Part shown: positions 1 to 64,000 of the stretch, piece after piece
Layout: each line of letters starts with the position of its first letter
Numbering within the stretch: the first letter of the stretch is position 1
Assembly: GCA_964583685.1 (NCBI GenBank)
Contig: CAZOVJ010000002.1
Span: 277,862-341,861 of the forward strand
Direction: 5' to 3'
DNA: 64,000 nucleotides
DNA from: an uncultured Gammaproteobacteria bacterium
Lineage (GTDB): Bacteria > Patescibacteriota > Microgenomatia > UBA8517
The notes under the pieces: generated by a model
The model's input: the letters and a program-made list of their open reading frames with translations, nothing else
Database searches by the model: none
Told to the model about the DNA's origin: nothing
Translations under genes and position numbers: made by a program

Positions 1-309
1 AAAATATTGTTCGCCAATGACAGTAAAGGGAACACCGGAAACATCAGTCTTGAGTTTTTTACCGGTTTCTATTAAGAGTTGCCGATTTTCATTGTTTTCC
101 CAAACCTCAAAATCATGTATTTGAACATAAGGATATTTGGCCTCCAATTTTCTCAGAAACGGTTTTTCCTCCTCACAGCGAGGGCAGGCCACGCTCCAAA
201 AGAAATAGATGTTTACCTCCCCTTGGGGTTCGTTTTGAGCCAGGGCAAAAGAAGAGGGGATGGCAAAGAAAGCAAGCAGGCTTAGTAGTAATAGAAATTT
301 TTTAATCAT
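1..309 (-). CDS. secreted thioredoxin-fold thiol:disulfide oxidoreductase (partial; N-terminal part in window, continues past position 1)
   Basis: Minus-strand translation from the ATG (rc of 307-309) gives MIKKFLLLLSLLAFFAIPSSFALAQNEPQGEVNIYFFWSVACPRCEEEKPFLRKLEAKYPYVQIHDFEVWENN... This shows a signal peptide plus a CPRC (CxxC) motif. It is absent from the ORF track because there is no stop inside the window. The listed + ORF 79..285 is antisense to it. Confidence 0.55.
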   Translation of the reverse strand, partial: MIKKFLLLLSLLAFFAIPSSFALAQNEPQGEVNIYFFWSVACPRCEEEKPFLRKLEAKYPYVQIHDFEVWENNENRQLLIETGKKLKTDVSGVPFTVIGEQYF

Positions 310-381
310 TACGGAGTAAATTGTAGCACTATGTATTACAATATGTATGAAGTGACTAAGAAATTTTGGAGAGGTTTTTAA

Positions 382-972
382 ATGTATCCGGAAATTTTAA
401 AAATAACAAAAGAAGATATCTTGAGAATATTGATGGAGACAAAGAAGAAGTCTAGTCTCAAACAGATAGAATCAGAGGCCAAGGCTCCTCGCTCAATTTT
501 ATCTCAGGCCCTTGAAGAACTGGCCGCTGAAAATTTAGTTGAGATTAAGAAGGGTCTTATTGGTCTGACTAGGTCGGGTAAAAAGCTGGCAGGAGAGCTT
601 CTTAAAAAACACCTTTTAATTGAGAGCTATTTTAGGCAAAAAAGAGGGGAAAAAGAGGCTCATCAGGTCGCCCACCTCCTTGAACACTATATTTCGGGAG
701 AAGTTATCAGAAATATAAAAAAATTATCGACGCTTAAGGAGAAGGGTGTTTCCTTAATAGAATTCAAACAAAAAAATGGCTTAATCACTGATATTATTTT
801 GGGTATTAGATTGTTTGAAAGAATTATCAGTATGGGGATATTTCCAGGAGAAAAAATAAAAATAATAAATGAAATTCCGAATGGTGTTGTTATCGAAGTA
901 AAAAATAAAAAATTTGTTTTGGCTAAAGAGATAGCAAAAGAAATTAGAGTCTTAGAATATGAAAAATCTTAA
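382..972 (+). CDS. DtxR/MntR-family metal-dependent regulator fused to a C-terminal FeoA (SH3-like) domain
   Basis: N-terminal wHTH and metal-sensor region. The C-terminal ~75 aa (GIFPGEKIKIINEIPNGVVIEVKNKKFVL) look like FeoA. It overlaps the feoB start by 14 nt. Confidence 0.65.
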   Translation: MYPEILKITKEDILRILMETKKKSSLKQIESEAKAPRSILSQALEELAAENLVEIKKGLIGLTRSGKKLAGELLKKHLLIESYFRQKRGEKEAHQVAHLLEHYISGEVIRNIKKLSTLKEKGVSLIEFKQKNGLITDIILGIRLFERIISMGIFPGEKIKIINEIPNGVVIEVKNKKFVLAKEIAKEIRVLEYEKS

Positions 973-2860
973 AATACTTTTAATTGGACAGCCGAATGTG
1001 GGCAAGTCCTCATTACTTAATGCACTAGTCGGTCCGAGAGTTACCGTATCCAATTATCCTGGTACCACTGTTGAGGTAACTAGGGCCAAAAAGAAAATTA
1101 ATATAACAGAAATTGAGTTTATAGATACTCCAGGGATATACTCGATTTCTGATAGAAGTGAAGAAGAAAAAGTTACTGAAAAGGCTTTGTTTGAAGAAGA
1201 TAAAGATGCGACAATAACAATTGCTGACACAACTTCTCTGGAAAGAAGTTTTTATATGGTCTTGCAAATATTAGAGGCTCAGGTACCTACTGTTTTAGCT
1301 TTAAATTTTGTAGAAGATGCTAAAAAGAGAGGGATAGAAATTGATTACGAAAAACTAGGGAAAATTCTTGGTGTTCCTGTTATTTCCTTAAATCCTTTAA
1401 CAAAAAAAGGGATAGACAAACTTTTAGATGCAGTTTTAAAAATTAAAAAAATACCAAAGCGGACTTTTACTATTGGATATGATGATGATATAGAAAAGGC
1501 AATAAATAAAATATCATCACAGATCAAAGAAACTTCTATACCAAAAAGATTTGTTGCCTTAAGAGTTTTGGAAGGAGATGAAGATTTTCATAAATATTTG
1601 AAGGACGAGAGAGTAATTGGAGATGTTAGAGAAAGCTTAAAAGAAGACCATCCAAAAGTTGCAGAGGATATATCCATAACCAGATATGGCACAGCCTCAT
1701 TTATAGTAGAAAAAGTTACTCAAATGACTTCTTTAAAAAAAGAAAAAATTTTGCAGGAGAAAGTAGACAACATTTTATTACATAGGATTTGGAGTCCGTT
1801 TATAACTGTCTTATTCTTTTTAGCTATCTTTGGTACTTTGTTATTTCTTGGCAATTTAATACAAAGTGTTCTCATGGGCTTGACAGAAAGCTTTTTATCT
1901 TCTTTTGGCACAGCGGAACACTCTATTATTGCTATGGTATTAGTTCAAGGTTTAACCGGACTTGCAGCAGGTGTTTCCATCGCCTTACCTTATGTTTTCT
2001 TGTTTTATTTGCTTTTAGGTTTATTAGAAGACATAGGGCTTCTTTCAAGATTTATTGTTAACGCAGAAAGATTTTTGAAAAAATTAGGTTTACCCGGGAA
2101 ATCATTTATTCCTTTAGCATTAGGCTTGGGTTGTACTGCACCAGCAATTAGAGCTACCAGAGTCTTGTCATCTAAAAAAGAGCAATTTCATACTGCCTCT
2201 TTATTTGCTTTTGTACCTTGTTCCTCAAGAATTGCCATCATTATGGGGATAGTAGGATTTTATGGAGGTATAAAGTTGGCTTTTTCTGTTTTCGCTACTT
2301 TAGTCATTGCTGGCTTGATCTGGGCTTTTGGAATAAAAAAAGTTATTCATCTGAAAAAAGAACCTTTACTTTTGGAATTGCCTCCTTATAGGAAGCCTTT
2401 GCTTAAAAATGTTCTTGCTAAAAGCTGGATTAGAATGAAAGATTTTGTCTATATAGTTATGCCCCTGTTGGCAATTGGAGGAATAGCCTATGGAATTTTG
2501 GATATATTAGGTCTTACCAATATTATAGTAGAACCTCTTTCACCAATCACTACTTGGTTAGGATTGCCTGCTGTAGCTATTATCCCCTTGGCATTTGGAT
2601 TTTTGCAAAAAGATTTAACTGGAGCAATGCTTTTGTCGGTACTTGGCAGTAATATATCTTTAGCTTTAACCCCTCTTCAGATATATACATTTGGAGTGGC
2701 TGCCACCATTGGAATTCCATGCATAATTGCTTTGGGAATGTTGAGCAAAGAATTTGGGTTTAAAAAAGCGATTATCTTGACAATCACAACCATCGGCTAT
2801 GGTTTTCTCTGGGCCGGCTTAAGCCAAAGAATAATTTCAATGGTCTGTTGCTGGTTTTGA
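959..2860 (+). CDS. feoB: ferrous iron transport protein B
   Basis: G-domain motifs GQPNVGKSSLLN and DTPG, followed by a long polytopic permease domain; 633 aa. Confidence 0.9.
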   Translation: MKNLKILLIGQPNVGKSSLLNALVGPRVTVSNYPGTTVEVTRAKKKINITEIEFIDTPGIYSISDRSEEEKVTEKALFEEDKDATITIADTTSLERSFYMVLQILEAQVPTVLALNFVEDAKKRGIEIDYEKLGKILGVPVISLNPLTKKGIDKLLDAVLKIKKIPKRTFTIGYDDDIEKAINKISSQIKETSIPKRFVALRVLEGDEDFHKYLKDERVIGDVRESLKEDHPKVAEDISITRYGTASFIVEKVTQMTSLKKEKILQEKVDNILLHRIWSPFITVLFFLAIFGTLLFLGNLIQSVLMGLTESFLSSFGTAEHSIIAMVLVQGLTGLAAGVSIALPYVFLFYLLLGLLEDIGLLSRFIVNAERFLKKLGLPGKSFIPLALGLGCTAPAIRATRVLSSKKEQFHTASLFAFVPCSSRIAIIMGIVGFYGGIKLAFSVFATLVIAGLIWAFGIKKVIHLKKEPLLLELPPYRKPLLKNVLAKSWIRMKDFVYIVMPLLAIGGIAYGILDILGLTNIIVEPLSPITTWLGLPAVAIIPLAFGFLQKDLTGAMLLSVLGSNISLALTPLQIYTFGVAATIGIPCIIALGMLSKEFGFKKAIILTITTIGYGFLWAGLSQRIISMVCCWF

Positions 2861-2885
2861 GATTGGAGGAGATATAAAATAGATA

Positions 2886-4346
2886 ATGATGAAGAGATTG
2901 CGCTTTTTATTTTTCGGTTTCCTTGGCCTAAGTTTTGGCTTCTTGCTCTTGGCATTGTTCAAAAATGATGCTTTGGCCGAGACCAAAGAGCCAACAGCCA
3001 TTGTTTATTTTACTGGTGTTGGTTGCCCTCATTGTGCCAAAGTAGACTTGGCTTTATTGGCCGGTTGGACGAGGAAGTACCCGAATTTAATTGTTTTTGA
3101 GTACGAGATTTACCAGCAGCGGCAAAATGCTGGCTTGCTAGAAAATTACAATCAAGAATACCAATCAGGCTTGGGTATTCCTTTGGCAATTTTTGATAAA
3201 AGCAGTAGCATTAGAGGTGACAGGCCGATTTTGGATTCTTTTGAAAATGAATTGGAGAAGCAAGAAGGCAACCGCTTTCTCTTACGGGACGGCTCTCAAA
3301 TTGCCTTTGAGAATTTAAATATCAATCTCTTACCAGGTTATCCGAAGATTTGGATGAATGATAGAATTGCTGTTAAAACCAAACCCACCATTCATAGCCC
3401 GGAAGGGGTTAGTCAGTTGGTTAAGGAGTTTTTAATTTCTGAAGACCCAAGGCAGGTTTTTGAAGGCCAGCCATACCAGCTTAAAGAGCCAGAAGCAATA
3501 GCCCTCTCTGGTTCTCAACAGGAATTTGGCAATGCAGCCCAATTGGATAGCTGGCTGCTTGAATGGAATGGTTTTCCCCTTGAAAAGGGGGCGGTAGAAC
3601 AGCCCAGGGATATTGCTCAGCAAGAAAGTCCTGAGCTAGAAATGGAGAGGCAAGAGATTTCTTGGCCCAAGACAATCTCACTTGCCTTTGTTGACGCGGT
3701 TAACCCCTGCGCCCTGGCCGTGATGACAATGATGCTCTTGGCCATCATTACCTATAATCCTCAAGATAAGAAAAATATTATCCTGGTCGGCCTGGCTTTT
3801 ACGCTGGCAGTTTTTCTGATGTATTTGTTTTATGGATTGGTGATTATCAGGTTTTTCAAAATAGTTCAGCTGATTACCAATGTTCGTTTAATACTTTATA
3901 AAATTCTGGCCATAGTGGCGATAATCTTGGGTAGCTTGCAGATTAAAGATTTCCTTAGATATAAACCCGGTAGTCTGGGAACAGAGATGCCTTTGGGTCT
4001 TAGGCCCAAGGTGAAAAAGATTATATCCGGTATTACCTCTCCCTTGGGGGCTTTTGGCGTTGGCTTGTTTGTGACTGTTTTTCTTTTGCCCTGCACCATT
4101 GGGCCTTACATCATCCTTGGGGGTATGCTTTCATTTTCAGAAAGCCTGAAAACCCTTCCTTATCTCTTGCTCTACAATTTCATTTTTATTCTGCCCATGT
4201 TGCTGATAACAGCCTTGGTTTACTTGGGTATTAGTAAAATTGATGATGTTTCGGCCTGGAAAGATAAAAATGTTAAAATACTTCATCTTATCGCCGGATT
4301 AATTATCATTTGCCTGGGAGTGGCCATGCTTTTTGGTTGGGTTTAA
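2886..4346 (+). CDS. thioredoxin-like domain (CPHC) fused to a CcdA/DsbD-type transmembrane disulfide-transfer domain
   Basis: Signal/TM segment, VGCPHCAKV thioredoxin motif, and a C-terminal polytopic region with paired conserved Cys (VNPCALAV and LLPCTIGPY). Confidence 0.65.
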   Translation: MMKRLRFLFFGFLGLSFGFLLLALFKNDALAETKEPTAIVYFTGVGCPHCAKVDLALLAGWTRKYPNLIVFEYEIYQQRQNAGLLENYNQEYQSGLGIPLAIFDKSSSIRGDRPILDSFENELEKQEGNRFLLRDGSQIAFENLNINLLPGYPKIWMNDRIAVKTKPTIHSPEGVSQLVKEFLISEDPRQVFEGQPYQLKEPEAIALSGSQQEFGNAAQLDSWLLEWNGFPLEKGAVEQPRDIAQQESPELEMERQEISWPKTISLAFVDAVNPCALAVMTMMLLAIITYNPQDKKNIILVGLAFTLAVFLMYLFYGLVIIRFFKIVQLITNVRLILYKILAIVAIILGSLQIKDFLRYKPGSLGTEMPLGLRPKVKKIISGITSPLGAFGVGLFVTVFLLPCTIGPYIILGGMLSFSESLKTLPYLLLYNFIFILPMLLITALVYLGISKIDDVSAWKDKNVKILHLIAGLIIICLGVAMLFGWV

Positions 4347-4361
4347 TATAAGTTAAAGAAG

Positions 4362-5486
4362 ATGAATAAGATAAAACTCTTGAACTCTTTTGTTTTCTTG
4401 GCTTTTTTGTTTCTTATTTTTATTCAGCCGATTTGGGCCCAAGATAAAAAAGTAGAGTCCCTTGATGAGGAAATACTAGAGGGAAGGATTGTTGAGGTTT
4501 TAGAGGAAGGTGTTATCACCCGCGATGGTCAGGATTATCTTCAGCAAAAACTCAAAATTTTGATTACCAAGGGTTCTTTGGAAAAAGAATTTATAGTGGT
4601 TGATGTCGGCGATGTGCCCCTGGTTGGTCAACCTCGTTATAAAAAGGGAGATATGGTTTTAATCGAGGCAAGTTCTGATTTCCAAGGCAATAAAGTTTTT
4701 TATATTAGCGATTATCTTAGGAGAAAACCCCTGATTGCTCTATTTTTTATTTTTGTGATGATGACCTTCTTGGTTGGGGGCTGGCAGGGACTAAGCTCTC
4801 TTGTTGGTTTGTTTGTTTCCTTTTTGGTAATCTTTAAATTTATTCTTCCCAATATCTATGCAGGCCATAATCCGATTTTAATAGCCATTGCCGGTGCCTT
4901 AATTATTGTTTTGGCCACCTTTTATCTATCTCACGGCTTCAATAAAAAAACCACCATTGCTGTTATTGCTACTTTCATTTCTTTGTCCATCACCGGATTT
5001 TTGGCCATATTTTTTGTTGATTTCGCCAAACTTACAGGCTATGCCTCGGAAGAAGCTGCCTTTTTACAGGCAACCACGCAACAGGCCTTTAATATAAGAG
5101 GCCTGCTCCTGGCCGGAATTATTATCGGCACCCTAGGAGTTCTAGATGATGTGACTGTTTCCCAGGCAGCCATTGTCCAACAACTAAAAGAAGCAAACCC
5201 TAAAATTAGTGCCAAAAAGCTCTTCCTGAGAGCAATGCGTGTTGGCCGGGACCATATTGCTTCCATGGTCAATACCCTGATTTTGGTCTATGCCGGTGGG
5301 GCCTTGCCCCTGCTTTTGCTTTTTCTTGACAGTAGCCATTCTTTTTCTCAAGTTGTCAATTACGAAATTATTAGCGAAGAGATTATCCGGGCATTGGTTG
5401 GCAGCATAGGCTTGATTAGTGCAGTGCCGATTACCACTCTCTTGGCCAGTCAATTTAATAAAACTATAATAAAAGGTAAGGGATGA
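4362..5486 (+). CDS. YibE/F-like integral membrane protein
   Basis: Signal peptide, a soluble N-terminal domain of ~110 aa, then ~6 TM helices; this overall pattern recalls the YibE/F family. Confidence 0.45.
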   Translation: MNKIKLLNSFVFLAFLFLIFIQPIWAQDKKVESLDEEILEGRIVEVLEEGVITRDGQDYLQQKLKILITKGSLEKEFIVVDVGDVPLVGQPRYKKGDMVLIEASSDFQGNKVFYISDYLRRKPLIALFFIFVMMTFLVGGWQGLSSLVGLFVSFLVIFKFILPNIYAGHNPILIAIAGALIIVLATFYLSHGFNKKTTIAVIATFISLSITGFLAIFFVDFAKLTGYASEEAAFLQATTQQAFNIRGLLLAGIIIGTLGVLDDVTVSQAAIVQQLKEANPKISAKKLFLRAMRVGRDHIASMVNTLILVYAGGALPLLLLFLDSSHSFSQVVNYEIISEEIIRALVGSIGLISAVPITTLLASQFNKTIIKGKG

Positions 5487-5875
5487 GATTTGTTGTTTCC
5501 ACTCAAAAACGCTATCAATTGGTAGATATCACCGAGCAAGTAGAGGCAATTATTAGCCAAAGCAAAATTAAAGATGGGGTTTGTTTGCTTTTTGTTCCCC
5601 ATTCAACCGCGGCCATTATTTTAACTGAAAATGAGTCAGGGCTTAAAAAGGACTTTTTAACGGTCATGGAAAAAATTGTTTCTGGCTTCGACTTTGAGCA
5701 TGACAAGATTGACAATAATGCTGATTCTCATATTTTGGCTGGAATTTTAGGCCAGGAAAAAATCTTAGCCATTGAGAATGGCCGGCTTGTCCGTGGAACC
5801 TGGCAGCAAGCATTTTTGCTTGAACTTGACGGACCAAGGGAAAGAAAGATTATTGTTAAACTCATCAAAGGTTAA
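5483..5875 (+). CDS. YjbQ/UPF0047 family protein (secondary thiamine-phosphate synthase-like)
   Basis: 130 aa; CLLFVPHSTAAIILTENESG and GTWQQAFLLELDGPRER are typical of YjbQ. Confidence 0.7.
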   Translation: MRFVVSTQKRYQLVDITEQVEAIISQSKIKDGVCLLFVPHSTAAIILTENESGLKKDFLTVMEKIVSGFDFEHDKIDNNADSHILAGILGQEKILAIENGRLVRGTWQQAFLLELDGPRERKIIVKLIKG

Positions 5876-5923
5876 TCAGTCTGTTTATGCTAGAATAAAA
5901 AAATACTAAGGGGGTGAGATTTG

Positions 5924-6097
5924 TTGAAAAGAAAAGACTGGGAGTTGGTTTCTCAAATTTTAATGGGAGGGGCAGTCATTGCTGTTACCCTTGCTGGCAT
6001 AGGTTATTTGGGTACGGATATCTGGTTGGCCTCTACCCAGTGGCTCTTGGTGGCTGCTGTTCTGGCTCTTTTTGGCCTCTATTTAAGATTGGGATAA
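5924..6097 (+). CDS. small two-TM membrane protein (57 aa, TTG start)
   Basis: Alternative frame to the listed 5914..6147 ORF. It gives LKRKDWELVSQILMGGAVIAVTLAGIGYLGTDIWLASTQWLLVAAVLALFGLYLRLG*. It is preceded by AAGGGGGTGA (5908-5917) 6 nt upstream, the same SD+TTG arrangement seen at 48831 and 53791. Confidence 0.35.
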   Translation: MKRKDWELVSQILMGGAVIAVTLAGIGYLGTDIWLASTQWLLVAAVLALFGLYLRLG

Positions 6098-6171
6098 AAG
6101 TCTGCAGTAATTTTGCGGTAAATATGCGGAGATTTGACATGGACTAGAGAATTTGTTAATCTTCGCCCAAG

Positions 6172-6666
6172 ATGAACAAAAGAGATATCTTCATCGGGTT
6201 GATAATCTTGGCCATTTTAGCAACAGTGGTTTATTGGCTTAGAAAACCAGGTCAGCCAACTCCAGAAATCCCGATGGCTCCAGCAGCTGAAGAGAAATTT
6301 GAGAGTGCCTTTAATCTTGAGATACCGGAGGATGTTGATAAGGCTATTTTAAAAGACGTGAGTGGGGGAATGGCCAGTGGTATTGCCACCAGAAGATTTG
6401 AAGATAATCAATTTTCCCATGCGGTCTTAGCGGATTTAGCTGACCCGGAAGCAGGCTCTTTTTATCAGGCCTGGTTGATTCGGGGTAAAGAAGGAGATTT
6501 GGATTTTGCTCAGCTTTCTACCGGAAAACTGAGGATAGCCAAGGGCGGCTGGCTGCTTGAATACCAATCAAAGACTAACTATTCTGACTATAATGATGTG
6601 CTTGTTAGCCTTGAAAAGATATTTGACCAGACCCCTGAGTCTCATATTCTTGAAGGCTCTTTCTGA
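6172..6666 (+). CDS. hypothetical N-terminally membrane-anchored protein
   Basis: 164 aa; single N-terminal TM (IFIGLIILAILATVVYWL), otherwise soluble; no recognisable motif. Confidence 0.4.
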   Translation: MNKRDIFIGLIILAILATVVYWLRKPGQPTPEIPMAPAAEEKFESAFNLEIPEDVDKAILKDVSGGMASGIATRRFEDNQFSHAVLADLADPEAGSFYQAWLIRGKEGDLDFAQLSTGKLRIAKGGWLLEYQSKTNYSDYNDVLVSLEKIFDQTPESHILEGSF

Positions 6667-6716
6667 TAATTCTCCAATTTTTTTTGACAGCAGAGATTGA
6701 ATAAGGTTATTTTATA

Positions 6717-7478
6717 TTGATGGCCCAAAAAGGGATTATTTTTCTTTTGTCTTCAATTTTGTTTCTTGGAGCCCTATTTTTATTGGCCAAACCAGCTCAA
6801 GCAGCTCTTGTTGTTTTGGACAAAGAGGGGGCAATTGTCTGGAATGTTCTTTCCATGAAGGCTGAATCCGGATTAGAGATACCTAAAAGAGAATCTTTGG
6901 AAGTGAGAGAAATCGCTCTTCAGGATTTGCAGCCCTCGGCCGAGGCACAGGTTTCTCTAACAAGGAAAGACGGCAGGGTTTTTTTGAATGTTTCAAGCCA
7001 ATCCGGGGAAAGGTTGGTAGATGTAACCGATTACCAAGATGAATTGATTAAAATTGAAGAAAGGGGAGAGATTCAGTCTATTAGTATCGCCAACATCGAG
7101 GACAAATTTGCCATAGGGCAGAAAAATGTTATTGCTCTAACAGAGTTTTCTATTAGTATAGATGCCAAGACAAGTGAGTTGTTGGCCTTAACACCTTCAG
7201 GTTCAAGATACATCGCTGTTCTTCCCTATGAAGCAGTAGCCAATGTTTTGAAAGCTAGAATTATGAGCAGATTGCTTTCTGATTCTGGAGAGATTGAATT
7301 AAAGGAAGGAAGTAAGGGTGAGCTGCACTATTTTATTCAGGGAGAGAAAGAAATTAATCTTTTTGATTTAATTTCTTTTCCAGTCGAGGTCAAGGCAGCT
7401 GTTTCTGCCTCCACTGGCCAGATACTGGAAGTTGAGCAGCCAACCTGGCTTAGGATATTGGGCTTTTTATTTGTTTAG
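6717..7478 (+). CDS. hypothetical secreted protein
   Basis: 253 aa; signal peptide ending AKPAQA; no recognisable catalytic motif. Confidence 0.4.
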   Translation: MMAQKGIIFLLSSILFLGALFLLAKPAQAALVVLDKEGAIVWNVLSMKAESGLEIPKRESLEVREIALQDLQPSAEAQVSLTRKDGRVFLNVSSQSGERLVDVTDYQDELIKIEERGEIQSISIANIEDKFAIGQKNVIALTEFSISIDAKTSELLALTPSGSRYIAVLPYEAVANVLKARIMSRLLSDSGEIELKEGSKGELHYFIQGEKEINLFDLISFPVEVKAAVSASTGQILEVEQPTWLRILGFLFV

Positions 7479-7496
7479 AAAAGGGAGGGGGAAATT

Positions 7497-7748
7497 ATGA
7501 AGATAGTTCTCTATACAACTACAACCTCTCCTTATGGCAAAATGCTTAAAGATTATTTTAAGACCCATAATTTTTCTTTTACAGAAAAGATGATTGACCA
7601 GGATGAGATGGCCCGCCAAGAGATGGCCCAAGAATCTGGTGGCTTTCTCGGTGTTCCCTTTACGGTTATTGTTAAAGATGATAATTCTAAAGAGAAAATA
7701 ATCGGCTTTAATAAAGGAAAGATGAGTAAGGTCTTGGCAATAGGATGA
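7497..7748 (+). CDS. glutaredoxin/NrdH-like fold protein lacking cysteines
   Basis: 83 aa; KIVLYTTTTSPYGKML sits where glutaredoxins have V.IY.K..CPYC; GVPFTVIV matches the Grx beta-strand. The protein contains no Cys at all. Strong SD AAGGGAGGGGG lies upstream. Confidence 0.5.
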   Translation: MKIVLYTTTTSPYGKMLKDYFKTHNFSFTEKMIDQDEMARQEMAQESGGFLGVPFTVIVKDDNSKEKIIGFNKGKMSKVLAIG

Positions 7749-8395
7749 TAGTTATTAATTTTAAAACCTACCAACAGGCTTCTGGCCAGAAAGCCTTAGA
7801 CTTAGCCCGGCTCATTAATGATGTGGCCCAGGAGACAGGAGTTGAAATTGTCGCCTGTCCTCAGGCAGTGGATTTAAAGGATGTTGTTGCTGTTTCTAGG
7901 GACCAGGTTTGGTTGCAGCACTTGAATCCTGAGCCCAGGGGTCGGTCAACCGGTTGGTTTCCAGTTGAAGTTGCCAAGGAGGCGGGGGCAAGTGGAACAT
8001 TACTTAATCATTCAGAGCACAAACTTACTCTGGGTAGACTGGCCGAAACCCTGGCAAGATGTAGGCAAACTAAATTGAAAACACTTGTTTTGGCTGATTC
8101 CCTAAAGGAAGCAAAATTGATTGCCAAGCTTAAACCCGACTATATTGGCTATGAACCCCCAGAACTTATTGCCAGTAAAGCAACCTCAGTAGCCCGTTCT
8201 CAACCAGAGGTCATTGAGAAAGTAGTTCGGGCCATTCCCGAGATTCCCATCCTGGTGGGCGCAGGAGTAAAAGATTATCAAGATGTCCGGGTGAGTTTGG
8301 AACGAGGGGCAAAGGCGGTGGGTGTGGCCTCGGCAGTTGTTTTAGCAGATGATCCTAAAAAAGTGCTTTTGGATTTGGCAAAGGGTTTCAAATGA
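7745..8395 (+). CDS. tpiA: triosephosphate isomerase, short archaeal-type
   Basis: 216 aa; LLNHSEH catalytic-region motif; length and sequence match archaeal-type TIM rather than the ~250-aa bacterial type. Confidence 0.8.
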   Translation: MIVINFKTYQQASGQKALDLARLINDVAQETGVEIVACPQAVDLKDVVAVSRDQVWLQHLNPEPRGRSTGWFPVEVAKEAGASGTLLNHSEHKLTLGRLAETLARCRQTKLKTLVLADSLKEAKLIAKLKPDYIGYEPPELIASKATSVARSQPEVIEKVVRAIPEIPILVGAGVKDYQDVRVSLERGAKAVGVASAVVLADDPKKVLLDLAKGFK

Positions 8396-8838
8396 AAATC
8401 TATCTTGCCTCAGATCACGCAGGTTATAAATTAAAGGAAGAACTGAAGAATTATCTCCAGGAAAAAGGCTATAAGTTTGAGGATATGGGAAATCTGAAGT
8501 ATGAACAGGAGGACGATTATCCGGATTTTGTCTTGCCTCTGGCTGAAAAGGTTACCCTAGATTCTCAGAGTTTGGGAATTATTCTGGGGAGATCGGGTAA
8601 CGGAGAAGCCATAGTGGCCAACAAAATAAAGGGAATCCGGGCAGCACTCTGTTTAAATGAAGTGATGGCTAAAAAGGCAAGAGAGGATAATTGGGCTAAT
8701 ATTTTGGCCCTGGGTGCGGATTTCCTAGATATAGAAAAAGCCAAGAAAATAGTGGATGTCTTTTTAGAAACCCCTTTTTCTGAAAAAGAAAGACACAAAA
8801 GGAGAGTTAAAAAAATATCTTCATATGAAGCTGCCTAA
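8392..8838 (+). CDS. rpiB: ribose-5-phosphate isomerase B (Glu-type active site)
   Basis: YLASDHAGYKLKE and LGRSGNGEAIVANK. The second motif has Ser/Glu where E. coli RpiB has the catalytic Cys, resembling the M. tuberculosis-type RpiB. Confidence 0.8.
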   Translation: MKIYLASDHAGYKLKEELKNYLQEKGYKFEDMGNLKYEQEDDYPDFVLPLAEKVTLDSQSLGIILGRSGNGEAIVANKIKGIRAALCLNEVMAKKAREDNWANILALGADFLDIEKAKKIVDVFLETPFSEKERHKRRVKKISSYEAA

Positions 8839-9910
8839 ACTAGAAGATTTACAAGTTGGAGATAAAAGGATTCTTTTAAGGGCAGATTTGGATATAAATA
8901 TAAATCTCAAATCTCAAATCTCAAATCTCTCCCGCAGAACGAGATCCCGCTTTGCGGGAAAAAATATAGATCTTAGATTGAAGGCCCTCATTCCTACGCT
9001 GAAATATTTGATGGCAAAGGGAGCCAGAATAGTTCTTATTGGTCACCGAGGCAGGCCTGCCCGCCTGGGCGGGCCGAAGGGGAAGATTGATAAAAGATTT
9101 TCTTTAGAGCCGCTTGCCAAAGAGCTGCAATTTATTTTGCAAAAAGAGGTTAAGCTTAGCCAAAAAATGGAGGCAGCTGGGCCTGGTGCTGGTGAAGTTC
9201 TGGTTTTTGAAAATCTTCGTTTTGATTCAGGTGAAGAAAAGAACGATGAGGCTTTTGCCAAAAAACTCTTTAGCTTAGGAGATTTTTATGTTAATGAGGC
9301 TTTTGCCGCTTCTCATCGCAAACATGCCTCGATTGTGGCCTTGCCTTTGATGTTTAAGTCCAGGTCCGAAAAGTCTCTGGCTGCCGGCCCCCATTTTATG
9401 GCTGAGGTGGAAAATTTAAGTAGGGTTTTTAGCAAACCTAAAAGGCCAGTGGTCCTGATACTGGGTGGTTTTAAGGGTGATAAACTATCTTATTCTAGAG
9501 AGTTTCAAAAAATTGCTGATAAAATTCTACTGGCAGGGCGCTTACCTGACTATCTCGAAGGAGTAGATGGAGAAAAAACAATCAAGGCCAGTTTATTACC
9601 AGATAAGGAGGATCTAACAACTCGTTCAATTGAGGAGTTTGAGAAGGAGATTGGTAAGGCAAGGACTATTGTTGTCAGCGGGCCGATGGGAAAATTTGAA
9701 GATAAGGAGCATAGGAAAGGAACAGAGAGGATTCTGGGGGCAGTAGCCAGCTCTTCAGCCTACAAAATAGCGGGGGGAGGGGATACAGAAAAGGCAATTG
9801 CCATGTTTGGCCTTGAAAATAAATTCGACTGGATTTCAGTGGGCGGCGGGGCCATGCTTGAATTTCTGGCTAAAGGAACTTTACCGGGAATAGAAGCGCT
9901 ACGAGCTTGA
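8825..9910 (+). CDS. pgk: phosphoglycerate kinase (with an N-terminal insertion)
   Basis: RADLD...IPTLKYL...VLIGHRGRP N-terminal PGK motifs and conserved C-terminal hinge/Gly-rich regions. An extra ~13-aa insert (NLKSQISNLSRRTRSRFAGKN) holds a heptanucleotide tandem repeat. Confidence 0.8.
   Translation: MKLPKLEDLQVGDKRILLRADLDININLKSQISNLSRRTRSRFAGKNIDLRLKALIPTLKYLMAKGARIVLIGHRGRPARLGGPKGKIDKRFSLEPLAKELQFILQKEVKLSQKMEAAGPGAGEVLVFENLRFDSGEEKNDEAFAKKLFSLGDFYVNEAFAASHRKHASIVALPLMFKSRSEKSLAAGPHFMAEVENLSRVFSKPKRPVVLILGGFKGDKLSYSREFQKIADKILLAGRLPDYLEGVDGEKTIKASLLPDKEDLTTRSIEEFEKEIGKARTIVVSGPMGKFEDKEHRKGTERILGAVASSSAYKIAGGGDTEKAIAMFGLENKFDWISVGGGAMLEFLAKGTLPGIEALRA
8902..8929. repeat. (AAATCTC)x4 perfect heptanucleotide tandem repeat inside the pgk coding region
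   Basis: Read directly from the sequence: aaatctc x4 at 8902-8929. The unit length is not a multiple of 3. Confidence 0.9.
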
Positions 9911-10288
9911 TTGGAGTTCTGGCAAGGAATTTAATATTTGAGTTTTGCCGAAGAATTTTAATCTTAGTAATTTTTTGTCGTTTGTTAAGAGAAACCTACA
10001 GTCTGCCTCGGCAGCTGAATGGAGTTGAATATTGTCTTCCAAATCTTTTGTTGGTCCAAACAAGGATTTCTCAAGGATTTCTCTTGTGAAGCCAACTATT
10101 TCAAAATTTTTGTGTACTTTTTCAAATTTTTTGCTTGGAACTTTAATTTTATATGTATAAAAAAGTATGTGATACGAAAGAGAGGAAACAAAGACATAGT
10201 TTAGATTCAATGGCTCTACAATTTTTAGAGGCGCTTTTCTTCCTAGGATATCTATAAAATAATTGGTGTCAAGGAATACTTTGGCCAT
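9899..10288 (-). CDS. vapC: PIN-domain ribonuclease toxin VapC
   Basis: MAKVFLDTNYFIDIL has the conserved PIN Asp. 129 aa. It overlaps the upstream small gene by 20 nt (typical TA coupling). Confidence 0.7.
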   Translation of the reverse strand: MAKVFLDTNYFIDILGRKAPLKIVEPLNLNYVFVSSLSYHILFYTYKIKVPSKKFEKVHKNFEIVGFTREILEKSLFGPTKDLEDNIQLHSAAEADCRFLLTNDKKLLRLKFFGKTQILNSLPELQSSS

Positions 10289-10532
10289 ATTTTCTCACCA
10301 GGTGTTCTCTATACTTTCTTTCTCGTTCTTTAGGGCTGAGTTTGGGTAAATCGAGGGCTTTAGTAGCCTTTTTAAACTCTCCTACTTTGAATGGGGGTAG
10401 TTCTTCTTTCAGGGGTTCGATTTTAGCGATAATTCTAGATCTATGTACAAGACTAACAACCCCGTTACTTTTCAGAGTTTTTACTAGTTGCTTTGTTTTT
10501 GTCCTTAATCCAGTTGTAGTTATCAATTGCAT
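10269..10532 (-). CDS. vapB: VapB-type antitoxin (small DNA-binding protein)
   Basis: 87 aa, basic, and sits immediately upstream of and overlapping the PIN gene. Family assignment (Phd/YefM vs AbrB-like) is not resolved. Confidence 0.45.
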   Translation of the reverse strand: MQLITTTGLRTKTKQLVKTLKSNGVVSLVHRSRIIAKIEPLKEELPPFKVGEFKKATKALDLPKLSPKERERKYREHLVRKYGQSIP

Positions 10533-10538
10533 ACTTCA

Positions 10539-10576
10539 ATTATATATTTAAATATACACTTGTCAACACTTGTCAA
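10539..10576 (-). promoter_or_regulatory. near-consensus sigma70-type promoter for vapBC overlapping a tandem 10-bp direct repeat (candidate autoregulatory operator)
   Basis: On the minus strand the sequence reads TTGACAagtgTTGACAagtg-(16 nt spacer)-TATAAT. The -35 is the rc of 10561-10566 and the -10 is the rc of 10539-10544. The implied TSS is at or within a few nt of the vapB ATG, so the mRNA would be leaderless. The tandem repeat CACTTGTCAA x2 lies at 10557-10576. Confidence 0.5.
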
Positions 10577-10607
10577 GTGGTATCCTCTCTTGTATTGTTA
10601 TATTTAT

Positions 10608-11705
10608 ATGGTCAAGGTTGGGATTAATGGTTTTGGTCGGATTGGTAGAATTGCCTTCAGGATTGGGCTTCATAAGTATCCAAATAAGATTGAGTTTATG
10701 GCCATTAATACCTCTGGCTCGATGAATGTCTCTGGCTGGGCCCATTTGGTTAATTACGACACCATGTATCGGAAGTTCAAGTATGAGGTACAAAGTGAGG
10801 AATATAAGGACCCCAATGATGTGACTGACAAGGGCCCCTTGATTGGTTATTTAAAAGTTCAGGCTAAGAAGATTCCGGTTTTGGCCCAGAGAGACCCGGC
10901 CAAGATTCCTTGGCTAAAATATGGAGTTGATGTGGTCATTGAATCGACTGGAAAATTTATTACCGAGCTAGATGCTAAGAAACATGCCCAAGCGGGGGCA
11001 AAAAGGGTGGTTATCTCTGCGCCCTCAAGGGGAGGTAATGTCGGCACCTATGTTTTGGGAGTCAATGAATATAAGGGAGAGGCAGAAGTGCTTTCCAATG
11101 CTTCTTGTACCACCAACTGTGTTGCTCCGGTAATGGCCGTTCTTCAGGCAGAATTTGGCATAGAAAAAGCAGCCATGACTACCATTCATGGCTATACAGC
11201 CGACCAAAGACTGCAGGATAATTCCCACAAAGACCTGCGACGGGCAAGGGCAGCGGCCGAGAATATTGTTCCCACAACAACCGGGGCGGCCCAGGCCACA
11301 GTAGAGACAATCCCAGAGCTTAAGGGTTTTTTTGATGGCCGGGCTTTGAGGGTGCCAGTGGCTACAGGCTCGATAACAGATTTTGCTGTTGTTCTTAAAA
11401 GAAATGCAAGTGTTGAAGAGGTAAACCAGGCCTTTATCAGGGCTTCAGAAAACGCAATCTATAAAGGTATTTTGGCGGTAACTGATAAACCTTTGGTTTC
11501 TTCAGATATCATCGGCACCAGTGAGTCGGCCATTGTTGACCTTTCTCTTACCCAGGTGGTGGGAGGGAACCTGGTCAAAATTTTTGCTTGGTATGATAAT
11601 GAATGGGGCTACGCCGAGAGACTTATCGAGCAGGTAATCAGAGTAGGCAGAACCATCGAAAGCAATCAGGCACCAACCGACCCGATAAGCTTAAGTTTTA
11701 GATGA
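10608..11705 (+). CDS. gap: glyceraldehyde-3-phosphate dehydrogenase
   Basis: MVKVGINGFGRIGR and the ASCTTNCVAP catalytic Cys motif. The ORF-track start at 10527 is an in-frame N-terminal over-extension; the true ATG is at 10608. Confidence 0.9.
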   Translation: MVKVGINGFGRIGRIAFRIGLHKYPNKIEFMAINTSGSMNVSGWAHLVNYDTMYRKFKYEVQSEEYKDPNDVTDKGPLIGYLKVQAKKIPVLAQRDPAKIPWLKYGVDVVIESTGKFITELDAKKHAQAGAKRVVISAPSRGGNVGTYVLGVNEYKGEAEVLSNASCTTNCVAPVMAVLQAEFGIEKAAMTTIHGYTADQRLQDNSHKDLRRARAAAENIVPTTTGAAQATVETIPELKGFFDGRALRVPVATGSITDFAVVLKRNASVEEVNQAFIRASENAIYKGILAVTDKPLVSSDIIGTSESAIVDLSLTQVVGGNLVKIFAWYDNEWGYAERLIEQVIRVGRTIESNQAPTDPISLSFR

Positions 11706-12349
11706 TAGAGATAATTCCCGTAATCCTTTCCGATAGTTTGAATGAGGTACAAAGTTTGATGGCCCAAGCTGAAGGACTGGTTGAGAGACTGCAAATAGAT
11801 ATTGTTGATGGTCAATTTAGTCAGAAGCGGACCATTAGTCCAGATGCTCTGGGAAGGATAGAGACAGATTTAAAACTAGATTTTCATTTAATGACCAAAG
11901 AGCCGATAAATTGGGTTGAGAGCAGCCTGCGCGGTGGAGCAGAGAGAATTTTCGGTCAGATAGAGAAGATGAAGAGCCAGACTGATTTTGTTGGCAAACT
12001 ACAAGAAATTGGTCTTTCTATTGGTTTGGCCTTGGATATTAGCACACCGGTTTCAGATATTGACTCAGTTATTCTCAATGATCTAGACGCAGTTCTTGTC
12101 CTGGCAGTTCCGGCCGGTTTGGGAGGACAGAAATTTGAAAATAAAGCCCTTGATAAAATAAAAGAATTGGATGAAATACGAGTACGGGATAATACTCCTT
12201 TTCGGATTTGTGTTGATGGTGGAATTACCGAAGAGTTAATGAGCGAGGTGGCTAAAGCAGGAGTAGACGAAGTGGCCATTGGTAGAAGATTGTTTAGCGG
12301 CGATTTAGAAGAAAATCTGAAGAGATTTAGGAAGGCCGCTTATGTCTAA
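11702..12349 (+). CDS. rpe: ribulose-phosphate 3-epimerase family protein
   Basis: IDIVDGQF, HLMT, VDGGI and a C-terminal GxxxxG TIM-barrel pattern, collinear with Rpe. Divergent at the N-terminal substrate motif. Confidence 0.6.
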   Translation: MIEIIPVILSDSLNEVQSLMAQAEGLVERLQIDIVDGQFSQKRTISPDALGRIETDLKLDFHLMTKEPINWVESSLRGGAERIFGQIEKMKSQTDFVGKLQEIGLSIGLALDISTPVSDIDSVILNDLDAVLVLAVPAGLGGQKFENKALDKIKELDEIRVRDNTPFRICVDGGITEELMSEVAKAGVDEVAIGRRLFSGDLEENLKRFRKAAYV

Positions 12350-12944
12350 GATAAAAAAAATATCTTATTTTGGCTTTGCCGATGCGGACAAAGATGACCC
12401 TTTATATAAAGAAGCATTTGAGTGTGCAAAATTCTTGGCGAGCAAGGGATATGTAACTATAAATGGTGGAGGCCCGGGAACAATGAGGGCCGTTTCTGAA
12501 GGGGCCAAGGCTGCCGGAGGCAAGACCATTGGAGTCACCTTTTATCCTAAAGATATAACCAATTTTGAAGGTAGAGATATTAAAAATCCGATTGATGAAG
12601 AAGTTAGGACTGCTAATTATTTGGAAAGAACCCTAAAGCTTTTGGATTTGGGAGATGCATATTTAATTTTTAAAGGCGGAACTGGAACAATATCCGAATT
12701 TGCTATGGCTTGGGGTTTGGCAAGGCTTTATTTTGGCCAACACAAGCCCTTGATTTTATATGGTCAGTTTTGGAATAAAATTATCAAAGCTTTTGTCGGA
12801 AATATGAGGATTAGAAAAGAAGACCTGAAGGTTTTTAAGGTTGTTGATACACCCCAAGAGGCTTATAAGGCAATTCAAATTTTTGAAGACGCCTTGAAAA
12901 AACAAGAGTGGGTTCACCCAGAAGAACAGGCATTTCAATTGTAA
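12342..12944 (+). CDS. LOG-family protein (cytokinin riboside 5'-monophosphate phosphoribohydrolase-like)
   Basis: GGGPGTM and KGGTGTISEF motifs characteristic of the LOG/TIGR00730 family. Confidence 0.7.
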   Translation: MSKIKKISYFGFADADKDDPLYKEAFECAKFLASKGYVTINGGGPGTMRAVSEGAKAAGGKTIGVTFYPKDITNFEGRDIKNPIDEEVRTANYLERTLKLLDLGDAYLIFKGGTGTISEFAMAWGLARLYFGQHKPLILYGQFWNKIIKAFVGNMRIRKEDLKVFKVVDTPQEAYKAIQIFEDALKKQEWVHPEEQAFQL

Positions 12945-12956
12945 AGCGAAAGCAAG

Positions 12957-13808
12957 ATGGAAAAGTTTAGTCCAGAGAAACTAGAGAAGAAAGCAAGGAC
13001 AATTCGTAAGGATGTTATAAAAATGCTGAGCATCGCCGGTTCTGGCCATTCAGCCGGGTCTCTGGGAATGGTTGATGTCTTAACCGCTCTTTATTTCCAA
13101 ATTATGAACAATGACCCTCAGAATCCTGATTGGCAGGAAAGAGACCGCCTTTTTCTTTCTCATGGGCACATTTGTCCTGCTCTTTATGCAACAATGGCTC
13201 ACGCAGGCTATTTTCCCTTGACTGAACTTAAGACCCTGAGAAAACTAGAAAGCAGGCTGCAAGGACATCCGGAGAGAGCCAGGCTTCCGGGAATAGAGAC
13301 CAGCTCTGGACCTCTTGGTTGTGGTTTGGCCCAGGCAGCCGGTTATGCCTATGTGGCGAGAATGGATAAAAAGCGCTTTCGCGTTTTTTGTCTCACCTCG
13401 GATGGCGAGCATGATAGCGGAAATCACTGGGAAGCAGTTCTCTTTAGCGCCAAAAACAGACTGGCAAACCTGACTGTTTTTGTTGATAGGAACAAGATTC
13501 AAGTTGATGGTTACACAGAAGAAGTTTTACCCCTCGAATCACTGGAAGAAAAGTATAAGGCATTTAACTGGAATGTTCTTAATATTGATGGTCACAAGAT
13601 GGAAGAGATTATTACCGCAGTTGAGCAGGCGAGAGCGGACTATGAGGAGCCAAGCGTGATTATTGCCCGAACAATTCCTGGTAAAGGGGTTTCTTTTATG
13701 GAGGATTCTCCGGAATGGCATGGTAGGGCGCCGACAAAAAAGGAGGCAAAAAAAGCCCTAGCAGAATTGAGAGCTCTGAGAAGGAACAATAAAAATGCTA
13801 AATCCTAA
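12957..13808 (+). CDS. transketolase, N-terminal (TPP-binding) subunit of a split enzyme
   Basis: GSGHSAGSLGMVDVL, HGHICPALYA and the GDG motif TSDGE. It overlaps the C-terminal subunit gene by 14 nt. Confidence 0.85.
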   Translation: MEKFSPEKLEKKARTIRKDVIKMLSIAGSGHSAGSLGMVDVLTALYFQIMNNDPQNPDWQERDRLFLSHGHICPALYATMAHAGYFPLTELKTLRKLESRLQGHPERARLPGIETSSGPLGCGLAQAAGYAYVARMDKKRFRVFCLTSDGEHDSGNHWEAVLFSAKNRLANLTVFVDRNKIQVDGYTEEVLPLESLEEKYKAFNWNVLNIDGHKMEEIITAVEQARADYEEPSVIIARTIPGKGVSFMEDSPEWHGRAPTKKEAKKALAELRALRRNNKNAKS

Positions 13809-14790
13809 AAATAAATTAAGCAAAAAGTTATTTAAAAAAGATATTGAAATGGTTCCCGGCAGAGATGGTTATGGGGAGGGGCTGGTACTAGCAGGAGAGA
13901 AAGATGAAAGGGTGGTTGTTTTGTGTGCAGATTTAAGCGAGTCAACAAGAAGTGCAGCTTTTGCCGAAAAGTTTCCAGACAGATTTATTGAGGTGGGAGT
14001 GGCTGAGCAGGCTTTGGTAACCATTGCCGCCGGTATGGCCAATTACGGCAAGATTCCCTTTGTCTCTTCATTCGCCGTCTTTTCTCCGGGAAGAAATTGG
14101 GAACAAATTAGAACAACAGTGGCCTTAAATGATCTGCCAGTAAAAATTGCTGGTTCCCATGCAGGAATTTCGGTTGGTCCTGATGGGGCCACCCATCAAA
14201 TGCTCGAGGACCTGGCCATAATGCGGGTCATGCCCAATATGACGGTGATTGCACCTTGCGATGCAATTGAGACTAAAAAAGCTGTTCTTGAGGCTGTCAA
14301 AATAGAGAAACCGGTTTACATCCGTTTTAGCAGAGAGGCGTCTGCTTTTTTTACAAGCGAGGATTCTCCTTTTAAAATTGGTAGGGCAGAGAACTTTTGG
14401 CAAGCAAAGGATCCTTTAGTTTCCATAATTGCCTGTGGCCCACTAGTTTATCAGGCTCTGCTTGCTAGCCGTGAGCTTAATAAGAGCAAAATAAACTCAC
14501 TTGTTATCAATTGCCACACAATTAAACCAATTGACGAGCTAGCGATTATTCGGGCTGCTAAGCTGACAGGGGCAGTTGTTACAGTTGAGGAGCATCAGAT
14601 AGCCGGGGGCTTAGGTGGAGCGGTCGCCGAAGTTTTAGCCAGGAATTTTCCCGTTCCAATCGAGCCTGTAGGTATGGCCGATTCTTTCGGCGAATCCGGT
14701 AAAGCAAAGGAGCTTTTGAAAAAGAACCAAATGACGGCAAACGATATTGTTGTTGCTGCCAAGAGGGTTATCAGAAGGAAAACCTCATAG
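13795..14790 (+). CDS. transketolase, C-terminal (pyrimidine-binding/C-terminal domain) subunit
   Basis: GVAEQALVTIAAGMA, GSHAGISVGPDGATHQ and a C-terminal domain; 331 aa. Confidence 0.85.
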   Translation: MLNPKNKLSKKLFKKDIEMVPGRDGYGEGLVLAGEKDERVVVLCADLSESTRSAAFAEKFPDRFIEVGVAEQALVTIAAGMANYGKIPFVSSFAVFSPGRNWEQIRTTVALNDLPVKIAGSHAGISVGPDGATHQMLEDLAIMRVMPNMTVIAPCDAIETKKAVLEAVKIEKPVYIRFSREASAFFTSEDSPFKIGRAENFWQAKDPLVSIIACGPLVYQALLASRELNKSKINSLVINCHTIKPIDELAIIRAAKLTGAVVTVEEHQIAGGLGGAVAEVLARNFPVPIEPVGMADSFGESGKAKELLKKNQMTANDIVVAAKRVIRRKTS

Positions 14791-14822
14791 TTGTCCTTTT
14801 AAAAAGGAAGTGCTAGATTGAA

Positions 14823-15590
14823 TTGATTATGAGAAAGATAGATTTGGCTAAGTTTTTAAGGCATGAAAAGGCGATATTCCTCGCTTACGACCATGGTTTT
14901 GAACACGGCCCAACTGATTTTGATGAAAGGAGCATAGACCCCAATTTCATCTTAGATATTGCCCGCAAGAGCAATGTCTATACAGCCATTATCTTTCAGG
15001 AAGGAGTTGCTCAGGCCTATTATAATCCCAAAAAAGAAAAAGTACCCCTTTTGCTTAAGTTGAACGGCAAAACGCTTTTCCGCAAAGGAGAAGAGCCTTA
15101 TAGCCCGCTTTTGTGTACGGTTAAGGAAGCAGTCAGATTGGGTGCAAGGGCAGTTGGTTACACAATTTATGTGGGCAGTGAATATGAGGCAAAGATGATG
15201 CAAGAATTCAGCCAGATTGAAGATGAAGCCCATGCTCAAGGATTGGTAGTTACGGCCTGGATGTATCCCCGGGGCAAAAAAGTAGAAGGTAAAGAGCACA
15301 CAAGAGATGTCTTAGCCTATGCAGCCAGGCTGGGTTTAGAGTTGGGCGCGGATTTTATCAAAATTCCCTATACCGGCGACCCCAAAAGTTTTAGCTGGGT
15401 TGTCAAAAGTGCTGGTACAACCAAGGTTTTGGTTTCCGGTGGAATGAAGAGAGATAGAGACAAGTTTTTGCAAGATGTAAGAGATTTTATGACTGTGGGA
15501 ACAACTGGAATTGCCGTTGGTCGTAATGTTTGGCAGAGAGGTAACCCTTTGGAAATTTCCAAAAAACTGGGAAAGATTATATATGGTTAA
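14823..15590 (+). CDS. class I fructose-bisphosphate aldolase, archaeal/DhnA type
   Basis: 255 aa TIM barrel, with the Schiff-base lysine context ADFIKIPYTG; length and motifs resemble archaeal-type FBA. Confidence 0.65.
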   Translation: MIMRKIDLAKFLRHEKAIFLAYDHGFEHGPTDFDERSIDPNFILDIARKSNVYTAIIFQEGVAQAYYNPKKEKVPLLLKLNGKTLFRKGEEPYSPLLCTVKEAVRLGARAVGYTIYVGSEYEAKMMQEFSQIEDEAHAQGLVVTAWMYPRGKKVEGKEHTRDVLAYAARLGLELGADFIKIPYTGDPKSFSWVVKSAGTTKVLVSGGMKRDRDKFLQDVRDFMTVGTTGIAVGRNVWQRGNPLEISKKLGKIIYG

Positions 15591-16575
15591 TTTCGACCTA
15601 CTTTCTATTGGTGATGCTACAGTTGATGTTTTTATTACGCCAAGCGAATCTGAGAGTTTGTGTAATCTTGATGACAAGGAGTGCTTTATTTGTTTTTCTT
15701 ATGGAGACAAAATTCCCGTTAAAAACCTGCAGTTTTCCATTGGCGGTAATGCAGCCAACAATGCCGTTGGTTCATCAAGGCTGGGAATTAGGGCGGCCTT
15801 GGTTTTGACTCTGGGAGACGACAAGATTGCTTCTCAAATTCTGGAAACTCTTAATGGCGAAAAGGTTGATACGAGTTATGTTTCTCAGCAAAAGGCAACA
15901 AACTCAAATTATTCAGTCATTGTCAACTATTCCGGTGAAAGGACAATTTTTTCCTACCACGCCCCAAAAAGCTATGAATTTCCTGTACAGTTACCGCTTA
16001 CTCCCTGGGTTTATCTGACCTCAATGGGCGAGTCTTTTAGACCTTTTTATAATCACTTAGTTGAATGGTTGAAAAGGAATTCTAATATTAGACTTGCCTT
16101 TAATCCTGGCAGTCGTCAATTAAGGGCAGGGCGAGAGATGATAGCTGATGTAATCTCATTAAGCGATGTTCTTTTTGTTAATAGGAAGGAGGCAGAAAAA
16201 CTAAGCCAAAGCAAAGATTCTCAAAATAAAGAAAAAGAGCTTCTTCTAGCTCTGGCTAAGTTGGGAGTGAAAATGCCCATCATTACTGACGGAGCGAATG
16301 GCTCTTTTGCTTATGATGGTCAAAGATTTTTTAAGGCAGGTGTTTTGCCAGTTGACGCTTATGAGCGCACTGGGGCAGGGGATGCTTTTGGCACCGGTTG
16401 CCTAAGTGCTTTGATAAAGGCTAAGAGTCTACAAGAGGCTATGGTTTGGGGCAGCTTAAATTCAGCCTCAGTTATCGGCTATGTTGGCTCGCAAAAAGGT
16501 CTTCTGACCCTCGAACAAATGCCCCAGTGGCTGGAAAGATTCAAAAGCAGTGGTGGGAAAGTTGAAGAGTTTTGA
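15583..16575 (+). CDS. PfkB-family carbohydrate kinase
   Basis: GGNAANNAVG near the N-terminus and GAGDAFGTGCL near the C-terminus are PfkB signatures. Start taken at M25 of the listed ORF (ATG 15583), overlapping the aldolase stop. Confidence 0.65.
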   Translation: MVNFDLLSIGDATVDVFITPSESESLCNLDDKECFICFSYGDKIPVKNLQFSIGGNAANNAVGSSRLGIRAALVLTLGDDKIASQILETLNGEKVDTSYVSQQKATNSNYSVIVNYSGERTIFSYHAPKSYEFPVQLPLTPWVYLTSMGESFRPFYNHLVEWLKRNSNIRLAFNPGSRQLRAGREMIADVISLSDVLFVNRKEAEKLSQSKDSQNKEKELLLALAKLGVKMPIITDGANGSFAYDGQRFFKAGVLPVDAYERTGAGDAFGTGCLSALIKAKSLQEAMVWGSLNSASVIGYVGSQKGLLTLEQMPQWLERFKSSGGKVEEF

Positions 16576-16591
16576 ATGCTAGAATATTGAC

Positions 16592-17572
16592 ATGAAAGTT
16601 TTTGTAACTCGAGAAATCCCCGGCAAGGCTTTAGAGAAACTAAAGAGACTAGATGTCAAGGTATCTGAATTTGACAGGCCGTTGGCAGAAAAAGAGTTAG
16701 TGGAGGGTGTTAGGGGAGTAGATGGGCTGATTACTCTTTTAACGGACAGAATTGATGAGGATTTAATGGATGCAGCCGGACCGCAGCTAAAGATAATTTC
16801 AAATTATGCTGTAGGTTTTGACAACATAGATACCCAGGCGGCCACAGACCGGGGAATAGTTGTAACCAACACCCCTTCTGAGGAGGTAGATGAGGCGGTG
16901 GCTGAACATACTTGGGCTTTAATTTTATCTTTAATTAGGAGGATTGTTGAGGCAGATGAAGCAACTCGCAGGGGTGCTTTTCGAGGCTGGGAGCCGGATA
17001 TATTTTTGGGAAGAAGAATAAAAAATAAGACCCTGGGGATTGTCGGACTGGGAAGAATTGGTTCAAAAGTTGCCTGGAGAGCCAAGAGTCTTGGGGTAAA
17101 AACCCTTTATTATCAAAGGCATAGGGATAAGAAGGCAGAAAAAGAACTCCAAATAAGCTTTGCTGATTTAGATAACTTGCTTGCTGCCTCTGATGTGGTT
17201 ACCCTCCATGTTCCTTTAACAGAAGAGACAAGACATATGATTAATAAAGATAGTTTAGCCAAAATGAAAAAAGGGGCTTATTTGATAAACACGGCCAGGG
17301 GTTCAATCGTTGACGAACAGGATTTAGCCGAAGCATTAAGATCTGGACAATTATCTGGTGCTGCCCTGGATGTTTTTGATAATGAACCAAACATTAATCC
17401 AGAACTGATTGGTATGGAAAATATTATCTTGACTCCCCATATTGCCTCAGCAACCTGGGAAGCCAGGGAAAAAATGGGGGAGCAGGCAGTCCAGGCAATT
17501 TTAGACCTTTTAAAGGACAAAAAACCTGAAAATTTAGTTAATCAAAAAGTGTGGAGTCATCGGCGCAAATAG
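16592..17572 (+). CDS. D-isomer-specific 2-hydroxyacid dehydrogenase (glycerate/hydroxypyruvate reductase-like)
   Basis: GIVGLGRIGSKVA Rossmann motif; NTARG...DE and the catalytic His region HIASAT. Confidence 0.75.
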   Translation: MKVFVTREIPGKALEKLKRLDVKVSEFDRPLAEKELVEGVRGVDGLITLLTDRIDEDLMDAAGPQLKIISNYAVGFDNIDTQAATDRGIVVTNTPSEEVDEAVAEHTWALILSLIRRIVEADEATRRGAFRGWEPDIFLGRRIKNKTLGIVGLGRIGSKVAWRAKSLGVKTLYYQRHRDKKAEKELQISFADLDNLLAASDVVTLHVPLTEETRHMINKDSLAKMKKGAYLINTARGSIVDEQDLAEALRSGQLSGAALDVFDNEPNINPELIGMENIILTPHIASATWEAREKMGEQAVQAILDLLKDKKPENLVNQKVWSHRRK

Positions 17573-17595
17573 GTAATTTCGGGTAATAAAACTAC

Positions 17596-18570
17596 ATGTC
17601 CTTTTTACAAAAAAAAGATTGGCAAAAAAAAGCTAAGAAATCTTCCACATCTTGGGGTAAAAAAGAGAGGTTGTTGGTTCTTCTCTTTTTTGGAGGAAGT
17701 GTGTTTTTGTCTGGGATTCTGGGGCTTTCTGCCAGGAAGTGGAAGTTGCCTGGTTTGCCCAGAATAACTCTGCCTAATTTTTCTTTTGAGAAAACCTTTA
17801 TTCTAGAAGGGGGTAGAAAAGACCTTCGGGAATTTGAGGAGATTAAGTCCAGGTTTAAAGAACAAACCAAAGACCTTTCCGGTGTTTATGGATTCTATGT
17901 TTTCAGCCTGATCGACTCATCTGAATACGGGCTTTATGAGGAAGAGATTTTTAGTGCAGCCTCGCTCATTAAACTTCCGGTCATGATTACCTTTTATAAA
18001 GAGGTGGAGATGGGTAACCTTGCTTTGGATACAGAATATTCTCTTAAGAGTGGGGACAAAAAAGCAGGTGCTGGTATTCTCTCAACCAAGGCGACTGGGA
18101 CGGTTTTCACTTATCGTCAATTAACACAATTTATGGGTCAATATTCGGACAATACAGCCTTTGGAGTTATTCGGGGAGTTTTGGGCGAGAGAAAGATTCA
18201 AGAGATGATTAATGGTTTGGGAATGAGACATACTTCTCTGGCTGAAAATGTTACTTCGCCGAAAGACATAGGAATTTTGTTTAAGAAACTTTGGCAAGGA
18301 AATATTCTTTCCGATAAAAGCAGAGATGAACTTTTGGATTTTTTAACAGAAACTGCTTATGAAGACCGGATTCCGGCTGGCCTTCCCTCGGATATTCGTG
18401 TTTCTCATAAAATCGGCACAGAAAGGGGAGCAATATCCGATGCCGGTATTGTTTTTACAGATAGCCCTTTTGTTTTGGTGCTGATGACAAAAGGAGCGAT
18501 TGAAAAAGAGGCAAGAGATATTTTCCCTAATCTAGCCAGGCTCATCTATGATTTTGAGATTGCTGATTAA
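17596..18570 (+). CDS. class A beta-lactamase-like serine hydrolase, membrane-anchored
   Basis: N-terminal TM; SAASLIK (SxxK), SDN and KIGT (KTG-like) motifs in the correct order. Confidence 0.5.
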   Translation: MSFLQKKDWQKKAKKSSTSWGKKERLLVLLFFGGSVFLSGILGLSARKWKLPGLPRITLPNFSFEKTFILEGGRKDLREFEEIKSRFKEQTKDLSGVYGFYVFSLIDSSEYGLYEEEIFSAASLIKLPVMITFYKEVEMGNLALDTEYSLKSGDKKAGAGILSTKATGTVFTYRQLTQFMGQYSDNTAFGVIRGVLGERKIQEMINGLGMRHTSLAENVTSPKDIGILFKKLWQGNILSDKSRDELLDFLTETAYEDRIPAGLPSDIRVSHKIGTERGAISDAGIVFTDSPFVLVLMTKGAIEKEARDIFPNLARLIYDFEIAD

Positions 18571-20807
18571 CGTTGAGTGCTGGCACCGGGTTCAAAAATT
18601 TGTCCCTCGAGGTTTTCTCCCTTTTCTTTAATTTGAGCAATTTGCTCAAAATTACAAGTTGCTTGAGGCTGATTCTCCTCCAAGAACCACTCTCTTCGAG
18701 TTGGACATCCTTGACAAGAGAGAGTTCCGGTTAATATACAAACTGGAATCTGGACCAGTCCAGCTGGAGCTTTCCAAGGTTGACTTTCTTCTTGGGCCAA
18801 AAGATGACTCATTATTTTATTGAAAATAGGGGCTGCTCCGGTGATGCCTGAGGCAACTCTGGCCATTGGGCTATTATCATTGTTTCCGACCCAAACAGCG
18901 ACCAGATATTTTTGATTGAAGCCAAGAGTGAAATTGTCGCGGAGATTATTGCTTGTTCCTGTTTTTACGGCCACCTCTGGGTGATTGGCTATGACTAGAC
19001 TGGAATTGCTTCCAAAGGCCGGTGTTCGGGCTGCATTGTCTCTGAGAATATCACTGAGCAAGAAAGCCACTCTTGAGTCAATTACTTGTTCTCCTTGGTG
19101 GGGAAGATTGATGGCTTCAAGGGTTTTCCCCTTGTAATTTTTAACTTGGAGGATGGTGGTAAGTTTGAGTCTTTCGCCATAATTGGCAATGGAGGCATAG
19201 ACTTGTGCCAAGTCAATTAGTTTTATTTCGCCGCCACCAAGAGTTAGAGAAAGGCCAAATCTTGCTGGTTCATTCCAGGTTGTTATTCCCATTTTTTGTC
19301 CTAGGTCAATCATTTTGCCTACTCCGTAGGAGGCCAAAACCTTGACAGCTGGAATATTTCTTGATTCAGCCAGTGCGCTTCTTAAAGGAATGGTTCCCCG
19401 ATAATTTCCATCATAGTTTCTCGGTGAATACACTGGCTGGCCTGGAACTGAGAAGCTAACCGGAGAATCAGAAATTAGGCTGGCTGGAGTAAATCCATGA
19501 GAGAGGGCATAGGCATAGTTGATAACTTTGATTGCTGAGCCTGGTTGTCTAAGACTGGTGGTTACATTGACCTTACCATCTATATCATTGGCAAAATAGT
19601 CTTTTGAGCCAACCATAGCCAGAATTTCTCCTGTTGACGGGTTGATAACTAGAACTGCTGCGTTGCTGACCCTGAGTTTTGTTAGTTTGCTTATTTCCTG
19701 GCTAACGATTTTTTCAGCCATTCTTTGGATTCCATAATCAAGAGTAGTAGTAATTTCGAGCCCGCCTTTTTCTAGGGTTTCCTCTCCATATTTTTCTGCT
19801 AGGATTTGTTTTATATACATTACGAAGTGGGGGGCTTTAATATCTATTTTGTTGCTGGCGAACTTTAATTCTTCTGTTTGAGCATTCTCGAACTGTTCTT
19901 TGTTGATGAAGTCATTAATGGACATGAGTTTTAAAACTTCTCTTTGTCGGCTAATGGTCAAGTTTGGCTGATGTCCAAAAGGAGAGAATTTACTTGGGCT
20001 TTTTGGTAAGCCGGCAAGTAGGGCTGCTTCGGCTAGGCTAAGTTTGTCCACATCTTTACCAAAATAAACATGGGCTGCTTCCTGAATTCCATAGGCTGTT
20101 CCTCCGTAAGAGACCTCGTTTAAATACATTTCCAGGATTTGGTCTTTTGTAAAAGCAGATTCAACCATAATAGCTAAAACTATCTCTCGCAGTTTTCTGA
20201 TAATTGTCTTTTCTGGGGAGAGAAGGGCATTTTTTACCAGTTGTTGGGTGATTGTTGAGCCACCAGATAACTGACCTCTGATTGCATTTTTGACTACTGC
20301 TCGGGCAATACCTTTAATAGAAAAACCCGGGTGTGCGTAGAACTCAGCATCTTCAGCCGCAATGGTTGCCAATCTTACCTGGAGAGGAATTTGCTTTAAG
20401 GGAACAAGAGTTCTATTTTGATTTTTGTAAATTTTGTAAAGCAGAGTTCCTTTCCTGTCGTAGATTTTTGTTGATACTTCTAGATTTCGGGTTATCAGTT
20501 CTTGGGGAGAGGGAAGTTTATAAAAAATTGCCAGCAGAAGAGTCAGGTAAAGGAAAGAGGGTATAAGGAAAATTAGAGTAAGTCCTCTTGGTTTAAGCCG
20601 TAAGAAAAGGGGAGCAAGTTTACGCTTGGAGGGTAGTTTAGCAAAAGCTCGGAACAATTGGAATAAATAGGTTATAAAAATTCGGGTAGAGTAGCCTATA
20701 AAATAGACAACTATCAAGATAGTTAAAAAAACATAGGAGAAGAGTATATAGAAGGGTTTGCCAATAAAAATTAATATCCTGGCCAAGAAGCTAGTGCCTG
20801 CCACCAC
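18567..20807 (-). CDS. class A penicillin-binding protein (PBP1A-type transglycosylase/transpeptidase)
   Basis: N-terminal TM; GT51 motifs (EDAEFYAHPG, RGQLSGGSTITQQL); transpeptidase motifs SAIK, SRN and KTGT. Confidence 0.85.
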   Translation of the reverse strand: MVAGTSFLARILIFIGKPFYILFSYVFLTILIVVYFIGYSTRIFITYLFQLFRAFAKLPSKRKLAPLFLRLKPRGLTLIFLIPSFLYLTLLLAIFYKLPSPQELITRNLEVSTKIYDRKGTLLYKIYKNQNRTLVPLKQIPLQVRLATIAAEDAEFYAHPGFSIKGIARAVVKNAIRGQLSGGSTITQQLVKNALLSPEKTIIRKLREIVLAIMVESAFTKDQILEMYLNEVSYGGTAYGIQEAAHVYFGKDVDKLSLAEAALLAGLPKSPSKFSPFGHQPNLTISRQREVLKLMSINDFINKEQFENAQTEELKFASNKIDIKAPHFVMYIKQILAEKYGEETLEKGGLEITTTLDYGIQRMAEKIVSQEISKLTKLRVSNAAVLVINPSTGEILAMVGSKDYFANDIDGKVNVTTSLRQPGSAIKVINYAYALSHGFTPASLISDSPVSFSVPGQPVYSPRNYDGNYRGTIPLRSALAESRNIPAVKVLASYGVGKMIDLGQKMGITTWNEPARFGLSLTLGGGEIKLIDLAQVYASIANYGERLKLTTILQVKNYKGKTLEAINLPHQGEQVIDSRVAFLLSDILRDNAARTPAFGSNSSLVIANHPEVAVKTGTSNNLRDNFTLGFNQKYLVAVWVGNNDNSPMARVASGITGAAPIFNKIMSHLLAQEESQPWKAPAGLVQIPVCILTGTLSCQGCPTRREWFLEENQPQATCNFEQIAQIKEKGENLEGQIFEPGASTQR

Positions 20808-20864
20808 CTATATTTTAGCAATTATGGGACTTTTTTGCTAGAGCAAAAATTCAGGACACACGCG

Positions 20865-23087
20865 TCAGTATCGGAGGGGATAATTTATGGTAACCGACTG
20901 ACTGGGGATAGGACAATCAAGACAGAATACAGCATTTAAAGGGTCATAAACTAGCGGATGATTTTGCATTTCAGTGTTTTCAGGGGCTGTCTTGGTGGTG
21001 GCCAGTTCACCAGTGGTCTTATCAATGAGAATGTCTTCTCTTTGACCATCAGGACCGCTTGGTAGATGATTTTCTAAAAAATACTCAAATCTTAAGGGAC
21101 ATTCGGGATTTTCCTCTGGCCCAGAAGGAAAGAGGCCGGAAGTCCAACAAACATTTTTACCAATGATTCCATCAGGCTTTCTTGGCCAGGCATGACCTTC
21201 ATCGTTTTCGTTATAGAAACCATCCTCGGCCTTATTCAAGGTCTCTCTTATTACCTTGTTCCAAATCGGTGAGGCACCAGAGATTCCGGAAACAGAACCG
21301 GTCATGGGTGTGTTATCGTTATTGCCAACCCAGGTAACAACCAAAACTTGGGCGGTGTAACCTATTGTCCAATTGTCTCGCCGGTCATTGGTCGTACCTG
21401 TTTTGACCGAGACTTCAGGGTGGCCGGCAACATTGAGATAGGAAGATCCCCCAAAGGCAGCGCTTCTGGAATTGTTGTCCAGGAGAATATGGGAAATAAG
21501 AAAGGTTATATCAGGAGTTAAAATCCGGTCTCCTTCCAGATCGTCAATTTTAATCTCTTCTAAAACTTTTCCTTTCCAGTCTTCAACCTTGAGAATAGCA
21601 GTAAGAGGCTGTTTTATTCCTTGATTGGCAAAAACTCCGAAGGCCACTGCCATATCATAAGGTCTGACTTCACCTCCACCTAGAGTCAGTGAGAGACCAT
21701 AATTAGAGGAATCAGTAAAGGTAGTGATACCCATCCTTTGGGCAAATTTTACAAAATTATCGATTCCATTTAAGGCAAGAACTTTTACTGCCGGTAGGTT
21801 ATATGAATTACCCAGAGCAAATCTGGCTTGAGGTGCACCATGAAATTGTCCATCATAATTCCTTGGGCAATAAAGAGGTTGCCCTGAAACAAGAAAGCAG
21901 GTCGGGACATCAATGAGTGTTGTCGAGGGCGTTATTTTTCCGTCTTTGAAAGCTAAAGCGTAATTTATGGGTTTGATTGATGAACCTGGCTGTCTTTTGG
22001 CAAAGATTACATTTACCTTTCCATCCTCATCTTGAGCAAAATAATCCTTGGAACCTATCATGGCTAAAATTTCTCCTGATGCTGGCCTGGTGACAAGTGC
22101 GGCTCCATTTTTAACATTAAAATTTTTAAGCTTGTCAAGTTCAGTCGTAACTGTGTTTTGAGAGAACTCCTGTAAATCTAAGTCCAAGGTTGTTGTTACC
22201 CGCAGCCCGCCTTGTTCAACCTTTTTTTCGCCGTATTTTTCGACCAGTTGCTCTTTGACCCATAAAACAAAATGGGGAGCACTTAGGGGTTGAATCTGAG
22301 CAAATTCGAGTTTTTCCTTTTTTACCTCATCTACTTGTTCTTGGTTAAGATGGCCTTCTTCAAGCATGCGACGTAAAACAGTTTCTTGGCGTCCTTTGGC
22401 CAGTTCTGGATGGGCCCCAAAAGGCGAATAGCGTGTTGGTGCTGCCGGCAGTCCGGCAAGAAGGGATGCTTCGGCCAAACTTAAGTCTTTTGCCGATTTG
22501 TTAAAATAAAGCTCACTAGCGGCCTCAATTCCATAGGCTGTTGAGCCATAAGGAATTTGATTGAAATACATTTCAAGAATTTGCTTTTTTGAATACAGGG
22601 CTTCAACAATCATCGTCAGGACAAATTCTCTGATTTTCCTTCTTATTGTCCGTTCAGGACTCAAAAGTGCATTTTTGACTAATTGTTGGGTGAGGGTAGA
22701 TCCACCCTGAAGTTTTTTCTTAAAAATTGTATTGAAACTGGCTCTGAGTATGCCGGTGAATGAAAAACCAGGGTGTTTGTAAAAATCTTTATCTTCTATG
22801 GCAATGGTTGCATTAATAAGATATTCAGGCAGTTCTTCTAATTTAATAGGGGTTCGTTTTTTTTCTGTATAAATTTCATAGATTAGCTTACCCTTTCTAT
22901 CATAAAGCTTACTGGATACGGGGAAGTTTTTAGAGCCAAGACGGGTTGGAAAGGGAATTCCCCAAAAAAAACAGAAAGCCCCGATAATGAGAAGTAAAAG
23001 AAATGAGCAAATAATAAATTTTCTTTTCTGTCTTTTTTTTATTTCTGTTGTGATATTTTTTTTCACCTCTTGAATTATACCTCGCAT
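20865..23087 (-). CDS. class A penicillin-binding protein (second PBP1A paralog)
   Basis: EDKDFYKHPG and QGGSTLTQQL GT51 motifs; SSIK, SYN and KTGT transpeptidase motifs; 740 aa. Confidence 0.85.
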   Translation of the reverse strand: MRGIIQEVKKNITTEIKKRQKRKFIICSFLLLLIIGAFCFFWGIPFPTRLGSKNFPVSSKLYDRKGKLIYEIYTEKKRTPIKLEELPEYLINATIAIEDKDFYKHPGFSFTGILRASFNTIFKKKLQGGSTLTQQLVKNALLSPERTIRRKIREFVLTMIVEALYSKKQILEMYFNQIPYGSTAYGIEAASELYFNKSAKDLSLAEASLLAGLPAAPTRYSPFGAHPELAKGRQETVLRRMLEEGHLNQEQVDEVKKEKLEFAQIQPLSAPHFVLWVKEQLVEKYGEKKVEQGGLRVTTTLDLDLQEFSQNTVTTELDKLKNFNVKNGAALVTRPASGEILAMIGSKDYFAQDEDGKVNVIFAKRQPGSSIKPINYALAFKDGKITPSTTLIDVPTCFLVSGQPLYCPRNYDGQFHGAPQARFALGNSYNLPAVKVLALNGIDNFVKFAQRMGITTFTDSSNYGLSLTLGGGEVRPYDMAVAFGVFANQGIKQPLTAILKVEDWKGKVLEEIKIDDLEGDRILTPDITFLISHILLDNNSRSAAFGGSSYLNVAGHPEVSVKTGTTNDRRDNWTIGYTAQVLVVTWVGNNDNTPMTGSVSGISGASPIWNKVIRETLNKAEDGFYNENDEGHAWPRKPDGIIGKNVCWTSGLFPSGPEENPECPLRFEYFLENHLPSGPDGQREDILIDKTTGELATTKTAPENTEMQNHPLVYDPLNAVFCLDCPIPSQSVTINYPLRY

Positions 23088-23156
23088 CCTACCCGATATT
23101 AAAGTTGACTCCTTGTCATTGGTGAACGGCTCATTAATTTTTGCTAAGATGGAATA

Positions 23157-23648
23157 ATGATGGAGATTAATCTCAAAGGAAAAGCATGGTGGGATTACCT
23201 AGAAAAAGATCTTCAGGAGCTTTTAGAGGAAGCAGTACTTTTGGCCAATAGGGTAGAGAGTTGGCAAGAGAAGTTTCATGACTATGCCTTTATAGTTTTT
23301 CCGGCAGCCAAGGCATATGAAGGGTTTTTAAAACATCTCTTTTTAGACTTGGGATTGATTAGCAACGAGGATTACTATGGCAAGCGCTTTAGGGTGGGCA
23401 AGGCCTTGAACCCAGCCCTAGAAAAAGATTTAAGAGAAAGAGAAGGAGTTTATGATAAATTGGTTGATCTCTCTAAGGGGAAAGAGCTTCCGGATAAGCT
23501 TTGGCAAACTTGGAAAAAATGTCGCAACTTGCTTTTTCACTGGTTTCCAAGGAAGAAGAATGCTATCACTCTTGCTCAAGCAAAGGAAAGGCTCTTGTTG
23601 ATTATCGAGTCAATTGATGAAGCTTCAGCCTTGACTTTGAATGAGTAA
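23157..23648 (+). CDS. hypothetical protein
   Basis: 163 aa ORF with a good SD; no recognisable motif. Confidence 0.3.
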   Translation: MMEINLKGKAWWDYLEKDLQELLEEAVLLANRVESWQEKFHDYAFIVFPAAKAYEGFLKHLFLDLGLISNEDYYGKRFRVGKALNPALEKDLREREGVYDKLVDLSKGKELPDKLWQTWKKCRNLLFHWFPRKKNAITLAQAKERLLLIIESIDEASALTLNE

Positions 23649-23671
23649 TTAATTATCATAATTACACCTGG

Positions 23672-24310
23672 ATGATTCGAAAGATTGCCTTATTTTCACT
23701 AGCAATAGGTTTTGCTTCGGCGATTCTGTTGATCTCGGTTTTGAGGACTGCCTCGGTCAAGTATGTTTTTAGTCAAGCTCCCGTTGTTCAAATTCCAGGA
23801 GGAGACAAAGAGAAAACAATAGAGATAAATTATCCTCTGGTATATCCTGGTCGGGTTTTGCCTGACAGCTTTCTCTGGCCAATTAAAGTAATCAGGGATA
23901 AAGTCTGGTTAATAATCACTACAAATCCCCTCAAAAAGGCCGAAATATTGCTTCTTTTTGCCGACAAGAGATTAGGTTCAGCTGAACTTCTTCTTAAAAA
24001 AGAGAAATCAGAGCTGGCTGTTTCAACCTTGACCAAGGCGGAGAAGTATTTGGAACAGGCTGTTAACCAAGAGCAAAAAACTCGTAAAAAGGGTATTGAA
24101 ACCGGTCAATTTTTGGAAAGATTGGCTCTAGCTACACTCAAACATAGACAGATAATAGAGGAAAATATTCTCTATCTTTGTCCGGAAGATGCTAAACAGA
24201 TTGTTGTTCAGGTAAATGATTATCCCAAGCGCCTTTTTCAAAAAGTAAAAACCGCTTTGATAGAAGTTGGTAGACCGATTCCTGAGAGTCCGTTTGTTGG
24301 TCAAAATTGA
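23672..24310 (+). CDS. hypothetical N-terminally anchored protein
   Basis: 212 aa; one N-terminal TM helix; no recognisable motif. Confidence 0.35.
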   Translation: MIRKIALFSLAIGFASAILLISVLRTASVKYVFSQAPVVQIPGGDKEKTIEINYPLVYPGRVLPDSFLWPIKVIRDKVWLIITTNPLKKAEILLLFADKRLGSAELLLKKEKSELAVSTLTKAEKYLEQAVNQEQKTRKKGIETGQFLERLALATLKHRQIIEENILYLCPEDAKQIVVQVNDYPKRLFQKVKTALIEVGRPIPESPFVGQN

Positions 24311-24450
24311 TATCTTTTTGTCCTCATAATTTTTTTAAATCCATAAGCCAAGAAAATATTTTTAATCTCGTTTCTTTCATGGATTGACCTTTTTTGAGAT
24401 AGATATTGCCACTTGACTCCATAGATGTAGTGCTAGACTATTAACCCCAG

Positions 24451-24464
24451 CACTACAAGTAGTG
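24451..24464. promoter_or_regulatory. NrdR-box-like palindrome upstream of nrdR
   Basis: CACTACaaGTAGTG is a perfect 6+6 inverted repeat 17 nt upstream of the nrdR ATG. A second GTAGTGC/GCACTAC inverted pair lies at 24427-24456. It resembles the NrdR box (CAC.A.AT.T.GTG-type palindromes). Confidence 0.35.
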
Positions 24465-24480
24465 ATTTTCTTTTTCATTT

Positions 24481-24927
24481 ATGAAATGTCCTTTTTGTGG
24501 AAGTTCTAATACCCAGGTTCTTGAATCAAGAGTTATTGATGATGGCCAGGCGTTAAGAAGAAGAAGGAAATGTCTGGCTTGCCAGAAGAGATTTACTACT
24601 TATGAAAGAGCCAGGAATACTTTACCTTGGGTGGTTAAAAAAGATGGAAGAAGAGAACTTTTTAATAGAGAGAAGATTAAAAAGGGTCTTCTTAGGGCAA
24701 TTGAAAAAAGGCCGGTGTCCTTGGACTTGATAGAAGAGATTACCAGTCAAGTAGAACAGGAGATGCTTAGGCAAGAAAAAGAAGAAATCCCCTCTCGTCT
24801 AATTGGACGGGCGGTTTTAAAAAGATTGAAAAAGATTGATAAAGTCGCCTGGTTGAGATTCGTCAGTGTTTATTTGAAATTTGAAGAATTAGGTGATTTT
24901 AAGCGAGCGATAGAGAAAGGAATCTAA
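24481..24927 (+). CDS. nrdR: transcriptional repressor NrdR
   Basis: MKCPFCGSSNTQVLESR zinc ribbon and an ATP-cone; 148 aa. Confidence 0.9.
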   Translation: MKCPFCGSSNTQVLESRVIDDGQALRRRRKCLACQKRFTTYERARNTLPWVVKKDGRRELFNREKIKKGLLRAIEKRPVSLDLIEEITSQVEQEMLRQEKEEIPSRLIGRAVLKRLKKIDKVAWLRFVSVYLKFEELGDFKRAIEKGI

Positions 24928-27230
24928 TGCCGGAAAAGATTTCCCTTAAGGCAATTAACAACAATAGCTTACAGGGATTAGATGATGGAGAGATTAAAAA
25001 AGTGAGGAAGCGAAATGGAAGGGTTGTGAATTTTGATATTAGCAAAATTATTAGCGCAGTTTATAAGGCGATGCTGGTTACGAGAGAAGGAGCTGAAGAT
25101 GATGCCATAAAAATAGCCAGAAAAGTATATTTGGAGCTTCTTAAAAAAGATTCTCGCCAAAAGGGGTTTGTACCCAAGGTTGAGGGAATCCAAGACCTGG
25201 TAGAGAAACACCTTATCTTTGCTGATTTTGTCCTGACGGCAAAGGCCTACATTCTTTACAGGAGAGAACGAGCGGATTTAAGAGTGGCCAAGATGTCTGT
25301 TTCCAATCAGTTGAGGCAAGAGATAAAAAGGAATAGTAAGTATTTTAGGAACAAGCTGGCGGAATTTATCTATTTTAGAACCTATTCAAGATGGCTGGAA
25401 AACAAAGGACGAAGGGAAAATTGGCAAGAAACAGTTGATCGATATATGGATTTTATGAGAGAAAATCTGGGTAATAAGTTTTTTGCCAAAGAGTACCAGG
25501 AATTAAGAAAGGCAATTTTAAATCAGGAGGTTATACCTTCTATGAGGCTTCTCTGGTCAGCTGGAAAAGCGGCCAGGAAGATAAATGTGACTGCGTATAA
25601 CTGTTCTTTTATCACTCCAACTAAACTTCAGGATTTTGGTGAAATTATGTTCCTTCTCATGTGTGGAGCTGGAGTTGGATTTTCAGTAGAAAGTCAGATT
25701 GTCCAGCAACTTCCACAGATTAAAAAGCAGACAGGAAAGATATTAAAAGCACATGTTGTCAGAGATAGTAAGGAGGGATGGGCAAAGGCATTTGTTAAAG
25801 GACTTCGAGTATGGTTTAGAGGAGAAGATATAGCCTTTGATTACTCCAAGGTTCGGCCCCAGGGTGCCCGGCTTAAAACAATGGGAGGAAAGGCTTCAGG
25901 ACCCGGACCTTTAATGGATTTAATAGATTTTTCCCGGGCAAAGATTTTAAAAAGACAGGGGAAGAGACTGACCAACCTTGGTGTTCATGACATAATTTGC
26001 AAGATAGGAGAAGTTGTCGTTGCCGGAGGGGTTCGTCGAAGTGCCCTGATTTCACTTTCTGATTTGGATGATGAAGAAATGCGTCATGCAAAGGATGGAC
26101 AGTTTTATACTCAAGAGCCGCAAAGAGTTATGGCCAATAATTCTGCCGTCTATGAAGAGAAACCTGATGCGGTTGAGTTTTTGAAAGAATGGACATCACT
26201 TGCCGAAAGCGGTTCAGGAGAACGGGGAATATTCAATCGTGGAAGACTAAGAGGACAACTACCAAAAAGAAGGAAAGAAAAGTTTGAAAAATTTATGGAT
26301 GTATCTGGGGTTAACCCTTGCGGAGAGGTTATCCTGCGTTCAAAACAGTTTTGTAATTTAACTGCTGTAGTTATTCGTCCAGAAGATACTGAAAAGAGCC
26401 TTTTGGAAAAAATAAGGCTAGCCACCATTCTTGGTACCTATCAATCAGTCTTAACTCACTTCCCCTTTTTATCTTCTGAATGGGAGAAGAACTGTAAAGA
26501 AGAGAGGCTTCTGGGTGTTTCTATCACTGGCTACTGGGACAACAAGATAGTTAGGCAAGCCCCTCTACTGGCTAAGATGAGAAAGGAGGCAGTTCGGGTT
26601 AATCGAAAATATAGCCAAAGACTTAAAATAAATCCCTCAACCTGTGTTACTTGTGTTAAACCCTCAGGCAACTCTTCCCAATTGTTGGATACTGCCTCGG
26701 GCATGCATCCTCGGTATGCTAAATATTATGTACGCCGGGTTCGGATTTCAGCCACAGACCCTCTTTACAAAATGCTAAGTGACCAGGGAATTCCCTGTCA
26801 GCTGGAGGTAGGCCAATCGCCTGATTCGGCAACGACTTATGTTTTAGAATTTCCGGCTAAAAGTCCTAAGGATGCAATTTTGAAAGATGATCTTTCTGCC
26901 ATTGAACTTCTTGAGCACTGGAAGCTTCTTAAGGAGAACTTTACTGAGCACAATCCGTCGGTAACCATTTATGTAGGCGAGAATGAGTGGATAAAGGTAG
27001 GCAATTGGGTGTATGAAAATTGGGATAAGATAGGCGGGGTTTCCTTTTTCCCCAAAACCAACCATGTTTACCAACTGGCTCCTTATGAAGAAATAGATGA
27101 AAAAACCTATAAAAAACTTGCCAAGCGAGTAACCAACCTGGATTTTTCAAAACTTCCTCTTTATGAGCAGGGAGATAGTACTCAAGGAGCCAAGGAATAC
27201 GCTTGTCAGGCCGGTGGTTGCGAACTATAA
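24927..27230 (+). CDS. nrdJ: class II (adenosylcobalamin-dependent) ribonucleotide reductase, monomeric-type with ATP-cone
   Basis: N-terminal ATP-cone, active-site NPCGE, and a C-terminal Cys pair (CQAGGCEL); 767 aa. It is adjacent to nrdR and a cobalamin adenosyltransferase. Confidence 0.8.
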   Translation: MPEKISLKAINNNSLQGLDDGEIKKVRKRNGRVVNFDISKIISAVYKAMLVTREGAEDDAIKIARKVYLELLKKDSRQKGFVPKVEGIQDLVEKHLIFADFVLTAKAYILYRRERADLRVAKMSVSNQLRQEIKRNSKYFRNKLAEFIYFRTYSRWLENKGRRENWQETVDRYMDFMRENLGNKFFAKEYQELRKAILNQEVIPSMRLLWSAGKAARKINVTAYNCSFITPTKLQDFGEIMFLLMCGAGVGFSVESQIVQQLPQIKKQTGKILKAHVVRDSKEGWAKAFVKGLRVWFRGEDIAFDYSKVRPQGARLKTMGGKASGPGPLMDLIDFSRAKILKRQGKRLTNLGVHDIICKIGEVVVAGGVRRSALISLSDLDDEEMRHAKDGQFYTQEPQRVMANNSAVYEEKPDAVEFLKEWTSLAESGSGERGIFNRGRLRGQLPKRRKEKFEKFMDVSGVNPCGEVILRSKQFCNLTAVVIRPEDTEKSLLEKIRLATILGTYQSVLTHFPFLSSEWEKNCKEERLLGVSITGYWDNKIVRQAPLLAKMRKEAVRVNRKYSQRLKINPSTCVTCVKPSGNSSQLLDTASGMHPRYAKYYVRRVRISATDPLYKMLSDQGIPCQLEVGQSPDSATTYVLEFPAKSPKDAILKDDLSAIELLEHWKLLKENFTEHNPSVTIYVGENEWIKVGNWVYENWDKIGGVSFFPKTNHVYQLAPYEEIDEKTYKKLAKRVTNLDFSKLPLYEQGDSTQGAKEYACQAGGCEL

Positions 27231-27262
27231 ACCCGGAAAAGTTAATTCTTAAAACTTTATTT

Positions 27263-27808
27263 ATGGCCATTTATACAAAAAGAGGGGATAGGGGTAAGAC
27301 GAGCATTTACCAGTTAAAACGCGAGAAAACAGCCTATGTCAATAAGGATGATACCCGGCTGCAGGTAATTGGTAGTCTTGACGAGGCCAATAGTTTTTTA
27401 GGTTTAGTAACTTCTTTTCTCTCTCAGCAGAAGGATGTTTTTAAACTCCAGAAAATTCAAGGCGACTTGTTTTTAATAGGTTCTATTTTGGCTGGTGTAG
27501 ATGGTCTTCGTTTTCCCAAAACCAAGGTGAAAATGCTTGAAATGGAGATAGACAAACTGGAGGCAGGCTTACCTCGCTTATCTAATTTTATCCTTCCCGG
27601 TGGATCGCCAGCCAGTTCTTTACTCCAAATTAGCAGGGCAATTGTTAGAAGGGTTGAGCGTCGGTTGGTGGGTTTAGATAAAATTGAGCCACTCAGGCCC
27701 CAGATAATTCCCTATATAAATCGCCTGAGCGATTTTCTTTTTATCTTAGCCAGAAAGATAAATAAGGACTTGGGAATAAAAGAAAAGATTTGGCCAGGTA
27801 GAAAGTGA
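27263..27808 (+). CDS. PduO-type ATP:cob(I)alamin adenosyltransferase
   Basis: IYTKRGDRGKTS N-terminal motif of PduO-type ACA. Start taken at M21 of the listed ORF. Confidence 0.7.
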   Translation: MAIYTKRGDRGKTSIYQLKREKTAYVNKDDTRLQVIGSLDEANSFLGLVTSFLSQQKDVFKLQKIQGDLFLIGSILAGVDGLRFPKTKVKMLEMEIDKLEAGLPRLSNFILPGGSPASSLLQISRAIVRRVERRLVGLDKIEPLRPQIIPYINRLSDFLFILARKINKDLGIKEKIWPGRK

Positions 27809-27823
27809 TACAATAATTATGTT

Positions 27824-28156
27824 ATGGCTGTATCACCAGAGAGAGAGCTGCCTCAACCTCCCGAAGGAGTTAAAGAAATACCCGAGACTCTTCCCCAGCG
27901 CCTTGAGAAGGGAGGAGGAGTCAGGGTAAGACCGAGCCAAATCACTGCCCAGGTGCATGATAAAAGGGGTCAGCCGTTAACTCAATCTCAGGCAACAAGA
28001 ATAATAAGCATTCAGCTTCCATCAGATAAAACCAGCCTTATCTCTTGGGCCAAGGGGCCGGTTACAGAATCTCTTACCTGGTTTGCCAATTTCTGGCTAA
28101 GGATTCTCAAAAAGGCAGTTCATTTTAAATGGAAAGTTGTAAACAAGCAGCAGTAA
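27824..28156 (+). CDS. hypothetical protein
   Basis: 110 aa ORF ending 10 nt upstream of the TraD-like ATPase; no motif. Confidence 0.3.
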   Translation: MAVSPERELPQPPEGVKEIPETLPQRLEKGGGVRVRPSQITAQVHDKRGQPLTQSQATRIISIQLPSDKTSLISWAKGPVTESLTWFANFWLRILKKAVHFKWKVVNKQQ

Positions 28157-28165
28157 TTTAAAGTA

Positions 28166-30499
28166 ATGTCAGAAATATTATCAATTAATATTGGAGCAAT
28201 ATTAATAATGGTATTGTTTGTTGGTCTAGTAGTTATTTGTCTTCTGGGATTGGGATTTATTCTTTTTACATTTTTTCGTTTTCGAGGAAGAGAAAAACGC
28301 TCTCTTGATTCAGTTCTTCTCCGGGTGGCTGTTCCTCATGGTAATGAGGTGAAGATTGATGCCATGGAGCAGTTGTTTGCCGCCCTCTTCTCCATTAAAA
28401 AAGGCGGTTGGAAGCAAAAACTTTCCGTTCAACCAACAATTTCATTCGAAATAGTTGCCCTGGCCGAGGATATCAAGTTTTATGTTTGGACACCCAAGAA
28501 ACTGCAAGACCTAATTGAAAAGCAGATACAAGGTGCCCACCCAGATGCAGAGGTTTTAGAGGTTCCAGAATATGATATTTTCCCAGAAAAGGGAAAGGTG
28601 GTCTATAAATCTTTTCAATTAAGCAAAGAGAATTATTACCCAATTAAAGTCTATAAAGATTTACCAACAGACCCCCTGGCTTCCTTGACTTCAGCCCTGG
28701 CCAAAATGGAGAAAGGGGAAGCAGCCGCTATTCAGATTTTGGTCTCACCTGCAGATTCCAAATGGCAAAAAAGGGGTGCTGATTTTATCTCAGAAACAAA
28801 AAAGAGGGAATCAGACCCAGAAGGGGCTAAGTTTTCTGTTCCCGCCAAGACATTGGAAGCAATAGAGTCAAAAGTAGGCAAACCCGGTTTTCAGGTTGCA
28901 GCTAGAATTGTTGTTGTTGCTTCTCAAAAAGAAAAAGCAGATATGCACCTGAAGAACATCTCTGGTACTTTTGCTCAGTTTTCCAGCGAATTGAATAGTT
29001 TTAAGGCTAGAAAAATTAGAAGAAGGGGAGCTTTTATGGATAATTTTCTTTACCGCTATCAGCCAATGTTTCATTTTTTGGGCAATAGGCTTTCTATTTT
29101 AAATTCAGAAGAGATGGCAACGATTTTTCACTTTCCCAACAAACAAGTTACTACCCCGCATATTTACTGGATTTACGCCAAGACAGCGCCTGCTTCAGCC
29201 AAGATTCCCAAAAAGGGGCTTTATCTAGGAGAGAGTAGATATCGGGGAATTGCCAGACCTGTTCATATAGAGGAAGAGGACCGGCGTCGCCATATTTATG
29301 TTATTGGCAAAACTGGAGTGGGAAAATCACAACTTCTCAAAGACCTTATTATTCAGGACATTAAGGCAGGCAAGGGTGTTTGTTTTATCGACCCCCACGA
29401 TACTATTGAGCAGCTTCTTCCCCTTATCCCGCCGGAGAGAGTGGAAGATGTGATATATTTTTATCCTGGAGATACGCAGAGGCCGATGGGCTTAAATCTT
29501 CTTGAGGCAGAAACCGAGGACCAGAGACATTTTGCTGCCACTGCTGTTATTAATATGATGTACAAACTTTTCGACCCTTACAAAACCGGTATTGTTGGAC
29601 CGCGCTTTGAGCATGCCGTAAGAAATGCCATGCTTACGGCCATGGTTGAAGGGGGGTCAACCTTTGTTGAGGTGGTCCGTATCTTAACCGATGCCAAATT
29701 TGTTAATGAGCTTTTACCTAAGGTAAAGGATCCAATGGTCCGTCGCTATTGGACAGACCAGATTGCTCATACAGCAGAATTTCACAAGTCTGAAGTTCTT
29801 GATTATATAGTTTCCAAATTTGGCCGCTTTGTTACCAACCGGATTATAAGAAACATTATTGGCCAATCCAAAAGCTCTTTCAATTTCCGGGAAGTGATGG
29901 ACCAAGGCAAAATTCTCCTCATAAATTTAGCCAAAGGAGAAATTGGAGAGGAAAACTCTAATTTTTTGGGTTTAATTTTAGTCCCTCGAATTTTGATGGC
30001 CGCCATGAGTAGGCAAAATGTTCCTGAAGAAGCAAGGCGTGATTTCTATTTGTATGTTGACGAATTTCAGAATTTTGCCACACCCGATTTTGCCCAGATT
30101 CTTTCCGAAGCCAGGAAATTTAGATTGAATCTTACTGTGGCCAATCAATTTATTGGTCAGGTAGAAGAAGAGGTCAAAAATGCTGTTTTCGGCAATGTGG
30201 GAACAATTGTCTGTTTTAGAGTCGGTGTGACTGATGCAAGCTATCTTTCTCATGAGTTTTCCACGGTTTTTGCCGAGGATGATCTTTTGAATATTGAGAG
30301 ATATCATGCCTATATCAAGACGTTGGTTCACAACGAGCCTGTTCCTCCCTTCTCTATTGATCTTTACAAAGATTTGGGCCTGGAAAAAGAAATGGGCAAT
30401 CCAAAAGTTAGCAAAATCATTAAAGAGATGAGTAGACTTAAATACGGAAGAGACGTTCGCCTTGTTGAGGCAGAAATCACTCGCAGAGCTAAACTTTAA
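28166..30499 (+). CDS. membrane-anchored FtsK/HerA/VirB4-superfamily ATPase, TraD/VirD4 (type IV coupling protein)-like
   Basis: N-terminal TM helices, Walker A IGKTGVGKSQLL, Walker B LYVDEFQNF, and a C-terminal region collinear with T4SS coupling proteins; 777 aa. Confidence 0.5.
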   Translation: MSEILSINIGAILIMVLFVGLVVICLLGLGFILFTFFRFRGREKRSLDSVLLRVAVPHGNEVKIDAMEQLFAALFSIKKGGWKQKLSVQPTISFEIVALAEDIKFYVWTPKKLQDLIEKQIQGAHPDAEVLEVPEYDIFPEKGKVVYKSFQLSKENYYPIKVYKDLPTDPLASLTSALAKMEKGEAAAIQILVSPADSKWQKRGADFISETKKRESDPEGAKFSVPAKTLEAIESKVGKPGFQVAARIVVVASQKEKADMHLKNISGTFAQFSSELNSFKARKIRRRGAFMDNFLYRYQPMFHFLGNRLSILNSEEMATIFHFPNKQVTTPHIYWIYAKTAPASAKIPKKGLYLGESRYRGIARPVHIEEEDRRRHIYVIGKTGVGKSQLLKDLIIQDIKAGKGVCFIDPHDTIEQLLPLIPPERVEDVIYFYPGDTQRPMGLNLLEAETEDQRHFAATAVINMMYKLFDPYKTGIVGPRFEHAVRNAMLTAMVEGGSTFVEVVRILTDAKFVNELLPKVKDPMVRRYWTDQIAHTAEFHKSEVLDYIVSKFGRFVTNRIIRNIIGQSKSSFNFREVMDQGKILLINLAKGEIGEENSNFLGLILVPRILMAAMSRQNVPEEARRDFYLYVDEFQNFATPDFAQILSEARKFRLNLTVANQFIGQVEEEVKNAVFGNVGTIVCFRVGVTDASYLSHEFSTVFAEDDLLNIERYHAYIKTLVHNEPVPPFSIDLYKDLGLEKEMGNPKVSKIIKEMSRLKYGRDVRLVEAEITRRAKL

Positions 30500-30502
30500 A
30501 AA

Positions 30503-31363
30503 ATGGCCAAAATCGGGATCATTGGCTGGGGAGTTGTGGGCCAAGCAACGGGTAAAGCTTTCTCAAAGACCCACGAAGTTTTATGGAACGATCCTGCTTA
30601 TAAATCTTCGACATTTCTTAATAAACTCATAGATAAATCAGAATATATTTTTGTTTGTGTGCCTACCCCGATGTTCTCCGATGAAAGCGGGATAGATTTA
30701 TCCATTGTTAACTCGGTTGTAAGAAAAGTTGCTCCAAAAATAAAAAATACCAATAAAGTTTTGATTATTAAGTCAAGTGTTGTTCCAGGAACGACAGCCT
30801 CTTTGGCTAAGCGCTATCCAAAGGTAAAATTTGCCATGAACCCTGAGTTTTTAACAGAAATAAACGCTCCTTGGGATTTTATTCATACAGACAGAGTTGT
30901 AGTTGGAGCTTTTGATGAGGGAGTTGCAGCTAGAATTGCAAAAATCCACTGGGATATAGTGGGATACAAAGTCAAAATATTCTTAACAGATCCGACAACG
31001 GCCGAGATGGCCAAATATATGAGCAATACTTTTATGGCGGCGAAGGTGATATTTGCTAATGAGATGCATGAATTAGCGGAAAAACTGGGAATAAATTATG
31101 ACGAAGTAAAAGAGATAGTTGCTGCGGATAAAAGAATTGAAACGTCATTTTTGAAAGTAACTTCTTTTATGGGTTTTGGAGGGAAATGCTTTCCAAAAGA
31201 TATCGTTGCCCTTTTAGGACTGGCAAAGAAATTGAAAGTAGATTTAACTGTTTTAAAAGCAGTCTGGAAAAAGAATCTAAAAATTAGAAAGATAAAGGAC
31301 TGGGAAGAGATTGATGGAGCAGTGAATTTTAAGAAGAGAAAACGTTCTTCAAAAAAGAAGTAA
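30503..31363 (+). CDS. UDP-glucose/GDP-mannose dehydrogenase family protein, C-terminally truncated
   Basis: GIIGWGVVGQA NAD-binding, NPEFL and the catalytic GFGGKCFPKD motif are present. The protein stops at 286 aa with a Lys/Arg-rich tail, so the C-terminal UDP-binding domain is missing. Confidence 0.55.
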   Translation: MAKIGIIGWGVVGQATGKAFSKTHEVLWNDPAYKSSTFLNKLIDKSEYIFVCVPTPMFSDESGIDLSIVNSVVRKVAPKIKNTNKVLIIKSSVVPGTTASLAKRYPKVKFAMNPEFLTEINAPWDFIHTDRVVVGAFDEGVAARIAKIHWDIVGYKVKIFLTDPTTAEMAKYMSNTFMAAKVIFANEMHELAEKLGINYDEVKEIVAADKRIETSFLKVTSFMGFGGKCFPKDIVALLGLAKKLKVDLTVLKAVWKKNLKIRKIKDWEEIDGAVNFKKRKRSSKKK

Positions 31364-31407
31364 ACTTCTCATACACCTGCCCATTTTGGTATAATAGCTT
31401 TAGTTTA

Positions 31408-31480
31408 GCACCCGTAGCTCAGTGGTTAGAGCGCGTGTCTTATAAACACGAGGTCCTTGGTTCGATACCAAGCGGGTGCA
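31408..31480 (+). tRNA. tRNA-Ile (anticodon TAT / UAU)
   Basis: Manual cloverleaf: acceptor GCACCCG/CGGGTGC, D-arm GCTC...GAGC, anticodon stem CGTGT/ACACG with loop CTTATAA (anticodon TAT), T-arm GGTCC-TTGGTTC-GATACC... The fold checks out; no CCA encoded. Confidence 0.8.
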
Positions 31481-31511
31481 CTAAGTTGCTTTTTGACATG
31501 TAGCCAGGAGT

Positions 31512-32375
31512 TTACAATTCTTCAAGAACCTGTTTTTTCCCCGGTTCTTTGATTTCAGCCAGTTCAAGGTAACGTTCGGTTGTTGAAAGTCTCTTATGGC
31601 CGACTACTTGGGAAACGGTCACCAGGTCAATGCCCCTTTTTAGGTTTTCCACCATGAATGTTGTTCTTAAATCATTAACCGAAAAACCAGAGATTCCCGC
31701 CTTTTGCATATAGCGGTCTATGGCTGCTCGAATGTTTCTTATTGCTAAGGGCCTGCCGTTTTTACTAATAAATACAAAAGGAGAACTGGTTTTAATCCGA
31801 TTCTTTAAATAGTTATCCAGAGCCTTTTTCCCAGGGCGGTTAAGAGGAACTGTTCTTTGAGGTTGTGTTGCGTAAGCCTCAATGATAATTTCATTACTTT
31901 TTATATTTTCGAGTTTTAAGTTAGCCACTTCAGAAATTCTCATTCCAGTTTGGAGAATAAGCTCAATAATGGCGGCAACCCGGATATCTGTTCGGGCAAC
32001 ATCTCTTAATGCCCGGTATTCAAGTTGAGAAAGAAATTTGGGAACTGAGATTTCTATTTTGGGATGGCTAACTTCTTTTGATGGGTCTTCTTTGATAACA
32101 CCCTCTATCTTTAGCCATCTAAAAAATGTTTTAATGGCATTGAGCTTTCTTGAGGTTGATTTGGGGGTGTACTTTTCCGCCAAAAGCCAGTTTTTGAATT
32201 CTTCCAAATAGTCCGGTCTTACCTGGCTGACCAGAACAGTATTTTTTTGTTCTAAAAATGAAATTAACTGTTCAAGGTCCGTTCCATAGGCTAAAATTGT
32301 TGAAGGAGAACGCCCTTTCTCTTTTAGATTTTTAGTAAAAGTAGGAAGCAGTTTTTTAAGTGGTTTTTCTGCCAT
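31512..32375 (-). CDS. tyrosine recombinase (XerC/XerD / phage-integrase family)
   Basis: 287 aa; N-terminal core-binding domain; C-terminal catalytic motifs (R...HKRLSTTERYLEL with the nucleophilic Tyr). Its stop lies 32 nt from the tRNA-Ile 3' end. Confidence 0.8.
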   Translation of the reverse strand: MAEKPLKKLLPTFTKNLKEKGRSPSTILAYGTDLEQLISFLEQKNTVLVSQVRPDYLEEFKNWLLAEKYTPKSTSRKLNAIKTFFRWLKIEGVIKEDPSKEVSHPKIEISVPKFLSQLEYRALRDVARTDIRVAAIIELILQTGMRISEVANLKLENIKSNEIIIEAYATQPQRTVPLNRPGKKALDNYLKNRIKTSSPFVFISKNGRPLAIRNIRAAIDRYMQKAGISGFSVNDLRTTFMVENLKRGIDLVTVSQVVGHKRLSTTERYLELAEIKEPGKKQVLEEL

Positions 32376-32447
32376 AATCTTTTTTTCTGTTATTAGATGT
32401 CCTATATAATAACATAAATCTGAGAAAGGTCAATATTATAGGTATCC

Positions 32448-32852
32448 ATGTTTGAGAATTTAGCGGACAAGCTCAAGTCTAAAATGCATGAGTTTATTCC
32501 TTATGTTTTACTTCTTACAGCCTTGTTTTTGGCATTTTCTGTTGTCCGCAATGTCTTTAAAATTTTAAAGGCAGGGGAGAGAATAAGGCAGGAAAGAGAG
32601 AAAGTAGAGGAGTTGAGACTTGAGAATGAGGGACTGAAGGAGGAAGTTAAACTTGTTCAAGGACAAGAATTTTTAGAAAAACAGGCAAGAGATAAATTGG
32701 GTTTGGCCAAAGAAGGAGAGATTGTTTTAGTTCTGCCCGAAAAGGAGACACTTAAACTGTTCATCCTGGAGACAAAAGAGGAAAAAGAAACATTACCTGA
32801 CCCAAATTGGAAAAAATGGTTGAAATTGTTTTTTTCTAACTTCTGGCCCTGA
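32448..32852 (+). CDS. FtsB/DivIC-like septum formation initiator
   Basis: N-terminal TM followed by a Leu/Glu-rich coiled coil (EELRLENEGLKEEVKLVQ); 134 aa. Confidence 0.5.
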   Translation: MFENLADKLKSKMHEFIPYVLLLTALFLAFSVVRNVFKILKAGERIRQEREKVEELRLENEGLKEEVKLVQGQEFLEKQARDKLGLAKEGEIVLVLPEKETLKLFILETKEEKETLPDPNWKKWLKLFFSNFWP

Positions 32853-32916
32853 GTTTGCAGTTTAGCTTGGAAATTGATATTATTGTTTCTGCAATAAGCT
32901 TGATAGATAGGCTATG

Positions 32917-32989
32917 TGCGGGGTAGTGTAGGGTTGCACGGGAGGCTCATAATCTCCCAGACTAGGTTCGACTCCTAGCCCCGCAACCA
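32917..32989 (+). tRNA. tRNA with CAT anticodon (elongator Met or Ile2/lysidine type), CCA encoded
   Basis: Manual fold: acceptor TGCGGGG/CCCCGCA, U8, anticodon stem GGAGG/TCTCC with loop CTCATAA, T-arm CTAGG-TTCGACT-CCTAG, discriminator A plus CCA. It lacks the three G-C pairs of initiator tRNAs. Confidence 0.7.
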
Positions 32990-33061
32990 GCTAGGGTAGC
33001 TCAGGGGCAGAGCAATCGTTTCATAAGCGATAGGTCGTGGGTTCGAATCCCACTCCTAGCA
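32990..33061 (+). tRNA. second tRNA with CAT anticodon, directly abutting the first
   Basis: Acceptor GCTAGGG/TCCTAGC (G7-U66 wobble), D-arm GCTC-AGGGGCA-GAGC, anticodon stem ATCGT/GCGAT with loop TTCATAA, T-arm GTGGG-TTCGAAT-CCCAC. No CCA encoded. Confidence 0.7.
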
Positions 33062-33075
33062 CTTCCTCCTGGAAT

Positions 33076-34062
33076 ATGCTCAGAAAAAAAAGGGTTTTAT
33101 CAGGTATTAGGGCAACCGGCAGACTGCATTTGGGAAATTATCTGGGTGCGGTTAAGGGTATGTTGGCCTTACAAAAGAATCCTGATTATGAAACTTTTTA
33201 TATGGTGGCGGATCTCCATTCTCTAACCACCCCCTATGAACCTGAGAGGCTGAAGACAGATATTGATGAGGTAGTTTTAGATTATCTTGCGGCCGGCCTT
33301 GACCCCAAAAAAAGCGCTATCTTTATTCAATCGCATGTTCCAGAACATGTAGAGCTGGCTTATCTTTTCTCCACTTTAGTTTCTGTAGCAAGAATGGCAC
33401 ATTTACCAACTTATAAGGAAAAGGCTAAACAATACCCCAAACATGTCACCATGGCCCTTCTTAATTATCCAGTATTAATGGCGGCCGATATCTTAATTTA
33501 TGGGGCAAACCTGGTTCCAGTGGGTATTGATCAGGAGCCGCATTTAGAAATTGCCCGAGAAATTACTCGAAAGATGAACGCTAAGTATGGTACTGATTTT
33601 CCAGAACCAAAACGCTTTGTCACAAAAGGAGGATACATTCCTAGTCTGACCGGAGGGGGCAAGATGAGTAAATCAATAGAGGGCAGCTATATTAGCTTAT
33701 CTGATGATTTGAAAGCGATTCGTAAAAAACTTGCTGCAGCTCCAACCGATAGGGGAAAAGGAAAAAGTGTTCCCAAAGAGGGTGGAGTGGTAAATCTTTT
33801 GAAGTTAGTCGAGCTTTTTCAGGGAGAAAAAAAGCGAAAGGAATATGAGAGGCAATATCTATCAGTCGGGGTTAGTTATAATAAGTTAAAGGCAGAGCTG
33901 GCAGAAGTTGTCTTTGGAGAACTCAGGCCAATTCAAAAACGCCGCTCTAAATTAGAAAGTAAATCAGGTTATTTGGAAAAGATTTTAGAATTAGGAGCCA
34001 AAAGAGCCCGAAAGATTAGCCGGCAGACTCTTTCTCAAGTCAAGAGCAAAATGGGTTTGTAG
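33076..34062 (+). CDS. trpS: tryptophanyl-tRNA synthetase
   Basis: HLGNYLG (HIGH-class motif) and KMSKS. Start taken at the internal Met (33076) because the listed ORF start overlaps the tRNA. Confidence 0.85.
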   Translation: MLRKKRVLSGIRATGRLHLGNYLGAVKGMLALQKNPDYETFYMVADLHSLTTPYEPERLKTDIDEVVLDYLAAGLDPKKSAIFIQSHVPEHVELAYLFSTLVSVARMAHLPTYKEKAKQYPKHVTMALLNYPVLMAADILIYGANLVPVGIDQEPHLEIAREITRKMNAKYGTDFPEPKRFVTKGGYIPSLTGGGKMSKSIEGSYISLSDDLKAIRKKLAAAPTDRGKGKSVPKEGGVVNLLKLVELFQGEKKRKEYERQYLSVGVSYNKLKAELAEVVFGELRPIQKRRSKLESKSGYLEKILELGAKRARKISRQTLSQVKSKMGL

Positions 34063-34071
34063 TCCTTTTCT

Positions 34072-35931
34072 ATGTTAAATAAAAAAATTGATAGAAAGAA
34101 AGGTCGACAACTGGGACTAAAGGTAAAAATAAACCTTTGGAAGATTTTACTTGCTTTTTTAATCTTTATCTTTTTAGCCCCTCTCTTTTTGGCTTTTTTT
34201 CAATCAAAGATTGATAGCGGTCAGATAGAATTATCTCAGGCATTGAACGATATCAAAGAGGATAAGATTAAGCAGGTAGTAGTTAATGAAGAAAAGCTTG
34301 TTTTTACCTATAAAGACGGTACTACTAAGATTGCCACCAAGGAGAAAAATATTAGTTTTCCCGAGCTTCTTGATAGGGCAAAAATAGACCCTGATTTAGT
34401 CAATTACAAAGTTTCTGACCAAACAGTGGCAAAGATAGTGGGTGAAATTATCAGTGTGCTTTTACCTCTCGGTCTTATGGCCGCTTTTTTCTTTTTTATA
34501 CTAAGGGCCCAGAACAAAGGAGTAAAGGATATTTTTTCTTTTGGTAGAAGTAGGGCCAAACTTTTTGCTAAAGGTAAACAGTCTGTTACCTTTGCCGATG
34601 TTGCCGGGGTTGATGAAGCAAAAAAGGAACTAAAAGAGGTTGTTGATTTTTTGAAACACCCGGCCAAATATCGGAGAGTAGGTGCTCGTACTCCAAAAGG
34701 AGCACTTTTGCTAGGCCCGTCTGGCGTTGGCAAGACCTTACTTGCTCGAGCAGTGGCTGGTGAGGCGAACGTTCCCTTTTTCTCCATGGCCGGAAGTGAA
34801 TTTATGGAGATGCTGGTGGGTGTGGGTGCCTCTCGGGTAAGGGATCTTTTTGGTCAAGCTAAAGCCTCTGCCCCTTCGATTATCTTTATTGACGAAATTG
34901 ATGCCATTGGCAGACAGCGGGGAAGGGGATTTGTTGGTGGACATGATGAGCGCGAACAAACACTAAATCAAATTTTAGTTGAAATGGATGGATTTACCCC
35001 CAATGATAATGTTATCGTTGTTGCCGCTACCAACCGCGGAGATTTATTAGACCCTGCTCTTTTACGACCAGGAAGGTTTGATCGCAGAATTAGTCTGGAT
35101 ATGCCGGACAGAGAAGGGAGAAAGGCAATTTTACTGATTCATGCACGAGGTAAAAAATTCAGAAAGGATATTGATTGGGAAAGAGTGGCCAATAGAACAG
35201 TTGGCTTTTCAGGAGCGGACTTGGAAAATATGCTCAATGAAGCAGCCATTCTTACGGCAAGAGATAATAAACTGGAAATCAAGATGGACGATATTGAAGA
35301 AGCGGCCACTAAGGTAAAATTGGGTCCGGCCAAGAAGAAACTTCAGAGCGAAGAAGATAGAAAAATTACTGCCTATCATGAAGCTGGTCATGCTATTGTT
35401 TCCCATAATCTGAGCAAAACAGACCCTGTTCATCGGATTTCAATTGTTGCCCGGGGCATAAGCTTGGGCTTTACCCTAATTCCGCCCTCTAGGGATAGGG
35501 TTCATGAAACAAAATCTCGCCTAATTGAACAGGTAATTGCCATGATGGGTGGAAGGGCAGCTGAGGAGGTTGTTTTTTCTGAGATGACTTCTGGTGCTGC
35601 CAGTGATATCCAGCAAGCAACAAAGATAGCCAGGGCAATGGTTATTGATTTTGGCATGAGCCCCTTGGGACCAATTAATCTAGGGCCTCAGATAGAATAT
35701 GGAGAACTTGGCAGACCCGGTTGGTTTGAACCCTCACAATTATCTCCGGGCATGCAGGAAAAGGTCGATATAGAAGTAAAGAGGATAGTTGATTCTTGTT
35801 ATAAGAAAGCGATTGAGATAGTCAAGGATAAGAGAAAGGATTTGGACAAGGTGGTTCAGGCTTTACTGAAAAAGGAAAATCTGGACAAGGAGGATTTTGA
35901 GAAAATTGTCGGCAAGAAGCCTACGAAGTGA
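34072..35931 (+). CDS. ftsH: ATP-dependent zinc metalloprotease FtsH
   Basis: Two N-terminal TMs, AAA module ([20 protein letters not shown]), SRH, and the zinc site HEAGHAIV. Confidence 0.9.
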
Positions 35932-35937
35932 TTTTTT

Positions 35938-36843
35938 ATGTCTAAACTTCTTCTTTTGGACGGGAACGCCATTCTTCATCGGGCTTATCACGCCTTGCCG
36001 CCTTTAACCAGCAAAAAGGGAAAGCAGATAAATGCAGTTTATGGATTTATTACCATGCTTCTTAGGGTGATTGTTGATTTAAAACCGACCCATATTGCCG
36101 TAGCCTTTGACAGCAAGAAACCAACCTTCAGGCACAAGGTATATCGTCAATATCAGGCCCAGAGACCGAAGATGAAGCCAGAGTTGGCCGGTCAGTTTAA
36201 GATTATCAAAAGGGTTTTGAAGGCCTTTGCCATTCCAACCTACTCACTTGTCGGTTATGAGGCGGATGATGTTATTGGCACAATTGCCCGGCAGGCTAAA
36301 TCAAAACCTAAAATTGATGAGGTTATAATTGTTACCGGTGACCAGGATATTTTGCAGCTGGTGGGCAGAGGGGTGAAGGTTTATATGCCGATTAGGGGTT
36401 TGTCCCAGGCAAAGCTTTTTGGAACCCGAGCGGTAAAAGAAAGATTGACTATTCTTCCTTCTCAGATTATTGACTATAAAGCCCTTGTCGGCGACCCTTC
36501 TGATAATTATCCAGGTGTTCCTGGTATTGGGCCGAAAACGGCAGTTGAGCTTTTGGCAAAATATAAGAATCTTGAGACAATATATGAAAATCTTGATAAG
36601 ATTCCAGAAAGTATAAGAAAGAAATTAATTAAAGGAGAGGAACTAGCCTGGCTTTCAAAGAAATTGGCAACGATTGTCATCAAACTACCGATTAAGCTGG
36701 ATTTAAGAGAAGCAAAAAAATGGGATGTCCAGAGAGAAGAAGCAATCAATCTCTTTGGTGATTTAGGTTTTAAAACTTTAAGCAAAAGAGTTGAAAAATT
36801 TGGCAAACAGCTTAATAAACAAGGACAGTTGACTTTAGTCTGA
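35938..36843 (+). CDS. stand-alone 5'-3' exonuclease (Pol I N-terminal-domain/FEN-like)
   Basis: LLLDGNAILHRAYHA, acidic metal-binding clusters, and an H3TH region (PGVPGIGPKTA). Confidence 0.8.
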   Translation: MSKLLLLDGNAILHRAYHALPPLTSKKGKQINAVYGFITMLLRVIVDLKPTHIAVAFDSKKPTFRHKVYRQYQAQRPKMKPELAGQFKIIKRVLKAFAIPTYSLVGYEADDVIGTIARQAKSKPKIDEVIIVTGDQDILQLVGRGVKVYMPIRGLSQAKLFGTRAVKERLTILPSQIIDYKALVGDPSDNYPGVPGIGPKTAVELLAKYKNLETIYENLDKIPESIRKKLIKGEELAWLSKKLATIVIKLPIKLDLREAKKWDVQREEAINLFGDLGFKTLSKRVEKFGKQLNKQGQLTLV

Positions 36844-36851
36844 TAAATGAA

Positions 36852-37970
36852 ATGAAAATAGCTCTAGTCCATGATTATTTAAAAGAATATGGTGGTGCCG
36901 AAAGAGTACTTGAGGCTCTCCATGAAATCTGGCCCAAAGCCCCGGTTTTTACCACTATCTATTTGCCAAAATATCTTGGACCCCATAGAAAAAGATTTAA
37001 GAAATGGACAATAAAGTCTTCGGTTTTGCAATATATTCCTTTTAAAGCCAAATTTATTAGTCTTTTCCGCCTGGTCACCCTCTTTATTTTTAGGACCATG
37101 GATTTTTCCGATTTTGATCTGGTTTTGGTTTCGGCGACTGGTGCCTATATTCCCAATTTAATCCCTAAAGGCCGGGCCATTCAGATTTGCTATTGCCATA
37201 CGCCGCCGCGCTATCTTTATGGTTACCCCACAGCCAGGCAGTGGAAAAAGAATCCGATTTTCAATATTCTCGGAGAAATAGCTAATCATTTTCTGAGACT
37301 GGTTGATTTTCGAGCAGCTCAAAATGTAGATTGTTTTATCGCCAATTCCCAGGAAGTTGCCAGGCGGATTAAGAAATTTTACCGCAAGAAATCCGTTGTT
37401 ATTTATCCGCCAGTGGATAGCCCCAAGCTGTTTAAGGGAAAGGGAAAGTATTATCTTGCCGGAGGTAGGCTGGCTCGACCGAAAAGAGTTGATTTAGCAG
37501 TAAAAGCCTGTACGAAACTGAAATTACCGCTTAAGGTCTTTGGCAAAGAATTTGCCGGATATGGAGAGGAGTTGAGAAAAATGGCTGGTCCCAATATTGA
37601 ATTTTTAGGCGAGATAGAAGATAAGAAAAAATGGGAGCTCATGCTAGGGGCCAAGGCCTTTGTTTTCCCGGCCGAAAATGAGGATTTCGGCATAACTCCA
37701 GTTGAGGCCATGGCCGTGGGAACGCCGGTTATTGCCTTAGCCTCAGGTGGCGTCTTGGAAACTGTGCTAGAAGGTAGAACCGGTGTATTTTTTAACAAGC
37801 CAACAGTTACCTCGCTGGTAAGGGCGCTCAAACACTTTAATGATTTGAACAATGATACTATTAAGAGTAAATATTGTATTCAACAAGCCAGGAAGTTCTC
37901 TAAAGAAAGGTTTAAAAAAGAAATTCGAGACTTAGTTAAAGCTCAATTATGCCGGAATTACCTGAAGTAG
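36852..37970 (+). CDS. GT4-family glycosyltransferase
   Basis: MKIALVHDYL...GGAERV N-terminus and a C-terminal E-x7-E-like region (FPAENEDFGITPVEAMA). Confidence 0.7.
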   Translation: MKIALVHDYLKEYGGAERVLEALHEIWPKAPVFTTIYLPKYLGPHRKRFKKWTIKSSVLQYIPFKAKFISLFRLVTLFIFRTMDFSDFDLVLVSATGAYIPNLIPKGRAIQICYCHTPPRYLYGYPTARQWKKNPIFNILGEIANHFLRLVDFRAAQNVDCFIANSQEVARRIKKFYRKKSVVIYPPVDSPKLFKGKGKYYLAGGRLARPKRVDLAVKACTKLKLPLKVFGKEFAGYGEELRKMAGPNIEFLGEIEDKKKWELMLGAKAFVFPAENEDFGITPVEAMAVGTPVIALASGGVLETVLEGRTGVFFNKPTVTSLVRALKHFNDLNNDTIKSKYCIQQARKFSKERFKKEIRDLVKAQLCRNYLK

Positions 37971-38764
37971 AAACCATTAGACGCGGTTTGTCAAAATTGA
38001 TTATTGGCAGAGAGATTTTGGCCATAGAAACCGACTCATCTAAGCAGCTCCAGCCTTCGCCGGCGAAAGTGAGAAAAGGAGTGGTGGGTGCAACCATAAA
38101 AGCAGTCAAAAGACGGGCCAAGCTTCTCCAGCTTTTCCTTTCAAACGGCAAAATTTTGGCAATTCATCTCAAATTGACTGGTCGGCTTTTAGTTAGGAAA
38201 AAAGGTATCCCTCGAGATGATTGGCAGCGGGTGACTCTTTTCTTAAGCGGGAATAAAGAGCTTCGTTTTACTGATTTACGCAAGTTCGGTTGGCTTAAAT
38301 TGGTAGAGAATGAAGAAGGACTAGAGAAATTGCTGGCCGCCTTTGGGCCCGAACCCCTAGATGACTTTAATCTGCCAAGGTTTCAAGCAGTTCTTGCTTC
38401 CAGCTCCCAACCAATCAAGATTGTTCTCATGAACCAGAAAAAAATTGCTGGCATCGGCAATATTTATGCCAATGAGGCTTTATTTGTGGCCAAAATTGAT
38501 CCTCGCCAACCAGCCAATAAAATTAGCCAAAAGGAGGAGAAGAGACTTTATCTGGCGATTGAGAAAGTACTGAAAGCGGGTATTAAATATCGTGGTGCTT
38601 CTCATCAATACTATCTGGATGTCCTAGGTCATAGGGGTTCCTACCAAGAGCATTTCCTGGTTTATGGTCGGCAAGGGAAGGCGTGCCCCAAGTGTGGTGA
38701 GAAGATTAAGAAGATAAAGGTTGGTGGCCGGGGAACATACTTTTGCCCAAAATGCCAACGATAG
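37949..38764 (+). CDS. mutM: formamidopyrimidine-DNA glycosylase
   Basis: MPELPEVETIRR N-terminus (catalytic Pro2/Glu3); C-terminal zinc finger CPKCGEKI...CPKC. Confidence 0.85.
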   Translation: MPELPEVETIRRGLSKLIIGREILAIETDSSKQLQPSPAKVRKGVVGATIKAVKRRAKLLQLFLSNGKILAIHLKLTGRLLVRKKGIPRDDWQRVTLFLSGNKELRFTDLRKFGWLKLVENEEGLEKLLAAFGPEPLDDFNLPRFQAVLASSSQPIKIVLMNQKKIAGIGNIYANEALFVAKIDPRQPANKISQKEEKRLYLAIEKVLKAGIKYRGASHQYYLDVLGHRGSYQEHFLVYGRQGKACPKCGEKIKKIKVGGRGTYFCPKCQR

Positions 38765-38768
38765 TGAT

Positions 38769-39857
38769 ATGTTACAAAAAGTCTCTTTATCCAATTTTCG
38801 CAACTTTAAAAGCAAAGAATTTTGTTTTTTTCCGAGAACGACTATTATTATTGGGCCAAATACTTCTGGAAAAACCAATATTTTAGAGGCTTTAGCCCTC
38901 TTATCGACTGGAAAAAGTTTTAAGGCCAGGATTGAGGAGGAAATGATTAGACATGGAGAGGCAATAGCCAGGGCTAAGGGGTTAGTAGAAAAGAGCAGCC
39001 TGGAGGTTGTTCTTACCAGGGGTGAAATAAGGGTTAGTTCGAAAGTAGAGAAGGTTGCTAGAAAAAGGTTGTTTATCAACAAAGTAGGCAAAAGACTGAT
39101 TGATTTTGCCGGGAATTTCAAAATGGTCCTTTTTGGGCCTTGGGACATGAAATTGGTGACAGAATCACCGAGTTTGCGGAGGGCCTTTTTAGATAGCGTT
39201 CTTTCTCAGGTAGATAGAGAGTATAGAAGGGCTCTTTTATCTTATGAAAAAGGATTGAGACAGAGAAATAAACTCCTTTTCAGAATTAGAGAAGGCCCGC
39301 CAGCCGGCGCGGCCGGGTCCCGTTCTCAACTACTTTTTTGGAACCAGCTTTTGATTAAAAATGGAGATTACATTTCCAGAAAAAGGGAAGAGTTCATTGG
39401 TTTTATCAATAAAACAGACCCGTTGAATAAGCAGGTTTTTGTTTTGCAATACGATAAAAATGCAATTTCAGAAAATAGGCTTGAGCAATATGGTCAAGAG
39501 GAAATTGCAGCCGCCACTACTTTAGTCGGACCGCATAGAGATGACATAATCTTCAAAATCAAAAGTCAATCCCGCCGAAGCGGGACAAAATCCAAAATAG
39601 CAAGGAACCTGGCCAGATATGGAAGTAGAGGAGAACAGAGAATGAGTGTTCTTTGGTTAAAATTGGCAGAGCTTGCTTTTATTGAGAAAGAAACAGAGGA
39701 AAGACCAACCCTTTTATTAGATGATGTTCTTTCAGAACTGGACAGGGAACACCGCCGGATTGTTGTTCAGATGGTCAAGGGAGGACAAACAATAATCACC
39801 ACTGTGGACTCGCATTTTCTTGAAAATTCTAAGAAAGATGAGATAATTAAGTTATGA
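38769..39857 (+). CDS. recF: DNA replication and repair protein RecF
   Basis: Walker A GPNTSGKTNILEA, signature-like region, and Walker B LLLDDVLSELD. Start taken at the internal Met (MLQKVSL). Confidence 0.8.
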   Translation: MLQKVSLSNFRNFKSKEFCFFPRTTIIIGPNTSGKTNILEALALLSTGKSFKARIEEEMIRHGEAIARAKGLVEKSSLEVVLTRGEIRVSSKVEKVARKRLFINKVGKRLIDFAGNFKMVLFGPWDMKLVTESPSLRRAFLDSVLSQVDREYRRALLSYEKGLRQRNKLLFRIREGPPAGAAGSRSQLLFWNQLLIKNGDYISRKREEFIGFINKTDPLNKQVFVLQYDKNAISENRLEQYGQEEIAAATTLVGPHRDDIIFKIKSQSRRSGTKSKIARNLARYGSRGEQRMSVLWLKLAELAFIEKETEERPTLLLDDVLSELDREHRRIVVQMVKGGQTIITTVDSHFLENSKKDEIIKL

Positions 39858-40135
39858 CCAAAGAACAAGATAGGGATCAGGGCGAGCCTGTTGAAGTTGG
39901 ACGCTGGGAATGGAAATGGAAATGGAAGGGGAAAACACCAGAGGGCACACCGTTTGGTTGGGAAAGAGCTAAAGTTAAAATCACTAGTCCTGAACCGCCA
40001 ACAGACAAGAAGCTTCCACTGCCAGATTGTCAAGGAGAGCTTTCAGAAACTAAACCCCCTCAAGCAGAAGAAGAAGAGGTGAATCCAGATGAGGATTGGC
40101 AAGACTTTGTCCATAAAAGCAACCCGGACCCCTAA
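39854..40135 (+). CDS. small acidic/Trp-rich hypothetical protein containing a hexanucleotide repeat
   Basis: 93 aa with WEWKWKWKGK encoded by (TGGAAA)n. Coding status is uncertain. Confidence 0.25.
   Translation: MTKEQDRDQGEPVEVGRWEWKWKWKGKTPEGTPFGWERAKVKITSPEPPTDKKLPLPDCQGELSETKPPQAEEEEVNPDEDWQDFVHKSNPDP
39905..39928. repeat. (TGGAAA)x4 imperfect hexanucleotide tandem repeat
   Basis: tgggaa tggaaa tggaaa tggaag, read directly from the sequence. Confidence 0.8.
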
Positions 40136-40139
40136 ACTT

Positions 40140-40988
40140 ATGGCCGGCTTATTCAATAAAAGTATTCTCAAAAAGCTTTATATACCCCAGGACAAATCAA
40201 ATAATGAAGAGAATGGTCAGGTAACGATTATTGGTGGCTCAAAGCTCTTTCATGGTGCCCCGATTCTTTCCCTCAAGGTTGCCTCGCGGATTGTTGACAT
40301 GGCCTTTTTTGCTTCTCCGGAGAAAAGCGTTGGCCGGGTAGCCGAAAGAGTAAAAAGCAAACTTACATCTTTTATCTGGGTTCCTTGGCAAGAGACGGAA
40401 AAATATGTCGAAAAATCCAACGCCGTTCTCATTGGCCCCGGGCTCATGCGTTTCAGAAGTGAAAAGATTCCCGACAACCAGCGACAAGAGAGGTGTGATG
40501 AAGCCTGTCAGGCTACAATTAAGATAACCAAGCATTTTTTGGCAAGGTTTCCTAACAAAAAATGGGTGATAGATGCTGGCAGTCTTCAAGTATTGGATAT
40601 AGACTGGGTTCCCCAGGAAGCGATTTTGACTCCAAATCAAAAAGAATATGAGCTTTTATTTAACAAACTACCTATTGAAAAAGCAGCCAAGAAACACAAA
40701 TGCATAATTGTTCTTAAAGGCCCCAAAACTTTGGTTTGCTCAGCTGAAAGATGTGTTGAGGTTAGAGGTGGGAATCCAGGGATGACCAAGGGTGGTACCG
40801 GAGATGTCCAGGCAGGCCTTACAGTTGGCCTTTTGGCTAAAAACGAGCCCTTTTTAGCCGCTTCTTCTGCTGCCCATATCACCAAGGTGGCTGCCGATCG
40901 CCTCTATAAACGGGTTGGCACCAATTATAACGCCGATGATCTAGCCGAAGAGATTCCAACCTTGTTTTTTCCGCAGAAAATGCGTTAA
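40140..40988 (+). CDS. ADP-dependent NAD(P)H-hydrate dehydratase (YjeF C-terminal domain family)
   Basis: GGTGDVQAGLTVGLLA motif (GxGDvLaG) and GPGL; start taken at MAGLF. Confidence 0.65.
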   Translation: MAGLFNKSILKKLYIPQDKSNNEENGQVTIIGGSKLFHGAPILSLKVASRIVDMAFFASPEKSVGRVAERVKSKLTSFIWVPWQETEKYVEKSNAVLIGPGLMRFRSEKIPDNQRQERCDEACQATIKITKHFLARFPNKKWVIDAGSLQVLDIDWVPQEAILTPNQKEYELLFNKLPIEKAAKKHKCIIVLKGPKTLVCSAERCVEVRGGNPGMTKGGTGDVQAGLTVGLLAKNEPFLAASSAAHITKVAADRLYKRVGTNYNADDLAEEIPTLFFPQKMR

Positions 40989-40999
40989 AATAATGATTA

Positions 41000-42082
41000 G
41001 TGTATACTCCTAAATTTGTAATTTCTAACAAAATCTTAAAAAACATTGGTCAAATTGAAGGAGCGCGTGAGGTAATTAAAAGTGCTCCTCTAGTACCCTC
41101 CTTTGAAAAGCAATTTCAGAGTGATGCCATTATTAGGACTGTTTATCATGGAACCCATATTGAAGGCAATGACCTGACTTTAATTCAAACAAAGAAAGTT
41201 TTAGAAGGACAGGAGGTCTATGCCCGGGCAAGAGACGTTCAGGAGGTTATCAATTATAGAAATGTGATTAAGCTTTTACAGGAGTTGATTGAGAAGAAAG
41301 GCAAATACGAAACGGATATGCTCAAAAAAATCCATTCTGTCGCAGTTTATAAAATTGTGGCCGAAGAGAAAGTGGGTATTTTTAGAACAAGTCAGGTGGT
41401 TATCAGAGAGGAGGGAACCGGGAAAGTTATTTTTACTCCGCCTTCTTTTGTTGAAGTTCCTTATCTTTTGGAAGGCTTTTTCGATTGGCTAAATTCAGAT
41501 AAAGCCAAAGAGGTTCATCCGGTCATTCGAGCGGCCATTAGTCACTATATTTTAGTTGCCATTCACCCCTTTGTTGAGGGAAACGGCCGTACTACCCGAG
41601 CATTTGCCAATTTTATCTTGTTCAATGAGGGGTATGATCTTAAGCGTTTTTTTTCTCTTGAGGAGCATTTTGACCAGGATCTAGTTTCTTATTATGATTC
41701 CTTTGCTTCGGTTGATAATCAATCAAAAAATATTGCTACGAGGGATTTGACTTCCTGGATTGAATATTTTAGCCAAGTGGTGGCTATTGAGCTGGTAAAG
41801 ATAAAAGAAAAAGTGCGTAAACTTTCGTTAGATACACGACTTAAGCTTAAAATGGGGAAACAAATAGCTTTATCCGAACGCCAGATGAGGTTGATTGAGT
41901 ACCTTTCTGACCAGGGCTCGGCGATTATGAAGGATTTAAAGCCTGTTTTGCCCATGGTTTCTGAAGATACGGTTCTCAGGGATTTAACCGACCTGATGAG
42001 CAAGGGTATAATTAAAAAAGAGGGGAGGACTAAGGCTGCCAGATATGTGATAGCGGTAAAAAGCTTAGGAGATGCCCACTGA
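41000..42082 (+). CDS. Fic-family protein (AMPylase-type motif) with C-terminal wHTH
   Basis: Canonical Fic motif HPFVEGNGRTTR; N-terminal GTHIEGNDLTL inhibitory-helix-like motif; 360 aa. Confidence 0.8.
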   Translation: MYTPKFVISNKILKNIGQIEGAREVIKSAPLVPSFEKQFQSDAIIRTVYHGTHIEGNDLTLIQTKKVLEGQEVYARARDVQEVINYRNVIKLLQELIEKKGKYETDMLKKIHSVAVYKIVAEEKVGIFRTSQVVIREEGTGKVIFTPPSFVEVPYLLEGFFDWLNSDKAKEVHPVIRAAISHYILVAIHPFVEGNGRTTRAFANFILFNEGYDLKRFFSLEEHFDQDLVSYYDSFASVDNQSKNIATRDLTSWIEYFSQVVAIELVKIKEKVRKLSLDTRLKLKMGKQIALSERQMRLIEYLSDQGSAIMKDLKPVLPMVSEDTVLRDLTDLMSKGIIKKEGRTKAARYVIAVKSLGDAH

Positions 42083-42272
42083 CCCACAGTTTTTATATAT
42101 GATTTTGGTCTTACCCGCCCTTTTTGGTCTGACTTTGGTTGGTGAAGGGTTAAATAAGGTTTTCCATGAAGAATGGAGTGGCTTTATTAGCATCTTTTTT
42201 GGTCTGTCATTTATCGCAGTGGTTATCTTTGCTTATCTTTTCTTTTCTTCCTATCTGGCTCAAAAGGTATGA
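42072..42272 (+). CDS. small membrane protein
   Basis: 66 aa with two hydrophobic helices. It overlaps the Fic stop and the ligase start. Confidence 0.3.
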   Translation: MPTDPQFLYMILVLPALFGLTLVGEGLNKVFHEEWSGFISIFFGLSFIAVVIFAYLFFSSYLAQKV

Positions 42273-44005
42273 AATTTAGAGAATTGAGTATTTATTTGGA
42301 TAAACTAGAAAAGACCTCTTCTCGTAATGAAATTACTCAGATTTTAGCTGAAGTTTTCAAAAAAGCTGGTTTTGATGAGATAGATGAGGTTTGTTATCTA
42401 CTCTTGGGCTCTTTAGCCCCCAAATCTGAGGGAATAGTTTTTAATATTGCCGAAAGAATGATGCTCAAGGTAATTGCCCAAGCATATAACAAGGATATTG
42501 AGAAAGTAAAGGAACTTTATAAGCAAAAAGGAGATTTAGGAGATGTGGCGGCCGTCCTGGTGCCAAGTCAAAAATCAACCCCACAGTCACGAGGCAAAAG
42601 TCGAGCTCTTAAAATTAAAGAAGTTTATGGAGTGCTTCTGGAAATTGCCCAGGATGAGGGAGAAAGAAGTCAGGAAAGAAAGATTAAAAAAATGGCAAAA
42701 CTTCTTGCCAGTCTTGATTCTCTAAGTGCCCATTTTGTTGCTCGGATTCCAGTTGGTAAACTGCGCTTGGGTTTTTCCGATAAGACGATTTTAGATGCAC
42801 TTTCTTGGATGAAGAAGGGCGATAAGAGTGCCAAAGCAAAACTGGAAAAAGCTTATCGGGTTACACCAGACGTTGGCCGATTGGCCCAAAAGGTTAAAAA
42901 ACTGGGTATAGATAGAGCTGTTGAAGGAACATTTCCCAGCTTGGGTATTCCCATTTTACCCATGCTTGCCCAGAGACTTAAAAATCCTCAAGAGATGATT
43001 AAGAAAATGGGTCAGGTGGCAGTTGAGCCAAAACTTGATGGGTTGAGGATTTCAATTCATTATCAGGCCGGAAAGAATGGTTTTGTTAAAGCCTTTACCA
43101 GGAATCTCAATGAGGCAAGCTGGATGTTTCCAGAGCTTAAAAAGATGGCTGAGTATGTTAAAGCAGATAAATTGATATTGGATACCGAGGCAGTGGGAGT
43201 GGATGAGAAAAGGAAGTCCTTGGTCAATTTTCAAACAACCATGACCAGAAGAAGAAAGCATGCAATCAGTGAGACCGCTTCTAAGACTCCAATTAAATTT
43301 TATGTTTTTGATATTTTGTTAAAGGATAATAAAAGTCTTTTAGATAAACCATATCTTGAAAGGCGAAAGATTTTGGAAAAAGAGGTTAATGAGGGTAAGC
43401 TTTTTCAAATTGTTGATTATCACTTAACAGATAATCCTCAAGAAATTAGTCGTCTCAATACAGAAAAGCGCAAGCAGGGTTTGGAAGGAATAATGCTTAA
43501 AAGGACAGATAGCCTTTATGTGCCTGGCAGGACCGGCTGGCGCTGGGTTAAAATGAAAGAAAGTGAGGGATTTCAAGCTAAGTTGGCAGATACAGTTGAC
43601 TGCCTAGTGATGGGTTTCACCGTTGGTAAAGGGAGACGGGCCCAATTTGGCTTGGGTCAGTTTTTGGTAGGCATAGTAGATGGGGAAAAGGTAAAAACTA
43701 TTACTAAAGTAGGCACTGGGTTAACTGATGAGCAATTTAGACAATTAAAGAAATACTTGAGTAAGCTGAAAGTAAAAGATAAACCAAAAGAATATCTGGT
43801 TAATAAAAATCTAGAGCCGGATTATTGGGTAAGACAAAGCTTGGTAGTAGAAATTGCCGCTGACGATATTACCAAAAGTCCGACTCACTCCAGTGGTTAT
43901 GCTTTGCGTTTTCCCCGCCTCGTTCGCTTCCGTGAAGACAAAAGTCCAAAGCAAGCGACAACCCTTCTTGAGGTTAAGAGACTCTTCAAATTGCAAAGTA
44001 GCTAA
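42269..44005 (+). CDS. ATP-dependent DNA ligase
   Basis: Motif I EPKLDGLR (adenylated Lys), motif IV/V regions, and an OB-fold C-terminus; 578 aa. Confidence 0.8.
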   Translation: MKFRELSIYLDKLEKTSSRNEITQILAEVFKKAGFDEIDEVCYLLLGSLAPKSEGIVFNIAERMMLKVIAQAYNKDIEKVKELYKQKGDLGDVAAVLVPSQKSTPQSRGKSRALKIKEVYGVLLEIAQDEGERSQERKIKKMAKLLASLDSLSAHFVARIPVGKLRLGFSDKTILDALSWMKKGDKSAKAKLEKAYRVTPDVGRLAQKVKKLGIDRAVEGTFPSLGIPILPMLAQRLKNPQEMIKKMGQVAVEPKLDGLRISIHYQAGKNGFVKAFTRNLNEASWMFPELKKMAEYVKADKLILDTEAVGVDEKRKSLVNFQTTMTRRRKHAISETASKTPIKFYVFDILLKDNKSLLDKPYLERRKILEKEVNEGKLFQIVDYHLTDNPQEISRLNTEKRKQGLEGIMLKRTDSLYVPGRTGWRWVKMKESEGFQAKLADTVDCLVMGFTVGKGRRAQFGLGQFLVGIVDGEKVKTITKVGTGLTDEQFRQLKKYLSKLKVKDKPKEYLVNKNLEPDYWVRQSLVVEIAADDITKSPTHSSGYALRFPRLVRFREDKSPKQATTLLEVKRLFKLQSS

Positions 44006-44029
44006 GAGCTTTTATGGTAGGATGGAGAT

Positions 44030-46513
44030 ATGCCTGCCGATATTCTGAAGACTGATCCGGATAAGGGTTTAACTTCAGAACGAGCTCATCAGAGATTGAA
44101 AACCTTTGGTCCGAATAAACTACCGGAAAGACCTCCTCCAAACGGTTTATTTATTTTGTTTTCTCAATTTAAAAATCCCCTGGTTTATGTATTAATTACT
44201 GCCGGCTTGATTACCTTATTTCTTAATCACATTTCCGATACAATAATCATCTTTTTTGCCGTTTTTATCAATGCCGTTCTTGGATTTATACAAGAACGGC
44301 GGGCAAATCGGGCACTTTATGCATTAAAAAAACTTATCCATCCAAATGCCCACGTCTTGCGTGACGGAAAATTGAAGACCATTGATGTTTCAGAAGTAGT
44401 TCCTGGAGAGATAATCATTCTCAATCAGGGCGATAAAATCTCGGCTGACGGAAGGCTTCTTGAAGCTAATAGATTGCATATTTCTGAGGCGATTCTTACC
44501 GGCGAGTCTGCTCCGGTCGAAAAAAAGCTAAAGGATAAGGTTTTAATGGGAACAGTTGTCTTAGCTGGTCAAGGAAAGATGCTGGTTGAGACAACCGGAG
44601 AAAAAACTGAGATGGGTAAGATTGCCGAGATGGTCCAAGAGCCTCAAGAAGACACACCTTTAAGGAGACAATTGGTCAAGTTTAGCAAGCAACTTTCTTT
44701 TCTGGCTTTTGTCCTGGTGATAGCTGTTTTGCTCATTGGCCTGGTTTCAGGCAGGAGTTTACTGGAAATTTTTACTACTTCTGTTGCCCTGGCTGTCTCG
44801 GCCATTCCCGAAGGCCTTTTGGTCGGACTGACAGTGGTTTTGGCAATTGGCATGCAGAGGATATTGAAAAGAAAAGGCTTGGTCAGAAATCTTATTTCAG
44901 CAGAGACATTAGGAGGAGTAACGACAATCTGTGTTGATAAGACTGGGACATTGACCAAAGGGCAAATGGAGGTGGTTGATGTCATAGGAGACGAGAAAGA
45001 AATTGTCAAACAGGTGCTTGTTGCCAATGATCTCGATGCTCCGATTGTTATTGCCGCTTATGACTGGGCCAGGAAAAGAATTGGCAACTGGAATTTGGAA
45101 GTTGGCGATTTGAAACGTAGGCAGCCGCGTCTTGATAGTATTCCTTTCTCTTCCAAAGACAAATTTTTTGCCTGTTTGAATAAAGGGGCTAAGCCGCTAG
45201 GCCGCGGTAATATCATTTTTGTCAATGGAGCCCCAGAGCTATTAATTGAATGGTCAACTTTAACTGCTACTCAGCGCAAGGCAGTAAAAGAAAAAATAGA
45301 AGAGTTAACCAAAGAAGGAAAAAGGGTTATCGGTCTTGCCAGAAAAGAAGTTTCTTCTGATACTAAGAAATTAAATCCTCTTGAGGTCAGGAAGAATCTT
45401 TCCTGGATTGGCCTCTTAGCCTTCTCAGACCCGGTCAGGCCCGGGGTGAGGAATGCCCTAGCCAGTACCAGAGCCGCAGGCATTAATCTGGTGGTGATTA
45501 CCGGCGATTATCCCCAGACAGCCATTTCTGTGATGAAGCAGCTGGATATAGAGATTGATAAAAGTTGTGTGGTGTTGGGAGATGAATTGAAACACCTTTC
45601 AGCTATCCGGCTTGCCCAGATAATAAAAGATTCCTGCAAACTAAGGCTTTTTGCCAGAACTACCCCGGTCCAGAAGCTTAAGATTGTTGAGGCTTTAAAG
45701 AAGAACGGAGAAGTGGTGGCTATGACCGGGGATGGGGTTAACGATGCACCAGCCTTAAACAAGGCAGATATAGGTATTGTTGTTGGAGATGCTACTGATG
45801 TGGCCAAAGAGAGTGCTGACCTTGTTCTTCTTGATTCAAGTTTCGCTACCATAGTGGCGGCCATTGAGGAGGGCAGGGGCATCTTTGATAATGTCAGAAA
45901 AATTATTCTTTATCTGATGAGTGATGCTTTTGAAGAAATTATTGTTGTTGTTGGCGGTCTTATTTTGGGTCTGCCGTTTCCTGTGACTGCTGCTCAGATT
46001 CTTTGGATAAATCTGATTTCAGATGGTTTTCCCGACCTTGCCTTGACAGTTGATCCGAAGAGACCGGGCATTATGAGCGAGCGGCCGCGTTCACCCAAAG
46101 AGCCTCTAGTTAGTTCCTGGATGAAAATGTTAATTTTGCTTGTTTCTGTCAGTGGTGGAATTCTTGCTCTTTGTGTCTTTATTTTGATTTTTAAAACAAG
46201 CGGAGACTATCTTCTTTCCCGCTCAGTAACCTTTGTTGTTTTGGGAATTAATACCTTGATTTATGTATTCTCAATAAGGACCTTACGAGAACCGTTTTGG
46301 AAAGAGGGCTTACTCAATAATAGGTGGCTTATCCTGGCAGTATTTGTCGGCTTTGCATTCCAACTACTCCCTTTTTACCTCCCTTCGGTGGGACGATTCT
46401 TAGGAGTGGTTCCCTTTCCTCTGCCATATTGGTTGCTCGCTTTTGCAACCTCTGGTCTAATGTTTATAATAATTGAAAGCAGTAAAGTTATTTTTCGCAG
46501 GTTATTTAAATGA
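44030..46513 (+). CDS. P-type cation-transporting ATPase (type II, Ca2+/Mg2+-like)
   Basis: DKTGTLT phosphorylation motif, TGES actuator motif, and GDGVNDAPAL; 827 aa with ~10 TMs. Confidence 0.85.
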   Translation: MPADILKTDPDKGLTSERAHQRLKTFGPNKLPERPPPNGLFILFSQFKNPLVYVLITAGLITLFLNHISDTIIIFFAVFINAVLGFIQERRANRALYALKKLIHPNAHVLRDGKLKTIDVSEVVPGEIIILNQGDKISADGRLLEANRLHISEAILTGESAPVEKKLKDKVLMGTVVLAGQGKMLVETTGEKTEMGKIAEMVQEPQEDTPLRRQLVKFSKQLSFLAFVLVIAVLLIGLVSGRSLLEIFTTSVALAVSAIPEGLLVGLTVVLAIGMQRILKRKGLVRNLISAETLGGVTTICVDKTGTLTKGQMEVVDVIGDEKEIVKQVLVANDLDAPIVIAAYDWARKRIGNWNLEVGDLKRRQPRLDSIPFSSKDKFFACLNKGAKPLGRGNIIFVNGAPELLIEWSTLTATQRKAVKEKIEELTKEGKRVIGLARKEVSSDTKKLNPLEVRKNLSWIGLLAFSDPVRPGVRNALASTRAAGINLVVITGDYPQTAISVMKQLDIEIDKSCVVLGDELKHLSAIRLAQIIKDSCKLRLFARTTPVQKLKIVEALKKNGEVVAMTGDGVNDAPALNKADIGIVVGDATDVAKESADLVLLDSSFATIVAAIEEGRGIFDNVRKIILYLMSDAFEEIIVVVGGLILGLPFPVTAAQILWINLISDGFPDLALTVDPKRPGIMSERPRSPKEPLVSSWMKMLILLVSVSGGILALCVFILIFKTSGDYLLSRSVTFVVLGINTLIYVFSIRTLREPFWKEGLLNNRWLILAVFVGFAFQLLPFYLPSVGRFLGVVPFPLPYWLLAFATSGLMFIIIESSKVIFRRLFK

Positions 46514-47481
46514 TACCCGGTTTAATTATCTTATTATTTTTCTTTTCTTTTCTTCTTATCCAGGCAGCCAATATCTTGGTGGTTGCCTTACAGCATATCA
46601 GTAGACACTCTAAGGCTGGTGTTTTTGCTCTTTCGGCCATAATTCTTGCTTTGGGTACTTCTTTTCCCGAGCTTTTTGTTGCCGTTACCTCGGCTCTCGA
46701 GAACGCTCCCCATCTTTCTTTGGGCTTAATTATTGGTTCCAATATTGCCAATATTTCTCTGGTAGCTGGACTGGCAGCCTTTATTGTCGGCCGGGTAAAC
46801 GTTCACGGCCAGTTTTTAAAGCGGGATATCTGGATTGCTCTGATTGCCGGAATTTTACCGGTAATTCTGATTTTTGATGGCAGTTTAAGCAGGGTTGATG
46901 GACTTATCCTCTTGACGGTTTATGCCGCTTATGCAACCAGTTTTTTTAAGGCCAGGTTTATGGAGATAGCTCAAGAACACAAAAAAGAGAGTTTTTGGCT
47001 TAGATTGTTACGCAAATCTAATATTCTGGATAGCAGTCGCCAGAAAGATTTTGGTCGCTTTTTTTTGGGGATTGCCCTCTTGCTTTTATCGGCAGATATC
47101 ATTGTGAGAATAGCCAAAACCCTAGCAATTACTGCCCATATTCCAGTATTTGTGGTGGGGCTTATTCTTCTGGCAATAGGAACATCTCTGCCAGAGCTGG
47201 CTTTTTCACTGCGTTCTTTGGGCGACAAGGAACCGAAAATGTTTTTTGGCAACCTTCTCGGTTCAACGATTGTTAATTCCACTTTAGTCATCGGCATTTC
47301 TGTGGTTCTTAATCCGATTACAGTCACTGCCATTAACGGATATCTGGTTGCGGTGGTCGCCTTTGTTTTAATCTATTTGGTCTTTTGGTACTTTATTCGC
47401 AGTAAATTCAGGTTAGAAAGGTGGGAAGCAGGTCTTCTTTTTCTAATTTATTTAATCTTTGTCCTAGTTGAATTTTGGTAA
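46510..47481 (+). CDS. CaCA-family cation/Ca2+ exchanger (YrbG-like)
   Basis: Two alpha-repeats (GSNIANISLVAGL and GNLLGSTIVNSTLVIG); 323 aa. Confidence 0.75.
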   Translation: MIPGLIILLFFFSFLLIQAANILVVALQHISRHSKAGVFALSAIILALGTSFPELFVAVTSALENAPHLSLGLIIGSNIANISLVAGLAAFIVGRVNVHGQFLKRDIWIALIAGILPVILIFDGSLSRVDGLILLTVYAAYATSFFKARFMEIAQEHKKESFWLRLLRKSNILDSSRQKDFGRFFLGIALLLLSADIIVRIAKTLAITAHIPVFVVGLILLAIGTSLPELAFSLRSLGDKEPKMFFGNLLGSTIVNSTLVIGISVVLNPITVTAINGYLVAVVAFVLIYLVFWYFIRSKFRLERWEAGLLFLIYLIFVLVEFW

Positions 47482-47502
47482 TGTGGTAGAATAACCCCCA
47501 CC

Positions 47503-48810
47503 ATGAAGGCAATTGCCGATTTGCATATTCACTCGCGTTTTTCCCGGGCGGTTTCCCAGCAGATGAACATTGCCACCATTTCTCAATGGGCAAAAAAGAA
47601 AGGTATTGATGTCGTGGCAACAGGAGATTGGACCCACCCTCTTTGGCTAAGAGAGCTTCAAGCAGAGTTGAAAGAGGTAGAAGAAGGGATTTATCAAAGG
47701 CGGTCAATGGGAAATGGACCTTATTTTTTGCTTTCAACCGAAATTAGCTCGATTTATAGCCAAGGCGGAAAAACAAGAAGAATTCATACCCTTATTTTTG
47801 CTCCCAACCTTGAAACTGTTGAAAAAATAAACAAAGAATTATTACTGAGAGGAGCAAATTTAATGAGTGATGGCAGGCCGATTATCGGTCTTTCGGCCAG
47901 GACTCTTGCCGAGATTGTTTTAAATGTAGATAAAAGATGTTTGGTAATCCCGGCCCATATTTGGACGCCCTGGTTCTCTTTATTGGGCTCCCGTTCTGGT
48001 TTTGACTCTCTGGAGGAATGTTTTGCCGATTTAGCTCCCTCTATTTATGCCATTGAAACCGGCCTATCAAGCGATCCGGCCATGAATTGGAGGATAGAGG
48101 AATTAGCCAATCGCCGGATTGTTTCCTTTTCTGATGCTCATTCTCCTGCCAAACTCGGCCGGGAGGCAACGGTTTTTGAAGTACCAAAAATAAATTATGA
48201 GAATATCAGAAAAGCAATTATTGCTAAAGGTCAGGCTAGCCGGATACTCCACACAATTGAATTTTATCCCGAAGAGGGCAAATATCATTACACGGGTCAC
48301 AGGAATTGTCAGGTGATTTATTCTCCCAAGGAGATGAGAAAAAAGGGAAACATTTGCCCAGTATGCGGTAAGCCCTTGACCATTGGCGTAATGTCCCGAG
48401 TGGAGAGCCTAGCTTCAGTCGATATTGAGACTGATTCTGAGACTAATAATTTTGGAGTGCGTTGGGTCAAAGATAAACAGAACAGGCGTCCACCTTACAT
48501 TATGTTGGTTCCACTCCTAGAAATTCTTTCTGAAGCTCTTTCTCTAGGAGTTTCCAGCCAGAAGGTCTCAACTGTCTATGAGCAATTGATAAATTCACTT
48601 GGAGGAGAATTTAATGTTTTAATAAGGACTCCTGAAAAGGAGATTGCCAGGATTGTCGGAGACAGGGTAGCAGAGGGAGTTATAAAGGTGCGTGCTGGAG
48701 ATATAATGATAGAGCCTGGATATGATGGAGTTTTTGGTAAGGTGAAGATTTGGAAGGAGAAAGAGGAAGTGCCAGGAAAAAAGGCTATTGACCAAGCAGC
48801 ACTTTTTTGA
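47503..48810 (+). CDS. PHP-domain protein with C-terminal zinc finger (endonuclease Q-like / TIGR00375-type)
   Basis: N-terminal ADLHIHSRFS PHP motif, downstream His/Asp metal ligands, and a C-terminal Cys cluster NC...ICPVCG; 435 aa. Confidence 0.45.
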   Translation: MKAIADLHIHSRFSRAVSQQMNIATISQWAKKKGIDVVATGDWTHPLWLRELQAELKEVEEGIYQRRSMGNGPYFLLSTEISSIYSQGGKTRRIHTLIFAPNLETVEKINKELLLRGANLMSDGRPIIGLSARTLAEIVLNVDKRCLVIPAHIWTPWFSLLGSRSGFDSLEECFADLAPSIYAIETGLSSDPAMNWRIEELANRRIVSFSDAHSPAKLGREATVFEVPKINYENIRKAIIAKGQASRILHTIEFYPEEGKYHYTGHRNCQVIYSPKEMRKKGNICPVCGKPLTIGVMSRVESLASVDIETDSETNNFGVRWVKDKQNRRPPYIMLVPLLEILSEALSLGVSSQKVSTVYEQLINSLGGEFNVLIRTPEKEIARIVGDRVAEGVIKVRAGDIMIEPGYDGVFGKVKIWKEKEEVPGKKAIDQAALF

Positions 48811-48845
48811 AAAGATAGATTAGCTAAGTAAAGGGGGTGATAAGT

Positions 48846-49175
48846 TTGGCAGGAAAATCACAGACAGGATTGAGCAGAAATACGGCCGCAGCCCTTTCTT
48901 ATGTATTGGGGCCAGTTACTGGAGTTATTTTTCTCATATTAGAAAAAGATTCTTTCGTAAGATTTCATGCTGTCCAGTCGATAGTTGTTTTTCTTGGACT
49001 TTTCATTCTTGATTGGCTTTTAGTCACAACGATTATCCTGGCAGTCTTGGTACCCTTGGTTGCCATTGTTGCTTTTGTGCTTTGGTTGCTTCTTATTTAC
49101 AAAGCCTGGCAAGGTGAAAAGTGGGAAGTTCCCTTGGCTGGTAAAATTGCCAATCAGTTGGTTGAGAAACTTTGA
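48846..49175 (+). CDS. small integral membrane protein (DUF4870-like)
   Basis: Two or three TM helices. Start reassigned to TTG 48846, 5 nt after the SD AAGGGGGTGA (48831-48840); the listed GTG start lies inside the SD. Confidence 0.4.
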   Translation: MAGKSQTGLSRNTAAALSYVLGPVTGVIFLILEKDSFVRFHAVQSIVVFLGLFILDWLLVTTIILAVLVPLVAIVAFVLWLLLIYKAWQGEKWEVPLAGKIANQLVEKL

Positions 49176-49195
49176 ATTGAATCCTGATAATTTCT

Positions 49196-49819
49196 ATGGA
49201 CTCCCGGGAAAGAATGGTTTGGGAGATTAAAGAGAGATATGGTTTAGATGCTCCTAAGGTATTTTTGGCTATGCTTCAGATTCCCCGGGAGGAGTTTGTA
49301 GCAAAAAGATACAGAAAGATTGTCTATGAAGATAGACCTATTTCAATAGGCTGTGGTCAGACAATTTCTCAACCCTATACCATTGCTTTTATGACCAAGC
49401 TTTTGGGACTTAAGGGCGACGAGAAGGTTTTAGAGATTGGTACAGGCTCAGGTTATCAGGCAGCCATTCTTTCTTTATTGGCAAAGGAAGTTTATACAAT
49501 TGAGATAGTTGAGAAGCTTGCTAATAAGGCTAAGACCAGATTGAAGAAATTAAGTTTTAGGAATCTTCAAGTAAAGGCGGGAAGGGGAGAAAGGGGATGG
49601 AAAGAAAAAGCTCCCTTTGATGCGATTCTTGTAACAGCAGGGATTGAAGGACAAGTTCCAAGAGTTCTTTTTAGCCAATTGAAACCCGGAGGTGTCTTGG
49701 TTGCTCCTGTTGGCAAAGGTTACGATAAGGTTATGACCAAATTTATCAAGGAAAAGGGCGGCAGGATTAGAAAAGAAAAACATGGTATTTTCCATTTTGT
49801 GCCCTTTGTAGAAAAGTAA
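49196..49819 (+). CDS. pcm: protein-L-isoaspartate O-methyltransferase
   Basis: SQPYTIAFM and VLEIGTGSGYQAA SAM-binding motifs. Confidence 0.85.
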   Translation: MDSRERMVWEIKERYGLDAPKVFLAMLQIPREEFVAKRYRKIVYEDRPISIGCGQTISQPYTIAFMTKLLGLKGDEKVLEIGTGSGYQAAILSLLAKEVYTIEIVEKLANKAKTRLKKLSFRNLQVKAGRGERGWKEKAPFDAILVTAGIEGQVPRVLFSQLKPGGVLVAPVGKGYDKVMTKFIKEKGGRIRKEKHGIFHFVPFVEK

Positions 49820-49835
49820 GTGTAAAATTACTTCA

Positions 49836-50357
49836 ATGAGATTAATAGTCGGATTGGGTAATCCAGGGGAAAGATACTTTCGTAATCGACATAATGTTGG
49901 GTTTATGGTTCTTGATAGATGGGCCTCCAACTTGAAAGGGAAATTCAAAATTAATAAAAAATTAGACAGTTCACTGTTCACCGTTGACCGCTCACTAATA
50001 TTGGCCAGGCCAACAATTTTGATGAACTTATCGGGTATTGCCCTGAAGAAATTGATTACTCATTTCAAAATAAAATCCTCGGATCTTTGGGTAATACATG
50101 ATGATTTGGATATCGGGCTAGGAAAGTATAAAATTCAAAAAGGCAAAGGCCCGAAACTTCACAAAGGCCTTCTCTCAATAGAAAAAGAGTTGGCAACAAG
50201 TGAATTTTGGCGGGTGAGAGTGGGGATTGAAAATCGGGCCAAAGACAATCGGATTTCAGGTGAAGTTTATACTCTGCAAAACTTTGAAGAAAAAGAGCTG
50301 AAAATCCTGAGGCCGGTTATTGCTAAAATAATAAAAGATTTACTTGAACGATGTTAA
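49836..50357 (+). CDS. pth: peptidyl-tRNA hydrolase
   Basis: MRLIVGLGNPG...RHNVGF N-terminal motif with the catalytic His. Confidence 0.85.
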   Translation: MRLIVGLGNPGERYFRNRHNVGFMVLDRWASNLKGKFKINKKLDSSLFTVDRSLILARPTILMNLSGIALKKLITHFKIKSSDLWVIHDDLDIGLGKYKIQKGKGPKLHKGLLSIEKELATSEFWRVRVGIENRAKDNRISGEVYTLQNFEEKELKILRPVIAKIIKDLLERC

Positions 50358-51517
50358 TACAAAGGTTGAGTAAGAAATTATTAACTCTTTTCCTGAGTAA
50401 CCTCAGCCGGACGGTGGCTGTCAGCCTTCTTTCCCTTTTTTCTCCAATTTATATTTTCCAGACGCTTAGGGCCTTTAGTTTTAGCCAGAGTAGGGCAATA
50501 ATTTATATCATCCTTTATTTTTCACTTCTTTTTTCGGTTAAGTTAGCTAGTTTACTGATATCAGAAAATCTAAGTCAGAAAATTGGCTTTAAGGGAGTAA
50601 TTTGGCTCTCTGTAATTCCCTTTATGTTTTTTATCCTGTCTTTGCTTTATGCTTCTTCTTGGCCGTTCCTTTTTGTCCTTTCAGCCATTCTTTGGGGGGC
50701 TCATGCCGGCTTTTTTTGGTGGGGTTATCATGGCTATTTTATCAAGGAAGGCGACAAAAGACATTTTGGCCGGAGTATTGGCGAGGCTGGTCTTTTTCAG
50801 ACAACCGCTTCTGTTTTCACCCCCTTTTTGGGTGCCTTGATAGCCAGCCTTTTTGGTTTTTCAATTCTTTTTCTTCTTGCCGGAGCTTTCATGCTCTTTA
50901 CCCTTCTGATACTTGGTAAAGACCATGACCGAAGGCAACGTCGGGACATTAAATTTCAAGAAGTCCTTAATTTGATTAAAACTCATCCCCCTATTTCCTT
51001 TGCTTATGTTGGTTCTTCAGCCGAAGCCGTCTTGCATTCAGTTGCCTGGCCTTTATTTCTGTTTTTATTTTTTGGCCAAGTGATGAGCATGGGAATTACC
51101 GTTTCCAGTGCTTCTTTGATTGCCGCCCTTTTTGCTCTGGTTGTTGGTAGCTGGGTTGATAAGCAGGGCGAAAGACAGGTTATTAGATTAGGCGTTCCTC
51201 TAGTTTTTGCTTCCTGGATCCTGAGATTATTGAAAAGATCCTTGGGCTTTTTCATCGCGGCCGACAGCTTGTGGAACTTTGGTCAAAAAATGATCGGCTT
51301 GCCCCTTAATACCCTGACCTACAAAAAAGCTATTGAGGGGAAGAGTACTGGCAGAGCCATTCTTTTCAGAGAAACAACTTCGACAATAGGTAGTATTTTC
51401 TCTCTTTTACTTTTACTGCTCTGGGTTTCTCTGGGGGGTAGTTTGTCTGGAGCCTTTGTTTTGGCTGCCTTATTCAGCTTGTTCCCTCTGATTGCGGTTA
51501 TCGGAAAGGATTTCTAG
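50351..51517 (+). CDS. polytopic membrane protein, MFS-transporter-like
   Basis: ~12 predicted TM helices in 388 aa; no sharp signature. Confidence 0.4.
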   Translation: MLIQRLSKKLLTLFLSNLSRTVAVSLLSLFSPIYIFQTLRAFSFSQSRAIIYIILYFSLLFSVKLASLLISENLSQKIGFKGVIWLSVIPFMFFILSLLYASSWPFLFVLSAILWGAHAGFFWWGYHGYFIKEGDKRHFGRSIGEAGLFQTTASVFTPFLGALIASLFGFSILFLLAGAFMLFTLLILGKDHDRRQRRDIKFQEVLNLIKTHPPISFAYVGSSAEAVLHSVAWPLFLFLFFGQVMSMGITVSSASLIAALFALVVGSWVDKQGERQVIRLGVPLVFASWILRLLKRSLGFFIAADSLWNFGQKMIGLPLNTLTYKKAIEGKSTGRAILFRETTSTIGSIFSLLLLLLWVSLGGSLSGAFVLAALFSLFPLIAVIGKDF

Positions 51518-51522
51518 GAAAG

Positions 51523-51843
51523 ATGGGTGATAGAAAAAGGCGGAGGTCCAATCAGGCACAGGGTTTTTCTTCCCTTGGTGATGTCCTTAAAAAGTTCAAT
51601 ACTCAAGAGGACAAGTATATTGCCTATGAATTTCAAAAGTTTGGTTATGAACTGGCCAAAGAGCTTGGAGATTTAAAGAGTAAATCTTTATATATCAAGC
51701 TGGCTAAAGAAAACCCCAGAAAATTATTGGAAACAGCCAGAAATTTTGTTAAGGATGCAATTAATGTCAAATCAAGACCACGACTGTTTATGTGGAAACT
51801 GACCGAGTTAAAGAAAAGTCAAAAGAAAGCCAAAAACTCTTGA
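51523..51843 (+). CDS. hypothetical basic protein
   Basis: 106 aa, Lys/Arg-rich, no motif. Confidence 0.3.
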   Translation: MGDRKRRRSNQAQGFSSLGDVLKKFNTQEDKYIAYEFQKFGYELAKELGDLKSKSLYIKLAKENPRKLLETARNFVKDAINVKSRPRLFMWKLTELKKSQKKAKNS

Positions 51844-52125
51844 ATGGCAAGTAAAATGAAAAGGGCTCATGTTATCGTCAAGGGAAGGGTACAGGGAGTT
51901 TCCTATAGGTTGTGGACATTTCGCCAAGCCCAAAGTTTAGGCTTGACTGGTTGGGTAAGGAATATTGGGAAGGCTGATGTTGAGGCGGTTTTTGAAGGCC
52001 CAGTGGATAAAATAAAACAGATGATAAAAAGTTGCCATCAAGATCCTCCCCATGCCAAAGTAGAAAAAATAGATGTTCTTTGGGAAAAGGCAACCGGGGA
52101 GTTTAGGGCCTTTAAAATTATCTAA
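51844..52125 (+). CDS. acyP: acylphosphatase
   Basis: VKGRVQGVSYR and GWVRN motifs; 93 aa. Confidence 0.75.
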   Translation: MASKMKRAHVIVKGRVQGVSYRLWTFRQAQSLGLTGWVRNIGKADVEAVFEGPVDKIKQMIKSCHQDPPHAKVEKIDVLWEKATGEFRAFKII

Positions 52126-52134
52126 CAAGTTAAT

Positions 52135-52872
52135 ATGGGTGAGGTATTAATAGGCACATCGGGTTGGCAATATCGGCACTGGCGGGGAGTATTCTATCCA
52201 GAAGATTTAGGTCAAAAAGATTGGTTGAAATATTATGCAAAACATTTCGACACAGTAGAGGTAAACTATTCCTTTTATCGCCAGCCCAAGCCCGAAACCT
52301 TTAAGAAATGGAAATCCTTGATACCTGAGAACTTTGTTTTTTCCATCAAAGGAAATAGATTTATAACCCACATCAAGAGACTTAAAGATTGTCAAGAACC
52401 GGTAAAGAGGTTTTTCGAATCTGCCAAGGGTTTGCTGACCGACGGTAGGGGTTGTAAAGACGTAATTCTTTGGCAACTGACTCCAAGCATGAAGGAGAAC
52501 TTGGATAGACTGAAGGGGTTTATGGACCTTTTGCCTTCGGATTTTCGTCAGGCTTTTGAGTTTCGGCATAAAAGTTGGATGAGCAAGAAAGTTTTTAGCT
52601 TTATTCAAAATTATTCGAGAATCGAAGCGGCCATGGTTTTACAAGATTGGCAGGAATGGCCAATACTTAAAGAGCCCGTTGGCGATTTTGTTTACATTCG
52701 TCTGCACGGCAAAGACCAGCTTTATGCATCCGGGTATAGAGATAAAGAACTTGAGAAATGGGCTGAAAGAATGCGAAAATGGGAGAGTAAATTGGACATT
52801 TACATTTATTTCAACAATGATGCCCTGGGCCATGCAGTTAATAATGCCCTGAAACTCAAGGCTCTTTTATGA
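52135..52872 (+). CDS. DUF72 (YecE-like) family protein
   Basis: IGTSGWQYRHW N-terminal signature of DUF72. Confidence 0.7.
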   Translation: MGEVLIGTSGWQYRHWRGVFYPEDLGQKDWLKYYAKHFDTVEVNYSFYRQPKPETFKKWKSLIPENFVFSIKGNRFITHIKRLKDCQEPVKRFFESAKGLLTDGRGCKDVILWQLTPSMKENLDRLKGFMDLLPSDFRQAFEFRHKSWMSKKVFSFIQNYSRIEAAMVLQDWQEWPILKEPVGDFVYIRLHGKDQLYASGYRDKELEKWAERMRKWESKLDIYIYFNNDALGHAVNNALKLKALL

Positions 52873-53402
52873 AAAAAGAAATTATTATTCACTTTTCTTT
52901 TCTGATTTTATTATTCTTTTTAATCTCCCTATTCCGAGGTTGGTTAAATTTGTCTTACTGGGTTTTTTGGTTTGGGGGAATTTTAGGAACTTTGTTGCCT
53001 GACTTAGAGCATCTGGTCTATGTTTATTTTTCCCGGCCTTATGAACTTACTTCCCAGAGAGTAAAGCAGATGTTGCAAGGGAGAAGAATAGTCCAGGCCC
53101 TAGAGCTTTTAAAAGATACCCGCTACGAGCGGACCCATTTGATATTTCACACTATTTGGTTCCAGGTTGTTTTCTTTTTTTTGGCTTTCTGGATTCTTAC
53201 TTCCTCGGGGAGCATTTTGGGTAGAGGGCTTGTCCTGGCTTTTTTACTTCATTTGTTAATTGACCAAGTGCTTGACTTATGGAAATTGGGGAATCTTGAT
53301 AAATGGCTTAGCCAAATGCCTTTAGCTCTTGATAAGAATCAGTCAAGAGCCTATTGGTTTTTTATATTTTTATTATTCTTGCTTTTGTGTTTTGTCTTTT
53401 GA
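52869..53402 (+). CDS. hypothetical polytopic membrane protein
   Basis: 177 aa, 4-5 hydrophobic helices. Confidence 0.35.
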   Translation: MKKEIIIHFSFLILLFFLISLFRGWLNLSYWVFWFGGILGTLLPDLEHLVYVYFSRPYELTSQRVKQMLQGRRIVQALELLKDTRYERTHLIFHTIWFQVVFFFLAFWILTSSGSILGRGLVLAFLLHLLIDQVLDLWKLGNLDKWLSQMPLALDKNQSRAYWFFIFLLFLLLCFVF

Positions 53403-53468
53403 TTATCAAAAAGGGTTTGTTTGCTTATTGACTTCAAATGTTTAGGGTCAGTATAGTGAAAAGCGTCA

Positions 53469-53789
53469 ATGGCAACGACCACAACAACAGATTCTGATTT
53501 TGAAAACAATGTGCTTAAATCAAAAATTCCCGTCTTGGTTGATTTTTGGGCACCATGGTGTGGCCCATGTATAACGGCCGAACCGGTCCTCGGAGAACTG
53601 AGCGAGACTTACCAGGGGAAAATTGAGGTGATGAAATTGAATGTTGATGAAAATCCCCAGACCGCGGTAAGATATAGAGTGATGTCAATTCCAACAACCA
53701 TTCTCTTTAAGGGAGGTCAAGAAATAGATAGACAAATTGGATTTGCCGGTAAAGTAGCATTTGAAATATTAATTAAGAAAGGATTATAA
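53469..53789 (+). CDS. trxA: thioredoxin
   Basis: WAPWCGPC active site. Confidence 0.85.
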   Translation: MATTTTTDSDFENNVLKSKIPVLVDFWAPWCGPCITAEPVLGELSETYQGKIEVMKLNVDENPQTAVRYRVMSIPTTILFKGGQEIDRQIGFAGKVAFEILIKKGL

Positions 53790-53806
53790 GAAGGGGGTGA
53801 TAGATT

Positions 53807-54085
53807 TTGAACCCAATTGATCAACCAGACCAGCCGACTCCTATAGGGGGTCCTGTTCAACCTGTAGGCGACACTCCGCCTGCTCAACCAAGTGAGGATA
53901 AGACACCACCTCCGCCTCCAGGTGGAATACCAGATACGCCAACACCAGAGCCAACACCAGGCCCGGTGACACCAGAACCGACACCAGAAACCCCACCTCC
54001 TGCCACTACTCCGGAACAACCGGCCGGTGGGCCAGTTGTTCCAAGTGAAGAAGAAAAGTCAGGAGAAATGCCTGGTAACGTCTAA
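53807..54085 (+). CDS. Pro/Thr/Glu-rich low-complexity small protein (TTG start)
   Basis: TPEPTPGPVTPEPTPETPPP repeats. SD AAGGGGGTGA (53791-53800) lies 6 nt before the TTG. It ends exactly at the trxB start. Confidence 0.3.
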   Translation: MNPIDQPDQPTPIGGPVQPVGDTPPAQPSEDKTPPPPPGGIPDTPTPEPTPGPVTPEPTPETPPPATTPEQPAGGPVVPSEEEKSGEMPGNV

Positions 54086-55035
54086 TGGCGAAACCCTGGG
54101 ATGTCATTATCATTGGTTCAGGCCCTGCCTCACTAACTGCGGCAATTTATACAAGCCGCAATGATGCTTCTACCTTAGTTCTTGGAGGAGAGAACTGGGG
54201 AGGCCAATTGATGTTGACCACGGCCGTTGATAATTTTCCTGGCTTTCCCAAAGGCGTTCAAGGCCCAGAGCTCATGAAGAAAATGAGAAAGCAGGTTGAA
54301 CGCTTCGGTGCTGAATTTATTGAAAAAGATGTTCAAGGTGTGAACTTTAATAAAACCCCCTTTGAGCTTTTTGTTGGAGGTTTAAAATATTCGGCCAAAA
54401 GTGTTATTATTGCCAGCGGTGCATCCTTCAAAAGACTGGCAGTTCCGGGAGAATCTGAGTTAATAGGTAGAGGAGTATCTTTTTGCGCCCTTTGTGACGC
54501 CCCTCTTTTTAAAGGGAAAAAAGTTGTTGTGGTCGGGGGAGGAGACAGCGCAGCCGAAGAGGCGTTGATTCTGAGCAAATATGCAAAAGAAGTACACATT
54601 ATTCATCGCCGAGATAAGTTAAGGGCTCAAGCGGCCATCCAGAAGAAAATATTTGCCAACAAAAAGCTCAAATTACTTTGGAATACTGAGGTTGAGCGGA
54701 TTGTCGGCGAAGAAAAGGTCGAAAAAATTATTCTCAGAAATAATCAAACAGGAAAGTCACAAGAGTTCATTGTAGATGGAGTTTTTATTGCCATTGGTCA
54801 TCAGCCAAAAAGTGACATTTTTAAGAATGCTCTTGAAACAGACGAGAAAGGATATATAAAGAGAATGACAATTGACAAACCGCAAATGCCAAATAGTTAT
54901 CAGATGGCAACCAGTATTCCCGGGGTTTTTGTGGCCGGAGATGTTCATGATTTTCACTATCGCCAAGCAATAACTGCAGCTGGTTTTGGTTGCATGGCGG
55001 CGATGGAAGTTATAAAGTGGCTGGATGAAAGATAA
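54085..55035 (+). CDS. trxB: thioredoxin-disulfide reductase
   Basis: IIGSGPASLTAAIY FAD motif, redox-active CALCDA, and VVGGGDSAAEEA NADPH motif. Confidence 0.85.
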   Translation: MAKPWDVIIIGSGPASLTAAIYTSRNDASTLVLGGENWGGQLMLTTAVDNFPGFPKGVQGPELMKKMRKQVERFGAEFIEKDVQGVNFNKTPFELFVGGLKYSAKSVIIASGASFKRLAVPGESELIGRGVSFCALCDAPLFKGKKVVVVGGGDSAAEEALILSKYAKEVHIIHRRDKLRAQAAIQKKIFANKKLKLLWNTEVERIVGEEKVEKIILRNNQTGKSQEFIVDGVFIAIGHQPKSDIFKNALETDEKGYIKRMTIDKPQMPNSYQMATSIPGVFVAGDVHDFHYRQAITAAGFGCMAAMEVIKWLDER

Positions 55036-55762
55036 TATTCTAGGAAGGCTTGTTCCTTTTCTTTTAGTGGCAACTGTCTGCTTGGCCTTTGCCGTTGGAA
55101 TTCTTTGGGAGAAGGTAAGGAAGCTTGAAAGTCCAACTGCTTCTCCTGTTCCCAAACCTCAAGTAGAGCAGGTTCTTGGTCAGGGCAAACTTGCTGATGA
55201 ATTGGCTGAGAAGATTACTCAGGTTAATGATCAGGACCATATTCAAGGTTCTCGAGACGCCAAAGTCTTTTTGATTGAATATTCAGACCCAGAGTGCCCC
55301 TATTGTAAAAAATTTCACCTAACAGCTCAGCAGCTTGTTGATGAATATAAAGGACAAGTGGCCTGGGTTTATCGGCATTTTCCCCTAGATATGCTTCATA
55401 CAAAAGCCAGGGCTGAAGCTGAGGCAATGGAGTGTGCAGGAGAACTGGGGGGCGAGGAGGCATTTTGGACCTTTAATGACAAACTTTACGAGATTACTCC
55501 TAGTAATAATGGCCTTGACTTGGATAAGCTTCCTCAGCTGGCCAGTCAGATAGGCCTTGATGTCGGTAAGTTTAAAGAATGTTTGGCGGCTAAAAGATAT
55601 AAGGATAAAGTTGAAGATAATTATCAGGGAGGGAGTGCGGCTGGAGTAACGGGTACCCCCGGTAACTTTGTTATTAATAGTCAGGGTGATGCCTGGTTTG
55701 TTCCCGGGGCCGTCTCTCTTGAGCTTCTTAAAAAGACAATAGACCAGGCACTTCAGGATTAA
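55025..55762 (+). CDS. DsbA-like thiol:disulfide oxidoreductase, membrane-anchored
   Basis: N-terminal TM and a CPYC active site (DPECPYCKKFH); 245 aa. Confidence 0.65.
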   Translation: MKDNILGRLVPFLLVATVCLAFAVGILWEKVRKLESPTASPVPKPQVEQVLGQGKLADELAEKITQVNDQDHIQGSRDAKVFLIEYSDPECPYCKKFHLTAQQLVDEYKGQVAWVYRHFPLDMLHTKARAEAEAMECAGELGGEEAFWTFNDKLYEITPSNNGLDLDKLPQLASQIGLDVGKFKECLAAKRYKDKVEDNYQGGSAAGVTGTPGNFVINSQGDAWFVPGAVSLELLKKTIDQALQD

Positions 55763-56285
55763 GTGATTCTAAGATTTTATAACTGACGACAGCCGCTGTG
55801 CCCCAGACATTGAAGGATTTATTGATACCAAACATAGGTAATTCAACGATGATGTCTGCCGCACCTAGGACCTTTGCATCAATACCACTGCTTTCATTAC
55901 CGACCACTATTGCCAAAGGAAAATTGGGCCTGAGCTCTGAGTAGGGGATAGAATTTTTATGTTGTTCTAGAACAATAATCTGAATTTTCTGTCCCCTGAG
56001 CTCTTTGATGGTTGTCAAGGTCGAGTCCCTTTTCTCCCAGGGAACCCAATTTTCAGTTCCCACCGCTGCCTTATGGATACGAGAGGAGGGAGGATATTCC
56101 ATCTGGCCACAGAGAAAGATTTTTTTACAGGCAATGGCGTCGGCCAACCTGAAAAAAGAGCCGATATTGTAAGTATCAATGATTTTATCCAGGACAAGAT
56201 AAATCGGATTTCTCTTAATCCTGGCCAGCTCCGACCTTTTAGGTTTTGTTTTTCTCAATTCAGCAGCACCTAGTTTTTTAGTCAT
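55728..56285 (-). CDS. SpoU/TrmH-family RNA 2'-O-methyltransferase
   Basis: LVLDKIIDTYNIGSFFRLADA, VVGNESSGI and a SPOUT C-terminal knot region. Its 3' end overlaps the DsbA-like gene convergently by 35 nt. Confidence 0.7.
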   Translation of the reverse strand: MTKKLGAAELRKTKPKRSELARIKRNPIYLVLDKIIDTYNIGSFFRLADAIACKKIFLCGQMEYPPSSRIHKAAVGTENWVPWEKRDSTLTTIKELRGQKIQIIVLEQHKNSIPYSELRPNFPLAIVVGNESSGIDAKVLGAADIIVELPMFGINKSFNVWGTAAVVSYKILESLNPEVPGLLSF

Positions 56286-56330
56286 CTTTAGAGAGTCCTC
56301 GGCTGCGGGGCAGGGTATCCTACGCTTAAG

Positions 56331-56654
56331 CTACGGATTACCATAGTATCCTTTCTTTTGCTTCGGACTACTTATCCTGCCCCTTAAGAAATCTTTCTTC
56401 AAGACTACAGAAATTAATCTCTTATAAGCAAATGCTTTACCTGAACCTGTTTTCAAATAAAGCTCAAAATCTCTAGCCTCCTTTTCTGTGTTAAATGCGC
56501 CGTACCAAACCAATTTCCAAGGCCGGTGTGCTTTCGTTGATTTTATCCTACCTTCGTTATGCAGCTTAAATCGTAACTTTAAATCTCTGGTTGAACCAAA
56601 GTAAAAGATATGAGATTTCTCGCTTAATAAGATGTATGAATAGAATCTTAGCAT
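56331..56654 (-). CDS. GIY-YIG nuclease-domain protein (UPF0213-like)
   Basis: FYSYILLSEKSHIFYFGSTRDLKLRFKLHN carries the GIY...YxG...R...E...N pattern; 107 aa. Confidence 0.7.
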   Translation of the reverse strand: MLRFYSYILLSEKSHIFYFGSTRDLKLRFKLHNEGRIKSTKAHRPWKLVWYGAFNTEKEARDFELYLKTGSGKAFAYKRLISVVLKKDFLRGRISSPKQKKGYYGNP

Positions 56655-56893
56655 GCCATTCTGTAGCTATACTTCGCTATTCCATAGCTACGTAGTAGCG
56701 ACGGATAGCCTTGGCGAAAGATGGCTGCACATCGTGAATAACATTAGAACAATACTTCAAGAGACAACTGAGTATGTTTACATCCCCGATGTCTGCCCAC
56801 AACAAGTGTAATTATAAAGAATTTACCTCACTAAATTCTAGTATGCCGTTAACTTCTAGATGCAACCTAAAGCCTGCTTACATCTTATCCTTT

Positions 56894-59131
56894 TTAACTT
56901 GCAGAGAAAGGAGATTTACTATCCAATATCGCTCTCCTTATAGAAAGTGGCAGGTTGTAAGTCATATTAAAAGCCCAATACTCAAGTAATTTACCTTCTC
57001 CTCCAAATACAGGCACAGTGTCAACTATTTTTGACACATAGTAATCACCGAGAAGAAGAGACATATCGTTATAGTAAGAGAACATCTCTAGTGGAGCAAA
57101 GATATTCCCTATAACTCTCCATGGTGCTGAAACAGCCCCTAAAGCTCGACTGAAAAGTAACTTACTATCTCTATTCTTAACGATATGTGGCATTTCAGAA
57201 GCGAGTTGAGCTAAAACATAAGCCTCTCTTAGGATGCCTGAAGGAGATATTGGATTTAATGCCGCAACTCCTAAAGGAAGGAAATCGCTAGTTGATAAAC
57301 CATAAGCAGCTAACACCAGGTAGAGAGTTTTTGAGACTGCTTCTGTGCCAACCGTAAAACCTAAATCTCTAATAAACCCCTGCATTCTTTTTTCTCCGAC
57401 CTGTTTTATCAACTCTTCCGCTTGTTCTGGTGTAACAATGCCTCTTTCAAGTTGGGAACTGACTATATCACCAAGCCAATCTTCTCTATATTTTCTATCA
57501 ACGAATAAACGAGCTGGTTGAACTATTAGTTTTCGAACCAGTTCTGTGCGAGTCTCTGAGTCCGTTGCTAGCCGATGTAAACCCTTTGGTTGCCAACTTA
57601 GGAACAATTTATCGGCTAAATATCTTGGGGTAGAAACAGTAAGAGATGTTGCTCTTTCCGTGGTTATTCGTTGTTGACCTTCCCACCCAAGAAGATCGTT
57701 GTATTTACTAATATCAATTACTTCTCTTAAATAACCTGGTTTTCTTAAAATGTTATTCAAATGTTGTCTATATCTTTCATTTCCCAAAAGACGCATCAAC
57801 GGCTGTCCTACCATAGGTGTATTGTCCAGGATGAGGTAAGGTAAATATCTTTTCGACCCGTCTCTTAATTGTGTTGCTTCTGCCTCTGAGACCTTACCAA
57901 GCCTCTGCCAATCACCGATAGTTGCTTTCCTAACTTTTTCTTGAAGTTCCTTGTCTTTTAGAATTCGTGTTCTCATATGCCATAAATTAGGCAAGCCGCT
58001 TCTATACCTTTCATCATCCTCTTTCAGTCGTTGTATTAAACCATCGACAGAACTAAACGATTCTGTATGCGCTGCAAGATAAGAATCTAGTTTCTTAAAA
58101 TCTACCTCGTCAAAGTGAGCAAAAACGCCTCTTTTTAATCCATCAAATATAATTCTTGCATGAACGGGTGAAAGAGGAAGGAAAAAAGGAACAGCTAAAC
58201 CTGGCTGGCAATCAACTGCCGCAAATTCTGAAAGACCAGTTTTTTGATCATTTCTGGTTAAAACATTTGCTTGAGAAACGAGAGTATACCACTCGTATTG
58301 CCGAGCAAGTCCCAAAGCACCAATATCATGGCACACCCTTACTAGATCGTCCATAAAAACTCTCTTACGCCTCATTTCTGAATCAGGATGTTCTCTTGTT
58401 TTTCCTAACAACCTTAAAACCATTTTGTCATCAGCTTCGTATCGTGAACTCCTTCCGTTAACCCATTCGTGAACTCCAGCAAAACTTCCAACTTCGCTAT
58501 CCCAGTAATATCCAAATGGTTTTGCTACCGCAGAATCTGTTCCAAGTTCAATGTTTGTGGCTACCCGAAGAAGTTGCTGCCATATAAGCGCCGATCTTAA
58601 AGCCTCTTCTCTCAATCGAGGGGTAAAAGAAGCCTGATAGCTTAACTTAAAAAGTAAATCACGGAAAGCCTCTTTCCATTTGCTTTTTGGTCTTAGTACC
58701 TTGAGTGCGACAGGATTTTTGTCTCCATCTTCTTTAGAAGCATCATAGATTACGCCTTTCTCAGGCATTGCTCGGTAAACTTGACCAGCAAACCCACTTC
58801 CTGGACTTGTTTCTATGTTAAATCGCTCTATACCCAAGCCGTTACCATCTAAGGCACGAACATTTGCCTCAACATTTTCACCAATAAAATATCCATTTCT
58901 TTTCGGTTTGACTAAAATCTCACCTGATTTAATTCTATTATCAAGTTGGCGTCGAAAAGCAGTTGCTGAATCTTCTGGTGGTTGAGAGGTTGAAGAATAA
59001 ATTAGAACCTCATGAGAGGTAGTATTGAGTTGCACAGAGGGCGTGGCATCTTGTTCAAGTTGGGCAGGCAATTCTGATTGTGGAACTCCTCTTGGAATAA
59101 AACCAGGGGGGTTAATTGCCTCTTTTGACAT
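56894..59131 (-). CDS. atypical protein-kinase-like protein (ABC1/UbiB-like glycine loop and VAxK), 745 aa
   Basis: GSGFAGQVYRA (rc of 58769-58801) followed by PVALKVLRP (rc of 58688-58711), a DCQPG (DFG-like) motif, and a ~300-aa C-terminal extension with no match. The Gly-loop nucleotide coordinates were derived arithmetically from the ORF start and not re-read from the sequence. Apparent GC is higher than in neighbouring core genes. Confidence 0.5.
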   Translation of the reverse strand: MSKEAINPPGFIPRGVPQSELPAQLEQDATPSVQLNTTSHEVLIYSSTSQPPEDSATAFRRQLDNRIKSGEILVKPKRNGYFIGENVEANVRALDGNGLGIERFNIETSPGSGFAGQVYRAMPEKGVIYDASKEDGDKNPVALKVLRPKSKWKEAFRDLLFKLSYQASFTPRLREEALRSALIWQQLLRVATNIELGTDSAVAKPFGYYWDSEVGSFAGVHEWVNGRSSRYEADDKMVLRLLGKTREHPDSEMRRKRVFMDDLVRVCHDIGALGLARQYEWYTLVSQANVLTRNDQKTGLSEFAAVDCQPGLAVPFFLPLSPVHARIIFDGLKRGVFAHFDEVDFKKLDSYLAAHTESFSSVDGLIQRLKEDDERYRSGLPNLWHMRTRILKDKELQEKVRKATIGDWQRLGKVSEAEATQLRDGSKRYLPYLILDNTPMVGQPLMRLLGNERYRQHLNNILRKPGYLREVIDISKYNDLLGWEGQQRITTERATSLTVSTPRYLADKLFLSWQPKGLHRLATDSETRTELVRKLIVQPARLFVDRKYREDWLGDIVSSQLERGIVTPEQAEELIKQVGEKRMQGFIRDLGFTVGTEAVSKTLYLVLAAYGLSTSDFLPLGVAALNPISPSGILREAYVLAQLASEMPHIVKNRDSKLLFSRALGAVSAPWRVIGNIFAPLEMFSYYNDMSLLLGDYYVSKIVDTVPVFGGEGKLLEYWAFNMTYNLPLSIRRAILDSKSPFSAS

Positions 59132-59185
59132 GTTTAATTTTAATTTTCATTCTATGCTTTTAACAGTAAATAATAAAACTTCGGT

Positions 59186-59220
59186 AATTATACATCTTTT
59201 TGATCAGAAATTGTATAATT
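59186..59220. promoter_or_regulatory. 9-bp perfect inverted repeat AATTATACA-N17-TGTATAATT forming two divergent extended -10 (TGnTATAAT) elements
   Basis: Read from the sequence: 59186-59194 and 59212-59220. Each arm reads TGTATAAT on the strand of the gene it faces (the kinase-like gene leftward, HTH and PHP-ATPase rightward). Confidence 0.45.
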
Positions 59221-59230
59221 GTGTTGAGGT

Positions 59231-59422
59231 ATGCCGAAGATTAAAGACGAATTACCAAAACTCTTAACCATAAAACAAACAGCTGACATTCTAAATGTGC
59301 ATGTAGAGACTTTACGGAGATGGGGCAAAAGCGGAAAACTAAAAGCTATTAGAGTTAATAAACGGGGTGATAGGCGCTATGACCCCAGAGATATTGAAGC
59401 AATACTGAAAAACAAAAAATAA
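59231..59422 (+). CDS. excisionase/MerR-type helix-turn-helix DNA-binding protein
   Basis: 63 aa; LLTIKQTADILNVHVETLRRWGKSGKLKAIRV is typical of the excisionase-family HTH (AlpA/Xis-like). Its stop is 2 nt before the large ATPase gene. Confidence 0.7.
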   Translation: MPKIKDELPKLLTIKQTADILNVHVETLRRWGKSGKLKAIRVNKRGDRRYDPRDIEAILKNKK

Positions 59423-59424
59423 AT

Positions 59425-62289
59425 ATGAAATATCCAAAAGGTTCTGAATGGCGAAAGTGGGATCTACATATTCACAGCCCGCTTTCAATCCTAGCCAATA
59501 AATACCCTAAACTGCCAGACGGCAAGCCAGATTGGGAAAAATTCTTAAAAAGCCTTGAAGAGTTGGACATTGCAGTTGTTGGTATAACCGATTACTTCTC
59601 AATAGAAGGATATAAAAAAATCTTAGATTTCAAAAAGGCTGGTAGGTTAAAGAATATCGATCTTATTCTGCCCAATATCGAGTTTAGGTTAAACTGTGTC
59701 ATTGCAAGTAAAAAGGATGGAGCTAAACCAAGACGATTAAATTATCATGTGATCTTCTCGAATGAGGTGTCACCTCAGGACATCGAAGAACACTTTCTGC
59801 ATGACCTTCATTTTTACTATGAGGGCAATCCCCAAAGCAAAGATGAAAGTCGTAAGTTAAAACTTTCCAATTTGAAGGTATTAGGAAATCAACTTATATC
59901 TCAACATGCTCCTTTCAAAGGAAGAGACCCGTTGGAGTTAGGCGCATCAAATGCTGTTGTAAGCCATGAAGAAATAACGGAATTGTTGAGTGGGGATAGT
60001 CGCTTCAAAGGAAAATATCTCCTTGTCCTTCCAGAGGAACTAACAAACTTGATTGACTGGGATGGTCAAGACCATCTTATTCGGAAAGGGCTTCTCCAAA
60101 AATCAGATATGCTGTTTTCCTCTAATCCCAAAACTGTCCAATGGTGTCTTGGGAAACCGCCCTACATGGAAGGAGAGAGAAAATTCAAAAAGGAGTTTAA
60201 GACCTTGAAATCCTGTATCCACGGATCGGATAGCCACTGTATTGATGATGTTGGGATTCCATGTGCCAAAAGGGGTGACCCCAGTCATAAGTGCGACGGA
60301 AAGCCAAATACCTGCGATTTAAGATTCTGTTGGATAAAAGCTGACCCGACCTTTGAGGGACTAAAACAACTTTTGTATGAACCAGAGGAGAGAGTCTCAA
60401 TCCAAACTAATTGCCCAATACCTCCCAGAAGTAATTTAACGATTGTCAAAGTTAAAATTCCAGAGTCGAAAATCAACGATGAGCTGTCCATTGCTAACAC
60501 AGAAATAGAACTTAACCCAGGCTTGGTTGCCGTAGCAGGAGGTAAAGGAACTGGCAAAACCGCCTTCGTTGACCAGATTGCTAACTGTTACTTTAATCGA
60601 GTGGATTCTGGCGATGAGAATTCCTTTGTGAGGAGAATTTCAGATCAGAATCCTGACTTAAAAATCGAATTAACTTTCAAGGATAAATCAACTTTTTCAA
60701 AAAAAGCCACAGACCTATTACTTTTTGAAGAGGGGCAAATTGCTTATATCGCTCAGGGAGAACTAGAACAGTATATTGGAGAAAGGTCGGATCTTGACGA
60801 ATATCTTAATGACTTAATCTTCCAAAGTCCGAAAATACAAAATTCAGTAGAAAAATACGAATTTTCAAAGACTCAAACATCAATAGACGATCTCAGACAA
60901 AAAATTCAGAAGAAGTCAGAATCGATTGAGTTAATAGAGCAAGCAACTAAAACAGAAGCCATTGAAAAGGCAAAAATTAAAGAAAAACAGTCCAAAGCAG
61001 AATTGGAAGATATAACCCAAAGAATCACAGAGCTTGAAAAGAGGCTTAGTGATAAAAAGGTCAAGCTCGCAAAGAAAAAACAAAAAGCAATAGCGAGATT
61101 AAAAAACAGAAGAGACTTGTTTATTAAATTAAAAAAGGAATTAACGCAGGCAATCGACTTCATTGATCAAGAATTTCCAAACTTTAACTCTTACATCTCC
61201 TCTATCAACAAACTGCTCAAAAAGTTAGAAATTCCAGAACCATTTCCCGATTTAGCGTATCCTGACAAGGATAAGTTGCAAGAAAAATTAGATTATATTG
61301 AGCAGGAAATAAACGAGGTAATTAAAAAGATCGGGAAAGCCCAAAAGGACATCGATAAGTTTGAAGCAGGCATACGAACCCACACATCAATGCTTGATAA
61401 AAAGAGAGAGGCTAAAATCACTCTAAATCAAGCTAAGGAGGAAAATAAAAAATTAAAGAAGAAGAAAAAAGAGCTTGCGTCTAAAAGCAAAGAAAGGAAA
61501 AAGTTATTTACCCAGATGGTTACTGCCTTCCTTGAACTGAAGAAAAAGTATGACGAGATTATCTCGCTATTTTCTGTAGACAAGGCACAAGTTCTATCTG
61601 ATCTCGATTTCGTCGCAGAGGTTAATTTTGATTCAAAACAACTACTCAAAAACGCAGAGGACATTGTTGACAACAGGAGAGTTACAGTCAGACCAGAAGA
61701 TGGCGATGACTGGGTATTCAAGGGCTTAGTCGGACTTTATAAGGAAGTTGCAGCTGGCGACGAAACCAAAATTAAAACTTTAACTGACGAGATAGAGCGT
61801 TTGAATAAGGACTTGAAGGATAAGATAAAAACTTCAAGCGCTATAAGTATTGGCGATTTTTATAAATTCCTATACGGCAGCTACCTGGAAGTCATCCCTG
61901 TTGTCAAATACAAGAATACCAGCGTCAATAAGCTCTCGCTGGGGCAAAAAGCGACAGTCCTTATCAAGATTTATTTAGCTGAGGGGGACAAACCTATTAT
62001 CATCGACTCGCATGACGACCATCTTGATAATGAATTCATCATGGACGAGCTTATTTGTTCTATAAGAGAAGCTAAAAAGTATCGACAGATTATCTTAGTA
62101 TCCAATAACGGCAATGTTGTTATAAATAGTGATGCAGAACAGGTCATTTTGGCAAACAGGGACAGCAATGGAAAAATCTCGTATATCTCTGGTTCAATAG
62201 AAGAGCCAAAGATTAGAAATAGAGCGGTTAAGGTATTAGAGGGCGGATCAGAAGCATTTAGGAAACGGCAACAAAAATACAGAATATGA
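59425..62289 (+). CDS. PHP-domain phosphoesterase fused to a Rad50/SbcC-like coiled-coil ABC ATPase (candidate defence/DNA-surveillance protein)
   Basis: PHP motifs WDLHIHS (59461-59478), GITDYF and HGSDSH (approx. 60220-60240); Walker A GGKGTGKT (60538-60561); a ~320-aa Lys/Glu-rich heptad coiled coil; ABC signature LSLGQKA (61933-61953); Walker B/D-loop PIIIDSHDDHLD (61993-62028). 954 aa. Confidence 0.6.
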   Translation: MKYPKGSEWRKWDLHIHSPLSILANKYPKLPDGKPDWEKFLKSLEELDIAVVGITDYFSIEGYKKILDFKKAGRLKNIDLILPNIEFRLNCVIASKKDGAKPRRLNYHVIFSNEVSPQDIEEHFLHDLHFYYEGNPQSKDESRKLKLSNLKVLGNQLISQHAPFKGRDPLELGASNAVVSHEEITELLSGDSRFKGKYLLVLPEELTNLIDWDGQDHLIRKGLLQKSDMLFSSNPKTVQWCLGKPPYMEGERKFKKEFKTLKSCIHGSDSHCIDDVGIPCAKRGDPSHKCDGKPNTCDLRFCWIKADPTFEGLKQLLYEPEERVSIQTNCPIPPRSNLTIVKVKIPESKINDELSIANTEIELNPGLVAVAGGKGTGKTAFVDQIANCYFNRVDSGDENSFVRRISDQNPDLKIELTFKDKSTFSKKATDLLLFEEGQIAYIAQGELEQYIGERSDLDEYLNDLIFQSPKIQNSVEKYEFSKTQTSIDDLRQKIQKKSESIELIEQATKTEAIEKAKIKEKQSKAELEDITQRITELEKRLSDKKVKLAKKKQKAIARLKNRRDLFIKLKKELTQAIDFIDQEFPNFNSYISSINKLLKKLEIPEPFPDLAYPDKDKLQEKLDYIEQEINEVIKKIGKAQKDIDKFEAGIRTHTSMLDKKREAKITLNQAKEENKKLKKKKKELASKSKERKKLFTQMVTAFLELKKKYDEIISLFSVDKAQVLSDLDFVAEVNFDSKQLLKNAEDIVDNRRVTVRPEDGDDWVFKGLVGLYKEVAAGDETKIKTLTDEIERLNKDLKDKIKTSSAISIGDFYKFLYGSYLEVIPVVKYKNTSVNKLSLGQKATVLIKIYLAEGDKPIIIDSHDDHLDNEFIMDELICSIREAKKYRQIILVSNNGNVVINSDAEQVILANRDSNGKISYISGSIEEPKIRNRAVKVLEGGSEAFRKRQQKYRI

Positions 62290-62432
62290 CATTTGCTTTA
62301 ATTGTAAGCCCCTGTGTTGACTTCTGTGGGACTTTCCAGCCTCAAGTGACCATATGCCAAGCTCAAATCAGCTTTGGGGGAGATTTGCAAAGGTTAGTGC
62401 CTAGTTTACCCGCCTACAGCTTTTGTCCAGTC

Positions 62433-63029
62433 TTATTTCACCTGGGCAAACTCTCTTCCATCAGGAGTAACACACTTTCTTGGTTCACCAGTTCTTTGAG
62501 AATACTGCTCTGATGAGAGCTGCCCTCTGGCTTCAACACAATCCTCATATGTTTCTACCCATTTGAATCTGTCATTTATTGAAGGGGCAAGATCGCCTCC
62601 AGGAAGAAGTTCTGGGTAGAACATGCCTGGGCAACCATGACTGCAATCATCAAACTTGCCTTCGTTCAGTAAAACTTCAGCCAACTCCCAAGCACTCATT
62701 GTTTGAGAAATCTCATAAGTAGTTTGAGTATTGATGGTGTTGTTGCTAATGCTAATTGCTCCCTCTTGCCCAGGGGTGGCATCTTCGGCATGCCCCAGGG
62801 CATATTTGAAGGCATCCTCGTCTTTGATAAAGCCATAGTAGCGAAGATTGCTGACAACACCCATTAAAGTAGCTTCTTTGCCGATGCGGAATTGAACCAC
62901 TTGGGCATTTTGTCTTGGTGCTTCAAACTTGCTTTGACGAGACTTGGTGAAATAAACGGCAATGCTTGCCAGCAAGACAAGAGCAACAACAATTAGTGGG
63001 ATAGTTGGTAGTTTTTTCTTCATGTTCAT
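62433..63029 (-). CDS. hypothetical secreted/membrane-anchored Cys-containing protein
   Basis: N-terminal signal/TM (LPTIPLIVVALVLLASIAVYF), a CSHGCPG motif, and a strong SD AAAGGAGGTGA upstream; 198 aa. Confidence 0.4.
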   Translation of the reverse strand: MNMKKKLPTIPLIVVALVLLASIAVYFTKSRQSKFEAPRQNAQVVQFRIGKEATLMGVVSNLRYYGFIKDEDAFKYALGHAEDATPGQEGAISISNNTINTQTTYEISQTMSAWELAEVLLNEGKFDDCSHGCPGMFYPELLPGGDLAPSINDRFKWVETYEDCVEARGQLSSEQYSQRTGEPRKCVTPDGREFAQVK

Positions 63030-63100
63030 TTTAATTTTTCACCTCCTTTCGTTAAGAATTAGCCTTAACTTACTAGAGGTTTCGGATGTTAACTTCCTTT

Positions 63101-63225
63101 GGGGGAGATTGTCAAATCCAGGGAAAACAAAAAGCTCCCCACAGCGATGGGCTTACGCCCACCTGCCACCCTTTCGGATGACAGCCTCGACGGCGCTCTG
63201 TGAAGAGCTTATTGCCGTCGAGGTC
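63101..63225 (-). ncRNA. candidate structured cis-regulatory RNA in the 5' leader of the 62433..63029 gene (unclassified)
   Basis: A GC-rich block in an AT-rich intergenic region. On the minus strand it folds as a 10-bp stem (63185-94/63214-23) enclosing an inner hairpin, a 9-bp hairpin with a GAAA tetraloop (63163-84; needs G-U pairs, so only stable on the minus strand), a GGGC-GUAA-GCCC hairpin (63148-59), and a GGGGAG/CUCCCC long-range pair (63102-07/63135-40). Confidence 0.35.
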
Positions 63226-63386
63226 TTCAATGCCATGCCCTAAAAGGGTTTAGGCAATATGCTTGTATTTTATCAATTTAACAATTTTCTTGCCATACCC
63301 CTTAGTTTTGGCTTAAAGACATCATATTTGATAAAATTATCATTAGAAGGCACTTTAGGTGGTGCAATTAAATTACCCGATATTAC

Positions 63387-64000
63387 AATGAGCGTATCGA
63401 ACATAATCCAGCAGGTTATCGAAATCACCAATCAGAAATTGGAAATCTCCCCAAAAAGAGACAAGTTTATTTCTATTTCTTTGTGGGATTTTAGAAATGA
63501 AAAGGGGAACACGATACCAAAAACCGATCTAAAGAAGGTTTTGAGAAAACTAGAGGAAGAGCAGTTAATTAAGTTGATCTTTACTGACCATTTAGACAGG
63601 TTGGGACGACAAGCTGGAGACAAGGTTGAATTTCAAATAAACAGAAACGCCTTCGATAAGTTTTATAGAAAAAACAGAAACCCACAACTTACCTCAAAGG
63701 TATCTCAAACAGCTAAAAATGGAGAAGTGTTCTATGAGGTTTTTTATAGTGAGATGTCCAGAGAGATTGTAGTCAACGGTTTCCAACTGGCAAAACCAGA
63801 TTTCGAGTCAGAAAATGAGCAATTCTTTGCTTATGCGTATAAAAACGCCTACAGAAGAATACCTATTAAAGAAATTGAAGAGAATTATAAGACAAAGTTC
63901 AAAAAGTCTCCACATAGAATCCTGGCTGATTTGGGTTTTACAGGTAGTTTTGCAAAAGCCTTCTTTAGTATATCGAGAAAGGGAGTTTTGTTTAGAAAGA
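63387..64000 (+). CDS. hypothetical protein (partial; continues beyond the window end)
   Basis: Open frame from ATG 63387 to the window end (>200 aa, MSVSNIIQQVIEITNQKLEISPKRDKF...). It is not in the ORF track because there is no stop within the window. AT-rich like the core genome. Confidence 0.4.

Follow-up and report, generated by a model that had tools for sequence, protein, structure and literature searches.

The window (the whole stretch of DNA analysed, 64,000 nucleotides) carries on its minus strand a SpoU/TrmH-family RNA 2′-O-methyltransferase gene (55728–56285; Pfam SpoU_methylase, 7.7e-28), a gene for a small stand-alone GIY-YIG domain protein of 107 aa (56331–56654; Pfam GIY-YIG, 7.1e-16) and one for a 745-aa protein with a protein-kinase-like fold and a long all-helical C-terminal half (56894–59131). 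These are followed on the plus strand by genes for a 63-aa, TrlR-like DNA-binding protein of the HTH_17/MerR type (59231–59422; Pfam HTH_17, 2.8e-12; PADLOC mad1, 7.8e-12) and a 954-aa TrlF-family protein (59425–62289; NCBIfam TrlF_fam_ATP, 508 bits), and then, again on the minus strand, by a gene for a 196-aa membrane-anchored or exported protein (62433–63023) and a LOOT RNA (Rfam RF03000; 63146–63256). A 271-aa ORF on the plus strand, which begins at 63259 and is cut by the window end at 64000, marks the start of the backbone of a mobile island and continues on an overlapping contig (L003). All seven ORFs of the original prediction, which flagged positions 55728–63386, are present where it placed them, and its domain calls were borne out: DsbA-like, SpoU_methylase, GIY-YIG, HTH_17/MerR and an AAA_23 ATPase, the last being a full-length match to NCBIfam TrlF.

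The SpoU/TrmH gene is a core housekeeping gene that closes a Trx, TrxR, DsbA and SpoU block, and it flanks the island rather than belonging to it. Its product has 2829 homologues at E ≤ 1e-20; the best 119 non-self matches listed are 66–73% identical, and several of these carry the source names Woesebacteria or Microgenomates. The 35-nt convergent overlap with the DsbA gene noted previously is present at 55728–55762, and the Trx-x-TrxR-DsbA-SpoU synteny is preserved in other Woesebacteria (L112–L117). In island-free relatives the block adjoins a tRNA-Glu/Lys/Gln cluster with 20 nt to 1.8 kb between it and SpoU (in L112 and L115, for example, the cluster adjoins SpoU without a 12.4-kb insert), as compared to the 12.4 kb that separate SpoU from tRNA-Gln(UUG) in this genome, whose owner is a Woesebacteria-like (Microgenomates, CPR) bacterium. 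The integration junction stands between the SpoU and GIY-YIG genes, placing the left limit of the accessory segment at 56.30 kb instead of the 55.73 kb first proposed, with SpoU outside it.

At this junction lies an attL-like, exact 15-nt copy of the 3′ end of tRNA-Gln(UUG) (56301–56315, minus strand; plus-strand sequence GGCTGCGGGGCAGGG). Its partner, likewise exact over 15 nt, is the tRNA-Gln 3′ end at 68722–68736 of the extended contig, and a repeat of this length was reached in none of 300 shuffles. A search for flanking repeats or att sites, as the original prediction had suggested, thus returned a direct repeat of the tRNA end. The extension comes from contig L003, the reverse complement of which is identical to window positions 52492–64000 (0 mismatches across 11,509 nt) and which, after the 271-aa ORF, encodes a DUF5659 protein, a 64-aa ORF, an HTH_36 replication initiator, three ORFs, a recombinase and tRNA-Gln; past the recombinase it continues with tRNA-Gln/Lys/Glu and the start of a 16S rRNA. 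The recombinase, situated on L003 outside the 64-kb window at ~67.1–68.75 kb, is a 540-aa protein of the large serine type with Resolvase, Recombinase and Zn_ribbon_recom domains, and the 3′ end of its gene overlaps tRNA-Gln. It matches the PHROG integrase family phrog_95 (8.5e-66), and a PHROGs replication initiator was matched as well; a PHROG search of the 12.4-kb island detected no capsid, tail or conjugation genes. The same overlap of recombinase and tRNA recurs in L005 (tRNA-Gln) and L016 (tRNA-Glu), and in the latter a 33-nt tRNA repeat encloses the recombinase, a helicase-like gene and TrlF. Taken together, the separation of SpoU from tRNA-Gln, the flanking 15-nt repeat and the terminal recombinase therefore delimit an island that spans 56.3 to ~68.7 kb and extends beyond the window end. 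Core-like sequence had been thought to resume at 63.3 kb, whereas on the identical longer contig the island backbone runs on to ~68.7 kb. No exactly empty site was found in a closely related genome, and the relatives compared are distant (~70% SpoU identity); hence, the empty site is seen at the level of synteny only. To our knowledge, long repeats are not made by serine recombinases themselves, and the short 15-nt repeat has to be explained by an island-borne sequence that imitates the 3′ terminus of the tRNA.

The original prediction had further described the segment as richer in G/C than its flanks. Its GC content is 39.6% (0.396) as compared to 41.0% (0.4095) elsewhere, within the lowest 3% of same-size windows; it is therefore slightly AT-richer, a weak deviation in the opposite direction. 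In the sliding profiles that had been recommended as a check, the tetranucleotide distance is just mildly raised at 54–64 kb, with the first 6 kb of the window deviating equally, and neither GC3 nor codon usage separates the genes of the segment from 56 core genes. A low GC3 is seen for the 745-aa gene alone (0.271, z = −2.5), and even this value is undercut by one core gene. An accessory segment, as had been proposed, is real, and it is horizontally acquired, but neither its limits nor the compositional argument for it held.

The LOOT RNA scores 75.1 bits against a gathering threshold of 46.4 and is matched over the entire model (1–121 of 121), giving substance to the structured leader (75 bits) that had been described upstream of the exported-protein gene. 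It is flanked by a promoter-like site (63296–63267) and a terminator-like hairpin (63151–63138), has counterparts in the same relative place in both L005 (86.9 bits) and L030 (78.4 bits), and a further one in L012 that adjoins a gene for a serine recombinase (63.2 bits). The LOOT element is kept across the island family and probably represents a stand-alone small RNA belonging to the backbone. The 196-aa protein displays an N-terminal hydrophobic segment (residues 3–29) and four cysteines, all C-terminal (127, 131, 162 and 184), in keeping with the earlier claim of a secreted Cys-containing protein; it is weakly similar to the MltG N-terminus (E 9e-4). A homologue (213 bits) is present in L006/L030, in L030 at the same position, and the gene is an island gene.

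The plus-strand pair constitutes a TrlR-like/TrlF module. The stop codon of the HTH gene lies 2 nt ahead of the TrlF start; in L006/L030 and in L021 TrlF is immediately preceded by the same HTH gene, which in L005 comes first in an operon with HEPN-like, type III RM and TrlF genes. The TrlF protein matches NCBIfam NF045780 with 508.2 bits (cut-off 350) across residues 5–953 and model positions 1–944 of 944. Its parts are a PHP phosphoesterase predicted at the N-terminus, a Cys/His cluster and an ABC ATPase of SMC/Rad50-like type whose coiled coil measures ~240 aa, the structural model having helices at 475–717. Across 30 homologues D13, H17, E86, H108, D269 and H271 of the N-terminus are invariant and H15 is nearly so; also invariant are the ATPase motifs, namely Walker A (G372/G375/G377/K378), Q444, the signature (S838/G840/Q841) and D861. 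Foldseek returned MukB, Rad50, JetC and RecN at the top (E ~1e-9 to 1e-8), the ATPase half having an SMC/Rad50-like fold. The PHP assignment is less sharply drawn: Pfam PHP_C is matched in 13 and PHP in 3 of the 30 members, all weakly, and the protein in the window stays below threshold for Pfam PHP (E 0.16), the N-terminal 340 residues of its AF2 model having low pLDDT.

TrlF is 55–60% identical across phyla. Of the 19 loci examined, at least 11 have the TrlF homologue inside or next to an RM system or another system that PADLOC lists. In nine loci the adjoining gene itself matches an RM or other PADLOC defence model: type I M and S (L011, L018), type I S (L026), a type II MTase (L023), a type II MTase and REase (L030, the same region as L006), a type III REase (L005, L014), an Mko/PDC-S37-like helicase (L016) and an OLD/GajA-like ATPase (L010). 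As read from translations only, L025 and L028 have a methyltransferase ORF that is the same as, or near-identical to, that of L023, and L021 has an ORF near-identical to that of L006; a Cas4-like PDDEXK gene adjoins TrlF in L007. TrlF is also found embedded between hsdM and hsdS. Among plasmids, 1141 records match at E ≤ 1e-5, of which none reaches 80% query coverage; among those listed, the matches at 54–79% coverage mostly carry the annotation TrlF family AAA-like ATPase. Where plasmid TrlF stands alone, its neighbors include genes for a type I RM S-subunit, a toxin–antitoxin pair and a NACHT-domain protein. Six of 24 TrlF loci have a serine recombinase no more than 10 kb away, and Pfam adds L030 to these. 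We regard TrlF as a candidate anti-phage or anti-MGE effector, and the HTH/ATPase part of the locus as defence-like.

The 745-aa and GIY-YIG proteins lie within the island limits. The former has a bilobal kinase fold in which the Gly-rich loop, the VAxK lysine and a DFG-like Asp are present, while LVSQAN precedes N289 and the Asp is absent from the expected catalytic-loop (HRD-type) position; the kinase models of Pfam and NCBIfam do not match it. Its homologues at 51–76% identity occur in ordinary, unrelated chromosomal contexts with no recombinase nearby, an odd setting for the family of an island cargo gene. The GIY-YIG protein, situated at the distal end of the island, has no PADLOC, PHROG or NCBIfam match; a 30%-identical GIY-YIG gene is found near the same tRNA cluster in the island-free relative L113.

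The original prediction raised the possibility that the kinase-like protein, GIY-YIG, SpoU, HTH and PHP-ATPase cooperate in a single new system of several components for defence or abortive infection. These genes are indeed adjacent, all but SpoU lie within one mobile island, and kinases, nucleases and SMC-like ATPases are each known from some defence systems. However, none of 24 genomic loci with TrlF homologues has a counterpart of the 745-aa protein, of GIY-YIG or of SpoU within 10 kb; conversely, none of 80 metagenomic loci with 745-aa homologues (812 kb) has GIY-YIG, the 63-aa HTH protein or TrlF beside them, SpoU lies near in one of the 80 at a distance of 7 kb, and the Pfam-annotated neighborhoods of five homologues hold none of the proposed partners. 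The co-occurrence check proposed with that reading thus revealed no linkage. Moreover, SpoU is a core gene beyond the island junction, the 745-aa protein, GIY-YIG and SpoU have no PADLOC match, and the genes sit on opposite strands with gaps of 239 nt and 99 nt. We consider a joint system highly improbable and already largely refuted: of the defence-like locus that had been described, the HTH and the PHP/Rad50-like ATPase stand, but joint action of the kinase-like protein, GIY-YIG, SpoU and the ATPase is unsupported. The flagged stretch is a composite rather than a single new multi-part defence system.

A different question is where the mobile element begins. It might start at the HTH gene (~59.2 kb), leaving the GIY-YIG and 745-aa genes chromosomal and making the tRNA remnant at 56.3 kb the scar of an older integration or rearrangement at this same tRNA. 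The chromosomal contexts of the 745-aa homologues, the GIY-YIG gene near the tRNA cluster of L113 and a cargo end that is different in each of the related islands speak for such a start, and tRNA sites are often struck repeatedly. Yet the 99-nt gap between the 745-aa and HTH genes contains no tRNA-like fragment or repeat, no 745-aa relative lies between SpoU and the tRNA cluster in the relatives, where 20 nt to 1.8 kb separate the two, and a single repeat pair already accounts for the arrangement simply and completely, which makes the later start unlikely. About equally low we rate the prospect that TrlF is non-immune, serving the island in replication, partition or end-processing in the manner of SbcCD/Rad50, or else a stress response, as the temperature restriction locus of Photorhabdus implies, with the HTH protein acting as recombination directionality factor (excisionase) for the serine recombinase. 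The HTH protein does barely pass the NCBIfam 'excise' cut-off (29.3 versus 28.8 bits), a Yersinia phage protein that carries the annotation 'chromosome partition protein' is matched by the last 121 residues of TrlF, and the phenotype of the trl locus, temperature restriction, does not concern phages. Against this, TrlF occurs between hsdM and hsdS and next to type II/III RM, OLD-like and Mko-like genes independently of any island backbone, occurs alone on plasmids in the defence-related company described above, and has a C-terminal module in common with the validated defence protein Ppl. As for the excisionase, the HTH gene is translationally coupled to TrlF rather than to the recombinase, and a different HTH_17 gene right before the recombinase of L030 is the better candidate.

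Accordingly, we hold it likely that the flagged stretch as a whole comprises the core SpoU gene and the first 7.7 kb of a 12.4-kb tRNA-Gln(UUG) island with a candidate-defence TrlF cargo. The large serine recombinase encoded at the far end of the island would have inserted it into the tRNA-Gln(UUG) 3′ end; the LOOT small RNA, DUF5659 protein, HTH_36 replication initiator, small ORFs and recombinase would form the island backbone, and the opposite end would be a variable cargo end, occupied here by the tightly coupled 63-aa HTH–TrlF pair. The GIY-YIG and kinase-like proteins would be carried within the same limits with no other tie to TrlF. The small HTH protein would repress the HTH–TrlF operon, whereas TrlF, by analogy with Rad50, SbcC or JetC, would dimerize via its ABC heads and coiled coil, engage foreign DNA through ATP binding and hydrolysis, and then cleave nucleic acid using the fused metal-dependent PHP phosphoesterase. 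It would thereby represent a one-polypeptide analog of the Mre11-Rad50/SbcCD nuclease that defends like its relative Ppl, and the cassette would travel between CPR hosts by way of the island, related islands having type II or III RM in the same slot.

The kinds of parts seen here, a tRNA island, a TrlF-type candidate anti-phage gene and a LOOT RNA, are already known. More tentatively, these islands could represent an undescribed family of small integrative replicative elements, tRNA-targeting, with a serine recombinase and a LOOT backbone, that shuttle interchangeable defence cassettes, a possibility that we currently find rather doubtful. The examples are from Microgenomates, and may also include one labelled Bdellovibrionales; in the window the cassette consists of TrlR–TrlF only, whereas the relatives combine TrlF with RM genes of type II or type III. 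If such a family exists, the LOOT motif would gain its first biological context, for instance as a regulator of replication or of a lysogeny-like switch, or as a replication primer.

Among known systems, the closest likeness is to the trlR-trlF-trlG locus of Photorhabdus laumondii. The full-length TrlF match (508 versus 350 bits) and the small HTH gene placed right before trlF, like trlR, are shared with that locus (PMC7554251), as is the patchy mobile distribution of TrlF, including plasmids and RM neighbors (PMC7554251). However, trlG (AlbA_2 + HATPase_c_4), to which the one phenotype tied to the Photorhabdus locus, temperature restriction, was traced rather than to trlF (PMC7554251), is absent here, the next gene being convergent and unrelated; no TrlG-like gene is annotated beside TrlF on two plasmids either. 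The module in the window also differs in residing on a tRNA-integrated serine-recombinase island of a CPR host and not in a proteobacterium. A further parallel is Ppl, which Rousset et al. 2022 reportedly described as a single-gene anti-phage protein from P2-like prophage hotspots. Its fusion of a PHP phosphoesterase to an ABC-type ATPase is the architecture predicted for TrlF, it too is cargo of mobile elements, and the two proteins are homologous over ~120 residues at the C-terminus (NCBIfam, 5e-34; PADLOC, 7.3e-29), but no HTH partner has been reported for Ppl. It is a validated single-gene PHP+ATPase defence (PMC11482910). We evaluated an assignment of TrlF to Ppl itself (NCBIfam NF042955) and rejected it: the match reaches 117 bits against a cut-off of 1000 and residues 832–950 alone align, and TrlF is therefore a sister family, not Ppl.

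Mre11-Rad50/SbcCD, JetC of Wadjet and LmuB of Lamassu share with TrlF an ABC head split by a long coiled coil and, as predicted for TrlF, the teaming of the ATPase with a metal-dependent phosphoesterase or nuclease. In contrast to the separate subunits Mre11/SbcD, JetD and LmuA, the nuclease candidate of TrlF is a predicted PHP domain fused in cis; TrlF has no kleisin or KITE partners, and its PADLOC matches to JetC and LmuB are marginal (E 1e-4 to 1e-3). Finally, the island resembles the islands and prophages of tRNA-targeting serine integrases in its three-domain recombinase, whose gene abuts and overlaps the target tRNA, in the tRNA 3′ repeat at the far junction and in a variable cargo end rich in defence genes, while it is set apart from these by its CPR host, by the lack of detected capsid, tail or conjugation genes, and by the LOOT RNA in its backbone.

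All the ORFs of the flagged segment (55728-63386) are present where the original prediction placed them, and its domain calls are borne out by Pfam and NCBIfam. A DsbA-like gene (55025-55762, +) overlaps convergently, by the predicted 35 nt, with a SpoU/TrmH-family methyltransferase gene (SpoU_methylase; 55728-56285, −). Beyond these lie a GIY-YIG gene (56331-56654, −), an ORF for a 745-aa protein with a protein-kinase-like fold (56894-59131, −) that has no Pfam, NCBIfam or PADLOC match, and genes for a 63-aa HTH_17/MerR protein (HTH63; 59231-59422, +) and a 954-aa ATPase (hereinafter TrlF; 59425-62289, +). The last gene (62433-63029, −) codes for an exported protein of 196-198 aa, whose N-terminal hydrophobic anchor and four Cys agree with the secreted Cys-containing protein that had been described. 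The compositional argument fared differently: instead of being GC-rich, the segment is slightly AT-richer than the rest of the window (39.6% versus 41.0% GC) and falls in the lowest 3% of same-size windows. The tetranucleotide distance is mildly raised at 54-64 kb, with the first 6 kb of the window equally deviant, and neither GC3 nor codon usage separates the genes of the segment from 56 core genes, the sole exception being the 745-aa gene with a low GC3 (0.271, z = −2.5), below which one core gene falls even lower. As these deviations are small and opposite to the claimed direction, we rejected composition as a sign of foreign origin.

The extent of the mobile region emerges instead from its junctions. 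The same locus is found on two metagenomic contigs; one of them, L003 (18,647 nt), is identical to window 52492-64000 with 0 mismatches and adds 7.1 kb beyond the window end. Core sequence had been expected to return at 63.3 kb, but a mobile-element backbone starts there, since on L003 the exported-protein gene is followed by a 271-aa ORF, a DUF5659 protein, a 64-aa ORF, an HTH_36 protein matching phage replication initiators (O-like or DnaD-like PHROGs), three ORFs without assignment and a 540-aa large serine recombinase (Resolvase, Recombinase and Zn_ribbon_recom domains; PHROG integrase, 8.5e-66). With its final 30 nt the recombinase gene reaches into a tRNA-Gln(UUG) gene, beyond which lie tRNA-Lys, tRNA-Glu and the start of a 16S rRNA gene. 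A general repeat search of the whole contig returned short noisy families only. The search for flanking direct repeats showed that the 3′ end of this tRNA-Gln (GGCTGCGGGGCAGGG, + strand) is repeated exactly and in the same orientation at 56301-56315, within the 45-nt spacer between the SpoU and GIY-YIG genes, a 15-nt match that was reached by 0 of 300 shuffles. The simplest account of these sequences is an island of about 12,421 bp (56316 to ~68736) integrated into the 3′ part of tRNA-Gln; on this account the present tRNA 3′ end was supplied by the island, and the original copy was pushed to the SpoU side. Comparable arrangements occur in a Saccharibacteria MAG (L016), where a 33-nt tRNA-Glu repeat encloses the genes of a recombinase, a helicase-like protein of 1520 aa and a homologue of TrlF, and in a Woesebacteria MAG (L005), where the recombinase gene overlaps tRNA-Gln(CUG); for the left end of the latter island, no tRNA repeat of at least 11 nt was found within the 18 kb available. 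To our knowledge, mobile elements and immunity are little described in CPR bacteria, and the island offers a compact, testable 12.4-kb object with mapped junctions in one of them. Elsewhere, the window carries a tRNA-Ile(UAU) gene (31408-31481), with an anticodon uncommon in bacteria, and two tandem, directly abutting tRNA-Met(CAU) genes (32917-33062).

The original prediction was that the kinase-like, GIY-YIG, SpoU and PHP-ATPase genes could act together as one new defence system. Its methyltransferase is a core gene: SpoU has 2829 homologues at E ≤ 1e-20, the best 119 listed non-self matches are 66-73% identical, and those among them with a named source are from Woesebacteria, Microgenomates or Patescibacteria. 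Moreover, the block of thioredoxin, a small ORF, thioredoxin reductase, DsbA and SpoU is kept in two sets of Woesebacteria contigs, with a tRNA-Glu/Lys/Gln cluster 20 nt to 1.8 kb upstream of SpoU in both sets and a 16S rRNA gene nearby in one. In the window genome the order is likewise tRNA-Glu, Lys, Gln, SpoU, but tRNA-Gln and SpoU are 12.4 kb apart. The small ORF of the window (53807-54085, +), between the thioredoxin and thioredoxin reductase genes, codes for 92 aa of Pro/Thr/Glu-rich low-complexity sequence, and relatives have an ORF of 124-146 aa without a Pfam match at this position.

The GIY-YIG and 745-aa genes both lie inside the repeat-defined limits of the island; the island may have picked them up as cargo, or they may stem from an earlier event at this tRNA. 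Defence databases gave no match for the GIY-YIG protein, and because a sequence search of the PDB with the 745-aa protein found nothing, it was taken to a fold search. The 745-aa family spans many phyla in varied company: a 76%-identical copy lies among unrelated genes, a 65% copy has three GT2 glycosyltransferase genes on one side and three PMT_2 genes on the other, and a 51% copy lies among central-metabolism genes. Across 80 metagenomic loci of the family (812 kb), we found no GIY-YIG, HTH63 or TrlF homologue, and a single SpoU, 7 kb away. With SpoU being a core gene and the other partners absent from these loci, the proposed kinase/nuclease/methylase/ATPase system is unsupported, and a false lead is thereby removed. 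In a clade of the 745-aa family at about 30% identity (L031-L110), 20 of the 80 loci have an ORF of ~250-310 aa next in line on the same strand (median gap 157 nt), and 19 have a second downstream ORF of ~250 aa, apparently a membrane protein; these genes may form a conserved operon, which might point to the function of the kinase-like family and has no bearing on the window locus.

The layout of the window island is matched by its two closest counterparts, each with extra cargo. That of L030 reads Peptidase_S26, HTH63, TrlF, type II methyltransferase, endonuclease, exported-protein homologue (−), LOOT RNA (−), DUF5659, HTH_36, a GpA_ATPase-domain protein, HTH_17 and recombinase; that of L005 reads HTH63, a HEPN-like gene, type III methyltransferase, type III endonuclease, TrlF, LOOT and the recombinase with its tRNA-Gln. 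Among the three islands, TrlF shows 73-85% identity, while the backbone proteins are mostly too diverged for phmmer, the exceptions being the recombinase (L005) and the exported protein (L030); hence, the cassette seems either to move between backbones or to be far more constrained than them. Separately, L005 2064-2721 holds, some 3 kb ahead of the complete cassette, a second HTH63 gene and then a 155-aa ORF weakly matching Pfam PHP (E 0.0063). This ORF is possibly a truncated TrlF, in which case the module might have been acquired more than once or be decaying.

The predicted structured GC-rich leader is indeed a structured RNA, namely the orphan motif LOOT (Rfam RF03000; 63146-63256, −), seemingly free-standing rather than a leader. 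In the three Microgenomates islands (window, L005 14144-14257 and L030 17151-17258), it occupies the same relative position. A (−) gene lies on one side of it, that of the exported protein in the window and of its homologue in L030, but in L005 an unrelated ORF of 290 aa; the (+) backbone genes lie on the other side, represented by DUF5659 and HTH_36 wherever Pfam detects them. On a Bdellovibrionales-labelled contig, a further copy (L012 4936-5076) follows a serine recombinase gene after 39 nt. No LOOT occurs in two Woesebacteria loci that lack an island (L112, L115) or in seven further TrlF loci, and the core pattern of the motif has four matches in IMG/VR viral contigs, none above the Rfam LOOT threshold and none on a contig encoding island proteins. 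A site resembling a promoter (63296-63267) and a hairpin resembling a terminator (63151-63138) bracket the window copy; they are the only sites used from a scan of 55.6-64 kb whose counts equal the shuffled expectation, and they suggest a free-standing transcript of ~115 nt. A 2017 paper reportedly introduced LOOT, the motif going without mention in its main text; its placement on a mobile-element backbone provides a lead towards its function. Additionally, a 20-nt motif, CTTTGGGGGAGATTGTCAAA, flanks the exported-protein gene at 63097-63116 and 62372-62391 (+; 0 and 2 mismatches, two matches occurring in 0 of 100 shuffles), with a partial inverted copy at 63439-63456 within the next ORF, and these copies may be operator sites of an island regulator.

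The 954-aa protein lies on the island and belongs to the TrlF family: along its whole length it scores 508 bits against the NCBIfam model "TrlF family AAA-like ATPase" (cut-off 350). The HTH63 stop codon is 2 nt ahead of the TrlF start, and the two genes form a coupled operon. Over 30 homologues, the catalytic residues are conserved, comprising PHP-type metal ligands (D13, H17, E86, H108, D269 and H271 invariant; H15 nearly so), a Cys/His cluster at 264-302, and the ABC motifs (Walker A 372-378, Q444, signature S838/G840/Q841, Walker B D861). In the AF2 model, a ~240-residue coiled coil separates the two ATPase half-sites, and Foldseek retrieves MukB, Rad50, JetC and RecN at E ~1e-9 to 1e-8, which gives the ATPase part an SMC-like fold. 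The PHP part is at low confidence in the same model, and a claim to a PHP fold from it was dropped; the putative PHP domain is supported only by the motifs, weak Pfam PHP or PHP_C matches in 13 and 3 of the 30 members, and the family annotation. Sequence and profile searches of the PDB gave marginal Rad50, ABC and coiled-coil matches and no PHP structure.

In Planctomycetota, Elusimicrobiota, Cloacimonadota and Aminicenantes, TrlF homologues keep 55-60% identity, as against ~30% for 745-aa homologues in other phyla, which points to horizontal spread of TrlF. In our survey of 24 genome loci, TrlF has defence-gene neighborhoods: in two Patescibacteria contigs (L011 8463-14252; L018 5650-11033) it lies inside a type I restriction–modification operon between hsdM and hsdS, in line with a published proposal that known immune systems house new defences. 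It is also found beside a type I HsdS (L026), a type II methyltransferase with or without an endonuclease (L006/L030 and L023, and also L021, L025 and L028, whose assignment rests on near-identical ORFs themselves outside the profile scan), a type III endonuclease (L005, L014), an Mko/PDC-S37-like helicase (L016), an OLD/GajA-like ATPase (L010) and a Cas4-like nuclease (L007). On plasmids it stands alone, beside genes for a type I S-subunit, a toxin–antitoxin pair and a NACHT-domain protein. A serine recombinase is within 10 kb of TrlF in six of the 24 loci by phmmer, and additionally in L030 by Pfam. These neighborhoods add guilt-by-association evidence for TrlF-family PHP/SMC-like ATPases as defence genes. 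We propose that TrlF might dimerize like Rad50 or SbcC and engage DNA in an ATP-dependent manner, with the fused PHP phosphoesterase doing the cutting, HTH63 repressing the HTH–TrlF operon, and the serine recombinase of the island carrying the cassette between tRNA sites.

Among the papers listed by a full-text literature search for TrlF, the only relevant one is that on the Photorhabdus "temperature restriction locus" trlR-trlF-trlG, from which the family is named (PMC7554251). In that locus, trlR is a small gene resembling those of transcription factors, the annotation of trlF is histidinol phosphatase, and the temperature-tolerance mutations are all in trlG (PMC7554251), a gene that the window locus, unlike that of Photorhabdus, lacks. 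The other point of comparison is Ppl, a validated single-gene anti-phage system of uncharacterised mechanism (PMC11482910) that is grouped among the ABC-ATPase defences (bioRxiv 10.1101/2024.01.29.577857). Ppl matches the window TrlF over the last ~120 residues only, yet the two have the PHP and ATPase architecture in common, and the restriction–modification, OLD-like and Mko-like neighbors make a case for testing TrlF experimentally alongside this relative. The locus brings together two known kinds, a gene of the TrlF family, which is sister to Ppl, and the tRNA-integrated island with a serine recombinase on which it lies.

Follow-up and report, generated by a model that had tools for sequence, protein, structure and literature searches.

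A complete open reading frame of 745 aa at positions 56894-59131 (minus strand) of the window, the whole 64,000-nucleotide stretch of DNA analysed here, was preliminarily described as encoding a large UbiB/ABC1-like protein kinase that might serve a defence module. The frame is present as claimed, and it raises the questions of which family of kinase-like proteins its product belongs to and what that product does. All features of the protein are given below with their minus-strand coordinates in the window.

An unnamed family and its predicted fold

Through an exhaustive profile search of 1.84 billion proteins we identified 581 cluster representatives (at 50% identity) of the family to which the protein belongs. 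This family is rare and spans many phyla, nearly all of its members are from uncultured organisms, and at least 524 genome stretches carry homologues, which lie in ordinary chromosomal surroundings. None of the representatives examined carries a name or a Pfam domain. A Pfam scan of the 745-aa protein itself (E<=1) gave no match, ABC1, Pkinase and RIO included, and no Pfam domain was found on the 120 homologues listed or on 10 distant members. Scans against NCBIfam, PADLOC and PHROGs yielded no relevant match to the protein, no kinase family reached significance against it in sequence-profile comparisons, and searches of PDB sequences by phmmer and by profile hmmsearch gave no significant match. 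One PDB match, to a MurJ chimera (E 0.37), fell mostly on the cytochrome b562 part of the fusion and was set aside as not significant. Two further open reading frames of 746 aa and 740 aa, at 18567-23087, were considered as paralogues and rejected, as both encode class A PBPs. A literature search for the family's motifs matched no papers. The family is most likely an undescribed, deeply divergent branch of the protein-kinase-like (PKL) superfamily, rare and bacterial, without sequence relatives in Pfam, NCBIfam or the PDB although this superfamily is well catalogued.

The AlphaFold model of the protein (pLDDT 85.1, pTM 0.83) has a kinase-like domain at residues ~86-340 and, behind it, a module of ~400 aa that is entirely helical. 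The kinase-like domain (58112-58876) is divergent, with a beta-rich N-lobe and a reduced C-lobe as judged from Foldseek and secondary structure. It is preceded by an N-terminal tail (residues 1-51; 58979-59131) that is probably disordered (pLDDT <50) and that, in the alignment, is common only to the closest relatives. When the full model was compared with the PDB using Foldseek, protein kinases made up 49 of the best 50 matches; the domain-only model gave 80 matches at E<=1e-3, the best 50 of which were all of kinase fold (probability 0.99-1.0). In these comparisons the TM-scores to kinases were low (0.25-0.43) and the rmsd was high. Kinases were again among the best-ranked matches in a viral structure library. 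The kinase fold proposed in the preliminary description therefore survives, with a bilobal kinase fold recognised by Foldseek and kinases dominating the best-ranked matches in two libraries, and the model speaks for a fold of protein-kinase type in which the residues for binding ATP and metal are conserved.

The predicted nucleotide site and its relation to known kinases

The three motifs on which the kinase proposal was built are where they were said to be: a Gly-rich loop, GSGFAGQVYRA (residues 111-121; 58769-58801), a beta-3 strand, PVALKVLRP, with the putative ATP-binding Lys144 (residues 140-148; 58688-58714; strand 141-145 in the model), and a DFG equivalent, DCQPG, with a predicted metal-binding Asp307 (residues 307-311; 58199-58213). 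PVALKVLRP starts 19 residues after A121. We do not regard these as chance matches, because they are near-invariant in 150 full-length homologues: G111 is conserved in 144/148, G113 in 146/148, K144 in 146/149 (the others have Arg), D307 in 148/150 and G311 in 149/150. Between the latter two motifs lies a catalytic-loop equivalent, SQANVL (residues 286-291; 58259-58276), in which N289, the predicted metal-binding Asn, is found in 149/150 homologues, S286 in 137/148 and Q287 in 133/148. Retention of K144, N289, D307 and the Gly loop is thus at least 97% among the 150 members. The model places N289 immediately before strand 290-293 and D307 immediately after strand 303-305, a kinase-like order. 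The position of the canonical catalytic Asp, 284, is a Leu in this protein, whose loop reads YTLVSQAN. Across the homologues the four commonest residues at this position, L, C, F and M, account for 130/150, and Asp is not among the residues tallied. ATP use by the domain would fit these conserved residues; phosphotransfer is unproven because the catalytic-base position lacks an acidic residue.

The best structural matches are eukaryote-like Ser/Thr kinases (TTK/Mps1, GSK3, CK2, BubR1, and the bacterial PknA and YabT), and with PKL kinases in general the family shares a Gly-rich loop, a beta-3 Lys, an Asn before beta-7 and an Asp after beta-8, in the canonical order. We nevertheless find it quite improbable that the protein belongs to the Hanks-type Ser/Thr protein kinases and serves in signalling, with a sensor or anchor domain in the membrane. 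The Gly-rich loop, the VAIK Lys, the catalytic-loop Asn and the DFG Asp are all present, and the best profile-profile match of the family, still a weak one, is to the Hanks kinase alignment (62%), yet this alignment covers 39 columns of the N-lobe only and PF00069 (Pkinase) does not match. The family lacks the HRD Asp and a recognisable alphaF-alphaI core, we saw neither an activation segment nor an APE motif, and the fused helical module of 400 aa is unique to it. FHA and PP2C families, moreover, are not among the 25 most frequent families neighbouring the homologues. Judged by analogy, the lack of an activation segment and APE motif, together with the N-lobe-only profile alignment, is reminiscent of small-molecule kinases.

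The assignment to UbiB/ABC1 made in the preliminary description could not be upheld. We consider it very unlikely that the protein is a highly divergent UbiB/ABC1/ADCK member acting on isoprenoid quinone precursors, since PF03109 fails to match the protein (E<=1), all 120 homologues listed and 10 distant members alike. Locally, GFAGQVYRA...VALKVLRP does resemble the aSiaQVH.A...VvvKV.RP of ABC1 proteins, and both the VAxKVxRP context of the beta-3 Lys and the DFG-type Asp are present. A KxGQ N-terminal helical extension is a hallmark of UbiB/ABC1 proteins, known from the structural literature on ADCK3; ahead of the Gly loop the family's consensus has no KxGQ motif, and the model has one helix (55-69) and a strand there. 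The HxDxHPGN catalytic loop with its catalytic Asp is missing as well, and no alignment to the ABC1 profile was obtained in this region. Profile-profile comparison (hhalign) of the family with ABC1 gave 43% over 44 columns and 17% over 74 columns, which is not above its likeness to Hanks kinases, whereas the positive control, ABC1 against Hanks, gave 98.8% over 145 columns; UbiB and Hanks kinases are thus closer to each other than either is to the family. The family's Gly loop aligned with both the Hanks Gly loop and the Ala-rich loop of ABC1. Comparisons with single sequences (E. coli UbiB, 2%; SrkA, 0.1%) were uninformative. An ABC1 protein ranked 15 in the viral fold search, but no ADCK3 or COQ8 structure was among the best 50 PDB matches, and the 25 families found most often near the homologues include neither Ubi nor Men families.

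UbiB/ABC1/ADCK (COQ8) proteins nonetheless offer the best functional analogy for the family. Both have an atypical PKL domain that opens in a similar way, with 'xxGQV(Y/H)xA ... VAxKVxRP', and that has an additional helix behind beta-3. Both have a link to the membrane, a probable one in this family, and would plausibly be lipid-acting ATPases rather than protein kinases; they differ in that the loop is Ala-rich in the one and Gly-rich in the other, and in that quinone-pathway genes are not among the family's frequent neighbours.

The C-terminal helical module

The preliminary description noted a C-terminal extension of ~300 aa and of unknown kind. A large region of this sort is real, but its size is ~400 aa (345-745). 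Its all-helical part (residues 345-739; 56915-58099), which has no Pfam or PDB sequence match, is packed confidently on the kinase-like domain (pTM 0.83). Two of its elements are strongly conserved. One, recognised by hydropathy, is a hydrophobic helical hairpin around PISPSG...R635 (residues 589-656; 57164-57367), with P627 in 144/148 and R635 in 147/147 homologues, which is of transmembrane grade in distant homologues and weaker in this protein. The other is the motif VPVFGGEGKLLEYW (residues 706-719; 56975-57016), with P707 and G710 each in 146/147 homologues and E717 in 140/146. Hydrophobic C-terminal segments reach a mean Kyte-Doolittle (KD) value of 1.9 in a distant clade and 2.4 in single proteins; those of the present protein, at about -0.1 to 1.4, are below the threshold for transmembrane helices. 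The module is predicted to be membrane-embedded in most lineages and is probably membrane-associated in this organism.

Sister proteins keep the module, including VPVFGGEGKLLEYW, while their kinase domain is degenerate: the Gly loop and Asn289 are lost, and in one case Asp307 too. The module can therefore function without an intact kinase site. This observation favours a non-catalytic pseudokinase, in which the kinase-like domain would be a nucleotide-binding switch or scaffold that regulates a C-terminal membrane effector such as a transporter or an assembly factor. The missing catalytic Asp, replaced mostly by L, C, F or M, points the same way, as does the fact that the C-terminal motifs equal the ATP-site residues in invariance. 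We hold such a switch to be possible but unlikely: a near-invariant N289, D307, Lys144 and Gly loop are more typical of ATP turnover than of binding, and PKL enzymes are known to work without the classical Asp. SelO, an AMPylase, is one of them. SelO-type PKL enzymes and pseudokinases resemble the family in keeping the Lys, Asn and DFG-Asp while lacking the catalytic-base Asp, a combination that suggests non-canonical chemistry. SelO itself is soluble and differently organised in its domains, and we saw no link to the family in sequence or structure.

Mycobacterial MviN/MurJ, a membrane protein fused to a pseudokinase domain, provides a second parallel, with a cytoplasmic kinase-like domain, a membrane module and an envelope-related role; its domain order and its membrane module are unrelated to those described here.

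Gene neighbourhood and a candidate envelope function

The gene was said to be divergently paired with a PHP-ATPase gene. The arrangement is indeed divergent, but the direct partner is a gene for a mad1-like HTH protein of 63 aa (59231-59422), with the PHP/TrlF ATPase (TrlF/Ppl-like) gene next; a literature search for 'TrlF' returned spectroscopy papers only. The divergent spacer of 99 nt (59132-59230) contains a near-palindrome, AATTATACA-N17-TGTATAATT, at 59186-59220, in which TGTATAAT, an extended -10-like box, occurs once per strand around a TGATCA core. The shared inverted repeat reported earlier is thus present, with perfect arms of 9 bp (59186-59194 and 59212-59220), but an equally good one arises in 4% of shuffles of the spacer. 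On the other side, a gap of 239 nt separates the gene from the GIY-YIG gene, with a TATAAT-like box inside it and no terminator-like site; an operon with GIY-YIG (and SpoU) is unproven, and this arrangement is not conserved among the homologue loci.

Proximity to the HTH and TrlF/Ppl-like pair, 99 nt away across a spacer with a palindromic element, had suggested that the protein might be a kinase, signalling or effector, in an anti-phage module that would include this divergent pair and the GIY-YIG nuclease. We find this extremely unlikely, and as a conserved system such a module is already refuted. Relatives of the window's TrlF, HTH, GIY-YIG and SpoU genes occur in 0/101 homologue loci, and the defence-island reading is rejected because the neighbourhood is not conserved. 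PADLOC defence models gave 0 families at E<=1 against the protein, no defence family is frequent among the neighbours, homologues lie in ordinary chromosomal contexts, and the best structural match to a phage protein in the viral library (E about 0.7) is not meaningful. The protein should accordingly be labelled neither UbiB nor defence kinase. Its gene most likely stands alone, its adjacency to the HTH-TrlF pair, GIY-YIG and SpoU being incidental.

The neighbours that do recur near homologues are of envelope and lipid type, and they are absent from the window itself. PgpA lies within three genes in 16/73 homologue loci, 13 times directly upstream on the same strand, a signal restricted to Planctomycetota. 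In a set of 100 neighbours we counted 9 occurrences of PgpA, 5 of Polysacc_deac_2 and 2 of CdsA, and PMM and GMP-transferase are also present. Glycosyltransferases recur as well, and close relatives (63-65% identity) sit within GT2/PMT_2 operons. At two loci (L113 and L114) a gene for a polytopic membrane protein abuts the homologue's start codon. A hidden upstream partner within the window's own clade was considered and rejected; the upstream unknowns there are mostly unrelated, and only those of L104 and L113 match.

The explanation we favour, and think somewhat more probable than its competitors combined, is that the protein comes from a new kinase-like family and is a membrane-associated enzyme that uses ATP and acts on the envelope or on lipids, with its adjacency to the window's neighbours incidental. 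Its cytoplasmic kinase-like domain, lacking the canonical catalytic Asp and fused to and packed on the ~400-aa helical module, would bind nucleotide and Mg via the Gly loop, Lys144, Asn289 and Asp307. Its activity may be that of a small-molecule kinase, a lipid kinase or an ATPase, exerted at the membrane on phospholipid or on lipid-linked envelope glycan intermediates; the lipid or envelope role is suggested by the neighbours of the homologues. A more specific proposal, which we put forward only tentatively, is an ATP-driven lipid machine in which the ATPase without catalytic Asp and the membrane module together phosphorylate, extract or flip a phospholipid or a polyprenyl-phosphate-linked envelope intermediate. 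If true, this machine would be the counterpart of UbiB/COQ8 for non-quinone lipids and would occur widely among uncultured anaerobes, Planctomycetota and CPR bacteria.

If active, the family would introduce, among kinase-like enzymes acting at the bacterial envelope, a new chemistry or a new class of substrate, and it would provide a function for a conserved 'hypothetical protein' of CPR bacteria and Planctomycetota, in which envelope biogenesis is poorly understood.

Spread and predicted fold of the family

The open reading frame at 56894..59131 (minus strand) begins with ATG and encodes a protein of 745 aa, in which the motifs quoted in the preliminary description are present: GSGFAGQVYRA at residues 111–121, PVALKVLRP at 140–148 and DCQPG at 307–311. 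The Pfam kinase models proposed there for comparison (ABC1, Pkinase, RIO and Kdo), like the rest of Pfam, NCBIfam, PADLOC and PHROGs, gave no meaningful match to the protein, and nothing significant was found among all PDB sequences by phmmer or by a 40-sequence family profile. Despite belonging to no known family by sequence, the protein is not an orphan. A word-indexed search identified 233 relatives; those listed were all unnamed or "hypothetical" and without a Pfam domain, and the closest named relative among them (51% identity) belongs to a Candidatus Microgenomates bacterium. When 1.84 billion cluster representatives were searched exhaustively with an HMM, 581 scored at E<=1e-3, of which 203 reached E<=1e-30; Pfam domains were absent from all ten distant members checked. 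Relatives occur in at least 524 stretches of the GTDB species-genome collection. The 80 retrieved, nearly all from MAGs, represent Planctomycetota, Desulfobacterota, Acidobacteriota/Aminicenantes, Cloacimonadota, KSB1, Fibrobacterota, Armatimonadota, Kiritimatiellia, Hydrogenedentota and Chloroflexota.

With the family alignment as input, AlphaFold2 modeled the protein with a pLDDT of 85.1 and a pTM of 0.83, a high value which indicates that the predicted N-domain and C-terminal part form one body. In this model residues 1–51 are probably disordered, residues ~86–340 fold into a beta-rich lobe, then helices and a hairpin resembling beta7/beta8, and residues 345–739 are helical throughout. The unknown C-terminal extension noted earlier is present, with a non-kinase part of ~400 aa rather than the ~300 aa claimed. 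Foldseek matched the whole model to protein kinases in 49 of the 50 best PDB matches (E 2e-3 to 1.5e-2, probability mostly 0.9–1.0), including CK2, BubR1, YabT, GSK3, PknA, VRK2 and TTK. For a second model, of residues 52–350 only (pLDDT 81), there were 80 PDB matches at E<=1e-3; the best 50 were all of kinase fold (probability 0.99–1.0), among them the TYK2 pseudokinase and the kinase domain of ThurKC, a lanthipeptide synthetase, and TM-scores against PDB kinases were low (0.25–0.43). In a viral structure library the best-ranked matches were giant-virus protein kinases; one ABC1 protein ranked 15th, and phage proteins reached E about 0.7 at best. Kinase matches in both libraries therefore argue against the lack of a kinase fold, and the models support assigning this fold to the N-domain, which is a very divergent kinase-like domain.

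Active-site residues and the C-terminal module

Conservation was counted over 150 full-length family members. The glycine loop is kept (G111 in 144/148, G113 in 146/148), as are K144 (146/149, with Arg in the remainder), N289 (149/150), D307 (148/150) and G311 (149/150). In the AlphaFold2 model strand 290–293 directly follows N289 and D307 directly follows strand 303–305, which is the Asn-beta7...beta8-DFG arrangement canonical in PKA. The residue five positions before N289, the catalytic Asp in HRD/HxD kinases, is most commonly L, C, F or M (together 130/150); the catalytic-loop equivalent holds invariant S286 and Q287 instead, and D307 is followed by neither an APE motif nor an activation segment. 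Selection therefore acts strongly on the residues that bind ATP and metal, and the classical catalytic base is absent. The main rival explanation is a pseudokinase that would regulate the membrane module under nucleotide gating. The earlier view of an atypical, kinase-like protein that carries an unknown extension is borne out by the conserved ATP and metal residues together with the Foldseek matches.

Near-invariant positions of the C-terminal module among the 150 members are P627, P630 and R635 in "PISPSG..R" and P707, G710 and E717 in "VPVFGGxGxLLE". Alignment-wide hydropathy revealed conserved hydrophobic segments at residues ~422–449, ~589–656 and ~663–710. In the distant clade they are TM-grade (mean KD over 19 residues as high as 1.9; single proteins up to 2.4), and in the window protein they are weak (KD about -0.1 for the first, 1.1–1.4 for the other two). 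Many distant members have extra C-terminal TM helices, and one of 1216 aa has additional hydrophobic segments as well as a GDSL-lipase match that is weak and below threshold. Membrane embedding of the module is likely for the family in general and uncertain for the window protein itself. A sister group of 440–530-aa proteins (P0173, P0176, P0181, P0201 and P0249) retains the hydrophobic module together with some of the N-domain scaffold and is missing the middle helical region; its glycine loop is lost, N289 is replaced by Arg in 5/5, and P0176 has lost the DFG-type Asp. As the module is kept while the kinase motifs decay, it is the constant core of the family.

Relationship to UbiB/ABC1 and Hanks kinases

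The preliminary description had likened the ATP-binding motifs of the protein to those of UbiB/ABC1. With hhalign, the N-domain profile matched E. coli UbiB alone at 2% probability and an alignment of 13 ABC1 sequences (E. coli UbiB and plasmid-borne AarF/UbiB genes) at 43% over 44 columns; for the full-length family alignment, the match to the latter was 17% over 74 columns. Both of these alignments span only the Gly/Ala-rich loop and beta-3 strand. As a control, ten aligned Hanks kinase domains encoded by annotated genes on plasmids matched the N-domain profile at 62% over 39 columns in the same region, whereas ABC1 matched the Hanks kinases at 98.8% over 145 columns, catalytic loop and DFG included; the family is thus far remoter from either than they are from each other. 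The likeness to UbiB is real but local, and sequence profiles give the family no special affinity to ABC1. UbiB is defined by a KxGQ extension and an HxDxHPGN loop, both absent from the family consensus, the model and the 150-member alignment, and ABC1 membership was rejected on these grounds. A functional analogy to UbiB, as an atypical, membrane-linked, probably non-protein-kinase member of the protein-kinase-like (PKL) superfamily, is reasonable.

Genomic context and a possible role in the envelope

The preliminary description paired the gene divergently with the PHP-ATPase. The divergent gene is instead a 63-aa HTH gene (59231–59422, plus strand; HTH_17/MerR; PADLOC mad1 model, E 8e-12), and the PHP/AAA ATPase, a 954-aa TrlF-family protein (NCBIfam NF045780, 508 bits, above cutoff) with a weaker Ppl-like C-terminus, comes next. 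Separated by 3 nt, the two form a module (59231–62289, plus strand) that is missing from all 101 homologue loci and looks like a defence-type insertion. The inverted repeat described earlier, AATTATACA-N17-TGTATAATT, does lie in the spacer, which is 99 nt long and shared with the HTH gene, not the ATPase. It belongs to a 35-nt near-palindrome at 59186–59220 (AATTATACA tcttt TTGATCAG aaat TGTATAATT) that can be read as one extended -10-like TGTATAAT box per strand with a TGATCA core between; a perfect 9-bp repeat of equal quality turns up in about 4% of spacer shuffles. Its sequence is compatible with putative divergent promoters and a candidate operator for the adjacent HTH protein. On the other side, the 239-nt spacer to the downstream GIY-YIG gene (56655–56893, minus strand), with which the gene may be co-transcribed, contains a TATAAT-like box and no terminator-like site; a GC-richer stretch there has repeated GCTAT/ATAGC words (gctatccgtcgctactacgtagctatggaatagcgaagtatagc) and could fold, and no Rfam family matches the spacer.

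Elsewhere in the window, a LOOT RNA (Rfam RF03000; 75 bits, gathering score 46, full model) lies at 63146–63256 (minus strand), just past a 198-aa ORF at 62433–63029. A redox cluster read from sequence only (53469–55762, plus strand) comprises a membrane-anchored DsbA-like protein (CPYC), ORFs resembling thioredoxin (WCGPC) and thioredoxin reductase, and a proline-rich ORF of 92 aa (53807–54085). At 18567–23087 two class A penicillin-binding proteins (746 and 740 aa; Transgly and Transpeptidase) are encoded in tandem on the minus strand, in otherwise plus-strand surroundings. Apart from the local neighbourhood of the gene, the window is ordinary chromosome, with FeoB, RNR, FtsH, ATP-dependent DNA ligase, P-type ATPase and these two class A PBPs.

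The window's GIY-YIG, SpoU, HTH, TrlF, TrxB and DsbA-like proteins had no tblastn match in 101 homologue loci (5–8 kb flanks), and the window arrangement is not conserved. With these neighbours absent from all 101 loci and no meaningful PADLOC match, the defence-module reading of the gene is wrong, as is the UbiB/ABC1 reading.

Homologue contexts differ widely from locus to locus. PgpA (PF04608) is no more than three genes away in 16 of 73 loci, and in 13 of these, from Phycisphaerae and Pirellulales, it is directly upstream on the same strand (gaps -1 to 186 nt). Among these planctomycetotal loci (L011, L027, L030, L032, L038, L040, L063, L070, L076, L077, L080, L083 and L084) most have an unannotated protein of ~250 aa downstream, a three-gene arrangement conserved across both groups. 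Pfam counts among 100 neighbours were PgpA 9, Polysacc_deac_2 5 (directly upstream in Armatimonadota and Cloacimonadota), holA 4, and CdsA-type CTP_transf_1, mannose-1-P guanylyltransferase and PMM/PGM 2 each. Relatives 63–65% identical to the window protein lie in same-strand operons that contain three GT2 genes and as many as three PMT_2 (GT-C) genes, where neighbouring genes are 4 nt apart or overlap, and at locus L100 a GT2 gene lies 4 nt upstream. In the Chloroflexota-like loci L113 and L114 a polytopic membrane protein gene abuts the start codon; in L104 (8166–8816) and L113 (7160–7810), both on Chloroflexota-like contigs, a convergent GPP34 gene (Golgi phosphoprotein 3 family, PF05719) overlaps the family gene's 3' end by 4 nt. 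Among the 25 most frequent neighbour families there are no defence genes, no quinone genes and no FHA or PP2C domains. Weakly but consistently, these contexts point to membrane-lipid or envelope-glycan metabolism.

The best-supported reading is of a new, deeply divergent PKL family, whose fold and architecture the models show for the window protein. It would combine an ATP- and Mg-binding domain lacking the canonical catalytic Asp with a conserved helical membrane-type module. We infer that the protein would use ATP and associate with the membrane in its source organism, where its substrates would probably be membrane lipids or lipid-linked envelope intermediates.

Follow-up and report, generated by a model that had tools for sequence, protein, structure and literature searches.

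An intact TrlF-family cassette with an excisionase-type HTH gene in a CPR bacterium, encoding a probable phage-defence nuclease homologous to Ppl

What does a PHP phosphoesterase fused to an SMC-like ATPase do in a CPR bacterium, and does it represent a new antiphage system? Two ORFs in the window, by which we mean the whole 64,000-nucleotide stretch of DNA analysed, raise this question. An earlier note had read them as a candidate defence module, in which an excisionase-type HTH gene is followed by the fusion gene after a 2-nt gap. Both ORFs and the gap are present, and together they form an intact cassette of two genes, one for a small HTH_17 protein, the putative regulator, and one for a TrlF-family fusion protein (Table 1). 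Based on the analogy with the E. coli protein Ppl, we consider that this TrlF is probably a phage-defence nuclease. Ahead of the cassette lies a possible -10 element, and the block TTTGTATAATT..GTTGAG is common to the window and to the closest relative (L011), where it stands just 5' of the HTH gene. A promoter scan of the locus gave no -35 element, and promoter and terminator scans found no more sites there than in shuffled sequence.

Table 1. Coordinates of the cassette and its parts, counted from the first letter of the window.
Feature	Position	Strand	Basis or remark
Possible promoter -10 element TGTATAAT	59212..59219	+	11 nt 5' of the HTH start codon; read from sequence, putative function
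63-aa HTH_17/MerR-type DNA-binding protein (excisionase-family fold)	59231..59422	+	Pfam, TIGR01764, PADLOC, PHROG
954-aa TrlF-family protein (PHP phosphoesterase + SMC-like ABC ATPase)	59425..62289	+	NCBIfam NF045780
PHP (polymerase/histidinol-phosphatase) metal-dependent phosphoesterase domain, aa 1-330	59425..60414	+	Structure prediction
Clade-specific Cys/His insert (C280, H288, C290, C297) inside the PHP domain	60262..60315	+	Conservation
ABC ATPase head N-lobe, aa 340-472: Walker A G372-T379, Q-loop Q444	60442..60840	+	Pfam AAA_23, predicted secondary structure
Antiparallel coiled-coil arm, aa 475-718, apex loop 601-614, no CxxC hook	60847..61578	+	AF2 helices
ABC ATPase head C-lobe, aa 721-954	61585..62286	+	Signature, Walker B, homology with Ppl
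C-lobe motifs: LSLGQ 837-841; Walker B D861 then Ser, not Glu; D-loop D868; H-loop position N894			

By its sequence, the 954-aa protein is a member of a family that is already curated, the 'TrlF family AAA-like ATPase'. It matches the NCBIfam model NF045780 with 508.2 bits (7e-152; cut-off 350), and residues 5-953 align with positions 1-944 of the 944 in the model. Accordingly, the suggestion of a new variant can be set aside; the window holds an ordinary intact TrlF member, which is a known kind of protein and no new system. Homologues of about 955 aa number more than 5,000 (clusters, protein search), identities of 55-60% are found across unrelated phyla, and archaea also carry TrlF. PHROGs gave no match to TrlF, and among phage records only that of Microcystis phage Mwe-JY31 matches over most of the protein length (query 1-953, 51% covered). 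The name TrlF is also borne by an unrelated protein of tropolone biosynthesis.

The motifs from which the fusion had been recognised are all in place, namely DLHIHS (13-18), GITDYF (53-58) and HGSDSH (266-271) in the PHP domain, and GGKGTGKT (372-379, with K378), LSLGQ and IIIDSHDD (858-865) in the ATPase head. Their residues are invariant or nearly so in 97 homologues and largely kept in 71 distant family members, and the putative PHP nuclease ligands are strictly conserved. Considering that the Pfam PHP model is sub-significant on both the full protein and its N-terminal 345 aa (12.7 bits, E 0.16), the PHP call was made by structure, and in the predicted structure the N-terminus is a PHP fold with conserved putative metal-ligand residues. 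The Cys/His insert is invariant in the 97 close homologues and present in only 26 of the 71 family members; judged from its residues, it may be a zinc-binding loop.

In the ATPase part, Pfam AAA_23 matches residues 355-541 (4.1e-10), and the ABC head motifs (Walker A, Q-loop, signature, Walker B and D-loop) are conserved in 70-71 of the 71 distant members: Q444 in 70, and Walker A, S838, G840 and D861 each in 71. Position 862, directly after the Walker-B Asp, is Gln in 47 and Ser in 24 of these proteins, Ppl included, and never Glu. Foldseek gave 54 matches at E<=1e-3, and all 50 of those listed are ABC proteins of the SMC/MukB/JetC/Rad50/RecN/RecF/LmuB type. The predicted structure and these matches support the proposed single chain, in which a PHP domain is fused to a coiled-coil ABC ATPase of the SMC/Rad50/RecN/RecF type. 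The coiled coil is shorter than the ~320 residues estimated before: the AF2 helices of the arm (475-507, 510-540 and 543-600, then 615-644 and 648-718) span about 245 residues, with one arm of ~125 aa. As for a zinc hook, the apex loop has no Cys, and no invariant or near-invariant Cys occurs in 450-830. A special likeness to Rad50/SbcC was not upheld, since MukB, JetC, SMC and RecN give equally good fold matches and the hook is absent. Searches of PDB sequences, run both with the protein alone and with a profile built from 20 sequences, returned coiled-coil noise and weak ABC matches only, with no Ppl or TrlF structure among them.

Ppl, a single-gene anti-phage protein of E. coli, has the same domain order as the window protein, in which a PHP domain, an ABC N-lobe, a helical middle and an ABC C-lobe follow each other. 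On the one hand, the link to Ppl drawn in the earlier note holds as true collinear homology. BLASTP against Ppl (WP_015059139.1) gives three collinear blocks (6-59, 283-385 and 838-951), hhalign gives a probability of 99.1, and the C-lobe is the best-conserved block (33% identity, E 2e-18). On the other hand, the protein is not a Ppl member. The NCBIfam Ppl model NF042955 reaches 117.4 bits against a cut-off of 1000, with its best stretch at 832-950 only; the NCBIfam Ppl and Spaf_1101 models match residues 832-953; and the PADLOC Ppl model (PDLC02208, 98.5 bits) matches in two stretches only, best 834-950, covering 117 of 894 model positions. Considering that the homology is collinear and yet the Ppl model fails, we regard TrlF as a sister of Ppl. 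Compared with Ppl, the PHP domain of TrlF is ~75-90 aa longer, its PHP motif II is TDY instead of SDH, and the middle regions are unalignable. The TrlF of the window is also paired with an HTH gene, and that of relatives is embedded in restriction-modification (R-M) operons.

PMC12904381 and PMC13434339 describe Ppl as an anti-phage, NTP-inhibited 3'-5' ssDNA exonuclease. According to the former, Ppl is inhibited by NTPs bound at the PHP and NTPase domains, is triggered by 3'-OH ends and acts as a single gene; in the latter, Xu et al., Mol Cell 2026, is cited as the primary reference. By analogy, the best explanation of the cassette, in which our confidence is somewhat above even, is an NTP-gated defence exonuclease that senses DNA ends. 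In this case, one TrlF chain would carry the PHP nuclease directly before the SMC/Rad50/RecN-type head, which is split by the arm of ~125 residues, and two chains would associate through the ATPase heads, which would clamp nucleotide between Walker A and the signature motif. The bound NTP would hold TrlF off. Considering that a catalytic Glu never follows the Walker-B Asp, the nucleotide site appears to be built for sensing and not for fast turnover. Upon phage infection, with NTP pools falling and free 3'-OH DNA ends becoming available, TrlF would degrade DNA 3'->5' at its PHP site, and phage replication would stop. A restriction enzyme of the same operon could supply the DNA ends in many relatives, and because R-M genes are absent from the window, its TrlF would work without a partner, like Ppl. 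In the window clade the H-loop His is replaced by Asn and the Walker-B+1 residue is Ser, so that nucleotide may be handled differently than by Ppl. These replacements, the TDY motif, the sub-significant Pfam PHP match and the two-stretch PADLOC match speak against this explanation.

The small protein was correctly placed in the excisionase family. It matches Pfam HTH_17 (2.8e-12, 47.1 bits) and MerR_1 (2.4e-10), PADLOC mad1 (7.8e-12) and the PHROG 'excisionase and transcriptional regulator' (4.6e-11), and it narrowly passes the TIGR01764 'excise' domain model (29.3 bits; cut-off 28.8). In L011, L012 and L014, the TrlF operon begins with an orthologue of this gene (69-78% identity). In iterated HMM searches the HTH was directly upstream of TrlF only in L001-L003/L012 and L014, and HTH_17 was found in only 2 of 22 other small ORFs upstream of TrlF. 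We rejected the HTH as a universal TrlF partner, the linkage being confined to a few CPR lineages. The TrlF-TrlG operon of an E. coli IncC plasmid is headed by an HTH_17 gene too, with only 20% identity to that of the window. By analogy with trlR, we propose that the HTH protein is an operon-leader regulator, and it probably controls transcription of the cassette.

The surroundings of the cassette in the window are plainer than had been supposed. A neighbouring GIY-YIG nuclease is confirmed (56331-56654, 7e-16), whereas the label 'kinase-like' is unsupported for the 745-aa neighbour (56894-59131, minus strand), which has no match in Pfam, NCBIfam, PADLOC, PHROGs or PDB sequences. As companions of TrlF both neighbours were rejected, having no matches in L011, L012 and L014. 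The six upstream genes are housekeeping genes (acylphosphatase, DUF72, thioredoxin, thioredoxin reductase, DsbA-like protein and SpoU methylase), and the gene downstream of TrlF encodes a 198-aa protein on the opposite strand. No recombinase ORF is among those listed for 52000-64000, where the window ends, and no tRNA adjoins the locus. Instead of the expected defence island, the window shows housekeeping neighbours, with no R-M gene, trlG or other defence gene seen in it, which counts against a defence role. The claim of a distinct composition stands only marginally: the GC content of the locus is 0.380 against 0.410 +/- 0.016 for 3-kb windows (lowest 5%) and its tetranucleotide distance is in the top 6%, and much of this shift can come from the Lys/Glu-rich coiled coil.

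Among the relatives, the association with defence and mobile loci is strong, with links to R-M operons, other defence genes, plasmids and recombinases. In 24 of 75 genome loci TrlF is co-oriented with an R-M operon (type I, III or IIG), next to which or within which it stands; 21 of these loci were found by clustering, and L067, L069 and L078 by Pfam. The clustered R-M genes are co-oriented with TrlF in 36 of 37 cases, and stop and start codons often overlap. Four loci have TrlF inserted among hsd genes: L018, L045 and L062, where it is flanked by hsdM and hsdS or hsdR with overlapping codons, and L010, an IncC plasmid of E. coli. It follows hsdR in L057, L066 and L010 and Res in L011 and L024, and in L012 and L014 a methyltransferase gene and a 320-aa gene are directly 3' of it. 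In L011 (85% identity), a tight operon comprises the HTH gene, a 220-aa protein gene, an N6_N4 MTase gene, a ResIII endonuclease gene and TrlF. The three extra genes between HTH and TrlF, two of them type III-like R-M genes, are absent from the window, which compared with L011 lacks exactly this 4.65-kb segment.

These R-M associations speak for the defence exonuclease. The positions of TrlF relative to the hsd and Res genes, the genes that follow it in L012 and L014 and the segment missing from the window also favour an alternative that we nevertheless consider unlikely, in which TrlF is a companion or guard module of R-M systems and not autonomous. Embedded in hsd or mod-res operons, it would either act on the DNA ends left by the partner restriction enzyme or, as PrrC does in EcoprrI, become active once the R-M complex is put out of action, and the window copy would be an orphan after R-M loss. 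Put generally, and as tentatively, TrlF would be a widespread R-M-coupled accessory nuclease of bacteria and archaea, which senses partner-made ends or enzyme loss and destroys invading DNA. If this coupling is true, TrlF could take a RecBCD-type role in post-restriction degradation in reduced CPR genomes, and the HTH-TrlF pair of the window would be a stripped-down remnant of a composite operon. However, no R-M genes adjoin TrlF in roughly two-thirds of the genome loci or in several of the copies on plasmids (L004, L005 and L009), and Ppl works as a lone gene. Moreover, the partner types vary (I, III and IIG), a pattern that co-location in islands would explain as well as physical coupling.

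Other neighbours in the relatives include genes for an OLD-family nuclease, a Cas4-like PD-(D/E)XK nuclease, GmrSD and Wadjet-like proteins, and in pAcX50c NACHT, RES and toxin-antitoxin genes are near TrlF. Matching plasmid records exceed 1,100 (825 of 1,141 conjugative), and RefSeq annotates TrlF on many. A relaxase, tRNA-adjacent islands and serine recombinases at 5-10 kb from TrlF are further signs of mobility in relatives. These neighbours and the mobility likewise count in favour of the defence exonuclease.

The family is named after the TRL locus of Photorhabdus laumondii, trlR-trlF-trlG, which is switched on when the temperature rises and arrests replication, and deletion of the whole operon abolishes temperature restriction (PMC7554251). 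The founding paper left the function of TrlF open. It is improbable that the cassette is such a stress or temperature growth-arrest module, for physiological control or toxin-like and not for immunity, even though both operons begin with a small putative regulator. The suppressor mutations of temperature restriction are all in trlG and none in trlF (PMC7554251), which weighs against this reading and against the defence exonuclease as well; the TrlG homologue of L010 (8387-9550) has no tblastn match in the window, and a TrlG-like neighbour occurs in only two of the loci analysed (L010 and L088). Growth arrest would also be compatible with defence, because conditional arrest is typical of auto-active defence systems.

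We consider it quite improbable that TrlF is a housekeeping repair protein, a one-chain functional substitute for SbcCD/Mre11-Rad50 that acts on hairpins and on broken ends in CPR bacteria with their small genomes. Its fold resembles the Rad50, RecN, RecF and SMC heads, PHP domains of Pol III alpha serve as exonucleases for proofreading or repair, the PHP-fold EndoQ is a lesion-specific endonuclease, and the window neighbours are housekeeping genes. In one Chloroflexi lineage TrlF keeps a conserved Cu-ATPase/CsoR/amidase neighbourhood that looks vertically inherited, a point that also counts against the defence reading. However, the distribution is patchy, the flanks differ even among close relatives, and many TrlF copies are found on plasmids and next to genes of R-M or other defence systems. 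The repair role is further weakened by split copies in 5 of the 75 loci, which are expected for dispensable genes, as well as by the missing zinc hook and by Rad50 sequence models that reach 20 bits against cut-offs of 700-1000.

Finally, it is very improbable that the pair serves an integrated element or plasmid, in which case TrlF would be an SMC-like protein for its maintenance or partition and the HTH a genuine excisionase (recombination directionality factor). In favour of this, the HTH scores above the cut-off of the excisionase model and has matches among the PHROG 'excisionase' families, relatives adjoin serine recombinases and prophage-like genes, most of the matching plasmids are conjugative and one phage record calls the shared C-terminal domain 'chromosome partition protein'. 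Against it, no integrase adjoins the pair in the window or stands directly beside it in L001 and L011, although one may lie downstream of the window's end at 64000. Moreover, R-M/TrlF operons begin with a gene of this HTH family in L011 and L010, and a partition protein would not need strictly conserved nuclease ligands.

For the window itself, the result is mostly a correct annotation, that of an intact member in a CPR genome. The family is very large, with more than 5,000 clusters in bacteria and archaea, and is common on plasmids and islands, including resistance plasmids of the IncC and IncF groups in E. coli and Klebsiella. In the literature it is linked only to a temperature-restriction phenotype, which was mapped to the neighbouring gene (PMC7554251). 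The sistership with Ppl, the shared lack of the catalytic Glu and the recurrent wiring into R-M operons together give a concrete testable hypothesis.

In comparison with known systems, TrlF of Photorhabdus has the same architecture as the window protein, which matches the TrlF model over its full length at equivalog level; the Photorhabdus protein had been annotated 'histidinol phosphatase', in keeping with its PHP domain. The window differs in its CPR host and in the absence of trlG (SLFN_AlbA_2 + HATPase_c_4) downstream, and where most TrlF proteins have DQPE[DE] and THN.N, the window clade has DSHDD and SNNGN together with the Cys/His insert. PrrC in EcoprrI, which fires when the R-M complex of EcoprrI is disabled, and the Rlo genes of Campylobacter type I loci are auxiliary defence genes embedded in R-M loci. 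TrlF resembles them where it is inserted between hsd genes of one operon, although their folds are unrelated to TrlF and the window copy has no R-M partner. In SbcCD and Mre11-Rad50, a nuclease likewise works with an ABC head bearing an antiparallel coiled coil, and the Rad50 structure 7zr1 is among the top fold matches (1e-8). However, TrlF is one chain and not two, its nuclease is PHP and not calcineurin-like, with no calcineurin-like gene adjacent in the window, and its arm is far shorter than that of Rad50. Wadjet JetC and Lamassu LmuB also use an ABC head with a coiled coil for DNA surveillance, and there are fold matches to them (8dk2, 9qxx and 9hqx) and weak PADLOC matches. These systems are multi-subunit, with a separate nuclease or effector and kleisin-like partners, whereas the nuclease of TrlF is part of the same chain, and no such partner genes lie beside TrlF in the window. 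Ppl and the window protein both have a Walker-B Asp followed by a non-Glu residue, and Ppl and TrlF both occur on plasmids and in defence contexts.

The HTH gene and the TrlF gene are both present in the window with the coordinates and spacing given in the earlier note, and their junction reads TAA-AT-ATG, leaving a gap of 2 nt. The motifs quoted there also lie where they had been placed, both in the PHP part (DLHIHS, residues 13-18; GITDYF, 53-58; HGSDSH, 266-271) and in the ATPase part (GGKGTGKT, 372-379; LSLGQ, 837-841; IIIDSHDD, 858-865). Their columns are invariant or nearly so in an alignment of 97 homologues, and most are still kept among 71 full-length members, down to about 28% identity and with E. 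coli Ppl included; they are not chance strings. The protein matched the NCBIfam model NF045780, "TrlF family AAA-like ATPase", over residues 5-953 (model positions 1-944 of 944; 7e-152; 508 bits, cut-off 350 bits), and its sole Pfam match was AAA_23. We regard its family membership and architecture as secure.

The candidate metal ligands D13, H15, H17, D56, E86, H108, C264, D269, and H271 are each kept in 61-71 of the 71 members, and a Cys/His insert (C280, H288, C290, C297) is specific to 26 of them. In the full-length predicted model (pLDDT 87.1, pTM 0.70), the ABC head consists of two lobes, residues 340-472 and 721-954, parted by an antiparallel coiled coil that runs up at 475-600 and down at 615-718 and has a Cys-free apex loop. 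A Foldseek search with the head gave 54 matches at E<=1e-3, and all 50 matches listed were SMC-superfamily ABC proteins, among them MukB (4e-9), Rad50 (1e-8), Smc, JetC, RecN, condensin/cohesin, RecF, and LmuB, indicating that the label SMC/Rad50/RecN-type is correct. The Rad50/SbcC-like ATPase proposed earlier holds in this broader sense, but an affinity specific to Rad50/SbcC found no support.

The suggested membership in Ppl, the E. coli single-gene anti-phage protein, gave way to a sister relationship. Because BLASTP against the RefSeq-annotated Ppl WP_015059139.1 (L008) gave three collinear blocks and hhalign a probability of 99.1, TrlF and Ppl are, as judged from their sequences, homologous sister families of one architecture. 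On the other hand, the Ppl model NF042955, with a cut-off of 1000 bits, scored only 117 bits on the window protein, best over the last 120 residues, and the PADLOC Ppl HMM scored 98.5 bits in two stretches. The residue following the Walker-B Asp is Gln in 47 of the 71 members (Ppl, with DQPED, among them) and Ser in 24 (the window protein, with DSHDD, among them), and the canonical catalytic Glu occurs there in none of the 71 TrlF and Ppl members aligned. In the same alignment, the H-loop His is replaced by Asn (N894) in the clade of the window protein. These substitutions suggest that the site may serve nucleotide sensing over rapid hydrolysis.

Ppl has been described as an ssDNA 3'-5' exonuclease that is inhibited by NTPs bound at both the PHP and NTPase domains and is activated by NTP depletion together with 3'-OH ends that phage homing endonucleases generate (PMC12904381, a 2026 review; the primary paper is Xu et al., Mol Cell 2026, as cited in PMC13434339). 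A site that binds nucleotide and does not hydrolyze it would fit this NTP-inhibited model, a link that we draw ourselves by analogy. Considering the homology to Ppl, the conserved catalytic and nucleotide-binding residues, and the strong defense and mobile-element context of the relatives, we consider that TrlF probably acts as a Ppl-like, NTP-gated, DNA-end-sensing PHP exonuclease for defense, although the window has no partner defense gene and we hold this reading with only moderate confidence.

The TrlF family is large and widely dispersed, with more than 5,000 clusters scored in a protein search. It occurs in CPR phyla, Chloroflexota, Acidobacteriota, Cyanobacteria, Bacteroidota, and Planctomycetota, as well as in methanogens, Halobacteria, and Bathyarchaeia, and in 1,141 plasmid records (825 conjugative). 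By BLAST clustering and Pfam, R-M genes of types I, III, and IIG were found at 24 of 75 genome loci, and 36 of the 37 clustered R-M genes were co-oriented with TrlF. Frequent arrangements are hsd genes on both sides of TrlF, with stop and start codons that overlap (L018, L045, L062), and TrlF immediately following hsdR or res (L057, L066, L011, L024). The commonest Pfam families among 127 immediate neighbors were ResIII, N6_N4_Mtase, Methylase_S, Eco57I, and N6_Mtase; a set of copper-ATPase neighbors, kept in synteny within one Chloroflexi lineage, ranked equally high. TrlF could also be imagined as a companion or guard of R-M systems, a role that we consider unlikely.

An E. coli IncC plasmid carries, within a Tn7-like element, the operon HTH_17, hsdR, trlF, trlG, hsdS, AAA, and hsdM, and its trlG homologue contains SLFN_AlbA_2 and HATPase_c_4 (Pfam). 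The name TrlF comes from the three-gene "Temperature Restricting Locus" (TRL) of Photorhabdus laumondii, which comprises trlR (79 aa, a putative regulator), the large trlF, annotated as histidinol phosphatase, and the "RecG-like" trlG with a HATPase_c_4 domain (PMC7554251). At 36 °C the locus is induced, and it arrests growth; all suppressor mutations fell in trlG and none in trlF, and the authors therefore left the role of TrlF undecided (PMC7554251). Within the literature library searched, no follow-up paper was found. That TrlF is a TRL-type conditional growth-arrest module seems rather improbable.

Other neighbors of TrlF include an OLD-family nuclease, a Cas4-like nuclease, GmrSD, and Wadjet-like genes. 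In Flavobacteriia (L065, L074, L077), a same-strand gene of ~446 aa, an MksE-like gene, and a gene of ~1,090 aa lie 3' of TrlF, a gene set resembling a Wadjet/Mks system. TrlF is present as two ORFs at 5 of the 75 genome loci (L021, L034, L038, L056, L084), the split in L084 being ~1.3 kb long with an opposite-strand ORF inside, and on the E. coli IncF plasmid L007 it is truncated and adjoins an IS21 element. These copies fit a dispensable accessory gene. Homologues also occur outside syntenic housekeeping positions; confinement to these was the pattern that the earlier note had set against a defense role. A housekeeping repair enzyme is an improbable identity for TrlF. Nearby genes also include serine recombinases, a TrwC relaxase, and, at island edges, tRNA genes. 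A function in mobile-element excision or maintenance is very improbable.

The HTH protein matched Pfam HTH_17 and MerR-type models and barely passed the threshold of the excisionase domain model. A direct coupling of the HTH gene to TrlF, again across 2 nt, was found only in close CPR relatives (Microgenomates L001-L003/L012, Shapirobacteria L014). In the closest relative, the Woesebacteria MAG L011 (85% identity), both genes are kept 4.65 kb apart (blastn; window 59372-59424 vs L011 1301-6000), separated by genes for a 220-aa protein that weakly matches HEPN, an N6_N4 methyltransferase, and a ResIII/TnsA-like endonuclease. The five genes are closely packed into a single operon. The window therefore holds the first and last genes of this operon without the R-M core, which was either lost in the window or gained in L011. 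In L012 and L014, a methyltransferase gene and a 320-aa gene lie 3' of TrlF. Based on these comparisons, the HTH gene is most plausibly the leader or regulator of a modular defense operon rather than an excisionase. The element TGTATAAT lies 11 nt 5' of the HTH start codon and is kept in L011.

The surroundings in the window gave no support for a defense island, and the segment is compositionally unusual only marginally. Upstream are genes for an acylphosphatase, DUF72, thioredoxin, thioredoxin reductase, a DsbA-like protein, a SpoU methylase, and a small GIY-YIG protein. The label kinase-like found no support, since the 745-aa neighbor matched nothing in Pfam, NCBIfam, PADLOC, PHROGs, or PDB sequences, despite a GxGxxG...ALKVL-like stretch in its ORF; in relatives, this ORF does not accompany TrlF. 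Downstream lie an opposite-strand 198-aa gene and, 117 nt upstream of that gene, a LOOT RNA (75-87 bits; gathering score 46.4), which explains a conserved non-coding stretch of ~250 nt (63026-63279). L011 and L001 likewise carry the two within a few kb of TrlF, the RNA being 0.9-4.3 kb downstream of TrlF in three CPR genomes. In L001, prophage-like genes and a serine recombinase follow the RNA. A long ORF at ~63400-64000 (+), containing ...MSVSNIIQQVIEITNQKLE..., runs past the window end and has no similarity to the genes after LOOT in L001 or L011. A tandem tRNA-Met (CAT) pair (32917-33062, +) and a tRNA-Ile (TAT) at 31408 are unrelated to TrlF.

Coordinates of the gene pair, its motifs and neighbors, and the aligned blocks of TrlF and Ppl
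Feature	Coordinates	Strand	Basis or remark
HTH ORF, 63 aa	window 59231-59422	+	ORF read from window sequence
TrlF ORF, 954 aa	window 59425-62289	+	ORF read from window sequence
Walker-B motif, aa 859-864	window 61999-62016	+	family alignment
H-loop position N894	window 62104-62106	+	family alignment
745-aa ORF	window 56894-59131	-	ORF in window
LOOT RNA	window 63146-63256	-	Rfam RF03000
LOOT RNA	L011 10144-10257	-	Rfam RF03000
LOOT RNA	L001 17151-17258	-	Rfam RF03000
BLASTP block 1	TrlF 6-59 vs Ppl 3-50		covers HxH motif
BLASTP block 2	TrlF 283-385 vs Ppl 207-303		PHP domain end to Walker A, E 7e-10
BLASTP block 3	TrlF 838-951 vs Ppl 775-888		signature motif to C-terminus, 33% identity, E 2e-18

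In summary, the window protein is an ordinary member of a family that had already been curated and whose sister has been characterized in its mechanism. The recurrent embedding of TrlF in R-M operons and the missing Walker-B catalytic Glu among its members provide testable points. On the one hand, the window TrlF differs from Rad50/SbcC in that it lacks their zinc hook. On the other hand, it shares with Ppl a residue other than Glu after the Walker-B Asp.
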